Assembly: GCA_963787835.1 (NCBI GenBank)
Contig: CAWBEI010000006.1
Coordinates: 96,001 to 160,000, forward strand
DNA from: Ignavibacteriota bacterium
GTDB lineage: Bacteria > Bacteroidota > Ignavibacteria > Palsa-1295
Direction of reading: 5' to 3'
DNA length: 64,000 bases
Numbering within the stretch: the first letter of the stretch is position 1; each line of letters begins with the position of its first letter. Under the pieces are notes generated by a model. That model did not search any database and had not been told where the DNA came from. It saw only the letters and a list, made by a program, of their open reading frames with translations. This document shows, in pieces, positions 1 through 64,000 of this stretch. The translations under genes and the position numbers were made by a program.

Positions 1-333
1 ATGTTCATGCCGCAAATGGGCTATCAAATGCCACAACAGCAAGCCGCGCCAGCCCCCAGCGCAGCTCCAGTTGCAGAAGCTCCTTCTGTCAAAACGCACG
101 AGGTAAAATCACCGATCGTTGGCACGCTCTATCGCGCACCTGCGCCAGATGCTGATCCTTATGTGCAGGTAGGCCAGCAAGTTGAAAACGGCACGACACT
201 CTGCATCATAGAAGCCATGAAGCTGATGAACGAGATCGAAAGCGATGCCGCAGGAAAGATCATCAAGATCTTGGTCGAGAATGGCCAGCCTGTCGAATAC
301 GGTCAGCCCTTGTTTTTATTAGAAATTGAATAA
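1..333 (+). CDS. accB: Biotin carboxyl carrier protein of acetyl-CoA carboxylase (5' truncated by window edge)
   Basis: EAMKLMN biotinylation motif, Pro/Ala-rich linker, C-terminal [11 protein letters not shown]; directly upstream of accC. Confidence 0.96.
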
Positions 334-350
334 TCTAATTTTGTAGTACT

Positions 351-476
351 GTCATTGCGAGGAAGAATTGTCGAGCGGAGCGAGACAATTTTGACGAAGC
401 AATCCGTTCTCGATAAACCCACGGATTGCTTCGTCGAAATGCTCCGCTATCGCTTCGCATTCCTCCTCGCAATGAC
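351..476. repeat. GTCATTGCGAG...CTCGCAATGAC palindromic REP/MITE-like element (copy 1)
   Basis: Terminal inverted repeat GTCATTGCGAGGA / TCCTCGCAATGAC plus internal GACGAAGCAATC / GATTGCTTCGTC stem; related copy at 35828-35953. Confidence 0.85.
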
Positions 477-486
477 GGTCTAAATT

Positions 487-1842
487 ATGTTTCATAAGAT
501 TCTCATAGCCAATCGCGGCGAGATCGCGCTTCGCATCATCCGCACCTGCCGCGAGATGGGCATTAAAACAGTTGCGGTTTACTCCGAAGCCGACCGTCAC
601 TCCCTGCACGTTCGCTTCGCAGATGAAGCAGTCTGTATTGGCCCTCCGCCTGGAAAAGAGAGCTATCTCAATATTCCCCGCATCATAAGTGCTGCGCATC
701 TCACGGGCGCGGAGGCAATTCATCCCGGTTATGGCTTCCTTGCTGAAAATGCGGAATTCTCAGATATTTGCGATGCATCTGGTTTTACCTTCATCGGCCC
801 AAAACCTGAAATGATCGAAGCGATGGGGGATAAAGCCCACGCTAAAGAGACGATGAAAGCTGCCGGCGTCCCAGTCGTTATGGGTTCCGATGGCGTTATA
901 AACAACCTTGACGAAGCCCGGCAAGTTGCTGAAACCATTGGACTTCCGGTTATCATAAAAGCGGTTGCGGGTGGTGGTGGCCGCGGCATGCGTATCGTTC
1001 ACAACATCGAAGAGCTTGAACAGCAGGTCTCAATGGCACAAACCGAAGCTGCCGCCGCATTCAATAATGGTGACGTTTATATTGAAAAATACATTGATAA
1101 ACCACGCCACATAGAGATTCAGGTTTTTGGTGACACGAACGGGACAGTCGTGCATTACAATGAGCGCGAATGCTCGATTCAACGCCGTCATCAAAAGCTG
1201 GTAGAGGAATCGCCATCGCCAGTCGTTTCTGAGGAAATCCGTAACGCAATGGGCGCTGCAGCAGTAAAAGGCGCTGCGAGCGTCGGATATGTCGGAGCAG
1301 GCACGATCGAATTCCTGCTCGACAAGGATAACAATTTCTACTTCATGGAGATGAACACTCGCATTCAGGTCGAGCATCCTGTAACCGAGCAGGTGATCGG
1401 CCTCGATCTGATTCGTCAGCAGATCCATGTTGCAGCGGGTGGCAAAATTTCCAAGCGCCCTCGCCGTCCTGAAGGCCACGCGATCGAATGCCGCATCAAT
1501 GCCGAAGACCCTGAGAAAGATTTTCGTCCGTCGCCGGGTACGATAACAAGTTTTCATGCTCCGGGGGGGTATGGTGTTCGGCTCGATTCCCATGTGTATG
1601 CCGGATATCAGATCCCGCCCTATTACGACTCGCTGGTTGGTAAGATCATTGCGTTCGGCGGCGATCGTGCTGAAGCCATAGACAGAATGCAATCATGCTT
1701 GGATGAAATGATCGTAGAGGGTATTAAAACGACGATCCCATTTCACCGAGCACTCATGCGCAACGACCGTTTCCGCGCCGGCGATTTCGATACCCATTTC
1801 CTCGAAAGTTTTGATTGGCGCAATCAATCTTCTCACTCTTAA
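487..1842 (+). CDS. accC: Biotin carboxylase subunit of acetyl-CoA carboxylase
   Basis: [53 protein letters not shown] motifs. Confidence 0.97.
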
Positions 1843-1863
1843 TTTTGTAATCCATATTCTGAA

Positions 1864-2241
1864 ATGACTTTCCCATCCGACCTTAAATACACCAAAGACC
1901 ACGAGTGGCTTCGCATCGAAGGCACGACCGGCACCATCGGCGTCACCGATTTCGCGCAAGGCGAGCTTGGTGATGTTATCTATCTCGATCTCAAAGAGGG
2001 CATCACCGCAAATGCCCACGAATCACTCGGCACCATCGAAGCCGTAAAGACAGTCAGTGATCTTTTTACTCCCGTGAGCGGTAAAGTCCTCGAAGTGCAT
2101 TCAGCTCTGAACGACACGCCGGAAACCGTGAATAAAGACCCCTATGGCGAAGGATGGCTCGTGAAGCTCGAACTTTCAAATTTGAAAGAAGCTGAAACTT
2201 TGCTTTCGGCAGATGAGTATAAGAAGCTGATCGGTCAGTAA
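1864..2241 (+). CDS. gcvH: Glycine cleavage system H protein (lipoyl carrier)
   Basis: YTKDHEW, GVTDFAQGELGD, IEAVKT lipoyl-lysine motif, VNKDPYGEGW. Confidence 0.95.
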   Translation: MTFPSDLKYTKDHEWLRIEGTTGTIGVTDFAQGELGDVIYLDLKEGITANAHESLGTIEAVKTVSDLFTPVSGKVLEVHSALNDTPETVNKDPYGEGWLVKLELSNLKEAETLLSADEYKKLIGQ

Positions 2242-2259
2242 AAGTCAAAGAGAATTTAG

Positions 2260-2301
2260 AAGTGCTGGGAGAAGATCCCAGCACTTTTAGTTTTTTTTTT
2301 T
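2260..2301 (+). terminator. Rho-independent terminator between gcvH and guaA
   Basis: 11-bp stem AAGTGCTGGGA / TCCCAGCACTT followed by a T-rich tract. Confidence 0.7.
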
Positions 2302-2307
2302 GAACTT

Positions 2308-3855
2308 ATGGCACACACCGGCGATAGCGTCCTCATTCTCGATTTCGGTTCTCAATACACGCAGCTCATTGCCCGCCGTGTCCGCGAGCTTGGGGTGTAT
2401 GCTGAGATATTCCCTTGTAATGCCCCCATCGCGCAGATCGAAGCATTCGATCCAAGCGCAATCATTCTGAGTGGTAGTCCATATAGCGTGTATGCGTCAG
2501 ATGCTCCGCGCTGTGCTCCTGAGGTTTTTAAATTAGGCAAACCTATTCTTGGATTGTGTTATGGCTTGCAACTCATCGCTCATGAAATGGGTGGGGTGGT
2601 CGATAAAAGCGCAAGAAGGGAATATGGCCGCGCTGAAATAATTATCGAAGATAAGAACGCAAAGCTCTTCAAGGATTTTCCTGCTCACGAAAATGTCTGG
2701 ATGTCGCATGGGGATTCACTAAGCAAAATTCCTGCGGGATTTCACGTCACAGCGAGAAGCGCAAATGCGCCATTTGCTGGAATAGCGAATTCGGATGAAT
2801 CCATTGTGGGAATTCAATTTCATCCCGAAGTTGTCCATACCGAAGGCGGCACTCAAATTTTATCGAATTTTCTTTTCGAGATAGCCCATGTTGTAGCCGA
2901 CTGGAATCCCAGCGATTTCATCGAAGCAACCGTTGCAGAGATCAAAGAAAAAGCGGCTGGTGAAACGGTCATTTGTGCGCTTTCAGGAGGTGTAGATTCA
3001 GCCGTTGCTGCTGTATTGGTCCATCGCGCAGTGGGTAAGCAACTAAAGTGCATTCATGTCGATAATGGCCTCATGCGCCGCGGCGAAAGCGCGGAAGTCG
3101 TGCATACCTTTCGCGATCATTTCGGGATCGATCTTGATTTTCGAGATGCCTCCGATCTTTTCTTAGATCGTCTTGCAGGCATAACTGATCCCGAAGAAAA
3201 ACGGAAAATTATCGGTAAAGCGTTTATCGATGTGCTTGCTGAAGAAGCGGAGAAATTCAGAGGAGCGAAATTTCTCGTACAAGGGACTATCTATCCCGAT
3301 GTGATCGAATCGCTATCCTTCAAAGGCCCGTCTGCGACGATCAAATCGCATCATAATGTCGGTGGCTTGCCGGAAAAGATGCATTTGAAGCTAATCGAGC
3401 CATTGCGAGAATTATTCAAGGATGAAGTTCGCAATGTAGGCCGCGCTTTGGGAATTCCCGAGCATTTTATCGACCGTCATCCATTTCCCGGCCCCGGTCT
3501 AGCTATTCGAGTAATTGGTAATATTACTCGTCAGAAACTCGAGCTGCTCCGATCCGCCGACGCAATTTTTATCGAAGAGCTTCACGCATGGAAGCTTTAT
3601 CAAGAAACGTGGCAGGCTTTTGCCGTTGTGCTGCCAGTGCAGACGGTTGGGGTTATGGGGGATGAACGCACCTACGAAAACGTCGTTGCGTTACGAGCTG
3701 TAACCAGCGTCGATGGCATGACCGCCGATTGGGCGCATCTTCCACATGAATTCCTTGCTCATGTTTCAAACCGTATCGCGAATGAAGTCCGTGGTTTGAG
3801 CAGGGTGGTTTATGACATTAGCTCAAAACCGCCTGCAACGATCGAGTGGGAGTAG
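2308..3855 (+). CDS. guaA: GMP synthase (glutamine-hydrolysing)
   Basis: [20 protein letters not shown] nucleophile, [24 protein letters not shown]-terminal KPPATIEWE. Confidence 0.98.
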
Positions 3856-3890
3856 CGCATTTTTTCTGGCACTCGCGGGTTTACTTAATC

Positions 3891-4460
3891 ATGCTCCGCA
3901 CATTACTCGCTCTCGTTGGATGCCTCTGCATGATAATATTTTCATCATGCTGTGAGCCTTCTCATAAAGATTCGTCGCCATACATGGTAAACTCCTTATT
4001 TCAGGAAACATATGGCCGCGACCTGGATCTCTACAATTCCAATGGACCGGTTGTTGACTCTGCGTATTATCCGATCTACACGTTCGCCATTCAAAATACC
4101 GGAACAGCCAGTGACAATTTTACACTTCAACTCCTGAGGCAGACCGCACAAGGGACCGTTGGATATAGCATTACAAAGTTCGTTCCTGCCGGAGCAGTGG
4201 TGCTGTTCCAATCTCCGCTCGCGACCCCGGACTCGAATACGCAAAACGCAACCTATTCGTATTTCGGATTTCAGGATACTTTGCCGAACATTGATGAGAT
4301 CTATTACGGGGAATCCTTTCAATCTGTGGATTCCGCAGAGATACATGCGATGCAACCCTCTCTTTCGATCATTTATGGCGCGATCGACAATGGCCCCGAA
4401 GGCTGCAACACACCTGCAAGTACGATGAGCCTGTATGTCGATAGCCTGCCTATTCGGTAA
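3891..4460 (+). CDS. Hypothetical lipoprotein
   Basis: Hydrophobic N-terminus ending in FSSCC lipobox-like motif; fills the gap between guaA and the GDPD gene; ATG at 3891 preferred. Confidence 0.6.
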   Translation: MLRTLLALVGCLCMIIFSSCCEPSHKDSSPYMVNSLFQETYGRDLDLYNSNGPVVDSAYYPIYTFAIQNTGTASDNFTLQLLRQTAQGTVGYSITKFVPAGAVVLFQSPLATPDSNTQNATYSYFGFQDTLPNIDEIYYGESFQSVDSAEIHAMQPSLSIIYGAIDNGPEGCNTPASTMSLYVDSLPIR

Positions 4461-4495
4461 ATTTTTCAGAATATATTCATGTTTCTTCTCCTGAA

Positions 4496-5299
4496 ATGAT
4501 GTTACCCCTGAAAAATTATCCCTTTGCTGCAAGGCCGATGATCGTGGCCCACCGCGGCGATACCTCGCTCGGAGCCAAAGCAAATTCGATAGAAGCTATT
4601 GCCTCCGCGCTCGTTTCTGGTGCGGATATGATCGAAGTCGATGTCCAGTGGTCATCGGATGAAGAATTCGTCTGTTATCACGACGAGCAACTCGAAGAGT
4701 CTGGCGACCCTATCTCCGGTACTTCGTACACACTTCTAAAAGAGTTAGGGGTTGCATCGCTGACCGAAGTGTTGATGATCGGTAAGGGAAAAACCTACTT
4801 CAATATTGAAATCAAGGAATATTCGTCGCGCGATCCAAAGCTGTTCATGCACGCATTAGTCCAGTTGCTGACAGAGCTTGGACTTCAGGATGACGTTTTA
4901 CTTTCCTCGTTTCGCCCGGATTATCTTCATGAAGCAGGATGGATGATCCCTACCTGCATCATTCACCCCAGCGAAGCAATGAGGGAATTATTAACTTTTC
5001 GCTCCTTTGCTGAGCCGATCGTTTTTGACCGCCCGTTCGATAAGTATTTGCCATCTGAATTGATGAAGATCGCGCAAGCCACGGGCTATGCCTGCCAAAT
5101 TTCCGAACTTACGCCAGACCGTCTTGCCGATATTGAACGATATAATATTTTTCTTGGTGTTTACACGATTTCAACGGAATTGGAATTCGATCAGGCAGTA
5201 GCTCGGGGCGCAAGAATATTGGTTTGTGAGCACTCTCATAAATTTGCGGCTCTCAGGAACCATAGATTTCCAGCGCTGGAAACGATGCCGCCACTATAG
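4496..5299 (+). CDS. Glycerophosphodiester phosphodiesterase family protein
   Basis: IVAHRG, EVDV, HD and NIEIK motifs of the GDPD TIM barrel. Confidence 0.85.
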
Positions 5300-5313
5300 C
5301 GGTAAATATATCC

Positions 5314-7326
5314 ATGCCTATCATTCGGCTCGCGCAAGAACGATCACCCTATCTCCAGCAGCACGCACACAACCCCGTCGATTGGTATCCGTGGGGTGAA
5401 GAAGCTTTTGCCAAAGCTCGTGAGGGAAACAAGCCGATCTTTCTTTCCATAGGTTACAGCACCTGCCATTGGTGTCATGTCATGGAGCGCGAGAGCTTCG
5501 AATCGGATAGTATTGCCGAGATCCTAAACGCCAACTTTGTTTCGATCAAGGTAGATAGAGAAGAGCGGCCGGATGTCGATGCCGTTTATATGTCAGTGCT
5601 TCAGGGGATGACCGGCTCCGGTGGATGGCCAATGTCCTTATTTCTCACACCGGATCTAAAGCCATTTTTTGCCGGGACCTATTATCCCCCTATTCCGGCC
5701 CACGGACGACCGAGCTTTTCTCAGCTTATCGAGCGCATTCATGACCTATGGATGACCGAACGGGAAGCCCTTGTGAACTCGAGTATCGAGATCACGCAAG
5801 CCCTTTCGAAACCATTCGTCGCTGAGGATGCGAATGAAGCATCTGTAATTTCAAGGGAACTGCTCGATGAAGTTTTTGGACATTTTGTACACATGTTCGA
5901 TCCCATTGAAGGGGGGTTCGGCGGCGCGCCAAAATTCCCAAGACCTGTTCAATTTGATTTCCTTTTTCATTATTATAAGGCATTCGATCATGCTCCTGCG
6001 CTGGACATGGCGCTCGTCACGCTCCGTAAGATGGGGCTCGGAGGTATGCACGATCATTTAGGCGGTGGATTTCACCGGTATTCTGTCGATCGGTATTGGC
6101 GTATCTCTCACTTCGAGAAAATGCTGTATGACCAGGCACAACTTGTTAATTCCTATCTCGATGCGTGGCAGCTCACCCATGATCCGTTTTTTCGGTATGT
6201 TGTTCTGGATATTATTGACTATGTGTTACGCGACATGACGCATCCAAATGGTGGTTTTTTTAGCGCAGAAGATGCTGATTCAGAGGGAGAAGAAGGAAAG
6301 TTCTATGTTTGGACACTTGCCGAGATCGAAGAAGCGCTGGGAAAGAATGCGGAGTCTTTTGCAAAATATTATGGTATAACGCGAGAAGGCAATTTCGAGC
6401 ATGGCAAGAACGTACTTTATGTTGCCGATCCGTCCAACTTGTCCAATACGTCCAGAGCAACCCTTCGTGAGAAGCTTTTTGTAGTCCGGAAACATCGCAT
6501 TCGGCCACTTCGTGACGATAAAATTCTTACCTCATGGAATGGCCTGATGATCGGGGCCATGGCACGAGCCGGAGACGTTCTGAATGAGCAACGATATCTT
6601 ACTGCAGCCATCGCCGCCGGGGAATTTATTTGGAATGATTTACGTCCGAATGGAAATTTGCTGCATCGTTGGCGCGATGGGGACGAGCAATCATCCGCTG
6701 AGGCCCGATTCGATGCCTATTTGGATGACTACGCATTTCTCATTAAGGGGTATCTCGATCTCTATGAAGCAACCTTCGACTCTGTATGGATGGAGCGAGC
6801 CATACTCCTTCAAGAAGAGCAGGACATAACCCTCTACGACCCAGATCATAACGGCTACTTTGACGCCCGGCCTGCCCCTGACCTGATCCTGCGCGCGAAA
6901 AATAGTTACGATGGCGCAGAACCCAGTGGCAATTCTATAAGTGTGTTGAATTTATTCAGGCTTGCGAATCTTACCGAAAATAATAACTATAAGAATCGCG
7001 CCGAAGAAACACTTCGAGCCTTTGCATCAAAAGTGCGCCAATATCCTTATGCAATGCCGGAGCTTATGACGGCAATATTCTGGTCGTTAACGTCGCCGTC
7101 ACAAATTGTTTTTGTGGGGAACGACCTGGATGAGTTCCGGAATGTTGTTAAAGATAGATACTTGCCGGTATCCGTGAAACTTCGCCGGGAGGATTCTCAT
7201 GTTGCTTTTACCCGATCATTACCTGAAAAGAAAGGATTATCTTCGGTATATGTTTGCCAGAATTTCGTCTGTCAATTGCCGGTCACTTCGCCAATCGATC
7301 TGGAAAAGTTACTTAACAAGGCATAA
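5314..7326 (+). CDS. Thioredoxin-domain protein, YyaL/SPATA20 (DUF255) family
   Basis: [59 protein letters not shown]. Confidence 0.92.
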
Positions 7327-7335
7327 TTTAGAGAG

Positions 7336-8991
7336 TCACTTTGAGTGAATGTAATAGAGTCTGAGAGTGTCAAGTCCCTGTTTCATGAGAATGCTTAGAT
7401 CGGCATTATAGCTTCGTCCATCATCGTAAAACAATCCTAACGCTGAATCGCGGACTACGCCAATGGAATCAATAACATGAGGAAGCAGTGCTCTACCTGG
7501 TTCGAATGGGGTTCCTACCGTGCTGGAACGGAGGATGACATAATCAATGCTGTTAGCGTAGAGTTTGTCAACTAATTGCGTTCGATCCGCGGGCGGCTGA
7601 AACATATCAAGCGTGAGAACTTCACGCGAAGTATCGACCAGTGCACGGTCAAGTCCAGCAACATCAACAAGGATCCTGCTTTTACGAGGCGCACTGACGG
7701 CAGCCTCATTCAGCAACCGAGTGATCGCCAGTTGTTGATCGTGAGCAATGGCATTCCCGAGCGTTGCATTCGGTATAGCATGAGATATTCCAAGTGATAT
7801 TCCGAACACCATGCTAACGACTGGGGTCCATTGTCCGAAGGAACGTTTGGAAAATAGCTTGCCCCAAATATCGAAGGCGATCATGCTCCCTATCACAAGA
7901 AGCGGCACAATGTGGAAAAGATAATATGGACGGCTCCCTTCTAAAAGAAGCCAACTTAATGTGCATAGTACGGTGCATCCAAGCCAAAATCTCTGATTTG
8001 GTGAGTGTGTAACTTGAACATTTTTTTCTTGTTTACCATGTTTGCGATTTCGAATGATGTAAGTCAGCATTAACAAAGCTGCAATAGGAAGCACAACAAG
8101 CATTCCCGGCAGGTCTGCTTTGAACAAAACGATACGTTCCTGAAGATTGGAGAGCTGAACGTTCCTGGAAAATGGGCGAAGAATGGGAACTTCATTCAAA
8201 ACAAAGCTAAATATCCCGGCTTTTCCCCCACGGCCAAACAGCGAGAACTCGCCAGATCCGACGAAATATAAAACGACAAGAATGGCGACGGCAATCATAA
8301 ACCCCGCCAGCCAAGAAAAAAGGGCAGCGGGGCGCTTCCAGATGGAATGAGCAAAGAGGAATACAATGGTGCCCCCAGCCCCAAGTGTCAGCAAATGCGG
8401 AGAGAAACAAACAATAAAGATACCCAAAGCACCGGCAAGTCGCATTTGGAGCGCATTTGCGATGTTTACTTTAGAAAGATAATAGCAGTACCATAAGAGT
8501 ACCAGCCCCGTCAGAATATCATATCGTGCGGAGTGTGAAGCCCAAACGAAGCCCTGTGAAAGGACCATAAACATCACACCCAACGCACATACCAAGGGCG
8601 AAACTCGCAAAGAACGAGAAATAAAATAAAGGCTCCCAATCAATAGGAGGGAAAGCAGAGCCGTGACACTTCTTCCAATAGAAGCAAAATCAAAATGTGG
8701 ATAAAACACAATGCCGGGAACGCCATAGATCAGAGCATTCCCCCACATGCTACCTGCGAGCACACCATTCGTTCGAATAGCACCACCGAAGGATTCCGGA
8801 TACTGAAGCGTCCCATGCTGAATCTGGTTCACGAATTCTCTCATGAGCCACGTTTCATCGCCGCCCCAGCGGACGGAATCGTAAACGGGTACCGTATCCA
8901 GCGTATGAAGCTGGACTGCAAAGACCACAACGGAAATGATCAGCAGTGTATAGGCCGCGATGGATCGGGGATCAAGGGTGCGAGAACGCAT
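7336..8991 (-). CDS. Polytopic membrane protein, probable GT-C (ArnT/PMT-like) glycosyltransferase
   Basis: Many TM helices, DE acidic pair in the first loop (WGGDETW), ARYD motif. Confidence 0.6.
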   Translation of the reverse strand: MRSRTLDPRSIAAYTLLIISVVVFAVQLHTLDTVPVYDSVRWGGDETWLMREFVNQIQHGTLQYPESFGGAIRTNGVLAGSMWGNALIYGVPGIVFYPHFDFASIGRSVTALLSLLLIGSLYFISRSLRVSPLVCALGVMFMVLSQGFVWASHSARYDILTGLVLLWYCYYLSKVNIANALQMRLAGALGIFIVCFSPHLLTLGAGGTIVFLFAHSIWKRPAALFSWLAGFMIAVAILVVLYFVGSGEFSLFGRGGKAGIFSFVLNEVPILRPFSRNVQLSNLQERIVLFKADLPGMLVVLPIAALLMLTYIIRNRKHGKQEKNVQVTHSPNQRFWLGCTVLCTLSWLLLEGSRPYYLFHIVPLLVIGSMIAFDIWGKLFSKRSFGQWTPVVSMVFGISLGISHAIPNATLGNAIAHDQQLAITRLLNEAAVSAPRKSRILVDVAGLDRALVDTSREVLTLDMFQPPADRTQLVDKLYANSIDYVILRSSTVGTPFEPGRALLPHVIDSIGVVRDSALGLFYDDGRSYNADLSILMKQGLDTLRLYYIHSK

Positions 8992-8997
8992 CCCCGA

Positions 8998-9417
8998 TCA
9001 AACAAGCGATGCGCTCAAATTAATCGTCACAGAGGCGAGAGCTCGCGAGACGGGGCAGCCTGACTTCGCGCCATTTGCAATCTCCTGAAATTTTGCATCA
9101 TCGATGCCCGGCACATTCGCTTGTACCGAAAGGTCGATCGATACGACGGTCCATTGCCCGGATATATTATCGAAATTCGTATTTGCCGAGGATGAAATAG
9201 TTACCGGCGGAAATCCACCTCTTTCGAGTGCTCCACTTAATGCCATTGAAAAACAACCGGCGAGTGCTGCGGCTAATAACTCTTCTGGGGTTGAGCCAGG
9301 CCCACCTTCCATACGAGAGTTGAAGGAGTATGGAAATGGGAGCGCGCCCAGAAGCATTTCGCCACTACCACTTTTGATAACGCCGGTCCATTTCGCTTTT
9401 GCTGTTGAAATACGCAT
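8998..9417 (-). CDS. osmC: OsmC family peroxiredoxin
   Basis: A.W.G..K.G.G, PEELLAAA.AGCFSMALS, CPVSRAL (two conserved Cys). Confidence 0.9.
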   Translation of the reverse strand: MRISTAKAKWTGVIKSGSGEMLLGALPFPYSFNSRMEGGPGSTPEELLAAALAGCFSMALSGALERGGFPPVTISSSANTNFDNISGQWTVVSIDLSVQANVPGIDDAKFQEIANGAKSGCPVSRALASVTINLSASLV

Positions 9418-9458
9418 GTTTTGTTAGAATTTAAGAAAAAGGATTAAAAGTGAATATG

Positions 9459-9466
9459 CAAAATTA
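9459..9466 (-). promoter_or_regulatory. Bacteroidota-type -7 promoter box (TAATTTTG) for osmC
   Basis: Matches TAnnTTTG about 40 nt upstream of the osmC start. Confidence 0.45.
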
Positions 9467-9507
9467 CGACAAAATTGTCGTTTATGCGGGAGTCAGAAGA
9501 AAGAACG

Positions 9508-10191
9508 TTACAGCCCTGACGAAAGGCTGCTCGTATGATGCCGCATCAGTTTGGCCTCTGCAACGAATATTACGTTCTCGGCAATATTCGTAGCATGATC
9601 GGCTAACCGTTCGATATGACGCAAAAGTGCCATTAAGTGCGCAGCAGGTTCTATCATGACGGGGTCAGACTTCATCTCGTCAATAAGATTGAAAAAGATC
9701 TGACGGTTTAGATCATCCACTCTCTCTTCACTTTCGAAGATAGACCTCGCTTCATCACTATCGGTATGGATGAAGGCATTTAGTACGCTCGTTAGCATCT
9801 GGCGCGCTGTCGAGATCATCTCGAGTGCTCCGACTCTCTCAACTAAATTGGTATAGTCTTCAAGCGCCTCGACTCGCTCCGCGATATTAACGGCAATATC
9901 GCCGATGCGCTCAAAATCGCTATTCATGCGCATCGCAGCAAGCAATAACCGGAGATCGACAGCAACGGGCTGTGTAAGTGCGAAAATGCGCTGGCACTGG
10001 CCTTCGATCGTGAGATCGAGCTCATTAACGCGCTCTTCACGGACGATCACGAATTTTGCGAGCTCGATATTCGATTCGTTCAAGGCTCGAATCGCCGTTT
10101 CGATCTGCTCATCGACGAGCGAACCCATTCGGATAAGTTGAGAGCGGAGGGTATCCAGCTCGTCTTCGAAGTGTCTGTGTACTCGTGGCAA
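9508..10191 (-). CDS. phoU: Phosphate signalling complex protein PhoU
   Basis: QPVAVDLR, DFERIGDIAVNIAE, IERLADHATNIAE; TTG start at 10191 avoids overlap with pstB. Confidence 0.93.
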   Translation of the reverse strand: MPRVHRHFEDELDTLRSQLIRMGSLVDEQIETAIRALNESNIELAKFVIVREERVNELDLTIEGQCQRIFALTQPVAVDLRLLLAAMRMNSDFERIGDIAVNIAERVEALEDYTNLVERVGALEMISTARQMLTSVLNAFIHTDSDEARSIFESEERVDDLNRQIFFNLIDEMKSDPVMIEPAAHLMALLRHIERLADHATNIAENVIFVAEAKLMRHHTSSLSSGL

Positions 10192-10216
10192 TGAAGTAGT
10201 GGTAATGAGGGTTGAC

Positions 10217-11056
10217 TTATCCAAAACGTCCGGTGATGTAATCTTCTGTTTGCTTCTTTTGTGGATTGGTAAATATATCTTTGGTGGCACCAGCCTCGAT
10301 CAATTCGCCAATATAAAAGAATGCTGTCACATCACTGACCCGGGCGGCTTGCTGCATATTGTGTGTGACGATCACGATCGTATATTTTTCCTTCAACTGG
10401 AAAATAAGCTCTTCGATCTTTGCAGTAGAAATGGGATCGAGCGCACTGGCAGGTTCATCCATAAGCAGAACATCCGGCTCGACGGCTAATGCTCGTGCGA
10501 TACACAAACGTTGTTGTTGCCCTCCGGAAAGTCCCATGGCGCTTTGGTGAAGTCGATCCTTCACTTCATCCCACAATGCAGCACCTATGAGACTCTTTTC
10601 AATGAGTTCGTTCAAGAGGGCCTTGTTATTGTTTCCGAGTATTCTGGGTCCATACGCAATGTTCTCCCAGATCGATTTTGGAAATGGGTTCGATTTTTGA
10701 AAGACCATCCCTACACGCTTCCTCAGATCGACGACATCTAACCCCTTTTCATAAATATCGACCCCATCGATCTTGATATTACCGGTGATCCGAACACCAG
10801 CAATAAGATCATTCATACGGTTGAGCGTCCTTAAATAGGTGGATTTACCACACCCCGATGGACCAATGAAAGCGGTTACCTGACGTTCGACAATATCCAG
10901 AGATATCGAGCGAAGCGCCTGTTTTGCACCGTAAAATAGATTTAGATCCCTCGTGACGATCTTGTAGTTCCCTTGAGGCGTCTCCGGTCTGGAAACAGAC
11001 TCTGCTACTCGAACCATGTGTTTCGTTTCGTGTCGTTCGGCAACTTCCGCAGCCAT
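10217..11056 (-). CDS. pstB: Phosphate ABC transporter ATP-binding protein
   Basis: [44 protein letters not shown]. Confidence 0.97.
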
Positions 11057-11128
11057 GTGTTTTAAACTAAATTAGGTTAATCGAAGGGCTAAACAGGTTC
11101 TACCAAAGTTTCATCAAACAATAATTCG

Positions 11129-11155
11129 TTAACGATACGTTAACAAATTATTACC
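11129..11155. promoter_or_regulatory. Putative Pho box (PhoB/PhoP binding array)
   Basis: TTAAC/TTAAC/TTACC at 11129, 11140 and 11151 (11-bp period) in the pstB-phoB divergent spacer. Confidence 0.65.
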
Positions 11156-11246
11156 AATATTATTTTCGCGTCAGAAAATCATTAAGAAATTATGAAACGG
11201 CTGCTTTATAAGCACTTAGGGCTCTCGTTGAATGTTACTCTGATGA

Positions 11247-11942
11247 ATGGCTAAAACAATTCTCATCGCCGACGACGAGCAGGATATTCGCGATATGCTC
11301 GCCTATAATCTCACACGTGAAGGATTTGAGGTCGTCACGGCCGCCAACGGTAAAGAAGCGATTGAAAAGATAGAGACAACCCCCGTTTCTCTGGTGATCC
11401 TCGACATTATGATGCCTGAGATGGATGGCTTTGAGGCATGCCGAATTATACGCTCTAACCCCAGATCCGCTCAGCTTCCAGTTCTTTTTTTGACTGCGCG
11501 AGCTGGGGAAGTCGATCAGATCGTCTCTCTGGAGCTTGGCGCCGATGATTATGTCCAAAAACCTGTTTCACCTCGAATACTGGTTGCCCGAGTGAAGTCT
11601 CTCCTGCGTCGTTTTGATCGTTCGGAGCAGTTGTTGCCTGTCGAAAATGAGAACATCGTTTCACCAGGACTCAAGATCGATCGGAGTTCATACAAAGTAT
11701 TTGTTAACGACAAAGAGACGTTTTTCCCTCGAAAGGAGTTCGAGTTATTGTACTTCCTTGCCGCCCATCCCGGGCGCATCTATAAACGAGGTGCGTTGTT
11801 AGATGAGGTCTGGGGCCGCGACACCTTCGTCGTCGAGCGAACGGTAGATGTGCATATCTTCAAAGTACGCGAGAAGCTTGGAAATTATGGCAAACGCATT
11901 GAAACGGTAAAAGGCGTGGGCTACCGCTATATATTGGAATAA
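11247..11942 (+). CDS. phoB: OmpR-family response regulator, PhoB/PhoP-like
   Basis: ADDE, LDIMMPEMDG, LGADDY, ERTVDVHI, TVKGVGY; divergent from pstB-phoU. Confidence 0.85.
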   Translation: MAKTILIADDEQDIRDMLAYNLTREGFEVVTAANGKEAIEKIETTPVSLVILDIMMPEMDGFEACRIIRSNPRSAQLPVLFLTARAGEVDQIVSLELGADDYVQKPVSPRILVARVKSLLRRFDRSEQLLPVENENIVSPGLKIDRSSYKVFVNDKETFFPRKEFELLYFLAAHPGRIYKRGALLDEVWGRDTFVVERTVDVHIFKVREKLGNYGKRIETVKGVGYRYILE

Positions 11943-11946
11943 TAAC

Positions 11947-13005
11947 GTGCCATCACTTCGTGTCCGGGCTGCGGTTTTCCCAATCCTTCTAGTTATTCTT
12001 GTTCTCTTTCTATCCGATCTTGTTATCGGCAGCGCTGTTCCGGATCTTTTCCCGACTGCCATGTGGGTATCCGCAGCAATTATCATTGTACTATCCTTGG
12101 CGAGTATATGGTATGCAGATCGGCTGATCCGTCCGATTCGGGAACTCATGCCCACCGTCGATAGCAAGGGACATCTCGAGTTCCACAGCACTACGGTAGC
12201 GATGATGCCGCCTGAGGAACTTCGGGCCCTTTCGACCGTCATCGACCAGGTCGTCGAAAAACAACGCAGGGACGATCAGGCTCGTGAGAAGCTCGAACGC
12301 GTTCGCAGTGAGTTCCTCGCCAATGTTTCACATGAACTCCGTACTCCGATCTTCGCAGTACAGGGTTTTATAGAAACGCTTCTGGATGGCGCCGTTGATG
12401 ACCCGTCCGTCAATCGCGACTTTCTCTTTCGTGCACGTCTTCAAGCCGAGCGGCTTAATAATCTTCTGAACGATCTTATCGACATTTCGCGCATTGAGTC
12501 CGGGGAGATGCACATGAGCTTCCGCTTATTCGATATCCAGCCGTTTCTCCGGGATTTTACCAGCGAAATGCAGCCGATCGCCCGCGTTAAGAACATCGAA
12601 CTGTATTTTACTGCAAATGCACTTCCACATCATGAGGTGACGGTCTATGCTGACAAAGAACGTGTAAAACAAGTACTGATCAATCTTGTTGATAACGCAA
12701 TTAAGTACTCTGAGGGAGGTGGCTCCATCAAGATAGAACTTCTAAATGCCGAACCAACACCGAACGAGCTTACCATTCGTGTTACTGACACCGGTGTGGG
12801 AATCGCTCCAGAGCATTTACCAAGATTGTTCGAACGCTTCTACCGTGTGGATAAAGGCCGAGCTCGATCCTCCCCAGGCGGGACGGGACTCGGACTGGCT
12901 ATCGTCAAGCACATCACAGAAGCGCATCGTGGAAAGATCAATGTGACCAGCCAGATCGGGAAGGGAAGTACGTTTCAATTCACCTTGCCCAAGGAGCCGT
13001 TTTAG
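11947..13005 (+). CDS. phoR: Sensor histidine kinase, PhoR-like
   Basis: Two TM helices, EFLANVSHELRTP H-box, NLVDNAIKY, FERFYRVDK, GGTGLGLAIVKH. Confidence 0.85.
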   Translation: MPSLRVRAAVFPILLVILVLFLSDLVIGSAVPDLFPTAMWVSAAIIIVLSLASIWYADRLIRPIRELMPTVDSKGHLEFHSTTVAMMPPEELRALSTVIDQVVEKQRRDDQAREKLERVRSEFLANVSHELRTPIFAVQGFIETLLDGAVDDPSVNRDFLFRARLQAERLNNLLNDLIDISRIESGEMHMSFRLFDIQPFLRDFTSEMQPIARVKNIELYFTANALPHHEVTVYADKERVKQVLINLVDNAIKYSEGGGSIKIELLNAEPTPNELTIRVTDTGVGIAPEHLPRLFERFYRVDKGRARSSPGGTGLGLAIVKHITEAHRGKINVTSQIGKGSTFQFTLPKEPF

Positions 13006-13058
13006 CTAACGTGTGTGTTATCGTTCTGTACTTTATTTTAGATCACGACGAATCAATA

Positions 13059-13793
13059 ATGGCGAAAAGTGTACCCGATCTCTCAATCCCGAACGAACCC
13101 GTCCCGGTCTTCGAGGGATTCACGAAAGAAATGTTTAAATTTCTTCATGGCCTGAAGAAGAACAATAATAAAGAATGGTTCGAAGCACATCGCGCGCAGT
13201 ACGAAGAATATCTACGGGAGCCATCGAAAGCACTGGCCTTTGCAATGGGTGCTTATTTCCAGGATCATAAAATGCCAGTGACAGGCAACCCCAAAACATC
13301 GCTTTTTCGGATCAACCGCGATATTAGGTTCAGTCCTGATAAATCGCCATATAAGACGCATGTCGGCCTCTCGTTTCCACTGATCGGAACCAAGAAAGAA
13401 GAATGGTGCGGCTATTACATGGGATTCGAGCCGGCAAAGAAGGGTACTGGAATGAGCGTTTTCGCGGGTGGGGGAGTATGGATGCCGATACCACCATATC
13501 TAAAGCGAATTCGATCGAGGATCGCTGATCATTCGAAGGAGTTTGAGAAGATCTTGAATGCACCCTCGTTTAAGAAAGTGTTTCCGAAAGGTCTTACCGG
13601 TGAATCGCTCAAGAGAATTCCGCAAGGGTATAATGAAGATCATCCGCAGGCAAAATATCTTAAAATGAAAAGCTTTCTATTCGGCGCTGATCTTGCCGAC
13701 AACGACCTGCTTTCCCAGGATCTACCTGAGATCGTTGGAAAGCTCTTCCAGGCCGGGTTACCCATGGTGGAGTTTTTGGGGAAAGCTGAATGA
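13059..13793 (+). CDS. DUF2461 family protein
   Basis: FL..LKKNNNKEWF, FRINRDIRFSPDKSPYKTH, GGG.W.P. Confidence 0.88.
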   Translation: MAKSVPDLSIPNEPVPVFEGFTKEMFKFLHGLKKNNNKEWFEAHRAQYEEYLREPSKALAFAMGAYFQDHKMPVTGNPKTSLFRINRDIRFSPDKSPYKTHVGLSFPLIGTKKEEWCGYYMGFEPAKKGTGMSVFAGGGVWMPIPPYLKRIRSRIADHSKEFEKILNAPSFKKVFPKGLTGESLKRIPQGYNEDHPQAKYLKMKSFLFGADLADNDLLSQDLPEIVGKLFQAGLPMVEFLGKAE

Positions 13794-13997
13794 TGAATAC
13801 ATCAATAGAGCTTAAAAGTCCCAAAGTAGTGCAAAGTCTCAAGGCCCTATCTTCTTTTTGCTCATTTTAAGACAGATAATAACCTTTAGGGGAACATAAC
13901 ACCCCTCCAAAGTTTTACCGCACTGGCAATTCGGGAGGCTGGGCCATCCGATCACCAATATCCTCGAAATTCATTAGAATTCTTCCTATTTTCATAC

Positions 13998-16010
13998 GTG
14001 AGAAAGAACCGCGCTAAAATTATCATTATCCTGCTCTGTATTATCGGGGCGGTGTATGCGCTTTATCCGACCTATCATTCGCAGCAACTTAAATCCGAGC
14101 TTGATGCCTTTGGAAACACCACCCAGGATTCGCTCAAGCGTGTCAAATGGGAGAATGACAATGGCCAGGATCTGAAGGACGCTAATACGAAAGCGATCAA
14201 GCTCGGTCTCGATCTCCGAGGCGGCATCTATGTCACAATGGAAGTGGATGTGCTGAAATTCATCGACGAGCAGGCCCTTCAAAAAGACGATATCTTTCAG
14301 CAGGTCATGGACGCTACGGATAAGGATGAAGCCACATCCGAAGATCCGATCGTGCCACTGTTCGTCAAGCATTTCAATGAGATCGCAAAACCCAAAGGCA
14401 AATCTCTTGCAAATTATTTCTACTTTAGCGAAGCCGGTGCCGGTGAAGATGCTAACATTCAGGCTGCTTTGCAAAAAGGCGTCGATGAAGCCGTCGATCG
14501 CGCCATCGAGATCATTCGCAATCGTGTCGATCAATTTGGATTGACCGAGCCGACCATTCAGAAAGAAGGCTCCCGCCGTATTATCATCGAGCTTCCGGGC
14601 GTTGGTGACCCTACGCAAGTTCATCAACTTCTCCAGGGAACAGCACAGTTAGAATTCCGCACGCTGAAAGATCCCGATATGGTCAAGCGTGTGCTCGACC
14701 GCATCGATCAGCGCCTGAATGGCGATACCGCACTTGCAAGACTTGAAAAAGTCGATACAGGCAAAGCTGATTCTACTAAAACAACGATGTCAACGGCAGA
14801 CTCAACCAAAACTGCGTCTGTTGCCGATACGGTTAAGAAAGATTCCACAGCCAAGTCCTCAACAGCCGGACTCAGCCCGGAAGATTCAGCCAAGCGCGCT
14901 GACTCCATCGCGGAAATCGGGATGTCGCAAGATCAGAAGTATGCCCATTATGTGAAGACACATCCCTTCACCTCGATCCTCGTTAAAGTTCGACCTGGTC
15001 AAAACGGCGACCTTTATGTGACTGAAGAGGATCGTGCGCTTGTCAAAAGCATCTTAAGCCGGCCAGACGTAAAGCCCATCTTTGCAGATGAGTTGAGTGT
15101 CATGTTCAGCCGAGCCATCCCGACCGAAAAGAATGTGAACCTTTATCAGGTCTATTTCCTGAACACACAACCGGAATTGACCGGTAAGGCGATCGTTCAG
15201 GCCACCACCGATATTGACCCGCAGAGTGGAAAGCCCGAAGTTTCCATGCAAATGGATGACGATGGAACCCGCGTGTGGCGCAGAGTTACCCATTCGAACA
15301 TCAATAAACAAGTTGCCATTGTGCTCGATAGCGTAGTCTATTCAGCGCCGAAAGTGCTCGGAGAAATTCCCAGCGGCAATTCGCAGATCACCGGCATTGG
15401 CGATATGAACGAAGCCAATCTTTTGAAGATCGTACTTAAAGCTGGTGCGCTGCCTGCTCCGGTAAAGATCATTCAGGAATCCGTTGTCGGTCCATCGCTT
15501 GGAGCGGATTCGATAGCAAAAGGATTAGCATCCGTTATCTGGAGCCTTATCGTCGTGATTATTTTCATGGGATTCTATTATGTCACGGGCGGCGTGGTAG
15601 CGGATCTTGCCGTTATGATCAACCTGCTGTTTACTGCGGCAGTGCTGGCAACATTCGGCGCAACCCTGACGCTACCCGGTATGGCTGGTCTTGTGCTCAC
15701 GGTCGGTATCGCCGTCGATGCGAACGTACTGATCTACGAGCGCATTCGCGAGGAACTATCGCTTGGTAAATCGCTAAAACTTGCTATGGATGATGGATAC
15801 CGCCGCGCATTCGCACCGATATTCGACGGCCATTTAACGGCGTTCTTCTCCGGAGTTATTCTCTATGCGTTCGGAACAGGCACGGTACAAGGTTTCGCAG
15901 TAACGCTTATGATCGGCGTAGCGGCGTCGCTCTTTACAGCGATCGTTATTACGCGCGTGGTTTTCGATCTTATCATGGAACGGAATCCGGAACTCATTAA
16001 ATTTGGATAA
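13998..16010 (+). CDS. secD: Protein translocase subunit SecD
   Basis: LGLDLRGG, RNRVDQFG, GALPAP, VGPSLG, TLPGMAG, AVDANVLIYERIREE; GTG start. Confidence 0.97.
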   Translation: MRKNRAKIIIILLCIIGAVYALYPTYHSQQLKSELDAFGNTTQDSLKRVKWENDNGQDLKDANTKAIKLGLDLRGGIYVTMEVDVLKFIDEQALQKDDIFQQVMDATDKDEATSEDPIVPLFVKHFNEIAKPKGKSLANYFYFSEAGAGEDANIQAALQKGVDEAVDRAIEIIRNRVDQFGLTEPTIQKEGSRRIIIELPGVGDPTQVHQLLQGTAQLEFRTLKDPDMVKRVLDRIDQRLNGDTALARLEKVDTGKADSTKTTMSTADSTKTASVADTVKKDSTAKSSTAGLSPEDSAKRADSIAEIGMSQDQKYAHYVKTHPFTSILVKVRPGQNGDLYVTEEDRALVKSILSRPDVKPIFADELSVMFSRAIPTEKNVNLYQVYFLNTQPELTGKAIVQATTDIDPQSGKPEVSMQMDDDGTRVWRRVTHSNINKQVAIVLDSVVYSAPKVLGEIPSGNSQITGIGDMNEANLLKIVLKAGALPAPVKIIQESVVGPSLGADSIAKGLASVIWSLIVVIIFMGFYYVTGGVVADLAVMINLLFTAAVLATFGATLTLPGMAGLVLTVGIAVDANVLIYERIREELSLGKSLKLAMDDGYRRAFAPIFDGHLTAFFSGVILYAFGTGTVQGFAVTLMIGVAASLFTAIVITRVVFDLIMERNPELIKFG

Positions 16011-16020
16011 AGAAAAGCAA

Positions 16021-16091
16021 TGTAGCGCCGGCGTCCTCGCCGGTCCCTTGGCCGCAGGGAAATAGGGACCGGCGAGGACGCCGGCGCTACA
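16021..16091. repeat. GTAG-type REP doublet (REPIN)
   Basis: TGTAGCGCCGGCGTCCTCGCCGGTCCC ... GGGACCGGCGAGGACGCCGGCGCTACA perfect inverted arms between secD and secF. Confidence 0.85.
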
Positions 16092-16111
16092 GAATCTTGA
16101 AATAAAAAAAT

Positions 16112-17128
16112 ATGCATTTTTTTCGTAAAACAAATATAGATTTTATTGGCAAGCGCCGGATATGGTATTATGTATCGACGTTCGTCACCATGGCCGGAAT
16201 TGTCTGGGCACTCTTTCGCGGCGTAGAGTACGGCATTGATTTCGCCGGCGGCACCGAGGTACAGCTTCAGTTCCAAAAGAACGTTGGGATCGAGGAAGTA
16301 CGCGCTTCGCTCGATAAGGCAGCCATTCGTGGCGCGGAAGTAAAATACTATGGCCGGGATGAATCTGGCGTGCTTATTCGTGTTCGCGAAGGCTCCCAAG
16401 GCGCTCAGGCTGGTTCTGAAGCGACGAAAAAAGTAATGGATGCCATTATTGCCGGCTTTCCGAATAACCATTTAGTCGATAAGACCGGAATCCCAAAGAA
16501 CGAGCCAATTCAGGAACAGCATATCGGTCCGAAGGTCGGGGCGGAACTAAGGCAAAAGGCTTTCTTAGCTGTGTTCTTTACGTGTATCGTTATTCTCGTC
16601 TATCTCACATTCCGGTTCCGGTTCGTGTATGGCTTCGGCGCCGTTGTTGCCATTGTGCACGATGTGCTCGTTGCATTTGCATTTGCTGTGATCTGCAATG
16701 GGCTTGTGCCGTGGCTGAATCTTGAAATGAATTCCACGCTGCTGGCGGCTTTTCTAACCATTGTCGGATTTTCGGTCAACGATACCGTTATCATTTTCGA
16801 CCGTATCCGCGAGGATCAGAGAAAATATAAAGGCCAGAGTTTGAAAGACATCATGAACCGCGCTATTAACGAGACGCTGCCACGAACGATCATCACTTCG
16901 GGCACGGTGTTCCTGACACTTTTGGTGCTATTCATCTGGGGTGGGGAAGTGCTGCGCGGATTTGCATTCACCATGCTCATAGGTGTCATTACTGGAACGT
17001 ATTCTTCGATCTTCGTAGCCTCCGCGATCGCGTACGATTGGCTGGAGCGCGATAAGGGTAAAACTTCCCGCGCAACGGTTGGTGCGCGTAAGAAAACCCC
17101 TTCGAAAAGCGTGGCAGCGACCGCTTAA
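16112..17128 (+). CDS. secF: Protein translocase subunit SecF
   Basis: GIDFAGG, IGPKVGAEL, HDV, GFSVNDTVIIFDRIRE, GTYSSIFVA. Confidence 0.97.
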   Translation: MHFFRKTNIDFIGKRRIWYYVSTFVTMAGIVWALFRGVEYGIDFAGGTEVQLQFQKNVGIEEVRASLDKAAIRGAEVKYYGRDESGVLIRVREGSQGAQAGSEATKKVMDAIIAGFPNNHLVDKTGIPKNEPIQEQHIGPKVGAELRQKAFLAVFFTCIVILVYLTFRFRFVYGFGAVVAIVHDVLVAFAFAVICNGLVPWLNLEMNSTLLAAFLTIVGFSVNDTVIIFDRIREDQRKYKGQSLKDIMNRAINETLPRTIITSGTVFLTLLVLFIWGGEVLRGFAFTMLIGVITGTYSSIFVASAIAYDWLERDKGKTSRATVGARKKTPSKSVAATA

Positions 17129-17136
17129 AAGTTTGT

Positions 17137-17168
17137 TGTGTCATTCCCGTGTAAGCGGGAATGACACA
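17137..17168. repeat. dRS3-like palindrome ATTCCC-N8-GGGAAT
   Basis: TGTGTCATTCCCGTGTAAGCGGGAATGACACA; related copies at 23250 and 24063. Confidence 0.75.
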
Positions 17169-17192
17169 TACAACTCATTTCGTTTCTGAGCC

Positions 17193-17501
17193 ATGACTTC
17201 AACTTTTGAACCCTCCTTAGACAAACTTCGAATCGACCTCACCGGCGATCTCATTGGTGGCGCGGACGCGATGAAATTCGCCGTCGATTTTCGGGAAACA
17301 CTTGCTGCAAATTCCTATGGCCATGTAGAAGTGGATGCCGGTCATGTTGACTTTGTCAATAGCTCCGGACTTGGCATGCTCATCGCTGCCCGGCAAGCAG
17401 CACAGGAGCACGGTGCTTCCTTCCGGCTGCTTGCTCCCGGCGAGCAGCTGAAGCATCTGCTCGAAGTGACCAAGCTCACTGAAATTTTAGGGGCTGCGTA
17501 A
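17193..17501 (+). CDS. STAS-domain anti-sigma-factor antagonist
   Basis: VDFVNSSGLGML phospho-Ser motif, LLEVTKL; about 100 aa. Confidence 0.85.
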   Translation: MTSTFEPSLDKLRIDLTGDLIGGADAMKFAVDFRETLAANSYGHVEVDAGHVDFVNSSGLGMLIAARQAAQEHGASFRLLAPGEQLKHLLEVTKLTEILGAA

Positions 17502-17664
17502 GTGTCTTATTGATAGGGTACTTCCCGGAATCAACCGGAACACATCTCTACCGCAACTTTTTACTTCTTTTCGGGTTATATATAAACGCAAAAAAGGGGG
17601 CGACACCTTAACCTTATTCGGCTTCGAACCCATCGATCGACTCACAACCTATTTTTTGAACATA

Positions 17665-19026
17665 ATGAAACGTATTGTTACGATCTTCCTCGTTGGTTTC
17701 CTCGCTTTTGCAGGAAGCGCGAATGCGCAGGTTCAAACTGCTCGTTCTTTACAAAAACCTATCACTTCGCCTGCGTTGACCACCACCGCTCTTCCTACGG
17801 GCGTCGCTCATCCACTGACCCCACTAACCCCGAGCGAGGAAAACCCTCTCGCGGTCTATAAGACGGAGTCCGTTAGTTATATTCAGGATACGACCAATGG
17901 TAATTGGTGGGTCTATGCCCCGGTGCTTAACCAAAGCACCGGAGATTCCTTAGGGAACCTGACGTTCAACCCCACGTTCTATTTCCAGGCTATGGATTCC
18001 ATTGGACCAACTGGATTCGCTTATGTCAATAACCTCGGGCTGCAAATCGATACTACGGCGTTCGACACCATGTACAATCGTGTTATGTGTCTTCGAATCT
18101 CGCCGCCAAAGGATCTAGGGTCTCCCATTAAACTCGACAGCCTTCAAATATCTTTCTTCCCGGAATCCATTGATCCTGCAGATAAACTTACCGTATTAGC
18201 CGTCCCGTGCCGAGACGAGCAATTTAATGATGGTAGCCTCAATCCTGTTCCGGCTATTTTCGGGTTATCCGCATCCGAGGGAGTTATTGCCACGGAATCA
18301 ATTCCCGCGAGCAAGATGACGGTTGGTCAGATCAATACCTTAACGGTCAATTTCGCTGGAAAATCGATCAGCAACACAGACGAACGAAATCAAATGGCAA
18401 TTTGCGTTTATGTGGATGGGCCACATTTTGCGAACGATACAGTGGGCTACGTTCTGGAGGCGGATTTACAAAATGCACTCGGTGCGAGTTTAGTGATCGA
18501 TACCGACGGATCACAAGGAGAAATTCAGGGTCCTGACAGTGCTATTGCCATGCGTACATATCGCCTTAATCTCGATGGCGGAAATATAGTTATTGGCAAT
18601 GAGGGTAGTTCATACATCGGCGGCGGCGGCGGATTTTTCGTTGACTTCCCGCAGTTCGATCCCACATCAGGCCAACCAACCGGCCAAGCTTTCGAAGGTA
18701 ATCTTGCCATTACCACCTTCTTCCATGGAACAGCATTAGCGGGCGTAGCACAGGGCAGCTCCAATGGTTATAGCCTCGACGGAAATTATCCGAACCCTGT
18801 CAGCACCACGACGGACATAAGCTATACCCTCGGCGCGAGCGGACCGGTTACGCTGGATGTTTATAATACGCTTGGCCAGAAAGTTGGCTCGGTCGTGAAT
18901 AACGTTCAGAGCGCAGGCGCCCATACAGCCACATTCAATACCGGCACACTCCCGAATGGCTTGTATTATTACAAGCTTCAATCCGGCGAGTTCAATGCAA
19001 CGAACACGATGGTTATTGCGAGATAA
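17665..19026 (+). CDS. Secreted protein with T9SS type-A C-terminal sorting domain
   Basis: Signal peptide ending ANA-Q; C-terminal NYPNP...T.ISY...VTLDVYNTLGQKV...LPNGLYYYKL; N-terminal domain unrecognised. Confidence 0.85.
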   Translation: MKRIVTIFLVGFLAFAGSANAQVQTARSLQKPITSPALTTTALPTGVAHPLTPLTPSEENPLAVYKTESVSYIQDTTNGNWWVYAPVLNQSTGDSLGNLTFNPTFYFQAMDSIGPTGFAYVNNLGLQIDTTAFDTMYNRVMCLRISPPKDLGSPIKLDSLQISFFPESIDPADKLTVLAVPCRDEQFNDGSLNPVPAIFGLSASEGVIATESIPASKMTVGQINTLTVNFAGKSISNTDERNQMAICVYVDGPHFANDTVGYVLEADLQNALGASLVIDTDGSQGEIQGPDSAIAMRTYRLNLDGGNIVIGNEGSSYIGGGGGFFVDFPQFDPTSGQPTGQAFEGNLAITTFFHGTALAGVAQGSSNGYSLDGNYPNPVSTTTDISYTLGASGPVTLDVYNTLGQKVGSVVNNVQSAGAHTATFNTGTLPNGLYYYKLQSGEFNATNTMVIAR

Positions 19027-19034
19027 TAGTGTGA

Positions 19035-19080
19035 CGTGTAACTCAGGCTTACCAGCCTGAGCCAGGGCTTTCCAGCCCGA
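19035..19080 (+). repeat. Left REP arm of RAYT locus
   Basis: CGTGTAACTCAGGCTTACCAGCCTGAG plus second hairpin GGGCT/AGCCC; inverted copy at 19765-19808. Confidence 0.8.
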
Positions 19081-19092
19081 AAAATAATTTGA

Positions 19093-19129
19093 AGAAGCGA
19101 CCGGCTAAGAATAACCCGGTCGCTTTTTT
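19093..19129. terminator. Bidirectional terminator between convergent T9SS-protein and RAYT genes
   Basis: AAGCGACCGG / CCGGTCGCTT stem followed by a T-run. Confidence 0.7.
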
Positions 19130-19138
19130 ATTGAACTA

Positions 19139-19741
19139 CTACGAATTTACAATGACTATGTCGTTATATCGCTCTGCGAGATAATTCCCAGGCCACTGAT
19201 CCCATCGTTCAACTAATCCGGCTTTTACAGGATTGTTCAATGTGTAGATTACGGAAGATGCCAGTCTCCCTTTTCGAATAACTCTATCATAGCTCTCTGG
19301 CTGCCAGAATGGAATTCCCGTCTTCCCAAGCAACCGATTTGCCTCCCGCGCGGTAAATCCTTTCAGCGAGTGCATTATCTGTGATAGCGAGCGCTCTCCC
19401 TTCAAGCTCCCAACAAAGTGAACATGGTTTGGCATGATCGAGTATGCAATGAGATCGAGCCACCGGTCTTCAATATAAGTAAAACTATTTCTAACAACAG
19501 CACAAATATCCGGTCTCGCTAGATATTTCGGGCCACGCTTAGCCGCGCCCAGGAGCGCATCGTAATCTTTGAAAAATCGAGCGTACGCGACAGAATTTGT
19601 ATTTTCAGAAAAGGAGAGCTTCAGCCGCTCCACTTCCATACGAGATAGTGAATTCTTCAATCGGAACGTGACAAAATACGGGGCATCGTTGGGATGATAA
19701 TGCGGGAGATTGCGATGGAAATAATTATCGGGTGGCTCCAT
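19139..19741 (-). mobile_element. REP-associated tyrosine transposase (RAYT, IS200/Y1 HUH family)
   Basis: YFVTF, IMPNHVH (HUH), SLKGFTA, FWQPESYDRVIR, YTLNNPVKAGLV catalytic Tyr; flanked by inverted GTAG/GTAA REPs. Confidence 0.9.
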
Positions 19742-19764
19742 GATGTAATGATGTATGATTCAGA

Positions 19765-19808
19765 CGGGCTTAGAAGCCCGGGCTCAGGCTGTAAGCCTGA
19801 GCTACACG
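19765..19808 (-). repeat. Right REP arm of RAYT locus
   Basis: Reverse complement CGTGTAGCTCAGGCTTACAGCCTGAGCCCGGGCTTCTAAGCCCG closely matches the left arm. Confidence 0.8.
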
Positions 19809-19818
19809 GCGCACACGC

Positions 19819-20346
19819 CTATTTCTTCAACTTGGCAATCAGCTCAACGATCTCTTTCTCGGTCTCTTTTTCATCTCCGGCAGTGTAGCCAATGTGTTTG
19901 TGATAGACGGTGCCATCCGGCATCAGGATAAGGCTGTAGGGGAGGGATTCCATCGAAAAAATATCGCGGGCGATGTCGCCATCCGGATCGAGCAGAACAG
20001 GGAAGTCGATTCCCTGCGTGGTTACCCAGGCTCGCACTTTCCCTACCGAACGAACCTGATCGGTATTGATGGCCACCATATTGACACCTTCGGCTTTGAA
20101 TTTATCCGTGAGCACCTTAAATGCTTTCATTTCCTGTTTGCACGGTTCACACCATAGCGCCCAAAAATTGACCAGCAGCGGACCTTTGCCGAGGAGATCC
20201 TTGAAATTTATCTCATCTCCCTTAACGGTTTTGACTTTAAATTTCAGATTTGCAGGAATTTGCACAGAGTCTGCGGCAGGATGTGCCGCCAGGACGCCCG
20301 GAGCAACAATACATGCTGCTATAAGAAGAGAACCAAGGATCTTCAT
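19819..20346 (-). CDS. TlpA/ResA-like thiol-disulfide oxidoreductase (exported)
   Basis: Signal peptide; LVNFWALWCEPC CxxC motif. Confidence 0.88.
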   Translation of the reverse strand: MKILGSLLIAACIVAPGVLAAHPAADSVQIPANLKFKVKTVKGDEINFKDLLGKGPLLVNFWALWCEPCKQEMKAFKVLTDKFKAEGVNMVAINTDQVRSVGKVRAWVTTQGIDFPVLLDPDGDIARDIFSMESLPYSLILMPDGTVYHKHIGYTAGDEKETEKEIVELIAKLKK

Positions 20347-20555
20347 AAATTCTGTTGCTTAATGCTGGAGGCTTGTTCAACTTTTCTCTTGACGGTCATG
20401 ATAAACCGGGCGGCAAAATAGGCAGCCCATCCCAGGACCCAATAGGCAGCGTACGACCCGTGCCGGTAATAGCCAATGATGAGCAGCGTCCCAAAAAGGA
20501 TGAGGACTGTGCGAAGTGGCAGGCGGCTTAATTTTTCTTTTAGTTTTCCAAGCAT
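20343..20555 (-). CDS. Small hypothetical membrane protein (2 TM)
   Basis: 70 aa with two hydrophobic segments; ATGA overlap with the downstream TlpA gene. Confidence 0.55.
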   Translation of the reverse strand: MLGKLKEKLSRLPLRTVLILFGTLLIIGYYRHGSYAAYWVLGWAAYFAARFIMTVKRKVEQASSIKQQNL

Positions 20556-20687
20556 TCTGATACGATAAAAGAATGCGAGCTACATAAATTCCGCTAATTT
20601 TTTGAGTCATTATAGCATTGTGTTCATCTGGGTCGGAACTCTCACCCTGTAAAGAACATTTTCACCCGCCGGGATTGAGAATCCCAT

Positions 20688-20720
20688 ACTCTTAATTCTC
20701 AATTCTTCATTCTTAATTGA
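20688..20720. repeat. Heptamer tandem repeat (TTCTYAA)n
   Basis: ACTCTTAATTCTCAATTCTTCATTCTTAATTGA; same family at 42187 and 63336. Confidence 0.65.
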
Positions 20721-20725
20721 AAGCC

Positions 20726-20798
20726 GGGCCTGTAGCTCATCTGGTAGAGCGCGTCGTTCGCAACGACGAGGTAAGGGGTTCGAGTCCCCTCAGGTCCA
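20726..20798 (+). tRNA. tRNA-Ala (anticodon CGC)
   Basis: Acceptor GGGCCTG/CAGGTCC with G3:U70, D-arm GCTC/GAGC, anticodon stem CGTCG-TTCGCAA-CGACG, T-loop GGTTCGAGTCC; CCA not encoded. Confidence 0.95.
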
Positions 20799-20807
20799 CA
20801 ACCCTAC

Positions 20808-21401
20808 ATGCCGATACTCCCGATCTATACCTTCGATCATCCCGTCCTGCGCCAGGAGACCTCGCCGATCGAAGAGGATTCTGCTGAGCTGCAGAAGCTT
20901 ATTAAAAACCTTGTTTTAACGATGCGAAATGCGGAGGGTCTTGGGCTTGCAGCGAATCAGGTTGGGAAATCCTTGGCGCTTACCGTGATCGACTTAAAGC
21001 ATGTTCCCGGTATGGAGGATAGGGGAGAATTGGTGCTAATAAATCCGGCGCTTATAGGCACCGAAGGTGAGTCTGTGTTCGAGGAGGGTTGCCTGAGTCT
21101 TCCAGGAATCCGAGAAGAGATCATTCGCCCAGAAAAGATAGGTGTCAAATTTTTGGATAAGAATCTCAACGAAGTTGAGATCGAGGCAGAGAAAATTTTG
21201 GCACGCGTTATCCAGCACGAGATCGATCATTTACACGGCAAGTACTTCATCGATTATCTCTCACCGTTTAAGTTGTCGCTCCTGAAAACCAAGCTTTCCA
21301 AAATGATGCGAGGCACGGTTGAAACGGAATATCCACTGGCTCCGCCATCCGGGCAGATACATAAGCCCAAAGGAAAAGTCCGCAAACTTCGCGGAATGTA
21401 G
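20808..21401 (+). CDS. def: Peptide deformylase
   Basis: GLGLAANQVG, EGCLS, QHEIDHL. Confidence 0.97.
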   Translation: MPILPIYTFDHPVLRQETSPIEEDSAELQKLIKNLVLTMRNAEGLGLAANQVGKSLALTVIDLKHVPGMEDRGELVLINPALIGTEGESVFEEGCLSLPGIREEIIRPEKIGVKFLDKNLNEVEIEAEKILARVIQHEIDHLHGKYFIDYLSPFKLSLLKTKLSKMMRGTVETEYPLAPPSGQIHKPKGKVRKLRGM

Positions 21402-21601
21402 TCCATTTTCCCGCAACGGGAAATCATTGTATTTCAATCGATTATAGATGCATAGACGCGTCGCGCCCATCCGTATGACATTATTGAGTGGATAAGTTAA
21501 ATGTCCATAAGATACATTATGTAAAGTCACAATTGTATGGAGTGTCTGTGGATATTCCCTGCCGACGCACATTCCAACAATCTCCAAAAATCCCACGAAT
21601 C

Positions 21602-22720
21602 TCAGTCTCGTTTGGTATCCCGGATCACATTAAGTGACCGCATATTCTTTTCGGCAAACTCAAAGATCTCCCCAACGTCCGTCTGACTTCGCAACCAATC
21701 GACATATTCCTGAACGCTCTCCCGGACCGACCCTCGCGGCTCCCAGCCGACTGCCCGGATCTTCGAAATATCCGAGCAGGAATTCCTCGTATCCCCGAAC
21801 CGGAATACCCCGGGAATGCTCGGCTCGATCTCCTCACTGTCTGAGATCTTCGCCACAATTCGGTCAAATTCTTTCACTGAATAGGCTTTTCCGCCGCCTA
21901 CATTGAACTGCTGGCCGACCATTTGGTCGTTATCCAGAGCCAGCAGATTTGCCTTTACCACATCACGGTAATTTACGAAATCCCGGTGCATCAATCCATC
22001 CTCGTAGATCGTCGGTGCCTTCTTGAAGAAATAATGCAAGGCGAAAATTCTGCACGCTCCGGAATACGCATTATAGAACGATTGCCTCGGCCCCTGAACA
22101 ATAGAATAACGCAGCGCCACGCTTGGGATCTCATATTTTCGTCCAAACGAAAGCGCCATTTTCTCCTGTGATTCTTTCGAAAGCGCGTATTGGTTCTCCG
22201 GGTGCGAAAAGCTTTCCGGGGTCCATTGCCACTGAACTTCACGTCCGCATTCAGGGCAATTCATCGCCCAATCGCCGCGCTCTAATTGCTCGACAGGGCG
22301 TGAGCTGGGCGCTACAAGTTCATGCAAATCACAGAGATACAGTCCCTCACCATTTACCGCTTGCGAACTAGCAACAACCACCCGTTTTATAGGCAATTTA
22401 TTGGCTACGATCAGCTCGTAGAGCAGCGCGGTTCCGACAGCATTTACACTGAAAAAAGTGCTGAAATCAGGCAGATAATCTTGATAAGCCGCTAAATGGA
22501 TTACTGCATCAACACCTTGCAATGCTTCGAGAAAAACCCTCGGATCACGGACATCTCCAATTATTAGTTTAGCTTTAGGATGAAGATACGTCGGTATTCC
22601 CTTCAAATGCACCGGCTTAGAAAGATTATCTAAGAGAACGACATCATCCCCTCGCTCGATGAGCGCATCCGCCGTATGCGAGCCAATAAATCCGGCTCCG
22701 CCGGTAATAAGTATCTTCAT
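21602..22720 (-). CDS. NAD-dependent epimerase/dehydratase (extended SDR)
   Basis: GGAGFIG, YALSK catalytic motif, RDFV. Confidence 0.9.
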   Translation of the reverse strand: MKILITGGAGFIGSHTADALIERGDDVVLLDNLSKPVHLKGIPTYLHPKAKLIIGDVRDPRVFLEALQGVDAVIHLAAYQDYLPDFSTFFSVNAVGTALLYELIVANKLPIKRVVVASSQAVNGEGLYLCDLHELVAPSSRPVEQLERGDWAMNCPECGREVQWQWTPESFSHPENQYALSKESQEKMALSFGRKYEIPSVALRYSIVQGPRQSFYNAYSGACRIFALHYFFKKAPTIYEDGLMHRDFVNYRDVVKANLLALDNDQMVGQQFNVGGGKAYSVKEFDRIVAKISDSEEIEPSIPGVFRFGDTRNSCSDISKIRAVGWEPRGSVRESVQEYVDWLRSQTDVGEIFEFAEKNMRSLNVIRDTKRD

Positions 22721-23200
22721 TTAATCTTTCTTCTCCCCGAGTTCATTAACCCAGCCCACATGAACCGCTGGATTGCCGACGACAAGTTCGAAATCTTTAA
22801 CGGGTTTCGTAACAACAGCGCCTGCACCGATCATGGCAAATTTGCCAATGTGTGCACCGGGGAGAATCGTCGCATTGGCGCCGATCGATGCGCCCTCGCC
22901 AATTAGCGTCCGCTCAGCGTGCTCGTGATAGACTCGGCTCCTTGGGCGCATATCATTTGTGAACGCTGCGTTCGGGCCAACGAAAACCTTATCCCCGATC
23001 TCGACGCCATCCCACACGCTAACTCCATTCTTGACGGTCACGTCATTGCCAATGACTACTCCAGACTCGATAAACGAGTGATCCCCGATATTGCACCGCT
23101 CGCCTATCTTTGCGCCCTTCATCACATGCGCGAACGCCCACACGCGCGTGCCAGCGCCAATCTCTGAAGATTCGACGAGCGCGTTAGGATGGATAAAAAT
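22721..23200 (-). CDS. Hexapeptide-repeat sugar N-acetyltransferase (WbpD/WxcM-like); start codon uncertain
   Basis: The reading frame extends upstream of the track's GTG (23143) as DIFIHPNALVESSEIGAGTRVWAFAH; FVGPN..FTND..PRS, GASIGANATI, VGNPA. Confidence 0.85.
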   Translation of the reverse strand: MFIHPNALVESSEIGAGTRVWAFAHVMKGAKIGERCNIGDHSFIESGVVIGNDVTVKNGVSVWDGVEIGDKVFVGPNAAFTNDMRPRSRVYHEHAERTLIGEGASIGANATILPGAHIGKFAMIGAGAVVTKPVKDFELVVGNPAVHVGWVNELGEKKD

Positions 23201-23249
23201 GTCTGAACTGTTATTGATGGGATTTCTGAGATTTATTGGATTTTTGTTC

Positions 23250-23277
23250 TGTCATTCCCGCGAAAACGGGAATTCAG
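23250..23277 (+). repeat. dRS3-like REP half (left)
   Basis: TGTCATTCCCGCGAAAACGGGAATTCAG = ATTCCC-N8-GGGAAT. Confidence 0.7.
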
Positions 23278-23308
23278 ACCACGTCAAGTTCATCAATTCT
23301 GATAGTAG

Positions 23309-23392
23309 CATCTCAAACATCTCATCCATCTCATAAATCCCGGTTCATCCTATTTCCCTCTCGATCCTCATCCACTAACTGCCCAACTTCGA
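23309..23392. repeat. Degenerate direct repeat of 24088-24176 (duplicated 3' end of the oxidoreductase gene plus nonamer repeats)
   Basis: CATCTCAAACATCTCATCCATCTCATAAATCCCGGTTCA..CTATTTCCCTCTCGATC vs CATCTCAAGCATCCCGTCTATCCCATAAATCCTGGTTCA..CTATTTCCCGCTCGATC. Confidence 0.75.
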
Positions 23393-23394
23393 TG

Positions 23395-23721
23395 TCAGAT
23401 GTACTTTACCATTCCGCGCAAATCTTCGCCAGCATGGTAAAGCGATACAGCCTCTAAGATAACCTGCCCAATGGAAGAATGGCGAGTAGAATAAAATAAA
23501 ATTCCAGAATGATTTGGGTGGCGCGATGCTATTCGAAGAAAATCGGAGTCTTGTGTAATGATAACTCGCTGTTCACGTTGTGCAAATCTAAATTGAATTT
23601 CATCGCTGGCTTTTAGTAATCCCGTTTCCTGAGTTGTTGTGACATCCAGTCCTTGTAGGCGCATTCCATTGGCAATTTTGGGACTCACATTTTCGTCTAA
23701 ATGAAAGCGAATAGAGACCAT
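23395..23721 (-). CDS. DUF5615 PIN-like toxin (VapC45-like)
   Basis: RFHLDENV, ASDE, RVIITQDSDF, HSGI; about 108 aa, downstream of DUF433. Confidence 0.85.
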   Translation of the reverse strand: MVSIRFHLDENVSPKIANGMRLQGLDVTTTQETGLLKASDEIQFRFAQREQRVIITQDSDFLRIASRHPNHSGILFYSTRHSSIGQVILEAVSLYHAGEDLRGMVKYI

Positions 23722-23723
23722 GT

Positions 23724-24020
23724 TTAGCGGCCTTGGAATGCTTCGCTCAAAGATAATTTTCCTGACTTCAAGTCGCGTATAAGAGCATCTTCCTCTTCAA
23801 AGACTTGATCAATTTCTCTTTTGTGGTCGTGATAATACGCAAGAGCTGCATACACTGCGGCAATGGGCAAATTCCAGTCCGATGCGATCTCCTCGACAGA
23901 CATTTTCTGGAAATAATGATAAGCTACGACATCCTTCACTGCGAACCGTGTACCCGCAATGCGTGGCTTGCCAAAGCAGGTATCCTGATCAGAAACAATA
24001 TGGTCGATGCTGAGTGTCAT
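23724..24020 (-). CDS. DUF433 antitoxin
   Basis: CFGKPRIAGTRFAV, EEIA, VYAALAYY.DH..EI. Confidence 0.88.
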   Translation of the reverse strand: MTLSIDHIVSDQDTCFGKPRIAGTRFAVKDVVAYHYFQKMSVEEIASDWNLPIAAVYAALAYYHDHKREIDQVFEEEDALIRDLKSGKLSLSEAFQGR

Positions 24021-24062
24021 AATTATGGTAACGGAATTAACTCAACAATGTTCCCGAAATGT

Positions 24063-24088
24063 CTGGATTCCCCATGTGAGGGAATCTC
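24063..24088 (-). repeat. Degenerate dRS3-like REP half (right)
   Basis: CTGGATTCCCCATGTGAGGGAATCTC (ATTCCC-N7-GGGAAT), inverted relative to the 23250 copy. Confidence 0.5.
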
Positions 24089-24123
24089 ATCTCAAGCATC
24101 CCGTCTATCCCATAAATCCTGGT

Positions 24124-25128
24124 TCAGGCTTTCTCTATTTCCCGCTCGATCATCTCCAACAGCCGCACTACTTCGACTCCAATTTTTCCGCCATTGATCG
24201 GTTCCTTGCCGGTTTCGATGCAATCGACGAAATGACGGCATTCGGCAGCGAGTGGTTCGTGGCGTGGTAGCGTGGGAATGAAGATGTCGCCGGGACGATA
24301 TGTTAGCTCTGCCGCCTGGGATTCATCTGCACCCACGCGAGTATCAACTCCTTGAGAATAGATCTTAATTTTTTCTGAGGGTTGCATATCGTCGAACACA
24401 ACCGTTCCATGCTCTGCCGATATTTGCATCAGACGAACTTTGTTTGAAGTCACCCAGCTCACATGCACATGCGCGGTTACGCCGCACTCGAACTCGATGA
24501 AAATATGCGTGAGGTCGGCAAGTTCATCCTTCACAAAACTTCCCGCCATGACGCGCATTGAGCGCACCTCAGTGGAAAGTCCGGTTTGCCACATGATGTA
24601 AATAAGAATGGAGAGATCATGCGGCGCAAGATCCCAGACGACATCTACTTCGGATTGAGGCGGGCCAAGGTTAATGCGAATAGAATCGATGTGAAAAAGC
24701 GTACCTAAATTCCCGCTCCCGATCCGCGCTGCGAGCCACTCGACTGCCGGAGAAAATTGATACACATGGCCGACCGTGAGTACTCGATTTAGCGAATTGG
24801 CCAGATCATGGAGCCTGCGTGCATCCTCATACGAATACGCCATCGGCTTCTCGATCATGGCGTGCTTGCCAGCTTCGAGCACTTGCCTTCCTACTTCGTA
24901 ATGGCTCGGAACGGAGGTCGCGACGACGATCGCATCGATTTCTTCATCTCGAAGCAGATCGTTCATATCATCCGTCACACGAATATGCGGGTATCGCTTC
25001 GAGACAAACTGCAAACGGCCTTGCTTCTTATCCGCAACGGCCACAATAGCAGCGCCCTCCGTGTCATTGAACGCACGGACAAGATTCGATCCCCAATACC
25101 CCGCACCGATAATACCAATTTTTACCAT
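24124..25128 (-). CDS. Gfo/Idh/MocA family oxidoreductase (WbpB-like nucleotide-sugar dehydrogenase)
   Basis: IGAGYWG, EKPMA, WDLAPHDLS, EPL..EC.HF. Confidence 0.88.
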   Translation of the reverse strand: MVKIGIIGAGYWGSNLVRAFNDTEGAAIVAVADKKQGRLQFVSKRYPHIRVTDDMNDLLRDEEIDAIVVATSVPSHYEVGRQVLEAGKHAMIEKPMAYSYEDARRLHDLANSLNRVLTVGHVYQFSPAVEWLAARIGSGNLGTLFHIDSIRINLGPPQSEVDVVWDLAPHDLSILIYIMWQTGLSTEVRSMRVMAGSFVKDELADLTHIFIEFECGVTAHVHVSWVTSNKVRLMQISAEHGTVVFDDMQPSEKIKIYSQGVDTRVGADESQAAELTYRPGDIFIPTLPRHEPLAAECRHFVDCIETGKEPINGGKIGVEVVRLLEMIEREIEKA

Positions 25129-25133
25129 GTGTT

Positions 25134-25251
25134 ATAGTTGATAGTTGAAAGTGGATAGTGGATAATTCAACATAAATTACAGGTTTAGCTTCCATGCGTG
25201 GAATAGTTATCGCTTCTAAACTATACACTATCCACTTTCCGTTATCTACTT
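25134..25251. repeat. Inverted pair of heptamer tandem arrays (ATAGTKG)n ... (CCACTAT)n
   Basis: ATAGTTG ATAGTTG AAAGTGG ATAGTGG and AAACTAT ACACTAT CCACTTT can pair into a long hairpin. Confidence 0.65.
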
Positions 25252-26709
25252 TTACCCCCCGCCTTTTCCGGTCAGGACAACACCGATCGTACGTAATATA
25301 ATCGCGCCATCGAGCCAGGGCGATATATTGTGAATGTAATACAGATCGAGAATGACCATATCGTTAAAGCTCACGCTGCTCCGACCGCTTACTTGCCACA
25401 GCCCTGTGATTCCCGGGCGAACGGCGAAGCGCTCCTTGTGCCAGCTTGCGTATTGCTCGTACTCATAAGGCAGGCACGGGCGCGGCCCGACCAATGACAT
25501 ATTTCCCAGAACAACATTCCAAAGTTGGGGCAATTCATCGAGGGAATGTTTTCGAAGCCATCGCCCGATCGGCGTGACGCGCGGATCGTTAGCGAGCTTT
25601 CCGGTTGGTCTACTTCCCAAACGAATGTGCTCGCTTACGTGATCGCGATGGACTTCATCCTTTTTTCCGTGATACATCGTTCGAAATTTATACCACCGAA
25701 ACGCCCGTCCGTTTTGACCGATCACCTGGGTATGATAAAATAATGGTCCGCGGCTTCCTAATTTGATCGCAAGCGCAATGACACCGAGAAATGGTGAGAT
25801 CAGAATAATTCCGACAACGGCACCAAGAACATCGATGGCTTTTTTCAAATAATTTCCATAAAAGCCGTGAAGGCCATTAGAGATAGGAGATGCCGATACG
25901 TTGAGGAATTCCGAAGCACTTCTGGTAACCCGCTCCTGCACTACTTTGAAATGATCGCTCAGCAAATGAATGGGAACGCCTGACTCGCGAGCCTCGGAAA
26001 TAAGCCGGACCACATCCTCGTATGGAAGACTGTTCTCAGCAACCACGACCTCGTGAATATTATTAGCAGGCACGAACTCCCGAAGAAATGGTACGGTTGT
26101 TAGTTTCAATGCCGCAACGGGCTCCGGTGGAAAATTCCCATCCTGAGCAACGATGGCGACGATCTCGAACGGACGTGTTTTTCCGGACATAAACTGTGTA
26201 AGCAATTCATGTGCATCCTCGCTCATTCCAACAAGTAAGATGCGACGAACTTCAAGACCAGAAATAGCTGGAAGCAGTAATTTCCTAAACAGAAAGATCC
26301 GAAAGATCGAAAGAAACACGAGCGATGATAGCGTAAATAAAAGCAGATTGGTACGGCTGTGAAGGATCCAATCCTCGCGCACAAAAAAGAGAACGGCTAT
26401 CAACAGCAACGCATTAATGAGCAACGCGCGGGAAAGCTGCGCGAATTGCATCACGCCCGTAGAATAGATCTTGAGTTTATAGAGTAGATGCTGTCGAAAA
26501 ATAAGCACCAATAATGGAAATGATGCATAGAGCACCGCAACCCGAAGAATATATTCACCCATCGAATGCCGGGTATCGTATTCATCGATCCCGGTGAAGT
26601 AATGCAGTACCACCGTTGCAACCGCAGCAAGCGTTACCCCAAGCCAGTCGAGGATCACCAACGTAATTTTTGGCCATCCGTGGCGGCGAATGGTTGCTGC
26701 AAACATCAT
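25252..26709 (-). CDS. Polyprenyl-phosphate sugar phosphotransferase (priming GT, WcaJ/WbaP-like)
   Basis: N-terminal TMs, KFRTM, DPRVT, SLDELPQL, MSLVGPRP, PGITGLWQV. Confidence 0.92.
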   Translation of the reverse strand: MMFAATIRRHGWPKITLVILDWLGVTLAAVATVVLHYFTGIDEYDTRHSMGEYILRVAVLYASFPLLVLIFRQHLLYKLKIYSTGVMQFAQLSRALLINALLLIAVLFFVREDWILHSRTNLLLFTLSSLVFLSIFRIFLFRKLLLPAISGLEVRRILLVGMSEDAHELLTQFMSGKTRPFEIVAIVAQDGNFPPEPVAALKLTTVPFLREFVPANNIHEVVVAENSLPYEDVVRLISEARESGVPIHLLSDHFKVVQERVTRSASEFLNVSASPISNGLHGFYGNYLKKAIDVLGAVVGIILISPFLGVIALAIKLGSRGPLFYHTQVIGQNGRAFRWYKFRTMYHGKKDEVHRDHVSEHIRLGSRPTGKLANDPRVTPIGRWLRKHSLDELPQLWNVVLGNMSLVGPRPCLPYEYEQYASWHKERFAVRPGITGLWQVSGRSSVSFNDMVILDLYYIHNISPWLDGAIILRTIGVVLTGKGGG

Positions 26710-27828
26710 TTAGGAGCGTGCCCCTTTCGCCATGTAAAAATCCCGGATGCTCTCCGCAACAAAGGCGATCTGTTCCGGCATCAGTTCGGGATACATCGGC
26801 AATGAAAGAATGCGCTTGGCACCGCGCTCTGCTCGCGGAAATGCGCCTTCTTTATACCCTAAATTCTGGAAACACGGTTGAAGATGCAACGGTATTGGAT
26901 AGTGCAGCCCCGTCGCGATCTCTCGTTGCTCCAGAAAGACGCGAAGTGCATCGCGTTCGGCAGCCTGAATGACAAAGAGATGATACACATGCTCCGCGCC
27001 GTTGCGAACGTTAGGAAGTTGGATCTCCGGAATATCGGCAAGCAGTTTACGATATTGCTCTGCGTGTCGCCTTCGTGCTTCGGTCCAGTCTCCAAGATGG
27101 CTGAGTTTCACGCCTAAAATAGCTCCCTGCAACGCCTCTAAGCGATAGTTATGTCCTGCAATAGTGTGCCAATATTTGTTTTCGGAACCGTGATCTCGAA
27201 TACGCCGCATTTTTTCGGCAAGCGCTGTATCGTTCGTCAGCACCGCTCCCGCTTCTCCATAGGCACCGAGATTCTTACCGGGATAAAAGCTAAATCCCGT
27301 TGCAGCAGCCCATGCACCAGCCTTCTTTCCATCCCACGAAGCCAGGTGTGCCTGCGCTGCATCTTCAACAATAAAAAGCCCGTGCCGCCGCGCTATGAAT
27401 GTGAGTTCCTCCATCTCCGCGATCTGTCCATACAGATGCACTGGCATAATAGCACGGGTTCTTCGTGTGATCTTGCGTTCGACATCCTCTGGATCGAGGG
27501 TGTAATACTCATCATGGTCGGCAAAGATCGGTTTCGCACCACAGAGCAGGACCGCCTCTGCAGTTGCGATGAAGGTATTCGCGGGAACGATCACCTCATC
27601 ACCAGCCTTAATACCAAGCGCCCACAGTGCAAGATGAAGCGCAGAAGTGCCGTTATTAGTAGCAACACAATCCAAAGAACCCTGCGCTAATGCGAAGGCT
27701 TTTTCGAACGCCGCAATTTCCGGCCCGAGAATGTATTGGGTAGAGTCGAGCACGCGGTGAACTGCCACTGTGATCTCTTCGCGAATAGATTGATATTGAG
27801 TTTTTAGATCGAGGAATGGAACGCGCAT
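26710..27828 (-). CDS. DegT/DnrJ/EryC1/StrS PLP sugar aminotransferase (WbpE-like)
   Basis: VPFLDL, NGTSAL, PVHLYGQ, EDAAQAH, SFYPGKNLGAYGEAG, LSLPMYP. Confidence 0.93.
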   Translation of the reverse strand: MRVPFLDLKTQYQSIREEITVAVHRVLDSTQYILGPEIAAFEKAFALAQGSLDCVATNNGTSALHLALWALGIKAGDEVIVPANTFIATAEAVLLCGAKPIFADHDEYYTLDPEDVERKITRRTRAIMPVHLYGQIAEMEELTFIARRHGLFIVEDAAQAHLASWDGKKAGAWAAATGFSFYPGKNLGAYGEAGAVLTNDTALAEKMRRIRDHGSENKYWHTIAGHNYRLEALQGAILGVKLSHLGDWTEARRRHAEQYRKLLADIPEIQLPNVRNGAEHVYHLFVIQAAERDALRVFLEQREIATGLHYPIPLHLQPCFQNLGYKEGAFPRAERGAKRILSLPMYPELMPEQIAFVAESIRDFYMAKGARS

Positions 27829-27830
27829 GG

Positions 27831-29150
27831 TTACGTTGCAGGCTGAATGCCTATTTGTTCTTTGAGGGCCACTATTTCTTCTTCATCCAGCACAAGATTT
27901 TCTTTACCAGCGCTTACGCGGTATTCATACGACATTCGCGCGCCGAATCCCATGAAGACGAATAGATATTGTGTGAATACGTAAAAATAAAAAAAGGTGT
28001 TATCGCTGCTACAACTTACCGCAAACATGATAGGCGTCATGATAAGTATTGCTTTGAGCGGAAAATATTGCTTAAATCCACGCCCCCAGAGAAGGCCGCG
28101 AATGAACATATCGGATAGCCCAAGATAGAACAGCCAAAGCCCTATCTTCCCTCCATCGAAGCGAATGCGAAGGTATTCATCATGCGGAGCGCCTACAAGC
28201 GTTACATGTGCCACAAGCCATGCCGCGTATGTTTCGGTCCCACCCGCACCGAAGCCCCAGATTGGACGCTCCTCCGCTTTGTCCTCAAAATATTTCTGGA
28301 AAAAACCCCGGCCACTGTCTCGCATATTCAGGGATTGATCCTCATTCAAGAACTTATTCCGGGTTGGCAGCACAAAGATCAGGCCGATTAACACCGACAT
28401 AAAAACTACGCCAATAATAGTAAAACGTACGTTGCGCCTATAAAGAATTGCGACGAGCGAGCCGACAAGAAAAACGATCGTTGGGGTACGGCTCGCGGAG
28501 AGTAACAGCAATAGCACATCGACCAGATAGAGCGTCATTAATTTCCACTCAAACTTCTCCATCATGCGCATCATTAAGATCGTTCCCATCGTTACATAAA
28601 AGTATGCCGTGACGGTTCTATAGCCAATAACACCTTCGGTCATTGCACCATAAGCCTTGATCGTATTCCACCCGGTCAGAGCCGTATAAAGATCGAAGAC
28701 CGCAACAACAACATTGATCGCCATCATCCATTGGTAATAACGCTTGAGATGATAATCATTTTGAATGACATTAAATGCAACAAGATAGAGCGCAGACGGT
28801 AAAGCGATCTCCAGTACCGTGCGAACACCTGTGGAGAAGTTATCTGTCCAGAGTAACGAAACACAGTAGTATCCCAGGAACAGCCACCATAACTTCGGAG
28901 AATATTTCCATGCACGCTTGCGTTCGGCGGAACTTAGCTGCATCCAGGTAATGATGCACACGGCCATTGGCAATACGCCGCTGAACAGCTCGACCTTTGT
29001 AAATCCAAGATTAATGAAAATGCTCTTGAACCCGAAGATAATATAAAAAATAGGCGTCGCAAAGGACCATAAAATGGTATAAGGCCGCTGCGTCCTTGAG
29101 ATCAATCCCAGGAACGCCAGTAAAAGCCCTATGCCGAATAGATCAGTCAC
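27831..29150 (-). CDS. O-antigen polymerase/ligase family (Wzy/WaaL-like) membrane protein
   Basis: Multi-TM; SRT, SGR, WGFGAG, PHDEYL motifs. Confidence 0.75.
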   Translation of the reverse strand: MTDLFGIGLLLAFLGLISRTQRPYTILWSFATPIFYIIFGFKSIFINLGFTKVELFSGVLPMAVCIITWMQLSSAERKRAWKYSPKLWWLFLGYYCVSLLWTDNFSTGVRTVLEIALPSALYLVAFNVIQNDYHLKRYYQWMMAINVVVAVFDLYTALTGWNTIKAYGAMTEGVIGYRTVTAYFYVTMGTILMMRMMEKFEWKLMTLYLVDVLLLLLSASRTPTIVFLVGSLVAILYRRNVRFTIIGVVFMSVLIGLIFVLPTRNKFLNEDQSLNMRDSGRGFFQKYFEDKAEERPIWGFGAGGTETYAAWLVAHVTLVGAPHDEYLRIRFDGGKIGLWLFYLGLSDMFIRGLLWGRGFKQYFPLKAILIMTPIMFAVSCSSDNTFFYFYVFTQYLFVFMGFGARMSYEYRVSAGKENLVLDEEEIVALKEQIGIQPAT

Positions 29151-29156
29151 TATCTA

Positions 29157-30326
29157 TCAATTATTGCTGCGCACGAAATGTGCTGGTACACCAACAGCTT
29201 GGCCCTCACGAATTATCCATTCGTAGATTGCCATTTGTGCCTTTGCGATCGTTTCATTCGTGAAACGATCCTTTACTCTGGTTCTACCCATAGATGCCAA
29301 CCGCTGCCGTTCATTTTCATTTGAGTAAAGACGATCAAGATGTACAGCTAGTTGAGATTGGTCGCCTTCATTGAAGATGAGACCTGCATCCCCGATCACA
29401 TTCGGTATTTCACCGGAGGATGATCCGATGAGCGGAATGCCCAACGCCATAGCTTCGAGCAAAATATGTCCGAATTGCTCGACCCATTTCGGAGTAGATC
29501 TGCTTGGCAATACAAGTACATCCATTTTTGAGAGATGGGCTGATAGCTCCTCATTCCGCACTGCTGGATGGTGCAACAATGTAATAGAATGCTCGGATGC
29601 CGCTCGCCTTACTTTTTCGAGAGCATCACCGGCGCCGACAAAATAAAGCAAGACATCACTTTTGTTCTTCATCCCGCTAACCGCGCCCACCAGATCGAGC
29701 ACGCCCTTTTCTTCAGCGATCCGGCCAGCGTACCCGATCGTAAATCGGGTATCCGATCGAGGTGAATCCAAATGAGAAACATGAGTTGGCAGATCGATCC
29801 CTAATTGTGGCAAAACATATATGGGCCGGGTAAAGCCATGCGCCCGAAGTACTTCCTTCGCAGAACTGTTCCCCGCAATGGCAGCACTGGAATGAGCCAG
29901 ATTAAATAATTCCGTCATTTTTTTTATTCCGTGTGGCATATAAGGCAAATTCCACCAGGTAAAAAAAAGTGCGCGCGATGTTGGGCTAATCAATTTGAGC
30001 GCCCATAAAATTTGATAGTACGATAGCGCATACGCTCCCTGCTCCACATGAACAATGTCCGGTTTCAATCGCCGAATCGTACCAACAATGGCTGGCGAAA
30101 AAACATAAGCGCTTTCTTTGCCAATAAACATGGCGCGAATAATATGGTGCGTAACATTCGGAGCTTTCGAAGTATCGAACGCATCGGCTCGATTCGCATA
30201 GAGAGGTCCGCGCCATGCTTGTGGAGTAACGAGCGTGATCTCAACATTCGGGTATAGTGCAAGCGCCGCGATCTTCGCCTGATTGGCGCGAACGGTATAA
30301 GTGTGCCCGACATAGAGTATCTTCAT
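29157..30326 (-). CDS. Glycosyltransferase family 4
   Basis: GYAGRIAEEKGV, VLPSRS...EQFGHILLEAMA. Confidence 0.9.
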   Translation of the reverse strand: MKILYVGHTYTVRANQAKIAALALYPNVEITLVTPQAWRGPLYANRADAFDTSKAPNVTHHIIRAMFIGKESAYVFSPAIVGTIRRLKPDIVHVEQGAYALSYYQILWALKLISPTSRALFFTWWNLPYMPHGIKKMTELFNLAHSSAAIAGNSSAKEVLRAHGFTRPIYVLPQLGIDLPTHVSHLDSPRSDTRFTIGYAGRIAEEKGVLDLVGAVSGMKNKSDVLLYFVGAGDALEKVRRAASEHSITLLHHPAVRNEELSAHLSKMDVLVLPSRSTPKWVEQFGHILLEAMALGIPLIGSSSGEIPNVIGDAGLIFNEGDQSQLAVHLDRLYSNENERQRLASMGRTRVKDRFTNETIAKAQMAIYEWIIREGQAVGVPAHFVRSNN

Positions 30327-30332
30327 TCCTTT

Positions 30333-31334
30333 CTAATCGGCAAAACCAATCTTTGAGATCATGGTTCGTGCACGCGCTTCGTACGTCTCATCACGAACAC
30401 GCTCATACCCTTTCTTCGCGATCTGGGTGGCATGTCCACGATCATTCGCAAATTGCCGAACTTGCATTAGTAGCTCTTCTGGAGTTTCATAGCACTCCAT
30501 CTCCGAACCCTCAACAAACCATTGCGATTGTTCATCCGAACGGGTGGTGAGCATCGCAGTGCGCGTTGCGGGAATTTCGAACGTTCGCATATTGTGGCTG
30601 CCGATATTTTGACCGCGTAAAATGTTGATCGAGCAAGCACCAAGCCCCAGCACGCGCACAGCATCATCGCCATAAACTGCATTGGAGAGGATCCAATCCT
30701 TTGGAACGAACTTCGACCGGTGCCAACCATTGCCGACAATGCGAATTCTGCAACTGCCAAGTTCAGCCAGAAGTTTATCGCGATCTTCGGTGTACGTGCC
30801 GACAAAGATCGCGTCGTAAATCGGATTCGTCTGTTCCGTATTTAATGGATGATGCAATTCCGGATCGTAGGCAAATGGAAGGTACTCTACATTGTTAGCG
30901 CCGGCAGTTTTGAATTGTTCAATGAGCTGCTTATTCCATGTAAAATGAAAATCATAGACCGGGATGCTTTGAAGCAGGCGAATGGAACGGTTTGCGGGAT
31001 CCCATGGGCTATCAGGGTTAAAATTTACCAACATCCGATCACGAAGAATTTGTTTGGCGGTACTTAGTGTATCTGGTGCGATCGTTCTCCCTTTTATCAC
31101 CAAAACTATATCAGGATTTGCATCCTCGATCGCTGCATTGAACCACTTGCCTACGCGGTCAGCAATTCTCGATCTCAAAAGCTTATTGGTTAACGCGGTG
31201 AGGGCAAGTGGATGGTTATTCTGGTGCTTCTCCCAATCGAAACGAACAACGCTCCATCCGATCGATTCGAACGCTCTGGCATAGCTCTCTTCAAGCGAGC
31301 CATGCCAAAAAGCTCCAGCGATCAGCACCTTCAT
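30333..31334 (-). CDS. Glycosyltransferase, CgeB/DUF3880-like (GT-B)
   Basis: FAYDP..H, FVGT, HNMRTFEIPA, TY..RA; ATG at 31334 overlaps the upstream stop (ATGA). Confidence 0.8.
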   Translation of the reverse strand: MKVLIAGAFWHGSLEESYARAFESIGWSVVRFDWEKHQNNHPLALTALTNKLLRSRIADRVGKWFNAAIEDANPDIVLVIKGRTIAPDTLSTAKQILRDRMLVNFNPDSPWDPANRSIRLLQSIPVYDFHFTWNKQLIEQFKTAGANNVEYLPFAYDPELHHPLNTEQTNPIYDAIFVGTYTEDRDKLLAELGSCRIRIVGNGWHRSKFVPKDWILSNAVYGDDAVRVLGLGACSINILRGQNIGSHNMRTFEIPATRTAMLTTRSDEQSQWFVEGSEMECYETPEELLMQVRQFANDRGHATQIAKKGYERVRDETYEARARTMISKIGFAD

Positions 31335-33343
31335 TGCAACTCCCCTTCCGGTTTGCGCACCCAAAGGATGATATCCGGCGCGAAGAGGCCCGGCGCCACG
31401 TCTTCGAGAAAGCCCAAACGCAATGCTCGCGGCAACCGTCTGCGCAGAAACGATGATGCATGCTGCGTTGCATATCCCCCGAACGCATCGAGTCCATCGA
31501 AAATGGAGGAGTCCCCATTCGAGCGAATAGATTCCACTTTGAAACCACTAACCTCGAACAATCTGGTGAACGATCTCAAATTATAAAAGCGGATATGTGC
31601 GCCCTTCCATTCATTCGAAAGGTCTGAAATAGAAGTAGATAGTTCCGCGCGAGTCACTGCGCGCAATCGCTCCCTGAAATATCCGCTGTTAGGCACGCTC
31701 GCAATAAGTAACCCTCCGGGTTTTAACACTCGGAAGATCTCGCTCACTGTGAATTTCGGATCGTAGAGATGTTCAAGCACCTCGATACAAACTGCGCCAT
31801 CAAATGTATTTTTCTCGAATGGAAACGGCTGGGAAAGATCGTGAACCCTTGCATCGATACCCATTTGCGTGGCTCGCGCAATGCCGGTGGTACTGATATC
31901 GATTGCTTTTAGATCACGCACCTGCTTGACGAGCCAGGCCTGATAGTTCGAGGCATCGCCACAACCGACATCCAGCACCGAAGCGCTCTCCTGAAATGCA
32001 ACCGATCCTTTATTCTTGAAATGCAAACCGAGCTGCATATCTGTGAAAGAATGCGACGGCGTCCATCCGTGATCGCGGTTCCAGTATGCGTCGTAAAAGG
32101 ATGAGATTTCGGTTCCGTCGTTGGTGGACTCTTTGGACGAATTGGAATTATTAAGGATGGCAGTATAAGTTTTCTCTATCGTATCGCCATAAACATCCCA
32201 GCCAAAAGTTTTTGATTTTTCTGACGCCGCTTTACCTAAAGATTTTGCGTGAGCTGGATCATCAAGCAAATCGGCAACTGCGGAAGCAAGTTTATCTGCG
32301 TCACCCACGGGGATAATGGCGCCATTCTCTCCATCGTCGATAAACTCGCTTGCTCCGGTGTTTTCGGATGCAATGACGGGAACTCCGGATGCCATCGCCT
32401 CGGCGATCACGAGGGCCAGACCCTCCTGCATCGAAGGTTGTACGAACATATCAGCGCGATGGAAATGGCTGACTAATTCGTGATTTGGAACGAATGGAAT
32501 ATGCTCATCAATTTCAGAACGCAACGGACTTGACTTCAGCCACGATTCAAAATCCTTTTCGAGGCGGCCGATCAGTTTAAGTCGAAACTTCTTTCCCTTA
32601 GTCCGCATCGCATGAGCAGCTTCGAGCAAATATGGTATCCCCTTTTGGAAGCCGATGGCACCCACGTATAAAATGGTTGGAGTTTCAGAATCCGGCTTAT
32701 TGGCATTAGGGTAGAATTGATCGAGATCGACTCCATATCTAACCTTCAACACCTTTTTCGGGTCGAATCCACGAGCAAGAAAACTTTGACGCGCGAATTC
32801 GCTGGGCGTCATGATAATATCTGCTTCGTGATACTCTTTGAGTTGCTTCTCTTCAAGCAATCGATCCCATTTGGAGCGCTGCATCGGTGCAACACCGAAT
32901 CGGTTGCGTTCCGTATCGATCAGGCGATATTGCTCTGTGATGTATGTTGAACCCCGCTCGATGATCGCGATCGCGCCGCGCGCTTTTGCTTCCCGCATTT
33001 GAAATAACGATTGGCTCGCCCAGCCCACGAACAGATCGCTGTTCGGGATATATTTGATCGCGGAACGGTCGTAAAGATTATCCTTAGCAAAGTAGGAAAG
33101 CGATTGGGAATCGCTGGCGGGAAGCTGACGCAGGGCAAAGCCGAGATATTCCGGCATAGGAACCTGACGGACGCGCTTCAAAAATTCCGGATCGCTGCGA
33201 AGTGAGTCCGGTAGCCGCCGGTTTGGCAGACGCTTCTCATTCAGCGTGCTCGTGATAAAGCGCTGAAGATGCCCGCGTTTCGCAAGCTGCTCGACTAAAT
33301 GGAACGCATGAAAACGTCCGGCTACGCTAACGGTTACTCGCAT
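31331..33343 (-). CDS. GT4 glycosyltransferase fused to a class I SAM methyltransferase
   Basis: N-part YVG...QKG, PSMQEGLALVIAEAMASGVPVI; C-part VLDVGCG, EVLEHL, RVLKPGG. Confidence 0.85.
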   Translation of the reverse strand: MRVTVSVAGRFHAFHLVEQLAKRGHLQRFITSTLNEKRLPNRRLPDSLRSDPEFLKRVRQVPMPEYLGFALRQLPASDSQSLSYFAKDNLYDRSAIKYIPNSDLFVGWASQSLFQMREAKARGAIAIIERGSTYITEQYRLIDTERNRFGVAPMQRSKWDRLLEEKQLKEYHEADIIMTPSEFARQSFLARGFDPKKVLKVRYGVDLDQFYPNANKPDSETPTILYVGAIGFQKGIPYLLEAAHAMRTKGKKFRLKLIGRLEKDFESWLKSSPLRSEIDEHIPFVPNHELVSHFHRADMFVQPSMQEGLALVIAEAMASGVPVIASENTGASEFIDDGENGAIIPVGDADKLASAVADLLDDPAHAKSLGKAASEKSKTFGWDVYGDTIEKTYTAILNNSNSSKESTNDGTEISSFYDAYWNRDHGWTPSHSFTDMQLGLHFKNKGSVAFQESASVLDVGCGDASNYQAWLVKQVRDLKAIDISTTGIARATQMGIDARVHDLSQPFPFEKNTFDGAVCIEVLEHLYDPKFTVSEIFRVLKPGGLLIASVPNSGYFRERLRAVTRAELSTSISDLSNEWKGAHIRFYNLRSFTRLFEVSGFKVESIRSNGDSSIFDGLDAFGGYATQHASSFLRRRLPRALRLGFLEDVAPGLFAPDIILWVRKPEGELQ

Positions 33344-33435
33344 GGATCATCGCTGCTGTTTGCGGGGCATGAGCAAACGAGCAGTGTTACAACAATTAAT
33401 TATAAACTAACCTTTTATCAGGTTGTAACCTAACA

Positions 33436-33921
33436 TCAGGCTAATTCAATTTCAAGCAAGGGGGCATTTTTTTCCACTGAACTTCCTTCGGCTACTATGA
33501 TCCGAGTGACGTGGCCGGTGACAGAAGCAAGAATATTGTTTTCCATTTTCATCGCTTCCAAAACCACCACGATCGTTGTTCGTTCTACGTTATCTCCAAG
33601 AGCGACTTTCATCGAACGAAGCAGCCCGGGCATTGGCGCTCTTATGACATGAGTTCCGGTACGAACAGTTCCAGCCGATCCCGCCAAATTAAAGCGTTCT
33701 CGAATGATACGCTCCCGCTCTGACTCGATCTTTAGCTCCGTGCCATCGAGCGCCAGCCCATCGCTAAGGCGGCCATCGGGCAGAGCAAAAACTTCGAAGT
33801 GCCTGCCATCAATAGAGATGGAGAAATGACCCGGAGTGATCTCTATCATCTCGCAATCGGCAAGCGGAACAGTGCGCCATTCGCCGTTCCACTCGATGCG
33901 TATCGTGTTTTCTGTGCTCAT
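33436..33921 (-). CDS. Biotin/lipoyl-carrier subunit of an acyl-CoA carboxylase
   Basis: APMPG, EAMKMEN; ATG at 33921 (MSTENT) overlaps the ribF stop. Confidence 0.85.
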   Translation of the reverse strand: MSTENTIRIEWNGEWRTVPLADCEMIEITPGHFSISIDGRHFEVFALPDGRLSDGLALDGTELKIESERERIIRERFNLAGSAGTVRTGTHVIRAPMPGLLRSMKVALGDNVERTTIVVVLEAMKMENNILASVTGHVTRIIVAEGSSVEKNAPLLEIELA

Positions 33922-34850
33922 TTTCCTGCTAAGACTCGAATAACAGAAACGTCCGTTTCGATGGCTAATCGTAACTCTTCCAACGAAGAATATTTCTTCT
34001 GTGGGCGCAAGTATTTGAGGCAATCGACCTTGAGCTTCTGCCCGTAAAGATCACCCTGGAATCCGATGAGCAGCACTTCGATCACTCGATCGCCATCCTC
34101 GTGAACGGTTGGCTTTTTGCCGATACTGAGCGCCGCCTGATACTTCTTGTTGTTGTGGATAACATGCGCCGCATAGACCCCATCCATTGGAATCAGTTTA
34201 GAGGGATCTATTTCCAAATTCGCTGTGGGAAATCCGAGGTCGCGACCGATGGCATCGCCATGCACGACGAGGCCTTCCATGCCATAAGGACGGCCCAGCC
34301 ATTCGTTCGCGTTTGCCATATCCCCTGCTTTTATTGCGAGCCGTATCTTACTTGAACTGATAGAGATACCGTTCTTTTCTACGGGAGGTACTTCTTCTAT
34401 TATAATTCCTAATTCAGGAGCTATTTTCTTGAGATGTTCGGCATCGCCTTCCCTGTTTTTCCCGAACGCATGATTGAATCCCACGACCATCGCGCGGGTG
34501 CCAAGCTGTTTGGAAATAGTATCTTGAAAGAACTCGATGTAGGATGTTTGCGAAAATTCCGGCGTGAATTTTATCACCAGCGCTTCGTCGATGCCTTCCT
34601 GTTCGATCAATTGCAGACGCTCCTCGATGGTGGTCAGAAGTTCGACCGAGGTATCGTTCTTCCGCAGGACTTGCTGGGGGTGCGGATGGAACGTGATGAG
34701 CAGCGAACGGTCCATGCCGAGCTCATGCTTTCGCTGACGGAGTCGCGCAAGGATCTGTTTATGGCCGAGATGAACGCCATCGTAACTACCGAGCGTGGTG
34801 ATCGTCTTCGGTGAAAAGGTCGCGTTTTCTAATCCCCAGGTAACTTTCAA
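33918..34850 (-). CDS. ribF: Bifunctional riboflavin kinase/FAD synthetase
   Basis: GSYDGVHLGH, TFHPHP, ISSSKIR, LGFPTAN, GVYA, LRPQKK; TTG start (34850 or 34856). Confidence 0.95.
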   Translation of the reverse strand: MKVTWGLENATFSPKTITTLGSYDGVHLGHKQILARLRQRKHELGMDRSLLITFHPHPQQVLRKNDTSVELLTTIEERLQLIEQEGIDEALVIKFTPEFSQTSYIEFFQDTISKQLGTRAMVVGFNHAFGKNREGDAEHLKKIAPELGIIIEEVPPVEKNGISISSSKIRLAIKAGDMANANEWLGRPYGMEGLVVHGDAIGRDLGFPTANLEIDPSKLIPMDGVYAAHVIHNNKKYQAALSIGKKPTVHEDGDRVIEVLLIGFQGDLYGQKLKVDCLKYLRPQKKYSSLEELRLAIETDVSVIRVLAGK

Positions 34851-34881
34851 GTACAAAAAATGATTAAAAACCTAAAAACAA

Positions 34882-35035
34882 TGTCATTCTGAGCGTAGCA
34901 AAACGGAGTCCGCCCCTCGGACTCCGTTTTGCGAAGTCGAAGAATCTTTTGCACTTTCAGAGATCCTTCGACTCCATTCGTCCCTCCACGCATCGTGGGC
35001 GATGCGTGGAGGGACGAACTCCGCTCAGGATGACA
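34882..35035. repeat. GTCATYCTGAGC-type palindromic REP/MITE-like element
   Basis: TGTCATTCTGAGCG ... CGCTCAGGATGACA termini with two internal perfect hairpins; overlaps the truB stop. Confidence 0.85.
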
Positions 35036-35789
35036 GGCTAACATCATTAGAAGTTTGTTGAATTGCGGTCGTTACTTCGTTCAACGGTATCGCATCGCTT
35101 ACGCGCCATTCGCCGATGGCTTCGCGATCGAGATCGATAAGGATGCCGCCGGTTCCGAGCGTAACGGCAATATCTCGAACGAGGCTGCGAATATATGTCC
35201 CTTTCGAAACACGCACCCGGAAAGTGATATACGGTAATTCGACAGAGATAATTTCAACTTCATGCACAAAAATACTTCGGGCGGTCATTACCGGCGTTCT
35301 TCCCGCGCGGGCAGCGTGATAAACCGGCTGCCCGCCTTGCTTGATGGCGCTATAGATCGGCGGCATTTGCTCATGATCGCCTGGAAGCCCATTGATGGCG
35401 GATTCCACTGCTTCACACGTGATGTGTTGCTCATCGCCAATGATCTCAATAGGCCGTTCGAGATCGAAACTGGGGCTGGTTACTCCGAAGCGCATTCGGA
35501 CGCGATATGTTTTATCAAGACCAATAAGATTCGCTAGCTCTTTTGTTTTATGCCGCGTGGCAATGATGAGCAAACCGGTTGCAAGCGGATCGAGTGTGCC
35601 GGCATGACCGCACTTTACGCGCCGGATACCGGTAACGCGGCTCATTGCTTTACGGATCTGGTTCACGGCGTAGAAGGAAGTCTCGCCGTACGGTTTTTGG
35701 ATCAATAATAATGCGCCTTCAGAACTAAGAATCTGCTCTCGCGCAGTCGTTGGATCAGCAAGGAGGGATGAGCGGTCAATAAGTTCCAA
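35025..35789 (-). CDS. truB: tRNA pseudouridine-55 synthase
   Basis: KCGHAGTLDPLATGLL, QMPPIYSAIK, SKGTYIRSL. Confidence 0.95.
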   Translation of the reverse strand: MELIDRSSLLADPTTAREQILSSEGALLLIQKPYGETSFYAVNQIRKAMSRVTGIRRVKCGHAGTLDPLATGLLIIATRHKTKELANLIGLDKTYRVRMRFGVTSPSFDLERPIEIIGDEQHITCEAVESAINGLPGDHEQMPPIYSAIKQGGQPVYHAARAGRTPVMTARSIFVHEVEIISVELPYITFRVRVSKGTYIRSLVRDIAVTLGTGGILIDLDREAIGEWRVSDAIPLNEVTTAIQQTSNDVSLSS

Positions 35790-35827
35790 AAGTATAGTAA
35801 ATGTATCTCTAGTGAATGTTTTTATAC

Positions 35828-35953
35828 GTCATTGCGAGGAGAAGAGAACGACCGGAGGGAGTTCGATTCGACGAAGCAATCTCTTCACTGCAAGATTGAG
35901 ATTGCTTCGTCGGAATCACTCCGCTTCGCTCCGTGATTCCAACTCGCAATGAC
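35828..35953. repeat. GTCATTGCGAG...CTCGCAATGAC element (copy 2)
   Basis: Same termini and GACGAAGCAATC/GATTGCTTCGTC stem as 351-476; both copies are 126 bp. Confidence 0.85.
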
Positions 35954-35965
35954 ATCGTTATACAT

Positions 35966-36334
35966 TTATGATTCTTTTTCCTGAGACGGTGGCCGCGACT
36001 CCCCTATTTTCTTGAAGATCTCTTCGATATGGGCTACTTCCTCCTGGGTCTGATCTAAATAAAAGAAAAGCTCCGGAGCATAACGCAAACGGATGGCTTT
36101 GGCGACGGCGGCGCGAAGGTGAGGCGCTTCGCTCTTGATCTTCTCGAGTACGCTTGCGCCCGGAGCACTCCCGCCGAGCAGACTCACATAGACCCGCGCA
36201 CTGCGCAGATCCGGAGACATGCGGACTTTGGTGACCGTAATAAGGCCATCCGTAAGGCTGGAAAAATCGGTTTGAAGGGCATGGGCAAGCGCCTGCTGCA
36301 CTTCCCCGCCCACGCGCTCGGTTCGTATTGACAT
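35966..36334 (-). CDS. rbfA: Ribosome-binding factor A
   Basis: R.ERV, ITVTKVRMSPDLRSARVYVS, LRYAPELFF. Confidence 0.93.
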   Translation of the reverse strand: MSIRTERVGGEVQQALAHALQTDFSSLTDGLITVTKVRMSPDLRSARVYVSLLGGSAPGASVLEKIKSEAPHLRAAVAKAIRLRYAPELFFYLDQTQEEVAHIEEIFKKIGESRPPSQEKES

Positions 36335-36402
36335 AATGAAGAAAACAGGAGGATCGGGAGGGCGTTCCTTAGGAATTGCAGAACAGCATATTACCGGAAT
36401 AA

Positions 36403-36410
36403 TATCTTTG
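36403..36410 (+). promoter_or_regulatory. Bacteroidota-type -7 promoter box (TATCTTTG) for the prodomain/protease pair
   Basis: TAnnTTTG match about 80 nt upstream of the ATG at 36491, with TTGCA further upstream. Confidence 0.5.
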
Positions 36411-36490
36411 CATATTCATGAAACGAAATGAATGTTCGGGTGTTTTTAAGTCGAGTATTGGTTCGTTTTTAGGATTTGAGGGCAAATGTT

Positions 36491-37258
36491 ATGAAAAAAG
36501 CTTTATTCGCGGTTCTGATGCTTCTCGCTATGACGAGCTGCCTACACGCACAAGCAGTTGACCCAACCTGCCTTGTTCTTTGGCAAAAGGTGTATTACCC
36601 AAACGTGCCCGACAGCCTCATTGATAATTACGATAGTGCGATGGTGGATACATGCAATGATTCGATAGCCATTCACGAGGGTTTACCAGAGATTTATCTT
36701 CAACATTATTGGGAGTTCGTTTTTCAGTACGATATTTTACCACTTGATTCCGTCAATGCAGACAGCACCTTGATTGTCGGTTGGGATGCTATAGATACAA
36801 ACTATCGTGCTACAAGGGATTCTTTCCAAAGAATGGCAGCCAAATATGGTTCGGTTCGACTTCGAAAAGCATTCCCCAATGTCATCGATAGCACGATCCA
36901 ATCATCGAACGCTTTTGCCTTGATATTAGGCTCGTATTACCCAGCGGATTCCGTTCTAAACGATCTATTAAACGTTCCATTAGTTTCCTATGCATGGTAC
37001 GATCACCCTGCACCAGTGGAGATGGTCAACCAAACACAGACTCTCGACGCAATCAAAATTATTTACATTGATCCTTTACATATTCGACTCTCGGGTATCG
37101 AAGAGAGTTGTCCCTATGTTATTTTCGATATTATTGGACGAGAAATAAGTGAAGGTAAAATTGAAGGGTTAGGTATCATAGACTTGACCATTCTTAAGGC
37201 AGGATGTTATTTTGTTTTCCTTAACAATCATATATTACATTTTTTCCGTGAGCCATAA
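36491..37258 (+). CDS. Secreted stand-alone paralog of the adjacent protease prodomain, with a degenerate T9SS C-terminal domain
   Basis: Signal peptide; 35/75 identities (hand count) to the N-terminus of 37289..42085; C-terminal IFDIIGR...IDL..LKAGCYFV. Confidence 0.75.
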   Translation: MKKALFAVLMLLAMTSCLHAQAVDPTCLVLWQKVYYPNVPDSLIDNYDSAMVDTCNDSIAIHEGLPEIYLQHYWEFVFQYDILPLDSVNADSTLIVGWDAIDTNYRATRDSFQRMAAKYGSVRLRKAFPNVIDSTIQSSNAFALILGSYYPADSVLNDLLNVPLVSYAWYDHPAPVEMVNQTQTLDAIKIIYIDPLHIRLSGIEESCPYVIFDIIGREISEGKIEGLGIIDLTILKAGCYFVFLNNHILHFFREP

Positions 37259-37288
37259 CCTACCAAATTCTTATTTTAGAACAATCTT

Positions 37289-40200
37289 ATGAAACGTGTG
37301 TCACTGTTTTTCTTACTAATCCTTGGTTTTGCAAGTGGTTTATATGCACAACCATCAACATACCCCCTATACCAGAACATCTTCGGCGCGACCTATCTTA
37401 ATGCTGACTCAGTCAGAGTCGATACGACCACTGGCTCACCTACATTCCATCATCTTTTTGCGAAACGCTATTTTGCAATCTCATTTACTTATGATATCAT
37501 GCCTCTCGACTCAGTATCCTCCGACAGCGTCTTGATTGTTGGTATCAGCGCTATTAACGGTTCATACTCCGTGATCCGAACTCAATTCGATTCACTGCAA
37601 GTAAAGCTCGGAACTATCTCATTTCAGAAGGCATATCCAGCAATCGCCGATAGTACTATTGCTTGTTCAAATGCGTTTGGACTTTTCTTTGCGAATTATG
37701 TCGATGTTGACACTGCTACTTTTTATCTTCAGCAAATTCCACTTACCCATGTTCGATTCGCAAGCATGCCATACGTCAACTGTGTGATCCCAACGGATGC
37801 CGGAATGATACCTGGAACACCTGCTTCTGCACTTCCTCCTGATGGCTCTAACCCACCTTCTGGTTATGCGACAAACTTTCATCCACTTGGGTGGGAATGG
37901 AGTCTCTACAAAATGAAATGCCCAATGGCGTGGGAAATTACGATGGGAAGGCCGGATGTATACATACTTGATGCAGATGATTGGGACTATACAACCCCGA
38001 GCGTCAATGCTGACTTAGTACCTAACTTTAAAACAATCAGCGCAAACACAGATTTGGGTTGGCCTTCTTTACCACTTTACGAAGGACATGGTCATAAGTG
38101 CATTGGTCAGGCTATTGCTGCGGCAGGCAATGGCTATTCTATGGTAGGCGTTGCCCCGAAGTGCAAGGCGCTGGGCATAGGGCACGGCTTCGGTGATCCA
38201 GATTATGAACATATCGACTGCGATGGTCTTAAGAACGGTATTAAAACATACGCAGATGTTATTTATGCTGCTAGCGGTAACCCTGGTGACTTTCTAAATA
38301 TGTTTAATCTCGGCACTGTAGCAACGTTCGCTGCTGGAAATGGGCTTGGACGATTTAATGACGGTTCGGGTGGATCATACCAGGAATACCCGACCGAGTT
38401 TGGACCTTTTGGATGGGGTATTTTCTACATCGACAATAACCCGGCTCACGATATTCCGTTCATTGGTGTTACAATTACTATGGATGGCTTCGATACGTAT
38501 TGCCCGAATGCGTGGTCTTGGTCCAAAGAGGGTGCGGAAACGATTGCAGATTACTACAGTTGGTCTTCAGGGTTGGAGAAATTTGATCAAACCTCTGATC
38601 CAACAATACGTGGACCTTTGAAAGGTCACGCATTCGTTGATCTTGTGGCCCCGGGCCTTGAGGTGCTTTGTGCGTATGGCTCGCCGACTTCCTCTACTTA
38701 CGCAGTCGAAAGCGGCACATCTTTTGCAGCGCCCGAAGTAGCAGGTGTGGCCGCATTGATGAAATCTATCGGCATCAATGGCAATACGCAAGCAAATCAC
38801 TATCTTGGAGTCAACCTTGCAGGGGGAATACCGACGAATGGGGCAGACGTTGAGATGATGGCTCATTTGATTTTAACGTTTACTGCCTATAAGATTGCGG
38901 ACATCTCACGGGACGCAATTGATCCTGGAACTGGAATAGCAATCGCACAGGGGTTCCCTGCAAGTTCAAGCGATGTAGTTTACACTTCGGGTGATCTCGA
39001 TTCTCGTTATGCTAGTGGAACAACACTTACTCCCTGGCAGTATGATTACAATAACAATTCCACGTTTCTGAGTAAAGACGTAGTTGAGCTACCGGGAGAT
39101 GGAATATCTCGAACTCTCAATCGTTCTTGGGCGCAGCGAGTTGGCTTTGGACGGGTAAATGCTTATCGCGCTGTTGCAAACTCGATACCTGTAATCGGAA
39201 ATTACGAATATTCTTCATCCACTCTTCACTTAGGTTTTACTACTGCTGCCGAGAATGAGAACAGCGCGTTCCTAATGCACTTCGGCGCATGGAAAGATGC
39301 AACCCATAAAACTCTTGTAGCTGGCGGAAATATCATTCCTAATCAGAATCTCGTTCCACCTTACGTCGCGTGGCCCCATTTAAATCAAGGGCAGACAGTG
39401 ATTAATAGTGCTAGTGGGACTCCGACAGTTCTCACAGTCGGGGATGACCCTTCCCCGGGCAACTTCGATATTCTCGCAATTGATGGGAACCTGATCGGAG
39501 ACGGTCTTGCAAATAACAAAATCACGACGACGAGCAATGGAAAAATCCTCATAACTGGTTATCTACAAGATGTCGAAGTTACCGGTGCGACGACGAAAGT
39601 CGATGACCTCATAATTTATTCAAGTGGCAGTAATGGCTATAGTAATGTGACTGTTGGAAGTGGCCAGACATCAGAGATCTACGGTGTCGTTCAACTACAA
39701 GATAATGGTAACTTTATTGTCAACGGTGGCACCCTTACCATTCAGCCTGGGGGTGAGATCGAAATGGAGGGAAATAACGGTTTCGACATTCTGAGTGGTA
39801 GCCATGTCATCATGGAGGCAAGCTCAACCATCGCGAATGAATGGGTAAAAGTAGAGAGCGGAGCAACTCTGGAAATAAAGGGTTTACTCCCAGCAAGTAT
39901 TTTCTCGGATTTACTCGTTGAATCTGGTGGACAAGTGATAATTGATGCTGGCGCAACACTGCAACTTGACGAATTTACGGTATATTCAGGTGGGTCGATT
40001 ACTGTCCTGGGTGGTACGGGCACTGGTGGTACTCCAGCACTTCCAGGGGGAAGACTGACATTAAATAAGAGCACAACAAACACATGCCTGGGCACTTTGT
40101 CATTTGAAGGGGTAACAGGCGTGGGCAATCGTTGTACCTTAACAGGTGGCATCTCGGCCTGCGGCCAAGTTGATCAAAATGCTATTATACTTGTAAGGGG

Positions 40201-42085
40201 TTCAACAACCCTTCCTACTCCTTCAACGGATGCAACGATCAACATGGTTTATACCGATGATAGCGATGTGGAGATTAAGGTTCAGGATGCCTTAAAATAT
40301 CCTTTCATTCACGACTGCTTCTCAGCTAACTCATCGTTCAAAGGTACCTCACCGAATTTACCAATCTCGACGATGCTTTACGTGGCAAATTCAGAAGTCT
40401 ATCCTCGCTTATCGGGGGCAAACCCCGAGCTCACCAATATTCAGGTTACGAATTGCCGTTTTTTCGATGAATTAACAGGCACTTATATCATTCCAGCATA
40501 TCACACCATCGATTGTTTTTATGCCTCTAATCTTTATGGGGCCAGCGCTGCTCCCATGCTCATCGCGTACGATACTTTCTATAATGCGCGAATCGGATGC
40601 CAATCCTATCATTGCTCAAATTTGAGGTACAGTTATGATTTAGTCGGGTTGTCTCCTGGTAGCGCCGCCTCCCCGATGCAGCATGGCATTACCGATTATT
40701 CCTCATACGGTGACATCTGCAATTCCTCCATAGAATATTGCGTGGATGGAGGTATCGGTGAATTCAATCATGCCTTTGTTTTCCTCTATGACAATCTACT
40801 CTATGGAAATAGTTATTGGGAACTTACAGCTCAAAATGGCAACAATTGTTGGGTGCGAGGGAATTCATTCTCCACATTTCAGCAATGGGGTGGATGGTCA
40901 TTAGGTGCAGGAAGTTGGATTTACCTATCCGACTTGGTAACAACCGAATATGGAAAAAGTCAATTCCAAACTATAGATGCTGGCAACAGCGCGGATCTTG
41001 TTAGGGGGGGAAATAAAGCCTCTTCCCTTCACGGGGGCGGTTTGTCCATTCAATGTGGGCGTAATTCCTTTGGCTCGACCGAGAGTTGGCACCTCGTTAA
41101 TAACGATCCAGGGTTAGGTACTTACACTATGCCTGTTCAATACAATAATTTTCAGTCTGGCGGCACCGTGCGTCAAATTCGAGTAACGGCGACTGGCACT
41201 CCATTGAATGTCTCTACAACTGACCCTCAGACTAATTGTACAGATGTAATCGATTTAAGTCCGGAATGTACAATTCCGATTGGTAATCCCTACCCTCCAA
41301 CTTCCGAATGGTTTCCAACGGATTCCTCAAGTTCAACCCTAAAAACCGCATTCTGGAACGCGAGAGGAATGCTACTTTCCGATACCAATACCGACGATAT
41401 ACGTATGGCAAGTGCGTCAGACGAAATAGGGCTTGCTGGGTTAATCGATTCATCAGCTACGTATTTGAATCAAGCCCTTGCGGACTTCAACTACGTTCTC
41501 GGGTTGGGGACAACCTTACCTGACCTTAAGAGCAGTTTGTGGATGATGAAAGGCCAAATCTATGAGGAGCAAGGGCTAACAACCTCGGCAATACATTGCT
41601 ATGATACGATCACCTCAAATTATCATCAATACACTGATTCTATTTATGCTGTTTGGTCATTACAGCATCTCGCGCTTCCAAATGATTCAACAAGCAGCTT
41701 CGATTCCTTGCAAAACATCTATGTAACTCGTGTTATCAACGATCTCATCTCGATACAGGATACAATCTCTGGCGGTGGCGGCGAAAAGATGGCGGATGGG
41801 CATCCTATGGCAGATACTACAACGCTACAAGTCACTGTCCATCCGAATCCGGCTTCGGGCATTGTAAAAGTCTGCGTGGCAGATTTACCCGGCGGCATTC
41901 CTGTTGTGGTGAATGTCGTGAACCAAATGGGTGCTTCGGTTGCAACGCTTTATAATGCAACTCCGGAGGCCGAGCTTGGCCTATGCCTATCGCTCGATTG
42001 CTCCATGCTTCCCAGCGGTATCTACTATGCGGATCTCCAAACGGAAGGCACGCACAATGCTGTGAAGTTTACAGTATCACATTAA
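37289..42085 (+). CDS. Large T9SS-secreted S8 (subtilisin-like) serine protease with beta-helix and TPR-like domains
   Basis: AWEITMG..DVYILD (Asp), GHGH (His), GVAP, FAAGN (oxyanion), DLVAPG, SGTSFAAPEVAGVAAL (Ser), GFGRVNA; CTD VHPNP...LPSGIYY. Confidence 0.88.
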   Translation: MKRVSLFFLLILGFASGLYAQPSTYPLYQNIFGATYLNADSVRVDTTTGSPTFHHLFAKRYFAISFTYDIMPLDSVSSDSVLIVGISAINGSYSVIRTQFDSLQVKLGTISFQKAYPAIADSTIACSNAFGLFFANYVDVDTATFYLQQIPLTHVRFASMPYVNCVIPTDAGMIPGTPASALPPDGSNPPSGYATNFHPLGWEWSLYKMKCPMAWEITMGRPDVYILDADDWDYTTPSVNADLVPNFKTISANTDLGWPSLPLYEGHGHKCIGQAIAAAGNGYSMVGVAPKCKALGIGHGFGDPDYEHIDCDGLKNGIKTYADVIYAASGNPGDFLNMFNLGTVATFAAGNGLGRFNDGSGGSYQEYPTEFGPFGWGIFYIDNNPAHDIPFIGVTITMDGFDTYCPNAWSWSKEGAETIADYYSWSSGLEKFDQTSDPTIRGPLKGHAFVDLVAPGLEVLCAYGSPTSSTYAVESGTSFAAPEVAGVAALMKSIGINGNTQANHYLGVNLAGGIPTNGADVEMMAHLILTFTAYKIADISRDAIDPGTGIAIAQGFPASSSDVVYTSGDLDSRYASGTTLTPWQYDYNNNSTFLSKDVVELPGDGISRTLNRSWAQRVGFGRVNAYRAVANSIPVIGNYEYSSSTLHLGFTTAAENENSAFLMHFGAWKDATHKTLVAGGNIIPNQNLVPPYVAWPHLNQGQTVINSASGTPTVLTVGDDPSPGNFDILAIDGNLIGDGLANNKITTTSNGKILITGYLQDVEVTGATTKVDDLIIYSSGSNGYSNVTVGSGQTSEIYGVVQLQDNGNFIVNGGTLTIQPGGEIEMEGNNGFDILSGSHVIMEASSTIANEWVKVESGATLEIKGLLPASIFSDLLVESGGQVIIDAGATLQLDEFTVYSGGSITVLGGTGTGGTPALPGGRLTLNKSTTNTCLGTLSFEGVTGVGNRCTLTGGISACGQVDQNAIILVRGSTTLPTPSTDATINMVYTDDSDVEIKVQDALKYPFIHDCFSANSSFKGTSPNLPISTMLYVANSEVYPRLSGANPELTNIQVTNCRFFDELTGTYIIPAYHTIDCFYASNLYGASAAPMLIAYDTFYNARIGCQSYHCSNLRYSYDLVGLSPGSAASPMQHGITDYSSYGDICNSSIEYCVDGGIGEFNHAFVFLYDNLLYGNSYWELTAQNGNNCWVRGNSFSTFQQWGGWSLGAGSWIYLSDLVTTEYGKSQFQTIDAGNSADLVRGGNKASSLHGGGLSIQCGRNSFGSTESWHLVNNDPGLGTYTMPVQYNNFQSGGTVRQIRVTATGTPLNVSTTDPQTNCTDVIDLSPECTIPIGNPYPPTSEWFPTDSSSSTLKTAFWNARGMLLSDTNTDDIRMASASDEIGLAGLIDSSATYLNQALADFNYVLGLGTTLPDLKSSLWMMKGQIYEEQGLTTSAIHCYDTITSNYHQYTDSIYAVWSLQHLALPNDSTSSFDSLQNIYVTRVINDLISIQDTISGGGGEKMADGHPMADTTTLQVTVHPNPASGIVKVCVADLPGGIPVVVNVVNQMGASVATLYNATPEAELGLCLSLDCSMLPSGIYYADLQTEGTHNAVKFTVSH

Positions 42086-42104
42086 GCGCTTCTAAAATCA
42101 ACTC

Positions 42105-42144
42105 TAACCCGCGCAAGCCGAATTTCTTGCGCGGGTTATTTTTT
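42105..42144 (+). terminator. Rho-independent terminator after the protease gene
   Basis: TAACCCGCGCAAG / CTTGCGCGGGTTA stem plus T-run. Confidence 0.85.
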
Positions 42145-42186
42145 GTCGTATATTGGTGGTGAGTTGATGGGCACCTATATGAATTT

Positions 42187-42214
42187 TCAATTAAGAATTG
42201 AGAATTAAGAATGG
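42187..42214. repeat. Heptamer tandem repeat (AATTRAG)n
   Basis: TCAATTAAGAATTGAGAATTAAGAATGG. Confidence 0.65.
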
Positions 42215-42575
42215 GGGCTCGGTGGTTCATTGACAATCGTTGGCGGTAGGTTTCGTTATGAACGAGTCCTTTGAGAAAGCTGATTTTGCATTTCTTCCAG
42301 AACGAACGGCAAAAACAGCTTGGAAACGAGGGTGTGTCGGGAACTCGCAAGAAAAAGAAATGGCACCTATTTCTGGAAGCAAAGCTCCGGCTGTATTTCT
42401 AACAGATAATGGCAGTGTCGTGTTTGAGTGCCCGCCTTATTAGAGCAATATTGCATTTCCTAAGCAAGGTCACACATAATTGCCCAGTTTGTGGGGGTCC
42501 ATTTCGGAACTGAACGGGAAGCGAATCACCTTTATGTGCCAGTCACCGTCGTTGCCGTGACATCCTCCATTATCC

Positions 42576-44276
42576 TTGGAAATACTACACTTGCATCCCC
42601 AAAGACGAACAATTCGCATCCATTTGGCACATAAGATAACGCTGGCGTTTGCACTCGTTGCTGTTCTGATAGCTGGATTAATCGCCCTCCCCGCCTCTTC
42701 ACAGGCGCAAATGACCTCGGAGGAGCTTTATAACTCCTTTAAGAACAGCATGGGCGTCGCTGACACGGCTACGGAGAAGATCTTAGCTCGCCGCCAAACG
42801 CAAACCGAGCAGACTGCGCAAGCGCTCGAAGCACCGGTCGATCCAAATACGTACCAGCTTGGCCCTGGGGATGGGGTTTATCTTGTGGTGTATTCCATCC
42901 ATGGAATCGATCAGGATCTGATGGTTACTCCCGAAGGGCAGCTATTGATACCGAATGTTGGCGCCGTTCAGGTCTCGGGCATAACCGTAACCGAGGCGCA
43001 GAAGAGGGTGAAAGCTGCATTAGCTAAGGATTTCAAAGCGCCGGATGTCTCGCTTTCGCTTCGGAAATTGCGTCCCATCAAGGTGAATGTTATCGGCAAC
43101 GTGCTTTCACCGGGGATGCAATCGGCTACAGCGATGCAACGAGTCAGCGAGGTGATCGACCATGCCGGTGGATTTAAGACGAATTCATCGCTGAGGAATA
43201 TCGAGATCCGAACGCTTACCGGAAATATTCGGGCACATGCAGATCTTGTTCGGTACTATGCTATTGGGGATCTCAATGCAAACCCTGCGCTGGAGGCTGG
43301 CGACGTCATCGATGTGCCGACTGCCAAGAAGTACACACTCGTTGCGGGCAGCGTTGCTACACCGCAACGGATCGAATTTGTAGATGGCGACTCGCTTTCG
43401 ACGGCGTTAGCTCTATGCGGTGGGTTACTGCCAGGCTCTAATCAGGATTCTATCGAAATAGCCCGCTTCCCTGATAATGATCCAGTCCATGCGCAATGGA
43501 TATGGGTAAATTACGCTCGCGGAGAGAATCCCCTGCTTCATGAGGGAGACCAAATTTTTGTGAGAGCATACTCGCAGTTTCATGTTCCGAGAATTGTCAG
43601 CATTGGAGGCCAAGTGCCATTCCCCGGTGATTATCCGATCCAGCCGGGAACTACGCGCTTAAAGGATATTCTGGAGGGTGCCGGTGGAATCCTTCCGAAT
43701 GCATCGCTGGATCAGGCACGGCTCATTCGGCGAGCAGGCGTTAATAATTTCAGCAACGATCTCGAACTTCAACGCATTCAAACGCTCTCAGCCCTTCGAA
43801 AGGAAGGCCTTACCGATGAGCAGTATAACTATTATGCATCCCATTTCCTCATGTTTTCGATGGTCGTCGATTTCAAAGCGCTGCTTAATGGTGATCAGTC
43901 CCAAAACATATTAATGCGGGAACAGGATTCCATTTACATTCCGCGAGCCATGGGTTTTGTCACGGTATCGGGAAGCGTCATCCGGCAAGGAAATGTAGAG
44001 TTCATCCAGGGAGGCACCTGGCAAGATTATATCAACAAAGCTGGAGGGTTCGCATCGGACGCCGATCGCTCGGCGATCCGGGTGGTCAATCCCCAGACAG
44101 GCTCTTATACCGATCCCCGTTCCGAGTCTAATTATGGAATTGAATCCGGTGATATGATCATCGTGCCACGCGAAGAGCCACATTTTTGGAAAGATGTGGC
44201 TGCTGGCGCACTTATTACAGCTCAGATCATCACCATCCTCGCAGGTGTTATTTTCTTGGTTAAGAACGGTCTATAA
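42576..44276 (+). CDS. Polysaccharide export protein with SLBB domains (Wza/KpsD-like)
   Basis: YQLGPGD, PEGQLLIPNVG, repeated G.V..PG and AGG SLBB motifs; TTG start at 42576 or 42624. Confidence 0.88.
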   Translation: MEILHLHPQRRTIRIHLAHKITLAFALVAVLIAGLIALPASSQAQMTSEELYNSFKNSMGVADTATEKILARRQTQTEQTAQALEAPVDPNTYQLGPGDGVYLVVYSIHGIDQDLMVTPEGQLLIPNVGAVQVSGITVTEAQKRVKAALAKDFKAPDVSLSLRKLRPIKVNVIGNVLSPGMQSATAMQRVSEVIDHAGGFKTNSSLRNIEIRTLTGNIRAHADLVRYYAIGDLNANPALEAGDVIDVPTAKKYTLVAGSVATPQRIEFVDGDSLSTALALCGGLLPGSNQDSIEIARFPDNDPVHAQWIWVNYARGENPLLHEGDQIFVRAYSQFHVPRIVSIGGQVPFPGDYPIQPGTTRLKDILEGAGGILPNASLDQARLIRRAGVNNFSNDLELQRIQTLSALRKEGLTDEQYNYYASHFLMFSMVVDFKALLNGDQSQNILMREQDSIYIPRAMGFVTVSGSVIRQGNVEFIQGGTWQDYINKAGGFASDADRSAIRVVNPQTGSYTDPRSESNYGIESGDMIIVPREEPHFWKDVAAGALITAQIITILAGVIFLVKNGL

Positions 44277-45535
44277 TGAGCCAGACAGAAAACATTCCCA
44301 TGGATCAATCGAATTCCGGAACTGCGGGCTCGTATAGCGTTCTCAGCAATCTCGCCCGGCATTGGCGCCGCGTAGGGATGATCGCTCTGCTCGGCGCCGT
44401 TCTTTTACTCCTTTTTTCTTTCACACGCCCTGCCACGTATGTCGCAACGGTAACGGTGCTGCCTCCGGAACACGAAGGATCGGGTGGCATGCTTGCGTTC
44501 CTCAGCAGTTCGGCTTCAAGCGCCCTGGATCTGCTCAAAGGCGGAATTGCAGAGAACCCTACGCTCGATCTTTTTAAGACGATCATTGAATCACGTTCCA
44601 TTTCTGAGGACGTTGCTGCCGATCCCACAGTTCGGAATTATTTCCTCCATCGGGATACGAGTTATAAAGCCATGGTCGATGTGCTACAAAATAGTATTAA
44701 AAGCGATGCACTTCGAACCGGGATGATGACCGTGACGGTCGATCTAAATGCTCCAGCGTTTTCTTCTCGTGTTTCACAGGATTCTGCCCGGCGCATGAGC
44801 GCCTACGTCGCGAATAAGTTTGTTGAGGCCCTGGATCGTTTTAATCGTGACCGCCTCATGACAAGCGCCAAGAACACCAGAATATTCATGGAGGCTGAGT
44901 ATAAATCTAAGAAAGTGGAGCTCGATAGCGCCTATGGACGCCTCGAACAGTTCCAAGAGACCCACGAAGCGATCTCACTTCCGGAACAGCTTGCCGCTAC
45001 CGTTACTGCTGCAGCCAAATTGACAAGCCAGAAACAACAGCTCGAAATGGAGCGGAACGTCGAGTCTCACGAACTTGGTCCGAACTCCCCACGGATTCAG
45101 GCGCTTGGTGCCGAGGTGGAGGCCGCACAGCAGGAACTGAATAAATACGATAGCGGTGGCGCCGGGGAATATATTCTGGCCTTGAAGAGCGCTCCGGCAC
45201 TTACTCGGGAACTCGCAGGATATCTGCGTGAGGTTAAAGTTCTCGAACAAGTCTCAGCGTACCTCCGTGAAGAGTTGGAGCAGGAAAGAATATCGGAGCA
45301 GCGCGACCTTCCCTCCCTTCAAGTTCTAGATGCCGCACAAGTTCCAACTGAGCGCTCGTCCCCCAGCCGAACCATTTACGCCGGGATCGGGCTGATCCTG
45401 GGTCTGATTTTTGGTATAGCATTCGTCACTTTCCAGGGTTTTAAAAGCGATGTAGCTGCACATCCAGAGGCTCACTCTCGACTGCTCCAGGTTCTCCACG
45501 CCATGCGTCTGGGGAAAAAGCGATCCAACAATTAA
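44276..45535 (+). CDS. Polysaccharide chain-length regulator (Wzz/Wzc N-terminal, no kinase domain)
   Basis: Two TMs flanking a coiled coil, VLDAAQVP..RSSP.R motif; no Walker A. Confidence 0.82.
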   Translation: MSQTENIPMDQSNSGTAGSYSVLSNLARHWRRVGMIALLGAVLLLLFSFTRPATYVATVTVLPPEHEGSGGMLAFLSSSASSALDLLKGGIAENPTLDLFKTIIESRSISEDVAADPTVRNYFLHRDTSYKAMVDVLQNSIKSDALRTGMMTVTVDLNAPAFSSRVSQDSARRMSAYVANKFVEALDRFNRDRLMTSAKNTRIFMEAEYKSKKVELDSAYGRLEQFQETHEAISLPEQLAATVTAAAKLTSQKQQLEMERNVESHELGPNSPRIQALGAEVEAAQQELNKYDSGGAGEYILALKSAPALTRELAGYLREVKVLEQVSAYLREELEQERISEQRDLPSLQVLDAAQVPTERSSPSRTIYAGIGLILGLIFGIAFVTFQGFKSDVAAHPEAHSRLLQVLHAMRLGKKRSNN

Positions 45536-45559
45536 GTAATAGCCTGGAAGGGAAAGCAC

Positions 45560-46753
45560 ATGCGGACTTTGATCGTGAATTCTATGTTCGCAAGCTCGGT
45601 CTATCGCCGATGCGCTGACGAGTTGGGCACTATTCCAGGCATGGAACTTACGGTTCTTACGGTCGATGCCTGGCGAATGAATGGGCGCCCTATGCCGTTC
45701 GATGCGATCGCTTCATCGGCGCCATACGCAACCGTGATCGGCGAAGCGGGTTGGCGAGGCTATGAGAATCGCGGCTTTTATCGTTCCGGATTGCGTAGAG
45801 CGTTCGAATTGTCACGACTGGATGTGCTCTTTCTGATGGAGGAGCCGTTTTCCGTTTTCGCCGCCGAGATCCTTCTTGCAAAAGCAATTTATGCACCACG
45901 AACTCCTGCTGTATTCTTTACCTGGAACAATCTCTCACTTACGGAATTCGATTACAGCCCATCTTTTTTTTATCGCACCGTTGCTCGACAAACACTTTCG
46001 AGAATGCACTATGGCCTGACGGCAAATTTTGATGGGATTGATGTATTACGCCGCGTCGGATATAAAAATCCCATTCGAAACATTGGATATGGAGTTGATA
46101 CATCCTCGTATAGCACCCCGCGTCCAGATCGCGTTTGTGAGATCCGCACTTCTCTAAATATTTCACCAGAGGAGATAGTCATTGGCTACGTCGGTCGCAT
46201 GATGGAGATGAAAGGCGTTGATCTGCTGATCGAGGCATACGCTCGATTGAAAAGGGATCATCCAGAGCTGCGGACACGACTGCTTCTCATCGGAAGCGGC
46301 GAAGCTGAAAAAACATTCTTACAAATGGCGGAAACTCTCGGCATTTCCTCTGACATTCGCCATGTTCCATCCCTTCCTCATAAGGAAGTACCTGACTACA
46401 TGCATGCGCTCGATATTCTTGTACTTCCAAGCCGGCGTAAAGCGATGTGGGCGGAACAATTCGGACGTGTGCTTGTCGAGGCAATGGCCGCTGGGAAGAT
46501 CGTGATCGGATCATCTTCTGGTGCTATCCCGGAGGTGATAGGTAATGCCGGTTTTATTTTCACGGAAAATGATTCCGTTGCATTAACATCTACACTGCTT
46601 CAGGCATTGATATTAGATACTGCCGCCCGTATAACCCTGCTTGAACACGCTCATGAACGCGCAAATTACTTTAGCTGGAAACGTTTTGCGAACGATGCAT
46701 TCGAGGCAATCGCTTATTGTCACGATATCAGAACAAATCCGTCTAAAGCTTAG
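45560..46753 (+). CDS. Glycosyltransferase family 4
   Basis: GYVGRM..MKGV, VLPSR..WAEQFGRVLVEAMA; paralog-like to 29157..30326. Confidence 0.9.
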   Translation: MRTLIVNSMFASSVYRRCADELGTIPGMELTVLTVDAWRMNGRPMPFDAIASSAPYATVIGEAGWRGYENRGFYRSGLRRAFELSRLDVLFLMEEPFSVFAAEILLAKAIYAPRTPAVFFTWNNLSLTEFDYSPSFFYRTVARQTLSRMHYGLTANFDGIDVLRRVGYKNPIRNIGYGVDTSSYSTPRPDRVCEIRTSLNISPEEIVIGYVGRMMEMKGVDLLIEAYARLKRDHPELRTRLLLIGSGEAEKTFLQMAETLGISSDIRHVPSLPHKEVPDYMHALDILVLPSRRKAMWAEQFGRVLVEAMAAGKIVIGSSSGAIPEVIGNAGFIFTENDSVALTSTLLQALILDTAARITLLEHAHERANYFSWKRFANDAFEAIAYCHDIRTNPSKA

Positions 46754-46755
46754 AG

Positions 46756-48402
46756 ATGCCAGCACATCGTATTACAAAAGGCTTTGCCTGGAATCATCTC
46801 TATAAGTTAATAGAGTATGGCGGATTAAGCCTGTATGCTATTCTCGTCGGGCGAAAATTCGGGCCGGAAATAAGTGGAAATTACGCAGTGTTCCTCTCGA
46901 TAAGCGGGACATTAGCGATCATCGGAGCATTCGCAGTAGATGGCGTTCTTCTCCGCTATCTACCGAGAATTCTCCGTGGCGAACGAAAATTCGGCGAAGC
47001 AAAAGTGGAAGGGATTCGCCCTTTCCTGATAGAGTTGTTAGCGTTTCGGTTGTTCGTGAATCTTATTTTAGCGGCATTAGTCATTCTGGTGCTTGTAATA
47101 CTTCCCGGTTACTCCACCGCGCTATCGGCATCTCTTGGCAATATTCAGCACCTTTGGCCATATTTTATTATATTCCTTTTTGGGCAGGCCGCTGTTGCAT
47201 TCTCTACATTTACATTGATTGGCTTATTACAAGTTCAATGGGTATTCTATGCCAGCCTGATCTCTCGAATGGCGTTGCTCGCAGCCGGGCTGATCTTCAT
47301 CTTTACCGGAACTCTCTCGATCGATGGCGCGATCGCGCTTCATGCCTTTTCCGCGATATTGAATGGAGCTATCCTTGTTTATCTGGTGAACCGTCACGTC
47401 GAACCCGGATCAAGCAGAGGTTTACGAGAGGAGTTCAGCCATTTTCGAAAACATCTCGGGGAGTTTATTAGCAAGCCTAACAGGGTACGAGTTTTTATCC
47501 TATTGCCATTCATGATCTATGGAGTCACCACATGGGGCAATGACATTCTTAGCACGGTGCTTGGCCGGCAACCGGACATCCTGATGATGCGAGCCTTGCT
47601 TGGCGAGAACGCACGCGATATTGGCCTTTATGATGCTGCTGCCAGACTTGCTCAAATGGCAGAGTACATTTTCCTGTTCGGTCTTGGAGGTGCACTCGTA
47701 AGTGTATTTAGTGAAATATCCCACGATGATGAGCACAATGCACCAGCGGCACAAAACGCAAAACTCCACCAATTTAACTACCCGAGGCTTGCGAACGCCC
47801 GCCGGGAAATTTCCGGATATCAGACATTAAGCACGACACCTCTTTTTGCCTTCATGATGGTGTTTTCTCCACTTGTGATCAACGTGGTGTATGGTTCAAA
47901 ATTTGAGGGTGCTCAACATTTGCTGTTGGCAAGTCTTATTCTCCAAACCATAACCGTTGTGGTTTTTGGAGGTGGAATGCATGTGACCACCCTCGTCGCG
48001 ATCGGAAAGGAGCGTGTTGTTTTTGTCAACCGGCTTTGCTGGGGACTTCTTAATCTTGTTGCAAACTATTTCCTCATTAAATCCTACGGCGGACTCGGCG
48101 CAATCATAGGAACGCAATGCGCCAATGCGGGCGCGTGCGCAACAGAAAGCTTTTTTTCGGCGCGATGGATCGGTCAAAGTTTGCGCCCATTTCGATCTCT
48201 TGCTATTCTCAGTATCGTGACGGTAAGCGTACTCCTCACCTATATAACAGGAGAGGTATTACCACTGCACCTTGCTCCAGTATTTCGCCTTGTGGCGTTG
48301 GCGCTCGAAATGGCCGTTCTTACCATCGGAGGTTATCTGAGCTTCCGAATTCCCGAAGCAAGTAAAGTATTAGGAAAGATCCGTTCGTTATTTGGTAAAT
48401 AG
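46756..48402 (+). CDS. Polysaccharide flippase (Wzx/MOP superfamily)
   Basis: About 12-14 TMs, KGFAWN start, IGLYDAA, LI..YGGLGA. Confidence 0.78.
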   Translation: MPAHRITKGFAWNHLYKLIEYGGLSLYAILVGRKFGPEISGNYAVFLSISGTLAIIGAFAVDGVLLRYLPRILRGERKFGEAKVEGIRPFLIELLAFRLFVNLILAALVILVLVILPGYSTALSASLGNIQHLWPYFIIFLFGQAAVAFSTFTLIGLLQVQWVFYASLISRMALLAAGLIFIFTGTLSIDGAIALHAFSAILNGAILVYLVNRHVEPGSSRGLREEFSHFRKHLGEFISKPNRVRVFILLPFMIYGVTTWGNDILSTVLGRQPDILMMRALLGENARDIGLYDAAARLAQMAEYIFLFGLGGALVSVFSEISHDDEHNAPAAQNAKLHQFNYPRLANARREISGYQTLSTTPLFAFMMVFSPLVINVVYGSKFEGAQHLLLASLILQTITVVVFGGGMHVTTLVAIGKERVVFVNRLCWGLLNLVANYFLIKSYGGLGAIIGTQCANAGACATESFFSARWIGQSLRPFRSLAILSIVTVSVLLTYITGEVLPLHLAPVFRLVALALEMAVLTIGGYLSFRIPEASKVLGKIRSLFGK

Positions 48403-48506
48403 AAGCTAAGCCACTCGATATATAACATACATGGAGAAACAATATACCTGGAGGGCTCGTTGTGTAGCAAGTTAGTACACGTGCTTTCTACAACTTAATC
48501 ACTGTG

Positions 48507-49940
48507 ATGTCTATCTATAAAACATCTCTCCTGATTGCTATTCTCACCCACTTGCTTTTACTTCCTATTAGAGCGAGTTCCATGGCTGCCAGAGTGACTA
48601 ATTCGCTTTTCTCCGATCACTCTGCAAAACAATTACCTTATCTTGTTCCCGCAATAGATACTCCGGTAACCGATACCACTCTAAATAGCGATACGTTACA
48701 ATTTAACTTGAACGACGGAATCGTTCGTAAACATAATCCCACCCATGTTTATAATGTTTCGGAGATCGAGAACGGACGGCAGGTGCCCTACCTTGAGAAC
48801 TTTTCCATGATGGATTTTAACCGGGTTACTGGATACTATCTTGGTTTAGGGACACCGGGCTCGGTAGATATTGGTCGTCATGATGAGCTTGGGCTGGATG
48901 GAAGCTTCGGATATGGTTTTGCGTCGCGCAGATGGGAATACCGGCTTGGTGGGGAATTCCGATTGCCACTCGCAGATACAAAGTCAATCGAACAAGACAC
49001 CACTTTCAAGCACCACCTGTATTCCCCTCCCACATTAGCGGTGGGCGCTGCATTCCATAATATTACATCAACGGACGATGCCTGGCGAGAAAGCCGTCTT
49101 GAAAACGCCCTTGATGCCTTCTTCGCGCGAGAGGATTTCCGTAACTACTACAAACTTGCAGGCTGGGATGCTTATCTCGCTTTCCGTCCGAGACAAAATA
49201 CGGAATTACGGATCGATTGGCGAAGTGATGATTATCAATCACTCGCTCAAGAAGTTTTCTATGGAAGATTTGGTGGTAATAAGGTACTTCCGCCTAACCC
49301 AACTATTGCAGAGGGGAATATGAATTCCCTTGTTGTCACTGCACAAGATGAACATGTGCGTACTCGTTATAAAAGTACCACCAACATCTTCGGTGATAGT
49401 GTTGAGATCGAGCAATTGAAAGGATGCAGCAGTCTACTACAGGTCGAACTTGGGCACATGCCAGCCTCCGATTTCGGATTTAACCGCTATCTGCTCGATA
49501 CCCGTTCATTCAATCCAATCCTTCATGGTCTGAGCTTCGATGCACGCTTCCGTTTCGAAGCAACTACTGGCGACATGTTACCGCAAAAGATGGAGTATCT
49601 CGGGGGTCCTGGTTCCCTCCCCGCCTTCTATCAATTTGATTTTGCCGGGAACAGGATGCTCCTTCTCAACACAGAAGTCAGGCTCAGTCTCAACATGCTC
49701 TCTTCATTTTTTCATTCGCCGGATTTCAATTTTGTGATCTACAATGACTTTGCAAAAATGGGTTTGGCCAGCGATGGCGAATCGATACTCCAGGGATTTC
49801 AATTCAGTGGTGCTTCCTCCATTCTTTACAATGTAGGTGTAGGGCTTGGGTGGACCAGCGGCATTCAGGTCGGTGCAACCTGGCGCACTGACATTAAAGC
49901 AGATCCACGAGTGATCTTCAGGCTTGAGCGCCCGTTTTAA
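48507..49940 (+). CDS. Outer-membrane beta-barrel protein (Omp85/DUF5686-like)
   Basis: Signal peptide, FNRVTGYYLG, GYGF, LGG.GSL..F, C-terminal Phe. Confidence 0.6.
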   Translation: MSIYKTSLLIAILTHLLLLPIRASSMAARVTNSLFSDHSAKQLPYLVPAIDTPVTDTTLNSDTLQFNLNDGIVRKHNPTHVYNVSEIENGRQVPYLENFSMMDFNRVTGYYLGLGTPGSVDIGRHDELGLDGSFGYGFASRRWEYRLGGEFRLPLADTKSIEQDTTFKHHLYSPPTLAVGAAFHNITSTDDAWRESRLENALDAFFAREDFRNYYKLAGWDAYLAFRPRQNTELRIDWRSDDYQSLAQEVFYGRFGGNKVLPPNPTIAEGNMNSLVVTAQDEHVRTRYKSTTNIFGDSVEIEQLKGCSSLLQVELGHMPASDFGFNRYLLDTRSFNPILHGLSFDARFRFEATTGDMLPQKMEYLGGPGSLPAFYQFDFAGNRMLLLNTEVRLSLNMLSSFFHSPDFNFVIYNDFAKMGLASDGESILQGFQFSGASSILYNVGVGLGWTSGIQVGATWRTDIKADPRVIFRLERPF

Positions 49941-50388
49941 TTCGTTTTTTTTGAAAATATCCCTGCATTAACGATGCACACTCTTCATCCAGCACACCGG
50001 GAACGATGCGAACTCGGTGGTTTAGCCGGGGATCTTCCGGGATATTAAATAACGTTCCGCAAGCTCCAGCCTTAATATCATAGGCTCCGAACACGAGTTG
50101 TGCAATACGTGCGAGCACCATGGCTCCTGCACACATTGCGCACGGCTCGATCGTGACGTAGAGTGTCGTTTCAGTCAGGTACCGTGATTCCAAGGCCGCA
50201 CTTGCAGAAGTAATGGCCATCATCTCGGCATGTGCGGTGGCATCTTTTAATTGCTCGGTTAAATTATGTCCCTTTGCAACGATCTTATCGTCACGAACAA
50301 TAACACACCCAACGGGAACCTCATCAAGCTCGAAGGCTTTATGAGCCTCGGTCAAGGCCTGCCTCATCCAATACTCGTGTGAGAACAA
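49918..50388 (-). CDS. tadA: tRNA adenosine(34) deaminase
   Basis: EVPVG, TAHAEM, TLYVTIEPCAMC, LNH. Confidence 0.93.
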   Translation of the reverse strand: MFSHEYWMRQALTEAHKAFELDEVPVGCVIVRDDKIVAKGHNLTEQLKDATAHAEMMAITSASAALESRYLTETTLYVTIEPCAMCAGAMVLARIAQLVFGAYDIKAGACGTLFNIPEDPRLNHRVRIVPGVLDEECASLMQGYFQKKRIKTGAQA

Positions 50389-50416
50389 TAGCGAATATTT
50401 AAGTTAACTAAAGTAA

Positions 50417-51805
50417 CTATGGCTGGGTCTGCAACCTGGGATTTCCAAGCTTGTCGGCATTCGGCGGGTTTGCCATGAAAGCGGCCTTGCTCATCGCAAC
50501 ACCAAGCACATAGTGTTTATTTTGTATGTAGCGACGAACATAGTCAGCAATATCCTTCTTTGTAACTTTACTCAGATCATCGAGATAGTGTTGATAGTAA
50601 TCCAAACCCGCAGCCGCCCACCAAAAAGCAAGGTCATGGGAAAAGGAGCTTAATTTCTCGCTCTTAAGCAGAGTCTGAGAACGCAGTAAATTTTTGGCTG
50701 TTTCAAGTTCTTCGTCACTGAAATAATCTGTGTCATCGAACTTTGCAACTTGCTGCCAAAATACTTTCATTGTCTGATCGAGGTTTTGCGGAGTGGTAAC
50801 AATATCCGTCTTAATATCTCCTACATAACGCTGCGTATAATACCAGAACGTTAAGCTCTGTGCAAGCCCGCTTTCTGTTAACGATTTGCTAAATTGATGC
50901 TCCGGCTGCGTAATAATATTACTGAACACATCGGCAACATAGGTTCCCTTGTCATTAAGCCCGATGGATGGCCCATGCCAATAGACTTTCACAAATGCAT
51001 GAGGATCGTCGATCGTATCTTGCACATAGAGCGAATGATCGAGCGGCGGAACTCGCTGCGGAGGGTTGGAGGCAAAAGGATCCGGCCCGCGCTGCCATCG
51101 CATAAAATACTTTGGCGCAAGCTTCCGGACATCCTCTGCTTTTACATCACCGGAAACGATGAGGAGGGAATTGTTGGGAAGATAATATTTACCCTTGATA
51201 AAAAGCATCTTCTCACGAGTCGCTGCCAAAATAGCCGGACGTTCACCGAGGGGCTCCTTACGGGACATCCAGGCGCCCCATAATGCGCTATCTTCTTTCC
51301 GAGTGAATTTAAAGTAGGGGCTGGCCTCATCGCGATCGAACTCACCCAGCACGACCTCCTTTTGTTTGTGAAGTTCATCAGGCTTGAACAACGGTGAGGT
51401 GATTGCCGTAGCCATGAAATCAAGGCCTGGTTCAAGATTCTCTTTCGGAAGTGTAAAATAATACTCTACTTGTTCTTCGTGAGTTTCGCCATTATAAACA
51501 ATCCCCAGATCATCAACACGGTTCAGAAAATCATCCTCAGTGGTGTCGCGCGCATTCGAGGTAAAGAACATGTGCTCGTAGAGATGCGAAAGGCCATTGT
51601 ATTCTGGCGGCTCTGTAAATGAACCGTTCTTGACTGCAATCTCGATCGTAACGATAGGGGTAAGATGGTTCTCAACGACGAGAACTTCCAGACCATTATC
51701 CAGTTTGAATCTTGTCCAGGGAGGTAACTGAGCAAAAATTGAAACAGGATGTAATATCAGCAGGAATAGCGCAAACGATCCAATGTGGCGAAATGAGGAT
51801 TTCAT
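50417..51805 (-). CDS. M16 family zinc metallopeptidase (exported)
   Basis: Signal peptide, LDNGL.V, GLSHLYEHM (HxxEH). Confidence 0.88.
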   Translation of the reverse strand: MKSSFRHIGSFALFLLILHPVSIFAQLPPWTRFKLDNGLEVLVVENHLTPIVTIEIAVKNGSFTEPPEYNGLSHLYEHMFFTSNARDTTEDDFLNRVDDLGIVYNGETHEEQVEYYFTLPKENLEPGLDFMATAITSPLFKPDELHKQKEVVLGEFDRDEASPYFKFTRKEDSALWGAWMSRKEPLGERPAILAATREKMLFIKGKYYLPNNSLLIVSGDVKAEDVRKLAPKYFMRWQRGPDPFASNPPQRVPPLDHSLYVQDTIDDPHAFVKVYWHGPSIGLNDKGTYVADVFSNIITQPEHQFSKSLTESGLAQSLTFWYYTQRYVGDIKTDIVTTPQNLDQTMKVFWQQVAKFDDTDYFSDEELETAKNLLRSQTLLKSEKLSSFSHDLAFWWAAAGLDYYQHYLDDLSKVTKKDIADYVRRYIQNKHYVLGVAMSKAAFMANPPNADKLGNPRLQTQP

Positions 51806-51883
51806 ATAGGAATGTTGGTTACGATGAGGCTCGAAAAATGTAACACCCGGCAAATATGAGTGATTCAGTCCGTTTTAATAACT

Positions 51884-53467
51884 CTATTTACGCGAAAAGT
51901 TCACGAGACGAAGCAAAGCAAGATCCTGAAGGTTGCTCGCTTCCCGCACAGGCACTGTGAAATTGTTTCCGATCATTGAAAAAGCAAGTAATTCACCGTC
52001 TCGTGTCTTCAGATACCCCGAAACAGATCGGTCACCAGTAAGAAAGCCCGTTTTTGCATGAACATTTCCTACAGCCGCTGTCCCTTTCATCCGAGAAGCG
52101 AGCGTACCATCGATGCCCATGATGGGCAGCGATGAATAAAAGGCATCGAAAAGCTCTGGCTTCCTATACATCGCGTCAAGTAGGGTTACAATGTTATCAC
52201 TGCTGACAAGATCCATTCGTGATAATCCAGAACCATCGGCGATAAGAACGAACGATGTGTCGATCCCAATAGATGATAAATATCGTTTCATTACCTGAGT
52301 TCCAACAGTCCAACTGCCCTGCCCTCCAATTTCCTTCGCGACGGTTCGGAACAGTTGTTCGGCAATGAGATTATCGGACTGCTTATCCATTATTTTCACG
52401 ATGTCCGATAATGGCGGACTGGTGTAACTTATCAGAACTCGGGCTTTCAAAAATGGATATGGTTTTGTTGATTCTCGCGAAGTCCGGGTTTCGCCCGAAA
52501 CCTGAATTCCATGTTCTTCCAGCGTTTCGCGAAAAAGGGTAGCGGCATATAGTGTCGGATCCTCAACCGATAACTGTTGATTCGTCGCGGTGCAGTGTAA
52601 AGGCATGTCTCCTTTTATTAAGATGGCATTACCACCCATTTCTCTGGTAATATCAATGCCCGAGGTACCGGTTGCAACCACGGAATCCCGAGAATTCGAT
52701 CGTTTAAGCGTAATAGAATCCGCTTTTGTATGGCCATAATTATCCACCGATACGTAATCCGTATTCGGATTGATCTCATAACGAGCTGCTGAACCAACAG
52801 CAGAGCCAGGAGTCACAGTAACAGAAACCTGATCCTCATTGAAGACAAGGGCTGAACTCTGCATCGCAAAATAATATGGAAGATCCTCCACGTTCCACCC
52901 AGCCGGATAATAGTCCGGCGTAAAATAAGAATCATCTCCGATTATTGCCCCTGAGATTCTCCGAATGCCGAGTTGAGCTAGCGAATCAGCCCAGGTATCG
53001 AACAAGGATGGCTGTGTGGAGTCAAGAGCGAAAAGCTCCGAACCGAAGGTGGGATCTCCAGCCCCCCGGATAACAAGGTCGCCTCGGAGTGTGCCGTCCG
53101 AAAGGATGCGTCCTGTGGTCAGCAAATCGGTGGTATAACGAAAAGAAGGGCCGAGTAAGGAAAGTGCTTCGGCGGCAGTAAAAAGTTTGAAGTTCGAAGC
53201 CGGCAAAAGGCTTTTAGAGCCGTTGAATCTATAAAGAATTTTTCCGGTCTCCATCGACTGCACCGTGACTCCCCATAGAGCATTGGAAAAATGAGGATCG
53301 TTGAAAATGCCGGTGAGGTCGTGTACAAGTTCTGCTTCAGCTCCATGATCCGGCGTAAAAGCGGGAGTGGAGATCCCCTGATTACCCTGTGCATATAGAC
53401 AGGCTGCCGTTGAAATCAATATTTCGAATGCCAGAATAATTGTTCGATGAAATGGAATCCCGCGCAC
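51884..53467 (-). CDS. dacB: D-Ala-D-Ala carboxypeptidase/endopeptidase (PBP4, peptidase S13)
   Basis: PASNFK (SxxK), GDPT, SDN, DGSGLSR, AKTG. Confidence 0.92.
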   Translation of the reverse strand: MRGIPFHRTIILAFEILISTAACLYAQGNQGISTPAFTPDHGAEAELVHDLTGIFNDPHFSNALWGVTVQSMETGKILYRFNGSKSLLPASNFKLFTAAEALSLLGPSFRYTTDLLTTGRILSDGTLRGDLVIRGAGDPTFGSELFALDSTQPSLFDTWADSLAQLGIRRISGAIIGDDSYFTPDYYPAGWNVEDLPYYFAMQSSALVFNEDQVSVTVTPGSAVGSAARYEINPNTDYVSVDNYGHTKADSITLKRSNSRDSVVATGTSGIDITREMGGNAILIKGDMPLHCTATNQQLSVEDPTLYAATLFRETLEEHGIQVSGETRTSRESTKPYPFLKARVLISYTSPPLSDIVKIMDKQSDNLIAEQLFRTVAKEIGGQGSWTVGTQVMKRYLSSIGIDTSFVLIADGSGLSRMDLVSSDNIVTLLDAMYRKPELFDAFYSSLPIMGIDGTLASRMKGTAAVGNVHAKTGFLTGDRSVSGYLKTRDGELLAFSMIGNNFTVPVREASNLQDLALLRLVNFSRK

Positions 53468-53514
53468 GATTGTTTGAACGTCTGTTTAGCACCCAAACAA
53501 GCAGAACCACACTT

Positions 53515-54654
53515 ATGGCACACGATATTTTAACCGCTCCCGAAAAAATCTCGAAATCTGAAAAGACAGACTTCTTCCCTATACGCGCCATCGACCATCT
53601 CGAATTCATTGTCGGCAATGCCAAGCAATCGGCATATTATTACCGGTCGGCAATGGGTTTTAAGATTACCGGCTATGCCGGACTCGAAACCGGTGTGCGA
53701 GATCGCGCAAGCTATGTGCTGGAACAAGGCAAGATCCGTTTTATTCTCACAACTCCACTTGTGCCGGACCATCCCTACCAGGATCACCTACGGCAGCATG
53801 GGGACGGCGTGATCGACATCTCGCTGGAAGTTGATGATGTGGAACGCGCCTACTCAGAAACCACAAAACGTGGCGCATCTGGCGTGCGTGAACCTCGGGA
53901 GATCACCGATGAAAATGGAACCTATCGCACTGCTGCCATTCGAACGTATGGCGATACTCTCCACAGCTTTGTCGAGCGGAGAAATTATCGTGCGTTTGCT
54001 CCCCGATTCCGTCCCGTATCATCCGAGGACACGATTGCCCGTCCGGTAGGATTAGCTGCTGTCGATCACATCGTCGGAAATGTGGGATGGAACCAGATGA
54101 ACGAATGGGTGCGGTGGTATGAGGAAGTAATGGGGTTCCACTTATTTGTATCGTTCGATGATAAAGATATTTCTACCGAGTATTCTGCGTTAATGTCCAA
54201 GGTCGTGGCTTCAGGTTCGGAGAAGATAAAATTCCCTATTAATGAACCGGCTACGGGACGCAAGAAATCTCAGATCGAAGAATATATCGAGTGGTACAAT
54301 GGCCCCGGTGTTCAGCATATCGCAATGGCAACGGGTAATATTATCGAGTCTGTCACGAAATTACAGCAGCAGGGAGTCGAGTTCCTTCGCGTACCAAGTT
54401 CCTACTATCGCGAATTACAAGATCGTGTTGGAGCCATCAATGAACCGATCGACGAATTAGAACGCCTTGGGATCTTAGTCGATCGGGATGACGATGGCTA
54501 TATGCTTCAGATCTTCACCAAACCTGCCGAAGATCGCCCTACCCTGTTCTTCGAGATCATCCAGCGCCGAGGGGCTCGATCGTTCGGTAAAGGCAATTTC
54601 AAGGCTCTTTTTGAATCGATCGAACGCGAACAGGATCTGCGCGGGAATTTGTAG
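53515..54654 (+). CDS. hppD: 4-hydroxyphenylpyruvate dioxygenase
   Basis: DHIVGNV, KSQIEEY, GVQHIA, LQIFTKP, FFEIIQR, FGKGNFKALFESIEREQ. Confidence 0.97.
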   Translation: MAHDILTAPEKISKSEKTDFFPIRAIDHLEFIVGNAKQSAYYYRSAMGFKITGYAGLETGVRDRASYVLEQGKIRFILTTPLVPDHPYQDHLRQHGDGVIDISLEVDDVERAYSETTKRGASGVREPREITDENGTYRTAAIRTYGDTLHSFVERRNYRAFAPRFRPVSSEDTIARPVGLAAVDHIVGNVGWNQMNEWVRWYEEVMGFHLFVSFDDKDISTEYSALMSKVVASGSEKIKFPINEPATGRKKSQIEEYIEWYNGPGVQHIAMATGNIIESVTKLQQQGVEFLRVPSSYYRELQDRVGAINEPIDELERLGILVDRDDDGYMLQIFTKPAEDRPTLFFEIIQRRGARSFGKGNFKALFESIEREQDLRGNL

Positions 54655-54656
54655 TA

Positions 54657-55379
54657 TTAATATACGGTACATCCTGCAAGGAGCTTACTGGTCCAATCCG
54701 TACCATCGCACGAAGAATCTTTTACGATCCACCCGATAGCCGGTGCGATCCAGTAATCAGTATTCAAGATCGTGGTATGAGATGTGGAAGGATGTGAGAG
54801 AATGGTTTCAGTTTCCGTTATCACTTCGTGGATCTTGAATGTTCCATAGGTGATGCTATCGGCGTCCGTTATATTTTCTACACCGATATACGAGCGCGTT
54901 GCGTATTTTTGAACCTGAGTTGTATCAAAATAAAGAATCCCGTCAGGCGAGTATGTGGTGTCAGCAATTTGAACGATCGGTGAACCACCTGCTGTCGGAA
55001 ATCTCTGCCAATCGGATGATGAAAATCCCCAGGAGCTGTCAAGAACGGAATAATCTCCATTAGTCTCGAACGAGATGTACTCTCCAGAACTATCAAGTTT
55101 GATTGTATTGGATTTCCCCGCAAAGTATCCGTTGGCACCTACCCAGTAATGGGCATCCTCACTACCCTGGAGATTAAATTCCAAGCTTCCGTGATAGTGC
55201 GTCTCGACGAATAAGCTCCCTACACCCGGCACCTTCCAGGTAAGGCCCTGCGCAGGCTGATGAGGAGGAGTTGCCGGGGGCGGTGAAGAGCTGTTTTGGC
55301 ATCCTCCAAACCCGATCATTTCAAATAAGACTAAGATGGCGAGAACAGCCGCTTTTGAATATGAAGCTTTCATTTTCAT
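54657..55379 (-). CDS. Hypothetical lipoprotein (beta-rich)
   Basis: Lipobox FGGC, Pro-rich linker, C-terminal W.AP.IG.IVK. Confidence 0.65.
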   Translation of the reverse strand: MKMKASYSKAAVLAILVLFEMIGFGGCQNSSSPPPATPPHQPAQGLTWKVPGVGSLFVETHYHGSLEFNLQGSEDAHYWVGANGYFAGKSNTIKLDSSGEYISFETNGDYSVLDSSWGFSSSDWQRFPTAGGSPIVQIADTTYSPDGILYFDTTQVQKYATRSYIGVENITDADSITYGTFKIHEVITETETILSHPSTSHTTILNTDYWIAPAIGWIVKDSSCDGTDWTSKLLAGCTVY

Positions 55380-55627
55380 ACGATTTTGTGGACACGAGAA
55401 GAATACTAAAGGGATAAGACCGATTTTTTCCATGCTGATTAACATGAATAGAACCAATATGTAAAAACTCTAATAGTAACTACCTTCGGATTCAGATTCT
55501 GTTACAGGAATTCATGAAAAATCTGTTATTATTATGATCTTAGTCGAAAATCTCGGTCTAAAACAAGGTGGAATCCGAGGTCGAACTCTTTCAGACCCAA
55601 CATTTGTATTCTATATGACAATTTTAC

Positions 55628-55796
55628 TACGAGGTCTGCCTGGGTGGGTCCCAGGTCCGTCGCGATGCGGTGAAAAAATACCATCGCGCTATGAGCTACC
55701 TACCTCTATGCTCATTGCGATTCGTGATTAAAATACTTAATCAAAACCCTTAAAGCCTAAAGGCACCCTGGATAACATCAGGGTGCCTTTCTTTTG
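55628..55796 (+). ncRNA. Candidate structured non-coding RNA
   Basis: Closing stem plus three hairpins, G-U pairs favouring the + strand, ending at a terminator; no family recognised. Confidence 0.4.
55759..55796. terminator. Rho-independent terminator (likely bidirectional)
   Basis: AAAGGCACCCTG / CAGGGTGCCTTT 12-bp stem plus CTTTT. Confidence 0.8.
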
Positions 55797-55815
55797 CATG
55801 TGCGAATAGTTCTCC

Positions 55816-56409
55816 TCAACCGACGAGCAACGCATCGTCAATGATCGAAGGTTCTATCGGTTGGGATGTAAACCGTTCTATGTGGGTACGAATCGTAGCA
55901 AGATCGAAGAAATGTTTCCCAACCGCATTCCTAAGTTCCCTTGCAACGGTATCTTGCGTAGATGCCACGATCACCCGCTTGCCGTAACTGCGAAGTAACT
56001 CGACAGCCCGTTCGAAATCTCCATCGCCCGTTACCAGCACAGCAGTATCATATTGCGCGATCGTGGTGAAGAGGTCGATCGCAAGTTCAAGATCGAGATT
56101 TGCCTTGCGGGTAAGTTCACCGGAAGCTTCATCTCGAAAGGCTTTGATCGTCTTTACACGAACGGTATATCCGGCATGGTTTAAGTAGCCATAAAAACTT
56201 GTCTCTCGTGGATCGGGCGGCATTTTTTGTGACGCATACCAAAAGGCATCACCAATAGCACATCCTTGTGTAAAAAAATCAAGGAGTTTACGAGGATCGA
56301 AGAACCAACCAAGCGAACGTTGCGCATAATAAGCGTTCTCGCCATCGACAAAAATAGAAATGCGATTTGCTTCTTTTGAATTATCGAGTAATGGATTTTG
56401 TATTTGCAT
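55816..56409 (-). CDS. NYN domain protein (LabA/DUF88, PIN-fold)
   Basis: IFVDGEN, KANLDLELAID, LVTGDGDF, GKRV, F.DL. Confidence 0.88.
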   Translation of the reverse strand: MQIQNPLLDNSKEANRISIFVDGENAYYAQRSLGWFFDPRKLLDFFTQGCAIGDAFWYASQKMPPDPRETSFYGYLNHAGYTVRVKTIKAFRDEASGELTRKANLDLELAIDLFTTIAQYDTAVLVTGDGDFERAVELLRSYGKRVIVASTQDTVARELRNAVGKHFFDLATIRTHIERFTSQPIEPSIIDDALLVG

Positions 56410-56503
56410 TTTGGAGTAAATAATATAAATGATTGAATTTGAGTGATTGATAAAACTTCTAAAAACTACACGTTGGACAACCATTTAAGAAATTGTAACT
56501 TAG

Positions 56504-57607
56504 TCAAAAATTTTTTCCAGTCTCCCGATCGAAAAGATAAATAGCTCGGTCTGGGATGTATAATGTAATAGAATCTCCAAGTTGAACTCCTTCAGGAGAA
56601 GTTCCTGCATGCGGAACACTCGCAACAAACGTCCCGCCAAACGCGTCCTCCCTTTCGATATAATAGTGGGTCACACTCCCGACTGGCTCAATAAGGATCA
56701 ATTTCCCTGTTATAGAGTCAGAGGAATCCGGTACAATTTTCGTAGAAGTAGATTCCGGACGAATTCCGAGATACACGTTCCGCTCTTCCTGTTTCTTTGG
56801 CAATTTGATCTTCAAAACCCCACTGCTTTCCGAAGCAATAAAGAATGAAGAATCCCCTTCATTTACAATCCCCCCCGGAAGAATATTCATCGCCGGCGAA
56901 CCGAGGAACCTCGCCACGAAAACGCTCGCAGGATGTTCATAGATCTCCGAAGGCGTACCAAATTGCTCCAATTCACCCTTGTTCATGACAGCGATCTTAT
57001 CCCCCATAGTCATGGCCTCGACCTGGTCGTGCGTTACATAGAGCATGGTTGCGCCAAGCCGACGCTGAATACGTTTAAGCTCGGCGCGCATCTGGGTTCG
57101 GAGTGCAGCATCGAGATTTGAAAGGGGCTCATCGAAAAGAAATACTTTGGGTCTTCGTACGATCGCCCGGCCAACTGCCACCCGCTGGCGCTCACCGCCT
57201 GAAAGCTCTTTCGGCTTTTTCTTCAGATGTTGATCTATGCCCAATAGCTTCGCCGCATCCTCTACCTGAGTCTTGATCTGTAGTTTTGGCACTTTTCGCA
57301 TTTTGAGCGGGAAGGCCATGTTCTCGAATACCGTCATGTGCGGATAGAGCGCATAGTTTTGAAATACCATTGCCACATCGCGATCTTTCGGCTCTCTGTC
57401 GTTCATGCGCTCTCCATCTATCAAGAGATCACCGGACGTTATTTCCTCGAGACCTGCCACCATACGGAGAGTAGTCGTCTTTCCACATCCCGACGGACCA
57501 ACAAGCACCACAAACTCGCCGTCGCGAGCAGTGAGCGTCACGCCTTTTACAGCGTGCGCTTCATTATCATAGCGTTTTTCGAGATTTAAGAGTTGGACTT
57601 CGGCCAT
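56504..57607 (-). CDS. Sugar ABC transporter ATP-binding protein (MalK/MsmX/UgpC family)
   Basis: [48 protein letters not shown]. Confidence 0.93.
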
Positions 57608-57695
57608 AGGGATATAATACTAAAGTGGAACGGTGAGATTTCCTGACAGGTTCATAATATGTTGTTTTAATATAGACTCAAAATCGATTTTTCCA

Positions 57696-58094
57696 ATGCC
57701 ACAAAAAATTCTCCGACAAACGCGTACGTTCAATGCCTCTGCAAAAGATCTGTATGAAACGATCATGGACTCACGCAAACATTCTAAATTAACCGGTGGT
57801 GCTCCCGCACAGATCAGCAATAAAGTCGGGGGAAAATTTTCCGCTTACGGCGGAGAGCTTGAAGGAGAAATTCTGGAGCTAAAGCCAAACAAGAAGATCG
57901 TACAAACATGGCGAGCGAGTGATTGGCCGGAGGGGCACTATTCGCGAGCCACTTTTTCATTTGCTTCTGCCGGTATAGGAAAGACCAAATTGACCTTTAC
58001 TCAATCCGGCATTCCGCAAGACCAATTTGAAAGCATCAAGAAGGGCTGGATAGATTTTTATTGGGAACCGATGGCTAAGATGCTGGAGAAGTGA
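57696..58094 (+). CDS. SRPBCC/AHSA1 domain protein
   Basis: VGGKFS.YGG, KKIVQTWR, TKLTFTQ, GW..FYW. Confidence 0.85.
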   Translation: MPQKILRQTRTFNASAKDLYETIMDSRKHSKLTGGAPAQISNKVGGKFSAYGGELEGEILELKPNKKIVQTWRASDWPEGHYSRATFSFASAGIGKTKLTFTQSGIPQDQFESIKKGWIDFYWEPMAKMLEK

Positions 58095-58863
58095 CCATCC
58101 CTTTTCCTTTTTCGTGAACATTTGGTTTTCGTAACCAGAGCAGTGCATAATTCGAGAAGAATGGATGTGGGTGCCGTTCAAGAAGATCCGATTTCCATTT
58201 GTGAAGCTGCCGCAATCCGGGAAACCGTTTGTAATAGGCGTGGCCGAAATATCCCCGGTATTCGATGATCTCCCATCCCAAACTCTGGAATCGGCGAATC
58301 GCGGGTCTTCGAGGACCGAAGCACCACCGGTAATAGGCTGGGAATTTTGCTCGGGATCGTCGCCCTTTCGGAGAAAAGAGATAATTGAGTGTCCAGGAAA
58401 TCCTCTCCGGCAAGAACTTATTGATTACGAATGGTATGCTGAACATGGTTGGAAAAAGATGAACTGCATCTCCTCCCGGGGCGAGCAACTTCCAAATATT
58501 GCGATGCATGGCCGCGGGATCTGCAATATGCTCTGCCACCATAACGCTAAAAACAAGATCGAATTGTCCGGCAAGCGTCGGGGTTCCATCACTGCCCAGT
58601 TCGCGAGCTTTGCTTAGATCGCCCGAAATATCGCACTCGATCTTTCGCACATACTGAGGAGCTTGCAAAAGCTCCTCATAGGAAAGTTCAAGGATAGCAT
58701 ACTGGTGTCCATGTTCTTTGATCGCTGATTCAGGGAGGAATGGATGTCTTCCACCACCAACGTCCAGAATGGATAGCTTCCGTGGCTGTTTCAGCAGAGT
58801 TTCTAAACGGTCTCGCAGGTCATCAAAACAGTTGCTGGTCGGCGTCGAATAAGAGATGCGCAT
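58075..58863 (-). CDS. Class I SAM-dependent methyltransferase
   Basis: ILDVGGG, FDLVFS..VAEHI.DP, LLAPGG. Confidence 0.8.
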   Translation of the reverse strand: MRISYSTPTSNCFDDLRDRLETLLKQPRKLSILDVGGGRHPFLPESAIKEHGHQYAILELSYEELLQAPQYVRKIECDISGDLSKARELGSDGTPTLAGQFDLVFSVMVAEHIADPAAMHRNIWKLLAPGGDAVHLFPTMFSIPFVINKFLPERISWTLNYLFSPKGRRSRAKFPAYYRWCFGPRRPAIRRFQSLGWEIIEYRGYFGHAYYKRFPGLRQLHKWKSDLLERHPHPFFSNYALLWLRKPNVHEKGKGMVTSPAS

Positions 58864-58884
58864 GATGACTTCTCGACAGTCGTG

Positions 58885-61668
58885 TTATCTCGCACCTGCC
58901 ATCGCCGCACCCAGTTTGCGTTTCACTTCGACGATCTTGTATGCCTCGATGATATCTCCCACTTTTACATCGTTGAAGTTTTCAAGTCCAATGCCGCACT
59001 CGTAGCCCGTTTCTACTTCGCGGACATCATCCTTGAAGCGCCGAAGCGATGAGATGCCTCCGGAAAATACTTCCATCCCATCGCGCAACAGCCGAACCCT
59101 GTTATTACGCATGATCTTTCCATCTACTACGTAACAACCTGCGATAGTACCGGCTTTAGGAACCTTGAAAATGTCGCGAACTTCCACGGTCGCAGTGACT
59201 TCTTCTTTCTCTTCCGGAGAAAGCAAGCCTTCAAGAGCGTCCCGCACTTCGTTGATACAGTCGTAGATAACACTGTAGAGCCGAACCTCGACATGCTCGA
59301 CGGCCGCCAATTTACGCGCAGCTAAGTTCGGATGCACATGGAATCCAAGGATGATTGCTCCCGATGCAGCAGCAAGCTGAACATCGTTCTCTGTTATGGC
59401 GCCGACTGCACGGTGAACCATTTCTACTTTAACTTCTGGCGTCGAAAGCCGCAACAGTGAATCCGCAAGTGCTTCGACAGAACCATCGACATCGCCTTTT
59501 AGTATAAGGCGAAGATGTTGCACGCCGCCTTGCTTGATCTGCGCGCTAATATCATCAAGCGTAATAAAGCGGACTTGTTTGAAATCCTGCTCGCGTTTCA
59601 ATTGCTGGCGGCGAGAAGAAATTTCCTTCGCCTCAGAGTCGGAAGCAAGCACGATAAATTGATCCCCTGCTGCGGGAATACCATCGAAGCCAAGAATCTG
59701 AACCGGGGCAGATGGGCCGGCTACTTCTACCTTTTGCCCCCGTTCATCGAACATGGCTCGAACTCGACCGGAATACACGCCAGCAAGGAACGGTTCCCCC
59801 AAGCGGAGCGTCCCTTTCTGGACGAGCACGGTTGCCTGAATTCCACGTCCACGATCGACTTCCGCTTCGATGATAACCCCGCGAGCGCCTCGATCCGGAT
59901 TGGCTTTCAGATCCAAGATCTCTGCTTCCAGTGCAATGCGATCGAGTAATCCATCGACATTCTTACCAGTTCGCGCCGAAACTTCGACGGAACCATATTT
60001 TCCACCCCATTCTTCCACGAGAATGTTCCTATCGGCAAGCTGCTGACGGATGCGATCGGCATTTGACTCGGGGCGATCGATCTTATTCAATGCGAAGATG
60101 ATCGGCACGCTGGCCGCCTGGGCATGTGCAATAGCTTCCCAGGTCTGAGGCATTACGCTGTCGTCGGCCGCAATGACGACAACCGCAATATCGGTTACCT
60201 GCGCACCACGGGCACGCATGGCAGTGAATGCCTCGTGACCGGGTGTATCAAGGAACGTGATCGGCCTCCGGCCTGGAGCAGTGACCTCATACGCACCGAT
60301 GTGCTGAGTGATCCCTCCGGATTCTCCCGCCACGACGTTCGCTTTTCGAATATAATCAAGTAGCGAAGTCTTGCCATGATCGACGTGTCCCATGATGGTT
60401 ACCACCGGCGCTCTCGATTTCAAGCTATCAGGTTCATCTGGAATATCCTGAAGTGCATCGGTCGTGAATTCTTCCTGGAACTCAACAGCATATCCAAATT
60501 CATCGGCAACAAGCTGTATGGTATCCTTTTCCAAACGCTGGTTGATCGAAACCATGAGGCCAAGCGCGATACATTTTGAAATGATCTCACCTACAGACAC
60601 ATTCATCAGATTCGCTAGTTCATTCGCCGTGAGGAACTCCGTCGCACGAATGATCGCTCGCTCGCGCTCTGTCGTTTCCGCTGTTATGCGTTCTGCCTCT
60701 TCGGCGCGTTCACTTCGGCGCATTCGCCGCGACTTAGCACGGCGCGCTGTTGTGCTCGTTTCTTCGATCCCGGCAAGCGTGCGTCGAACAGCATCCTTTA
60801 CGTCACGGACATCGACGTTCTTATCTTTCCCACGCCGTGGTTTGATCTCAAGCTCCGCTTCTCCCGGTTTCTTGACGTGTTCGTGTTTTGCAACAAGCCC
60901 TTGAATCCGAGTCCGTAGCTTACTCTCGCCCTGTTGAGGTCGCCCCTCGGTCTGGGGAGCAGATTTGGGTGCAAGATCGATCTTGCCTTTGATCTTGAGA
61001 CCCGGTAATGCTACACGAAGATCCACCGGTTCGCCCGTGGCAATGACGGTCTTTCGCTTATATTTTCTCCGAAGTCCATGTTTCTGCTCAATCTCTGCTT
61101 CGACCGGTGGTACCTCGGGCACTATTTCCGGTGTCGGTTCGACGACGGCTTCGGGTTCAATAACTTCTGGAACGGGTTCTGGCGCTACCTCCACTTCTGA
61201 AAGGGTGGGCGCGGCTTCCATTTCGTCAGGCGGAGCGGGCGGGAGTTCAACAGGCTCAGCCTCGCTAACGACCGGCGTCGGCTCAATAACAATGGGAGCA
61301 ACGACTGGTGCGACTGGAGCTGGTATTTCGACCGGACGCTCCTCCACGACACGTTGATCTGAATGGGGGCGCTGCTCGGGATGGTCTTCTAAATAGTCCT
61401 CGTGGGTTTTGGCTCGTTTTTCCTTGAAGGCAGCAACTTTCTTCTGGCGTTTTTGTGCAACGTCCTTTTCTTTGCCGAATTGCTTCATGACGGCATCGAG
61501 CGCATCCGGCTCGATCTTCGACATGATCGACTTGACCCCTGTGAATCCCTTTTTTTGCAGGAATTCGATCAGCGTATCATGCGATACATTTATCTCCGTC
61601 GCAAGCGTTCGAACCGTTATTTTTTTCGCTGCTTCCGAGGCAGCCGTCGTTGTTGCTGTATCTGTCAT
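58885..61668 (-). CDS. infB: Translation initiation factor IF-2
   Basis: GHVDHGKTSLLD, GGITQHIGAY, DTPGHEAF, NKID; ATG at 61668 preceded by AGGAGAG. Confidence 0.97.
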   Translation of the reverse strand: MTDTATTTAASEAAKKITVRTLATEINVSHDTLIEFLQKKGFTGVKSIMSKIEPDALDAVMKQFGKEKDVAQKRQKKVAAFKEKRAKTHEDYLEDHPEQRPHSDQRVVEERPVEIPAPVAPVVAPIVIEPTPVVSEAEPVELPPAPPDEMEAAPTLSEVEVAPEPVPEVIEPEAVVEPTPEIVPEVPPVEAEIEQKHGLRRKYKRKTVIATGEPVDLRVALPGLKIKGKIDLAPKSAPQTEGRPQQGESKLRTRIQGLVAKHEHVKKPGEAELEIKPRRGKDKNVDVRDVKDAVRRTLAGIEETSTTARRAKSRRMRRSERAEEAERITAETTERERAIIRATEFLTANELANLMNVSVGEIISKCIALGLMVSINQRLEKDTIQLVADEFGYAVEFQEEFTTDALQDIPDEPDSLKSRAPVVTIMGHVDHGKTSLLDYIRKANVVAGESGGITQHIGAYEVTAPGRRPITFLDTPGHEAFTAMRARGAQVTDIAVVVIAADDSVMPQTWEAIAHAQAASVPIIFALNKIDRPESNADRIRQQLADRNILVEEWGGKYGSVEVSARTGKNVDGLLDRIALEAEILDLKANPDRGARGVIIEAEVDRGRGIQATVLVQKGTLRLGEPFLAGVYSGRVRAMFDERGQKVEVAGPSAPVQILGFDGIPAAGDQFIVLASDSEAKEISSRRQQLKREQDFKQVRFITLDDISAQIKQGGVQHLRLILKGDVDGSVEALADSLLRLSTPEVKVEMVHRAVGAITENDVQLAAASGAIILGFHVHPNLAARKLAAVEHVEVRLYSVIYDCINEVRDALEGLLSPEEKEEVTATVEVRDIFKVPKAGTIAGCYVVDGKIMRNNRVRLLRDGMEVFSGGISSLRRFKDDVREVETGYECGIGLENFNDVKVGDIIEAYKIVEVKRKLGAAMAGAR

Positions 61669-61903
61669 TACTCTCCTATGGGCAAAACACGAAGGTGCGC
61701 AATGCACTCGCCGTATTCTGCGATGAATGGTCGAACTCGTTAACCCATTCATCGCGGGGAACTGCCCCAGGAATGAGCTAACTCATATCGACCGATGCGA
61801 ATAAGCCACGCAGACTGGCACAGCCATTCTGTAATGGCAAACCATCCGCGCATGGCCCCGCGACTGACCGGCTGTTTCGATGCCGGATCATCAACGTACC
61901 GTC

Positions 61904-63325
61904 TTATTCATTGTTCACACTTTCTTCAGCGGCAGGTTCCGCAACCGCACTGGCTGCATGCCCATCCGTGCTTGGTTCCAATTCATGTGCTGTTCCTGTT
62001 TCGTCTTCACTGCGGTCTGCCGTTTGGCCCGGACGCAATGTTGTCAGAGAAACACCCGCTTTCTCAGCAGAGCTGGAAAGCAGTTCGTCAGCTTGTGCAA
62101 ATTCTTGTTCAAGAATTCTGCGAATATCTTCTAAACGCTGAGGAGTCATTCCAGTCACACGCAACAACGTTTCGCGTGGAGTGGAAAGGAATTCCTTCGC
62201 GGTGTCGATCCGTGCACGGATGAGTTCGCCATAAAGCTCAGCGCCGATCTCATCGCGGAAGTCGATAAGTTCAATGTCCTCCTCATCACGGGCTTCCTTG
62301 ACAAGATTGATCTGATAACCCGTCAACTTTGATGCAAGGCGAACGTTCTGCCCTTGTTTGCCAATAGCAAGCGAAACCTGATCGTCGCTGACGAGCACCG
62401 TAGCAGTCTTCGACTCTTCGTTTAACTCTACTTCAATAAGCTTCGCCGGAGAAAGCGCGCGTCCTAAGAATTGTACAGGATCCGACGTCCACGGAATAAT
62501 ATCTATATTCTCATTAGCCAACTCACGAACGATCGAATGAATGCGTACGCCTTTCATTCCCACACATGCGCCAACCGGATCGACGCGGTCATCGGTAGTT
62601 TCGACTGCTACTTTAGCGCGCTCTCCTGGCTCACGGGCTACACCCTTGATGAGGATAATTCCATCGAAAATTTCTGGAATTTCGATTTCCATTAAGCGCT
62701 CGAGGAAGCGCGGATCGGTGCGTGACAGGATAACAACTGGTGTTGCAGTTGGTCCGCCACGGCGCACATCTTTTACGATAGCGCGAATGGTATCGCCTTT
62801 GCGCCAGCGCTCGCGCTGGATCTGCTCCATTTTGGGAAGCAAAAGCTCGCGGCGATTGTGAATGATGAAAAGATCACCCTGACGTATCTGATACACCTCT
62901 CCAACAATGATCTCGCCAATAAGCTGAGAATACTCGTTGAAAAGATTATCCTTTTCGATGTCACGGATGCGTTGATTGAGATTTTGCTTTGCAGTGACGA
63001 TCAGCCTGCGGCCAAAATCCTTCCCCATATTGATGATCTCAACATACTCATCACCGGGTTCAAGTTCTTCGCCGGATTTTGCGTAGGCATCCGCAGGCGT
63101 AATCTCCAGCGCAGGGTTTTCCACTTTCTCGGCGACCGTTTTTTCAAGATAGATCTCGATGTCGCCTTTGTCCATATTCATGACAAGGTCAAACTTTGCG
63201 TCCATGCCGTATTTCTTACGGATCATCATGGCAAAGGTCTCCTCGATCACGGACATAAGAATATCCCGATCAATGCCTTTTTCACGGACCATATCCGCGA
63301 AAGATTCTACAATAAGTGGATTCAA
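61904..63325 (-). CDS. nusA: Transcription termination/antitermination factor NusA
   Basis: EIPEIFDG, AREPGERAKVAV, DPVGACVGMKG, SLAIGKQGQNVRLASKLTG; TTG start. Confidence 0.97.
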   Translation of the reverse strand: MNPLIVESFADMVREKGIDRDILMSVIEETFAMMIRKKYGMDAKFDLVMNMDKGDIEIYLEKTVAEKVENPALEITPADAYAKSGEELEPGDEYVEIINMGKDFGRRLIVTAKQNLNQRIRDIEKDNLFNEYSQLIGEIIVGEVYQIRQGDLFIIHNRRELLLPKMEQIQRERWRKGDTIRAIVKDVRRGGPTATPVVILSRTDPRFLERLMEIEIPEIFDGIILIKGVAREPGERAKVAVETTDDRVDPVGACVGMKGVRIHSIVRELANENIDIIPWTSDPVQFLGRALSPAKLIEVELNEESKTATVLVSDDQVSLAIGKQGQNVRLASKLTGYQINLVKEARDEEDIELIDFRDEIGAELYGELIRARIDTAKEFLSTPRETLLRVTGMTPQRLEDIRRILEQEFAQADELLSSSAEKAGVSLTTLRPGQTADRSEDETGTAHELEPSTDGHAASAVAEPAAEESVNNE

Positions 63326-63335
63326 ATCAAGTAAA

Positions 63336-63358
63336 AATTAAGAATTGAGAATTAAGAG
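63336..63358. repeat. Heptamer tandem repeat (AATTRAG)n
   Basis: AATTAAGAATTGAGAATTAAGAG immediately upstream of nusA. Confidence 0.6.
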
Positions 63359-63430
63359 CATATCGTGCTTCTCTAACAATGAAACCAATAAGGGTTCCAT
63401 TTTGACAGATTCTACCCGAAATTCCTAATT

Positions 63431-63464
63431 AAAAAGCCCGTCTCCCGGTTGTCCAGAAGCGGGC
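63431..63464 (-). terminator. Rho-independent terminator after the VOC gene
   Basis: Minus strand GCCCGCTTCTGG...GGGAGACGGGC followed by TTTTT. Confidence 0.65.
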
Positions 63465-63521
63465 AGTTTCAGTGTGATAAGGAACACCGATGCCTTTAAG
63501 AAGATTCAAAATGCTGAAATT

Positions 63522-63944
63522 CTACCGCAGACTCACATTTCCCTTCTCATCTAATTTCCAGAATGGATTAAACGCAACTTCCCATAAATAACCGTCGGGG
63601 TCTGCAAAATAGCCGGAATAACCGCCCCAAAATACTTTCTCTGCCGGCTTTACGATCCTCGCACCGACTCTCTCGACCTTAGCTATGACTTCATCGACCT
63701 CTTGCTCCGTTCGAGCACAATATGCAACGGTAAAGCCTGGAAATCCGCTTCCAGCGGGCTCGACGGTGGCATCCTTCGCAAGCTCGTCTTTTGGAAAGAG
63801 CGCGAAGATCATCCCGCTTAGTTGGAAAAAAACAATTCCCTCATTTTCAGTGCGGGCTTCCCATCCTAATCCATCGCGGTAAAATTTCAGGGATTCTTCA
63901 AGGTTTTTGACGCCGAGGGTAATAACGCTAAGTCTTTGCTCCAC
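63522..63944 (-). CDS. VOC/glyoxalase family protein
   Basis: ITLGV.NL..S..FY..GLGW, FWGGYSGYFADPDGYLWEVA. Confidence 0.9.
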   Translation of the reverse strand: MEQRLSVITLGVKNLEESLKFYRDGLGWEARTENEGIVFFQLSGMIFALFPKDELAKDATVEPAGSGFPGFTVAYCARTEQEVDEVIAKVERVGARIVKPAEKVFWGGYSGYFADPDGYLWEVAFNPFWKLDEKGNVSLR

Positions 63945-64000
63945 AATAGATTCCTTCTAATAATTAATATCGTTTTTAGTGCAATTCCGGCTTTTCGCTT

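Follow-up and report, generated by a model that had tools for sequence, protein, structure and literature searches.

Free subtilase-prodomain genes with T9SS-type tails beside and apart from their proteases in Ignavibacteria

The small gene P0001, located in a 64,000-nucleotide stretch of an Ignavibacteriota contig (hereafter the window), belongs to a previously unannotated gene family in which a subtilase prodomain is encoded separately, between a signal peptide and a T9SS-type tail. It precedes the gene of a secreted S8 protease, P0002, that carries its own homologous prodomain. Sequence comparisons favour, with moderate confidence, P0001 being an exported propeptide-type inhibitor that is kept in step with its own protease and elsewhere persists as orphan protection.

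Gene layout of the window locus

The reading frames of P0001 and P0002 had been placed correctly in the initial annotation, at 36491-37258 and 37289-42085 with a gap of 30 bp. The features of the locus are as follows.

36403..36410, + strand: TAnnTTTG box, 80 bp 5' of the P0001 start
36491..37258, + strand: free prodomain gene P0001, 255 aa counted from the ATG; signal peptide, prodomain and T9SS-type tail
36491..36550, + strand: putative Sec signal peptide of P0001, with cleavage before Gln21 judged by eye from the A-x-A↓Q pattern of the homologs
36560..37024, + strand: free subtilase-type prodomain of P0001, residues 24-178; predicted alpha/beta ferredoxin-like fold (pLDDT 88)
37025..37255, + strand: linker and T9SS-CTD-like tail of P0001, with a Pfam score under the cut-off here and clear in homologs
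37289..42085, + strand: subtilase gene P0002, 1598 aa; signal peptide, prodomain, S8 domain, long uncharacterised middle, TPR-like segment and CTD
37349..37783, + strand: P0002's own prodomain, residues 21-165; 37% identical to the free copy
37784..39193, + strand: S8 catalytic domain of P0002, residues 166-635; PF00082, E 5e-16
41837..42082, + strand: T9SS CTD of P0002; PF18962, E 1e-4
42105..42138, + strand: terminator-like hairpin of 13 pairs, then a T run

The gene pair had been described as lying between a promoter box and a terminator. Both the hairpin and the box are present, but TAnnTTTG occurs 28 times in the window against 32.9 expected, which is not commoner than chance, and the box thus carries no evidential weight as a promoter. 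An Rfam search of positions 36000-43000 yielded 0 matches. The GC content of the P0001 gene is 0.41 versus ~0.50 in its flanks, and free genes of the family have a lower GC content than their flanks in 23 of 25 loci. The catalytic residues Asp230, His267 and Ser478 of P0002 are invariant in all 14 aligned family members, and the best PDB sequence match of the protease family is mirolase (E 2e-18). The CTD of P0002 is ~90% identical to that of an unrelated cargo on another contig (C5). Contigs from public soil runs agree with parts of both copies at 0 differences; among the contig pieces listed, none spans both P0001 and P0002.

Identity of the shared domain and its export tail

The ungapped block of 75 residues with 35 identities, by which P0001 and the N-terminus of P0002 had initially been related, was reproduced. 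The homology extends beyond it, as BLASTP aligns residues 1-165 with residues 1-153, signal peptide included, with 59 of 165 positions identical (36%) and an E value of 2e-27. As originally claimed, it stops at the start of the mature enzyme (VIPTD, residue 166); superposition of solved mature subtilases on the P0002 precursor model sets in at this point (model residues 145-149, corresponding to protease residues 165-169). All S8-attached copies of the domain lie between a signal peptide and a mature S8 domain and terminate at an IPND-type mature start. The assignment of the shared domain as a subtilase prodomain is supported by this superposition and by the hhalign match between the domain profile and ordinary S8 prodomains (probability 98.4, E 6e-15), of which one in seven passes the cut-off of PF22148, the Pfam fervidolysin prodomain. 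However, none of 41 family members matches PF05922 (I9) or PF22148 directly at E<=1, so the anticipated profile match to I9 or fervidolysin-type prodomains holds transitively, through ordinary S8 prodomains, and not as a direct Pfam match.

The model of the free domain displays a strand-helix-strand-strand-helix-strand order with insertions. Its best structural match is the prodomain of PC1/3 (Z score of 4.5, rmsd of 3.0 over 68 residues), a weak match that is tied with other ferredoxin-like folds. Foldseek with the free domain returned no match at E<=0.001, PDB sequence searches with domain profiles returned chance matches only, and the ESM Atlas contained no usable match. The P0002 precursor model, built from 17 sequences (pLDDT 68, pTM 0.66), superposes on pro-Tk-subtilisin and fervidolysin over the catalytic domain only; canonical prodomain docking was thus not recovered, but as the linker is of low confidence the model speaks neither for nor against it. 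Prediction of the complex between the free domain and the S8 domain scored 0.00 in two runs, in which the controls were not folded, and so has no bearing on binding. The prodomain comprises ~150 aa with an N-terminal extension, longer than classic propeptides, and two cysteines are nearly invariant in the family alignment.

The T9SS-CTD-like tail attributed to P0001 scores 13.2 bits against PF18962, below the cut-off of 27 bits. Of 43 homologous free proteins scanned, 36 match PF18962 at E<=0.1 and 19 pass the cut-off. The linker and tail of P0001 begin at the position that matches the mature start of the protease, and in well-aligned pairs of the family the linker starts there or within a few residues. 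The source genome, searched for SprA, C25 and PorV, encodes SprA and three PorU-like C25 genes, of which one adjoins PorV. We infer from these sequences that P0001 and P0002 are both T9SS-exported.

Distribution, gene conversion and selection

Related genomes yielded 55 free prodomain-tail genes, with tails of 67-99 aa in 54 and of 246 aa in one. In the loci examined, the prodomain occurs only in such signal-prodomain-tail genes or ahead of an S8 domain, and on no other enzyme, which argues against a generic module of T9SS cargos. A phylum-wide sample of 401 genomes added two weak matches outside the class, both to ordinary S8 prodomains, and word-based protein searches gave few matches (2, 8 and 1). 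The pairing is found repeatedly within the class: of 40 family protease loci whose upstream DNA was long enough, 17 have one to three upstream free copies in the same orientation as the protease, with a gene in between at one locus. The other 23 loci have no upstream free copy, from which it follows that the protease can do without one; a neighbour BLAST for hidden divergent copies found none at 18 loci and recovered the positive control (L108). Broken family proteases are common.

Free genes outnumber family proteases. They form arrays at L131, L134 and L151 and in G011, G020, G023 and G351, and arrays of divergent copies occur without a protease in G011, G020, G032 and G351. Many free genes reside in genomes without an intact family protease, which was absent from G001, G002, G011, G020 and G351 when all candidates were scored; the genomes of orphan copies carry six to nine other S8 genes. 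The source genome itself also contains a second free copy, in whose vicinity there is no protease. The proposal of a dedicated partner is therefore supported in that the pair recurs, but P0001 is not the exclusive partner of its neighbour, given this second copy and the relatives that hold free copies or arrays and no intact family protease.

Free copies and their neighbours' prodomains appear to be re-matched by gene conversion at loci other than that of the window. In four genomes (L041, L053, L134 and L171) the free copy and the adjacent protease share 92-100% DNA identity over 80-120 codons of the prodomain only, whereas their signal peptides and tails differ, a pattern that points to conversion. 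Over 13 adjacent pairs, the neighbour's own prodomain is the best match among 34 S8-attached prodomains in ten, with one further tie, and ranks third and eighth in the other two. The final 4-5 residues of the prodomain, those expected to enter the active-site cleft, differ between the free and attached forms even in pairs that are 88-95% identical. On a quick tree, from which 7 partial domains were left out, the two forms interleave with 14 changes, at least six of them forced by well-supported branches. The window pair is old, with prodomains 37% identical, synonymous sites saturated, and co-inheritance with two relatives. The pair in this genome is thus not a fresh duplication, which qualifies the origin by prodomain duplication first suggested.

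The numbers and arrangement of the free genes raise the alternative of a co-opted surface protein, its fold now serving adhesion, substrate binding or receptor binding, and its protease linkage reflecting ancestry only. The excess of free genes over proteases, the divergent protease-less arrays, the size, extension and cysteines of the domain, and the variability of the predicted cleft-binding tail would all suit such a protein. However, a role of this kind is doubtful in view of the absence of the domain from other enzymes in the loci examined, its repeated homogenisation with the prodomain of the neighbouring protease, and the interleaving of free and attached forms.

The free genes could also be functionless remnants of duplicated protease genes from which the middle was deleted. 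Remnants do exist, namely a locus with a prodomain, a few S8 residues and a tail (L095) and two hybrids (L034 and L045), and broken proteases add to this impression; the higher breakage of protease genes was not counted as evidence because these genes are about six times longer. Against decay, dN/dS is 0.10-0.34 in all computable free-vs-free pairs, and 0.10-0.27 in those from genomes without a family protease, which indicates purifying selection; the tails are conserved as well (dN/dS 0.20 and 0.42). Length is uniform and the junction clean in 54 of the 55 genes, and in nine of nine pairs the tail of the free gene is nearer to other free tails than to that of the neighbouring protease, and so does not derive from it. 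The selection and tail-ancestry results largely refute decay, which is very improbable.

Proposed role and relation to known systems

Stand-alone propeptide-like proteins inhibit subtilases (PMC6993865). By analogy, the free domain would re-cap the mature protease once the latter has degraded the propeptide it was made with. With the tail removed, the C-terminus of the domain would coincide with that of a cleaved propeptide, so that its last residues could enter the active-site cleft. Gene conversion would keep the nearest free copy matched to its protease, and extra and orphan copies may protect the cell surface from the related proteases of other cells or from further subtilases of the same cell. 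The T9SS sortase may attach LPS to the new C-terminus (PMC4804311), and LPS attached there might hinder such product-like binding by the free domain.

The I9 propeptide-like inhibitors POIA1, yeast IB2, Arabidopsis SPI-1, TgMIC5 and Plasmodium SUB1-ProM are likewise small separate genes with a subtilase-propeptide-type fold, and SUB1-ProM also adjoins subtilase genes and inhibits its cognate enzyme (PMC6993865). These named examples are all eukaryotic and without significant sequence similarity to propeptides (PMC6993865), whereas the genes described here are bacterial and true homologs of the neighbour's propeptide, up to 95% identical, with T9SS-type tails, arrays and conversion tracts. Tannerella forsythia potempins are similarly encoded immediately upstream of T9SS-cargo proteases, including the S8 enzyme mirolase, and act at the surface, but are beta-barrel lipoproteins of 98-132 aa that are unrelated to propeptides (PMC9890683); the word "propeptide" is absent from the main text of that paper. 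P0001 differs from potempins in its predicted alpha/beta domain, and the N-termini of its homologs do not have a conserved lipobox cysteine, the lipobox-like MTSC of its own signal peptide not being common to the homolog N-termini compared.

Spi of Streptococcus pyogenes is not known to have an export signal, and its target SpeB is a cysteine protease of family C10, whereas the protease here belongs to S8. Spi is also a bacterial gene that adjoins its protease and acts as a propeptide analogue and inhibitor (PMC2873492); the arrays and orphans of the present family have no counterpart described for Spi in the available text of that source. A bacterial T9SS-exported stand-alone subtilase propeptide was not found in searches of the main texts of the open-access literature.

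The inhibitor reading extends, more tentatively, to a conflict between protease and antiprotease, in which the T9SS subtilase would attack neighbouring cells or surface proteins and immunity would be provided by its own propeptide as a separate exported gene, refreshed by conversion and kept as arrays of foreign-specificity copies in cells that lost the enzyme. As far as the sources consulted describe them, the orphan immunity arrays of polymorphic toxin systems likewise consist of small protective-looking genes, retained even if the large partner is disrupted or missing. Unlike those systems, P0002 has no toxin domain, its Pfam and NCBIfam matches including no toxin families, and the putative immunity protein would be the enzyme's own propeptide. 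Should orphans block foreign enzymes, bacteria would have a protease-based means of defence against one another, and selective inhibitors of subtilases could be drawn from these genes.

A few eukaryotes are known to have stand-alone subtilase propeptides, which are regarded as mimics. One bacterial class shows the whole evolutionary series in natural sequences, from an attached propeptide through a free, putatively exported copy that conversion appears to match to it, and on to arrays and orphans, along with a split enzyme and enzymes free of any propeptide. The natural cognate and non-cognate pairs, of 25% to 95% identity, make the separability of chaperone and inhibitor functions and the specificity residues testable.

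The other role proposed for P0001 is that of an external chaperone, which would fold the protease in trans in the periplasm and inhibit it merely transiently. A precedent is ORF2 of Aeromonas sobria, an adjacent gene whose C-terminus acts as chaperone and temporary inhibitor of the propeptide-deficient subtilase ASP (PMC5638518). The same logic is seen in genome G172 (L089), where only 4 bp separate a free gene from the downstream gene of a prodomain-less subtilase with intact triad motifs, whose signal peptide directly joins the mature start; in the conflict reading this locus would mark the final stage, at which a subtilase zymogen is divided between two genes whose products are exported separately. 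Gene conversion would also keep a chaperone matched to its protease. However, ORF2 is downstream and required for maturation (PMC5638518), whereas the free genes here are upstream and carry a conserved, putative outer-membrane export tail, for which periplasmic folding would have no need. Most adjacent proteases, P0002 included, retain their own prodomain, and a propeptide-deficient partner is found at G172 only. Moreover, purifying selection acts on free genes in genomes that lack the family protease.

For four further proteases without a prodomain (L129, L130, L132 and L166), the flanking DNA retrieved contains no free gene, hence the prodomain is probably not an obligate chaperone. Genome G703 holds three of these proteases and has no free-copy match at E<=0.01. 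Because purifying selection maintains such proteases even though no free copy was detected, the trans-chaperone is, by these comparisons, the weaker of the two proposed roles, and an unlikely one. The three proteases of G703 are under purifying selection, and naturally propeptide-free secreted subtilases of this kind are of practical interest as well.

The gene pair and its shared domain

The window carries the following gene pair, which lies between rbfA/truB/ribF and a polysaccharide export cluster.

36491-37258, plus strand: small gene (255-aa ORF), a free prodomain gene
37289-42085, plus strand: large gene (1598-aa ORF), a subtilase

Both ORFs and the 30 bp gap between them are as initially annotated. 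The 1598-aa protein has an S8 domain as well as a T9SS CTD, and its Asp230, His267 and Ser478 are invariant among 14 family members. The small protein indeed lacks a catalytic domain. The 35 identities reported for a 75-aa block common to both proteins were reproduced on recounting, but the extent of homology had been underestimated: the BLASTP match with the protease reaches small-protein residues 1–165 (59/165 identical, E 2e-27). The small-protein tail, described as T9SS-CTD-like, scores under the Pfam CTD cut-off in the window copy, but the tails of 36 of 43 scanned homologues match the CTD family, 19 of them above cut-off. SprA, PorU-like and PorV genes are present in the host genome. A terminator-like hairpin 3' of the pair was confirmed; the proposed TAnnTTTG promoter box is no more frequent than expected by chance.

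The initial annotation proposed a comparison with I9 and fervidolysin-type prodomains. A profile of the shared domain, built from 41 sequences, gave no direct match to a Pfam prodomain, and the free domain falls outside the I9 family by profile, but the same profile aligns with the prodomains of seven ordinary subtilases at a probability of 98.4; one of these seven passes the fervidolysin-prodomain cut-off. The AlphaFold model of the free domain is confident (pLDDT 88) and shows a ferredoxin-like order of elements. Its closest structural match, at a Z score of 4.5, is the PC1/3 prodomain; unrelated folds of that type score equally. Solved mature subtilases superpose on the precursor model from protease residue 165–169 on, which, in the model, places the shared domain in the propeptide slot.

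Distribution and linkage of free prodomain genes

Within the host's class, 401 genomes were sampled and 40 gave a profile match; four of the 40 matched weakly (E above 1e-8), and those inspected were ordinary S8 prodomains. Outside the class, two further genomes matched weakly in a 401-genome sample of the phylum. Because every fetched locus has the domain either ahead of S8 or within a free gene of signal-prodomain-tail form, and in no other architecture, it is not the generic T9SS module that had been considered as an alternative, in the sample studied. After removal of duplicates there are 55 free genes, 54 of them with tails of 67–99 aa; one gene has an extra domain. One free gene (L035:10733-11989, genome G011), part of a three-gene array, carries two tandem prodomains ahead of a single tail.

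Linkage was counted over 40 protease loci, from 48 with an S8 start after dropping one ordinary S8 and seven with short upstream DNA. One to three free genes lie upstream on the same strand in 17 of the 40, so the linkage extends to relatives. The free gene of genome G245 is 52% identical to its neighbour, yet its profile match is marginal; pairing is kept even where the prodomain has diverged past profile reach. The prodomain-tail gene L168:8399-9211 matches weakly (19 bits) and stands downstream, rather than upstream, of a frameshifted family protease; at L109:5736-7415 (G098) an apparent insertion-sequence gene splits the prodomain region of the protease. A beta-propeller gene (BNR, WD40 or RCC1 type) often lies directly 3' of the family protease (L091, L098, L101, L108, L129, L144); some of these proteins have a T9SS tail, and the window has no such gene.

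Orphans, prodomain-less proteases and the proposed role

The host genome (G000) holds a second free gene.

G000:C2:400326-401081 (L001:10327-11082), minus strand: prodomain-tail gene, no protease nearby

At the syntenic locus of genome G002 a truncated protease still stands behind the free gene. With only three candidates scored in each genome, 20 of the 401 yielded the family protease. Full rescoring revealed no intact family protease in five genomes (G001, G002, G011, G020, G351), of which two consist of a single contig; fragmented assemblies may hide some proteases. Each of the five retains between one and four free genes. In free-versus-free pairs from protease-less genomes dN/dS (0.10–0.27) is as low as that of attached prodomains (0.18, 0.26); judged by these ratios, free genes are functional without a family protease. 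Free prodomain genes are real, under selection and recurrent, and it is very improbable that they are remnants. Their co-option as surface proteins is unlikely. Other S8 enzymes, encoded by 6–9 genes in each protease-less genome and 9 in G000, are possible targets of the orphans.

The free protein is probably an exported propeptide-type binder of mature subtilase that protects the cell surface. It would be exported, lose its tail and bind the mature enzyme in the manner of a propeptide, thereby shielding the surface; matched copies would act on the cell's own enzyme, divergent or orphan copies on other subtilases. CTD cleavage and LPS attachment of T9SS cargo are described in PMC4804311. The proposed mode of working resembles that of stand-alone I9 inhibitors and SUB1-ProM (PMC6993865), Spi (PMC2873492) and Aeromonas ORF2 (PMC5638518). 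Potempins (PMC9890683) occupy the same genomic place but differ in fold, so the free protein is no potempin. The accessible sections of a survey of bacterial S8 architectures (PMC9424270) mention S8 enzymes with T9SS tails and no free prodomain genes. Searches of main texts in an open-access library turned up no description of the arrangement, in agreement with the initial annotation. A more speculative possibility is a conflict system, in which the subtilase attacks neighbouring cells and free propeptides confer immunity.

That the free protein is instead an external chaperone is rather unlikely. One locus speaks for it: in genome G172 (L089:2-4661) a free prodomain-tail gene ends 4 bp ahead of a subtilase whose signal peptide passes straight into the mature start and whose gene runs off the contig, an arrangement that looks like a zymogen split over two genes. 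Counterexamples are the prodomain-less proteases of genome G703 (L129, L130, L132) and L166, with no free gene within their flanks; G703 has zero profile matches. The three G703 copies are under purifying selection; their S8 domains are protein-identical and their C-terminal parts 92–93% identical, a pattern that suggests gene conversion. The family therefore apparently can manage without the domain, which favors the inhibitor role over an obligate chaperone, although G703 may possibly hold a helper beyond detection.

Evolution of the pairs and repeats in the window

Free and attached domains interleave in a quick tree, with 14 changes, at least 6 of them forced. Of 13 adjacent pairs, 10 have the neighbor's prodomain as the top match among 34; one is a tie and two are exceptions. 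At four loci (L041, L053, L134, L171) the two genes share 92–100% DNA identity over 80–120 prodomain codons, with unrelated flanking signal and tail regions, and in 9/9 pairs the free tail is nearer to other free tails than to that of the protease. Read most simply, these sequences would reflect an old free-gene chassis in which gene conversion periodically evens out the differences between its prodomain and the neighbour's; single cases may be assembly artefacts. The window pair, 37% identical, saturated at synonymous sites and grouping with the equivalent pairs of G001 and G006, is old and unconverted. In well-aligned pairs the tail linker starts at the mature-enzyme start, although free and attached copies differ in their last four or five residues. 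GC of free genes is below that of the flanks in 23 of 25 loci, and their neighbourhoods differ from genome to genome.

A repeat directly follows the terminator.

42141-42385: dispersed intergenic repeat (blastn)

Across the genome's 7 contigs, all of which carry it, blastn gives 59 matches, 52 of them 120 bp or longer; copies are about 70–87% identical and fold into long hairpins. It has no Rfam match; a MITE-like element and a repeated RNA are both possible identities. A stretch of the window (41830-42150) that runs from the protease CTD through the terminator into the DNA beyond it matches, at 92% identity, the 3' end of a gene for an unrelated 780-aa secreted protein (G000:C5:59044-58725, L002), which suggests that export-tail cassettes may be exchanged between cargo genes.
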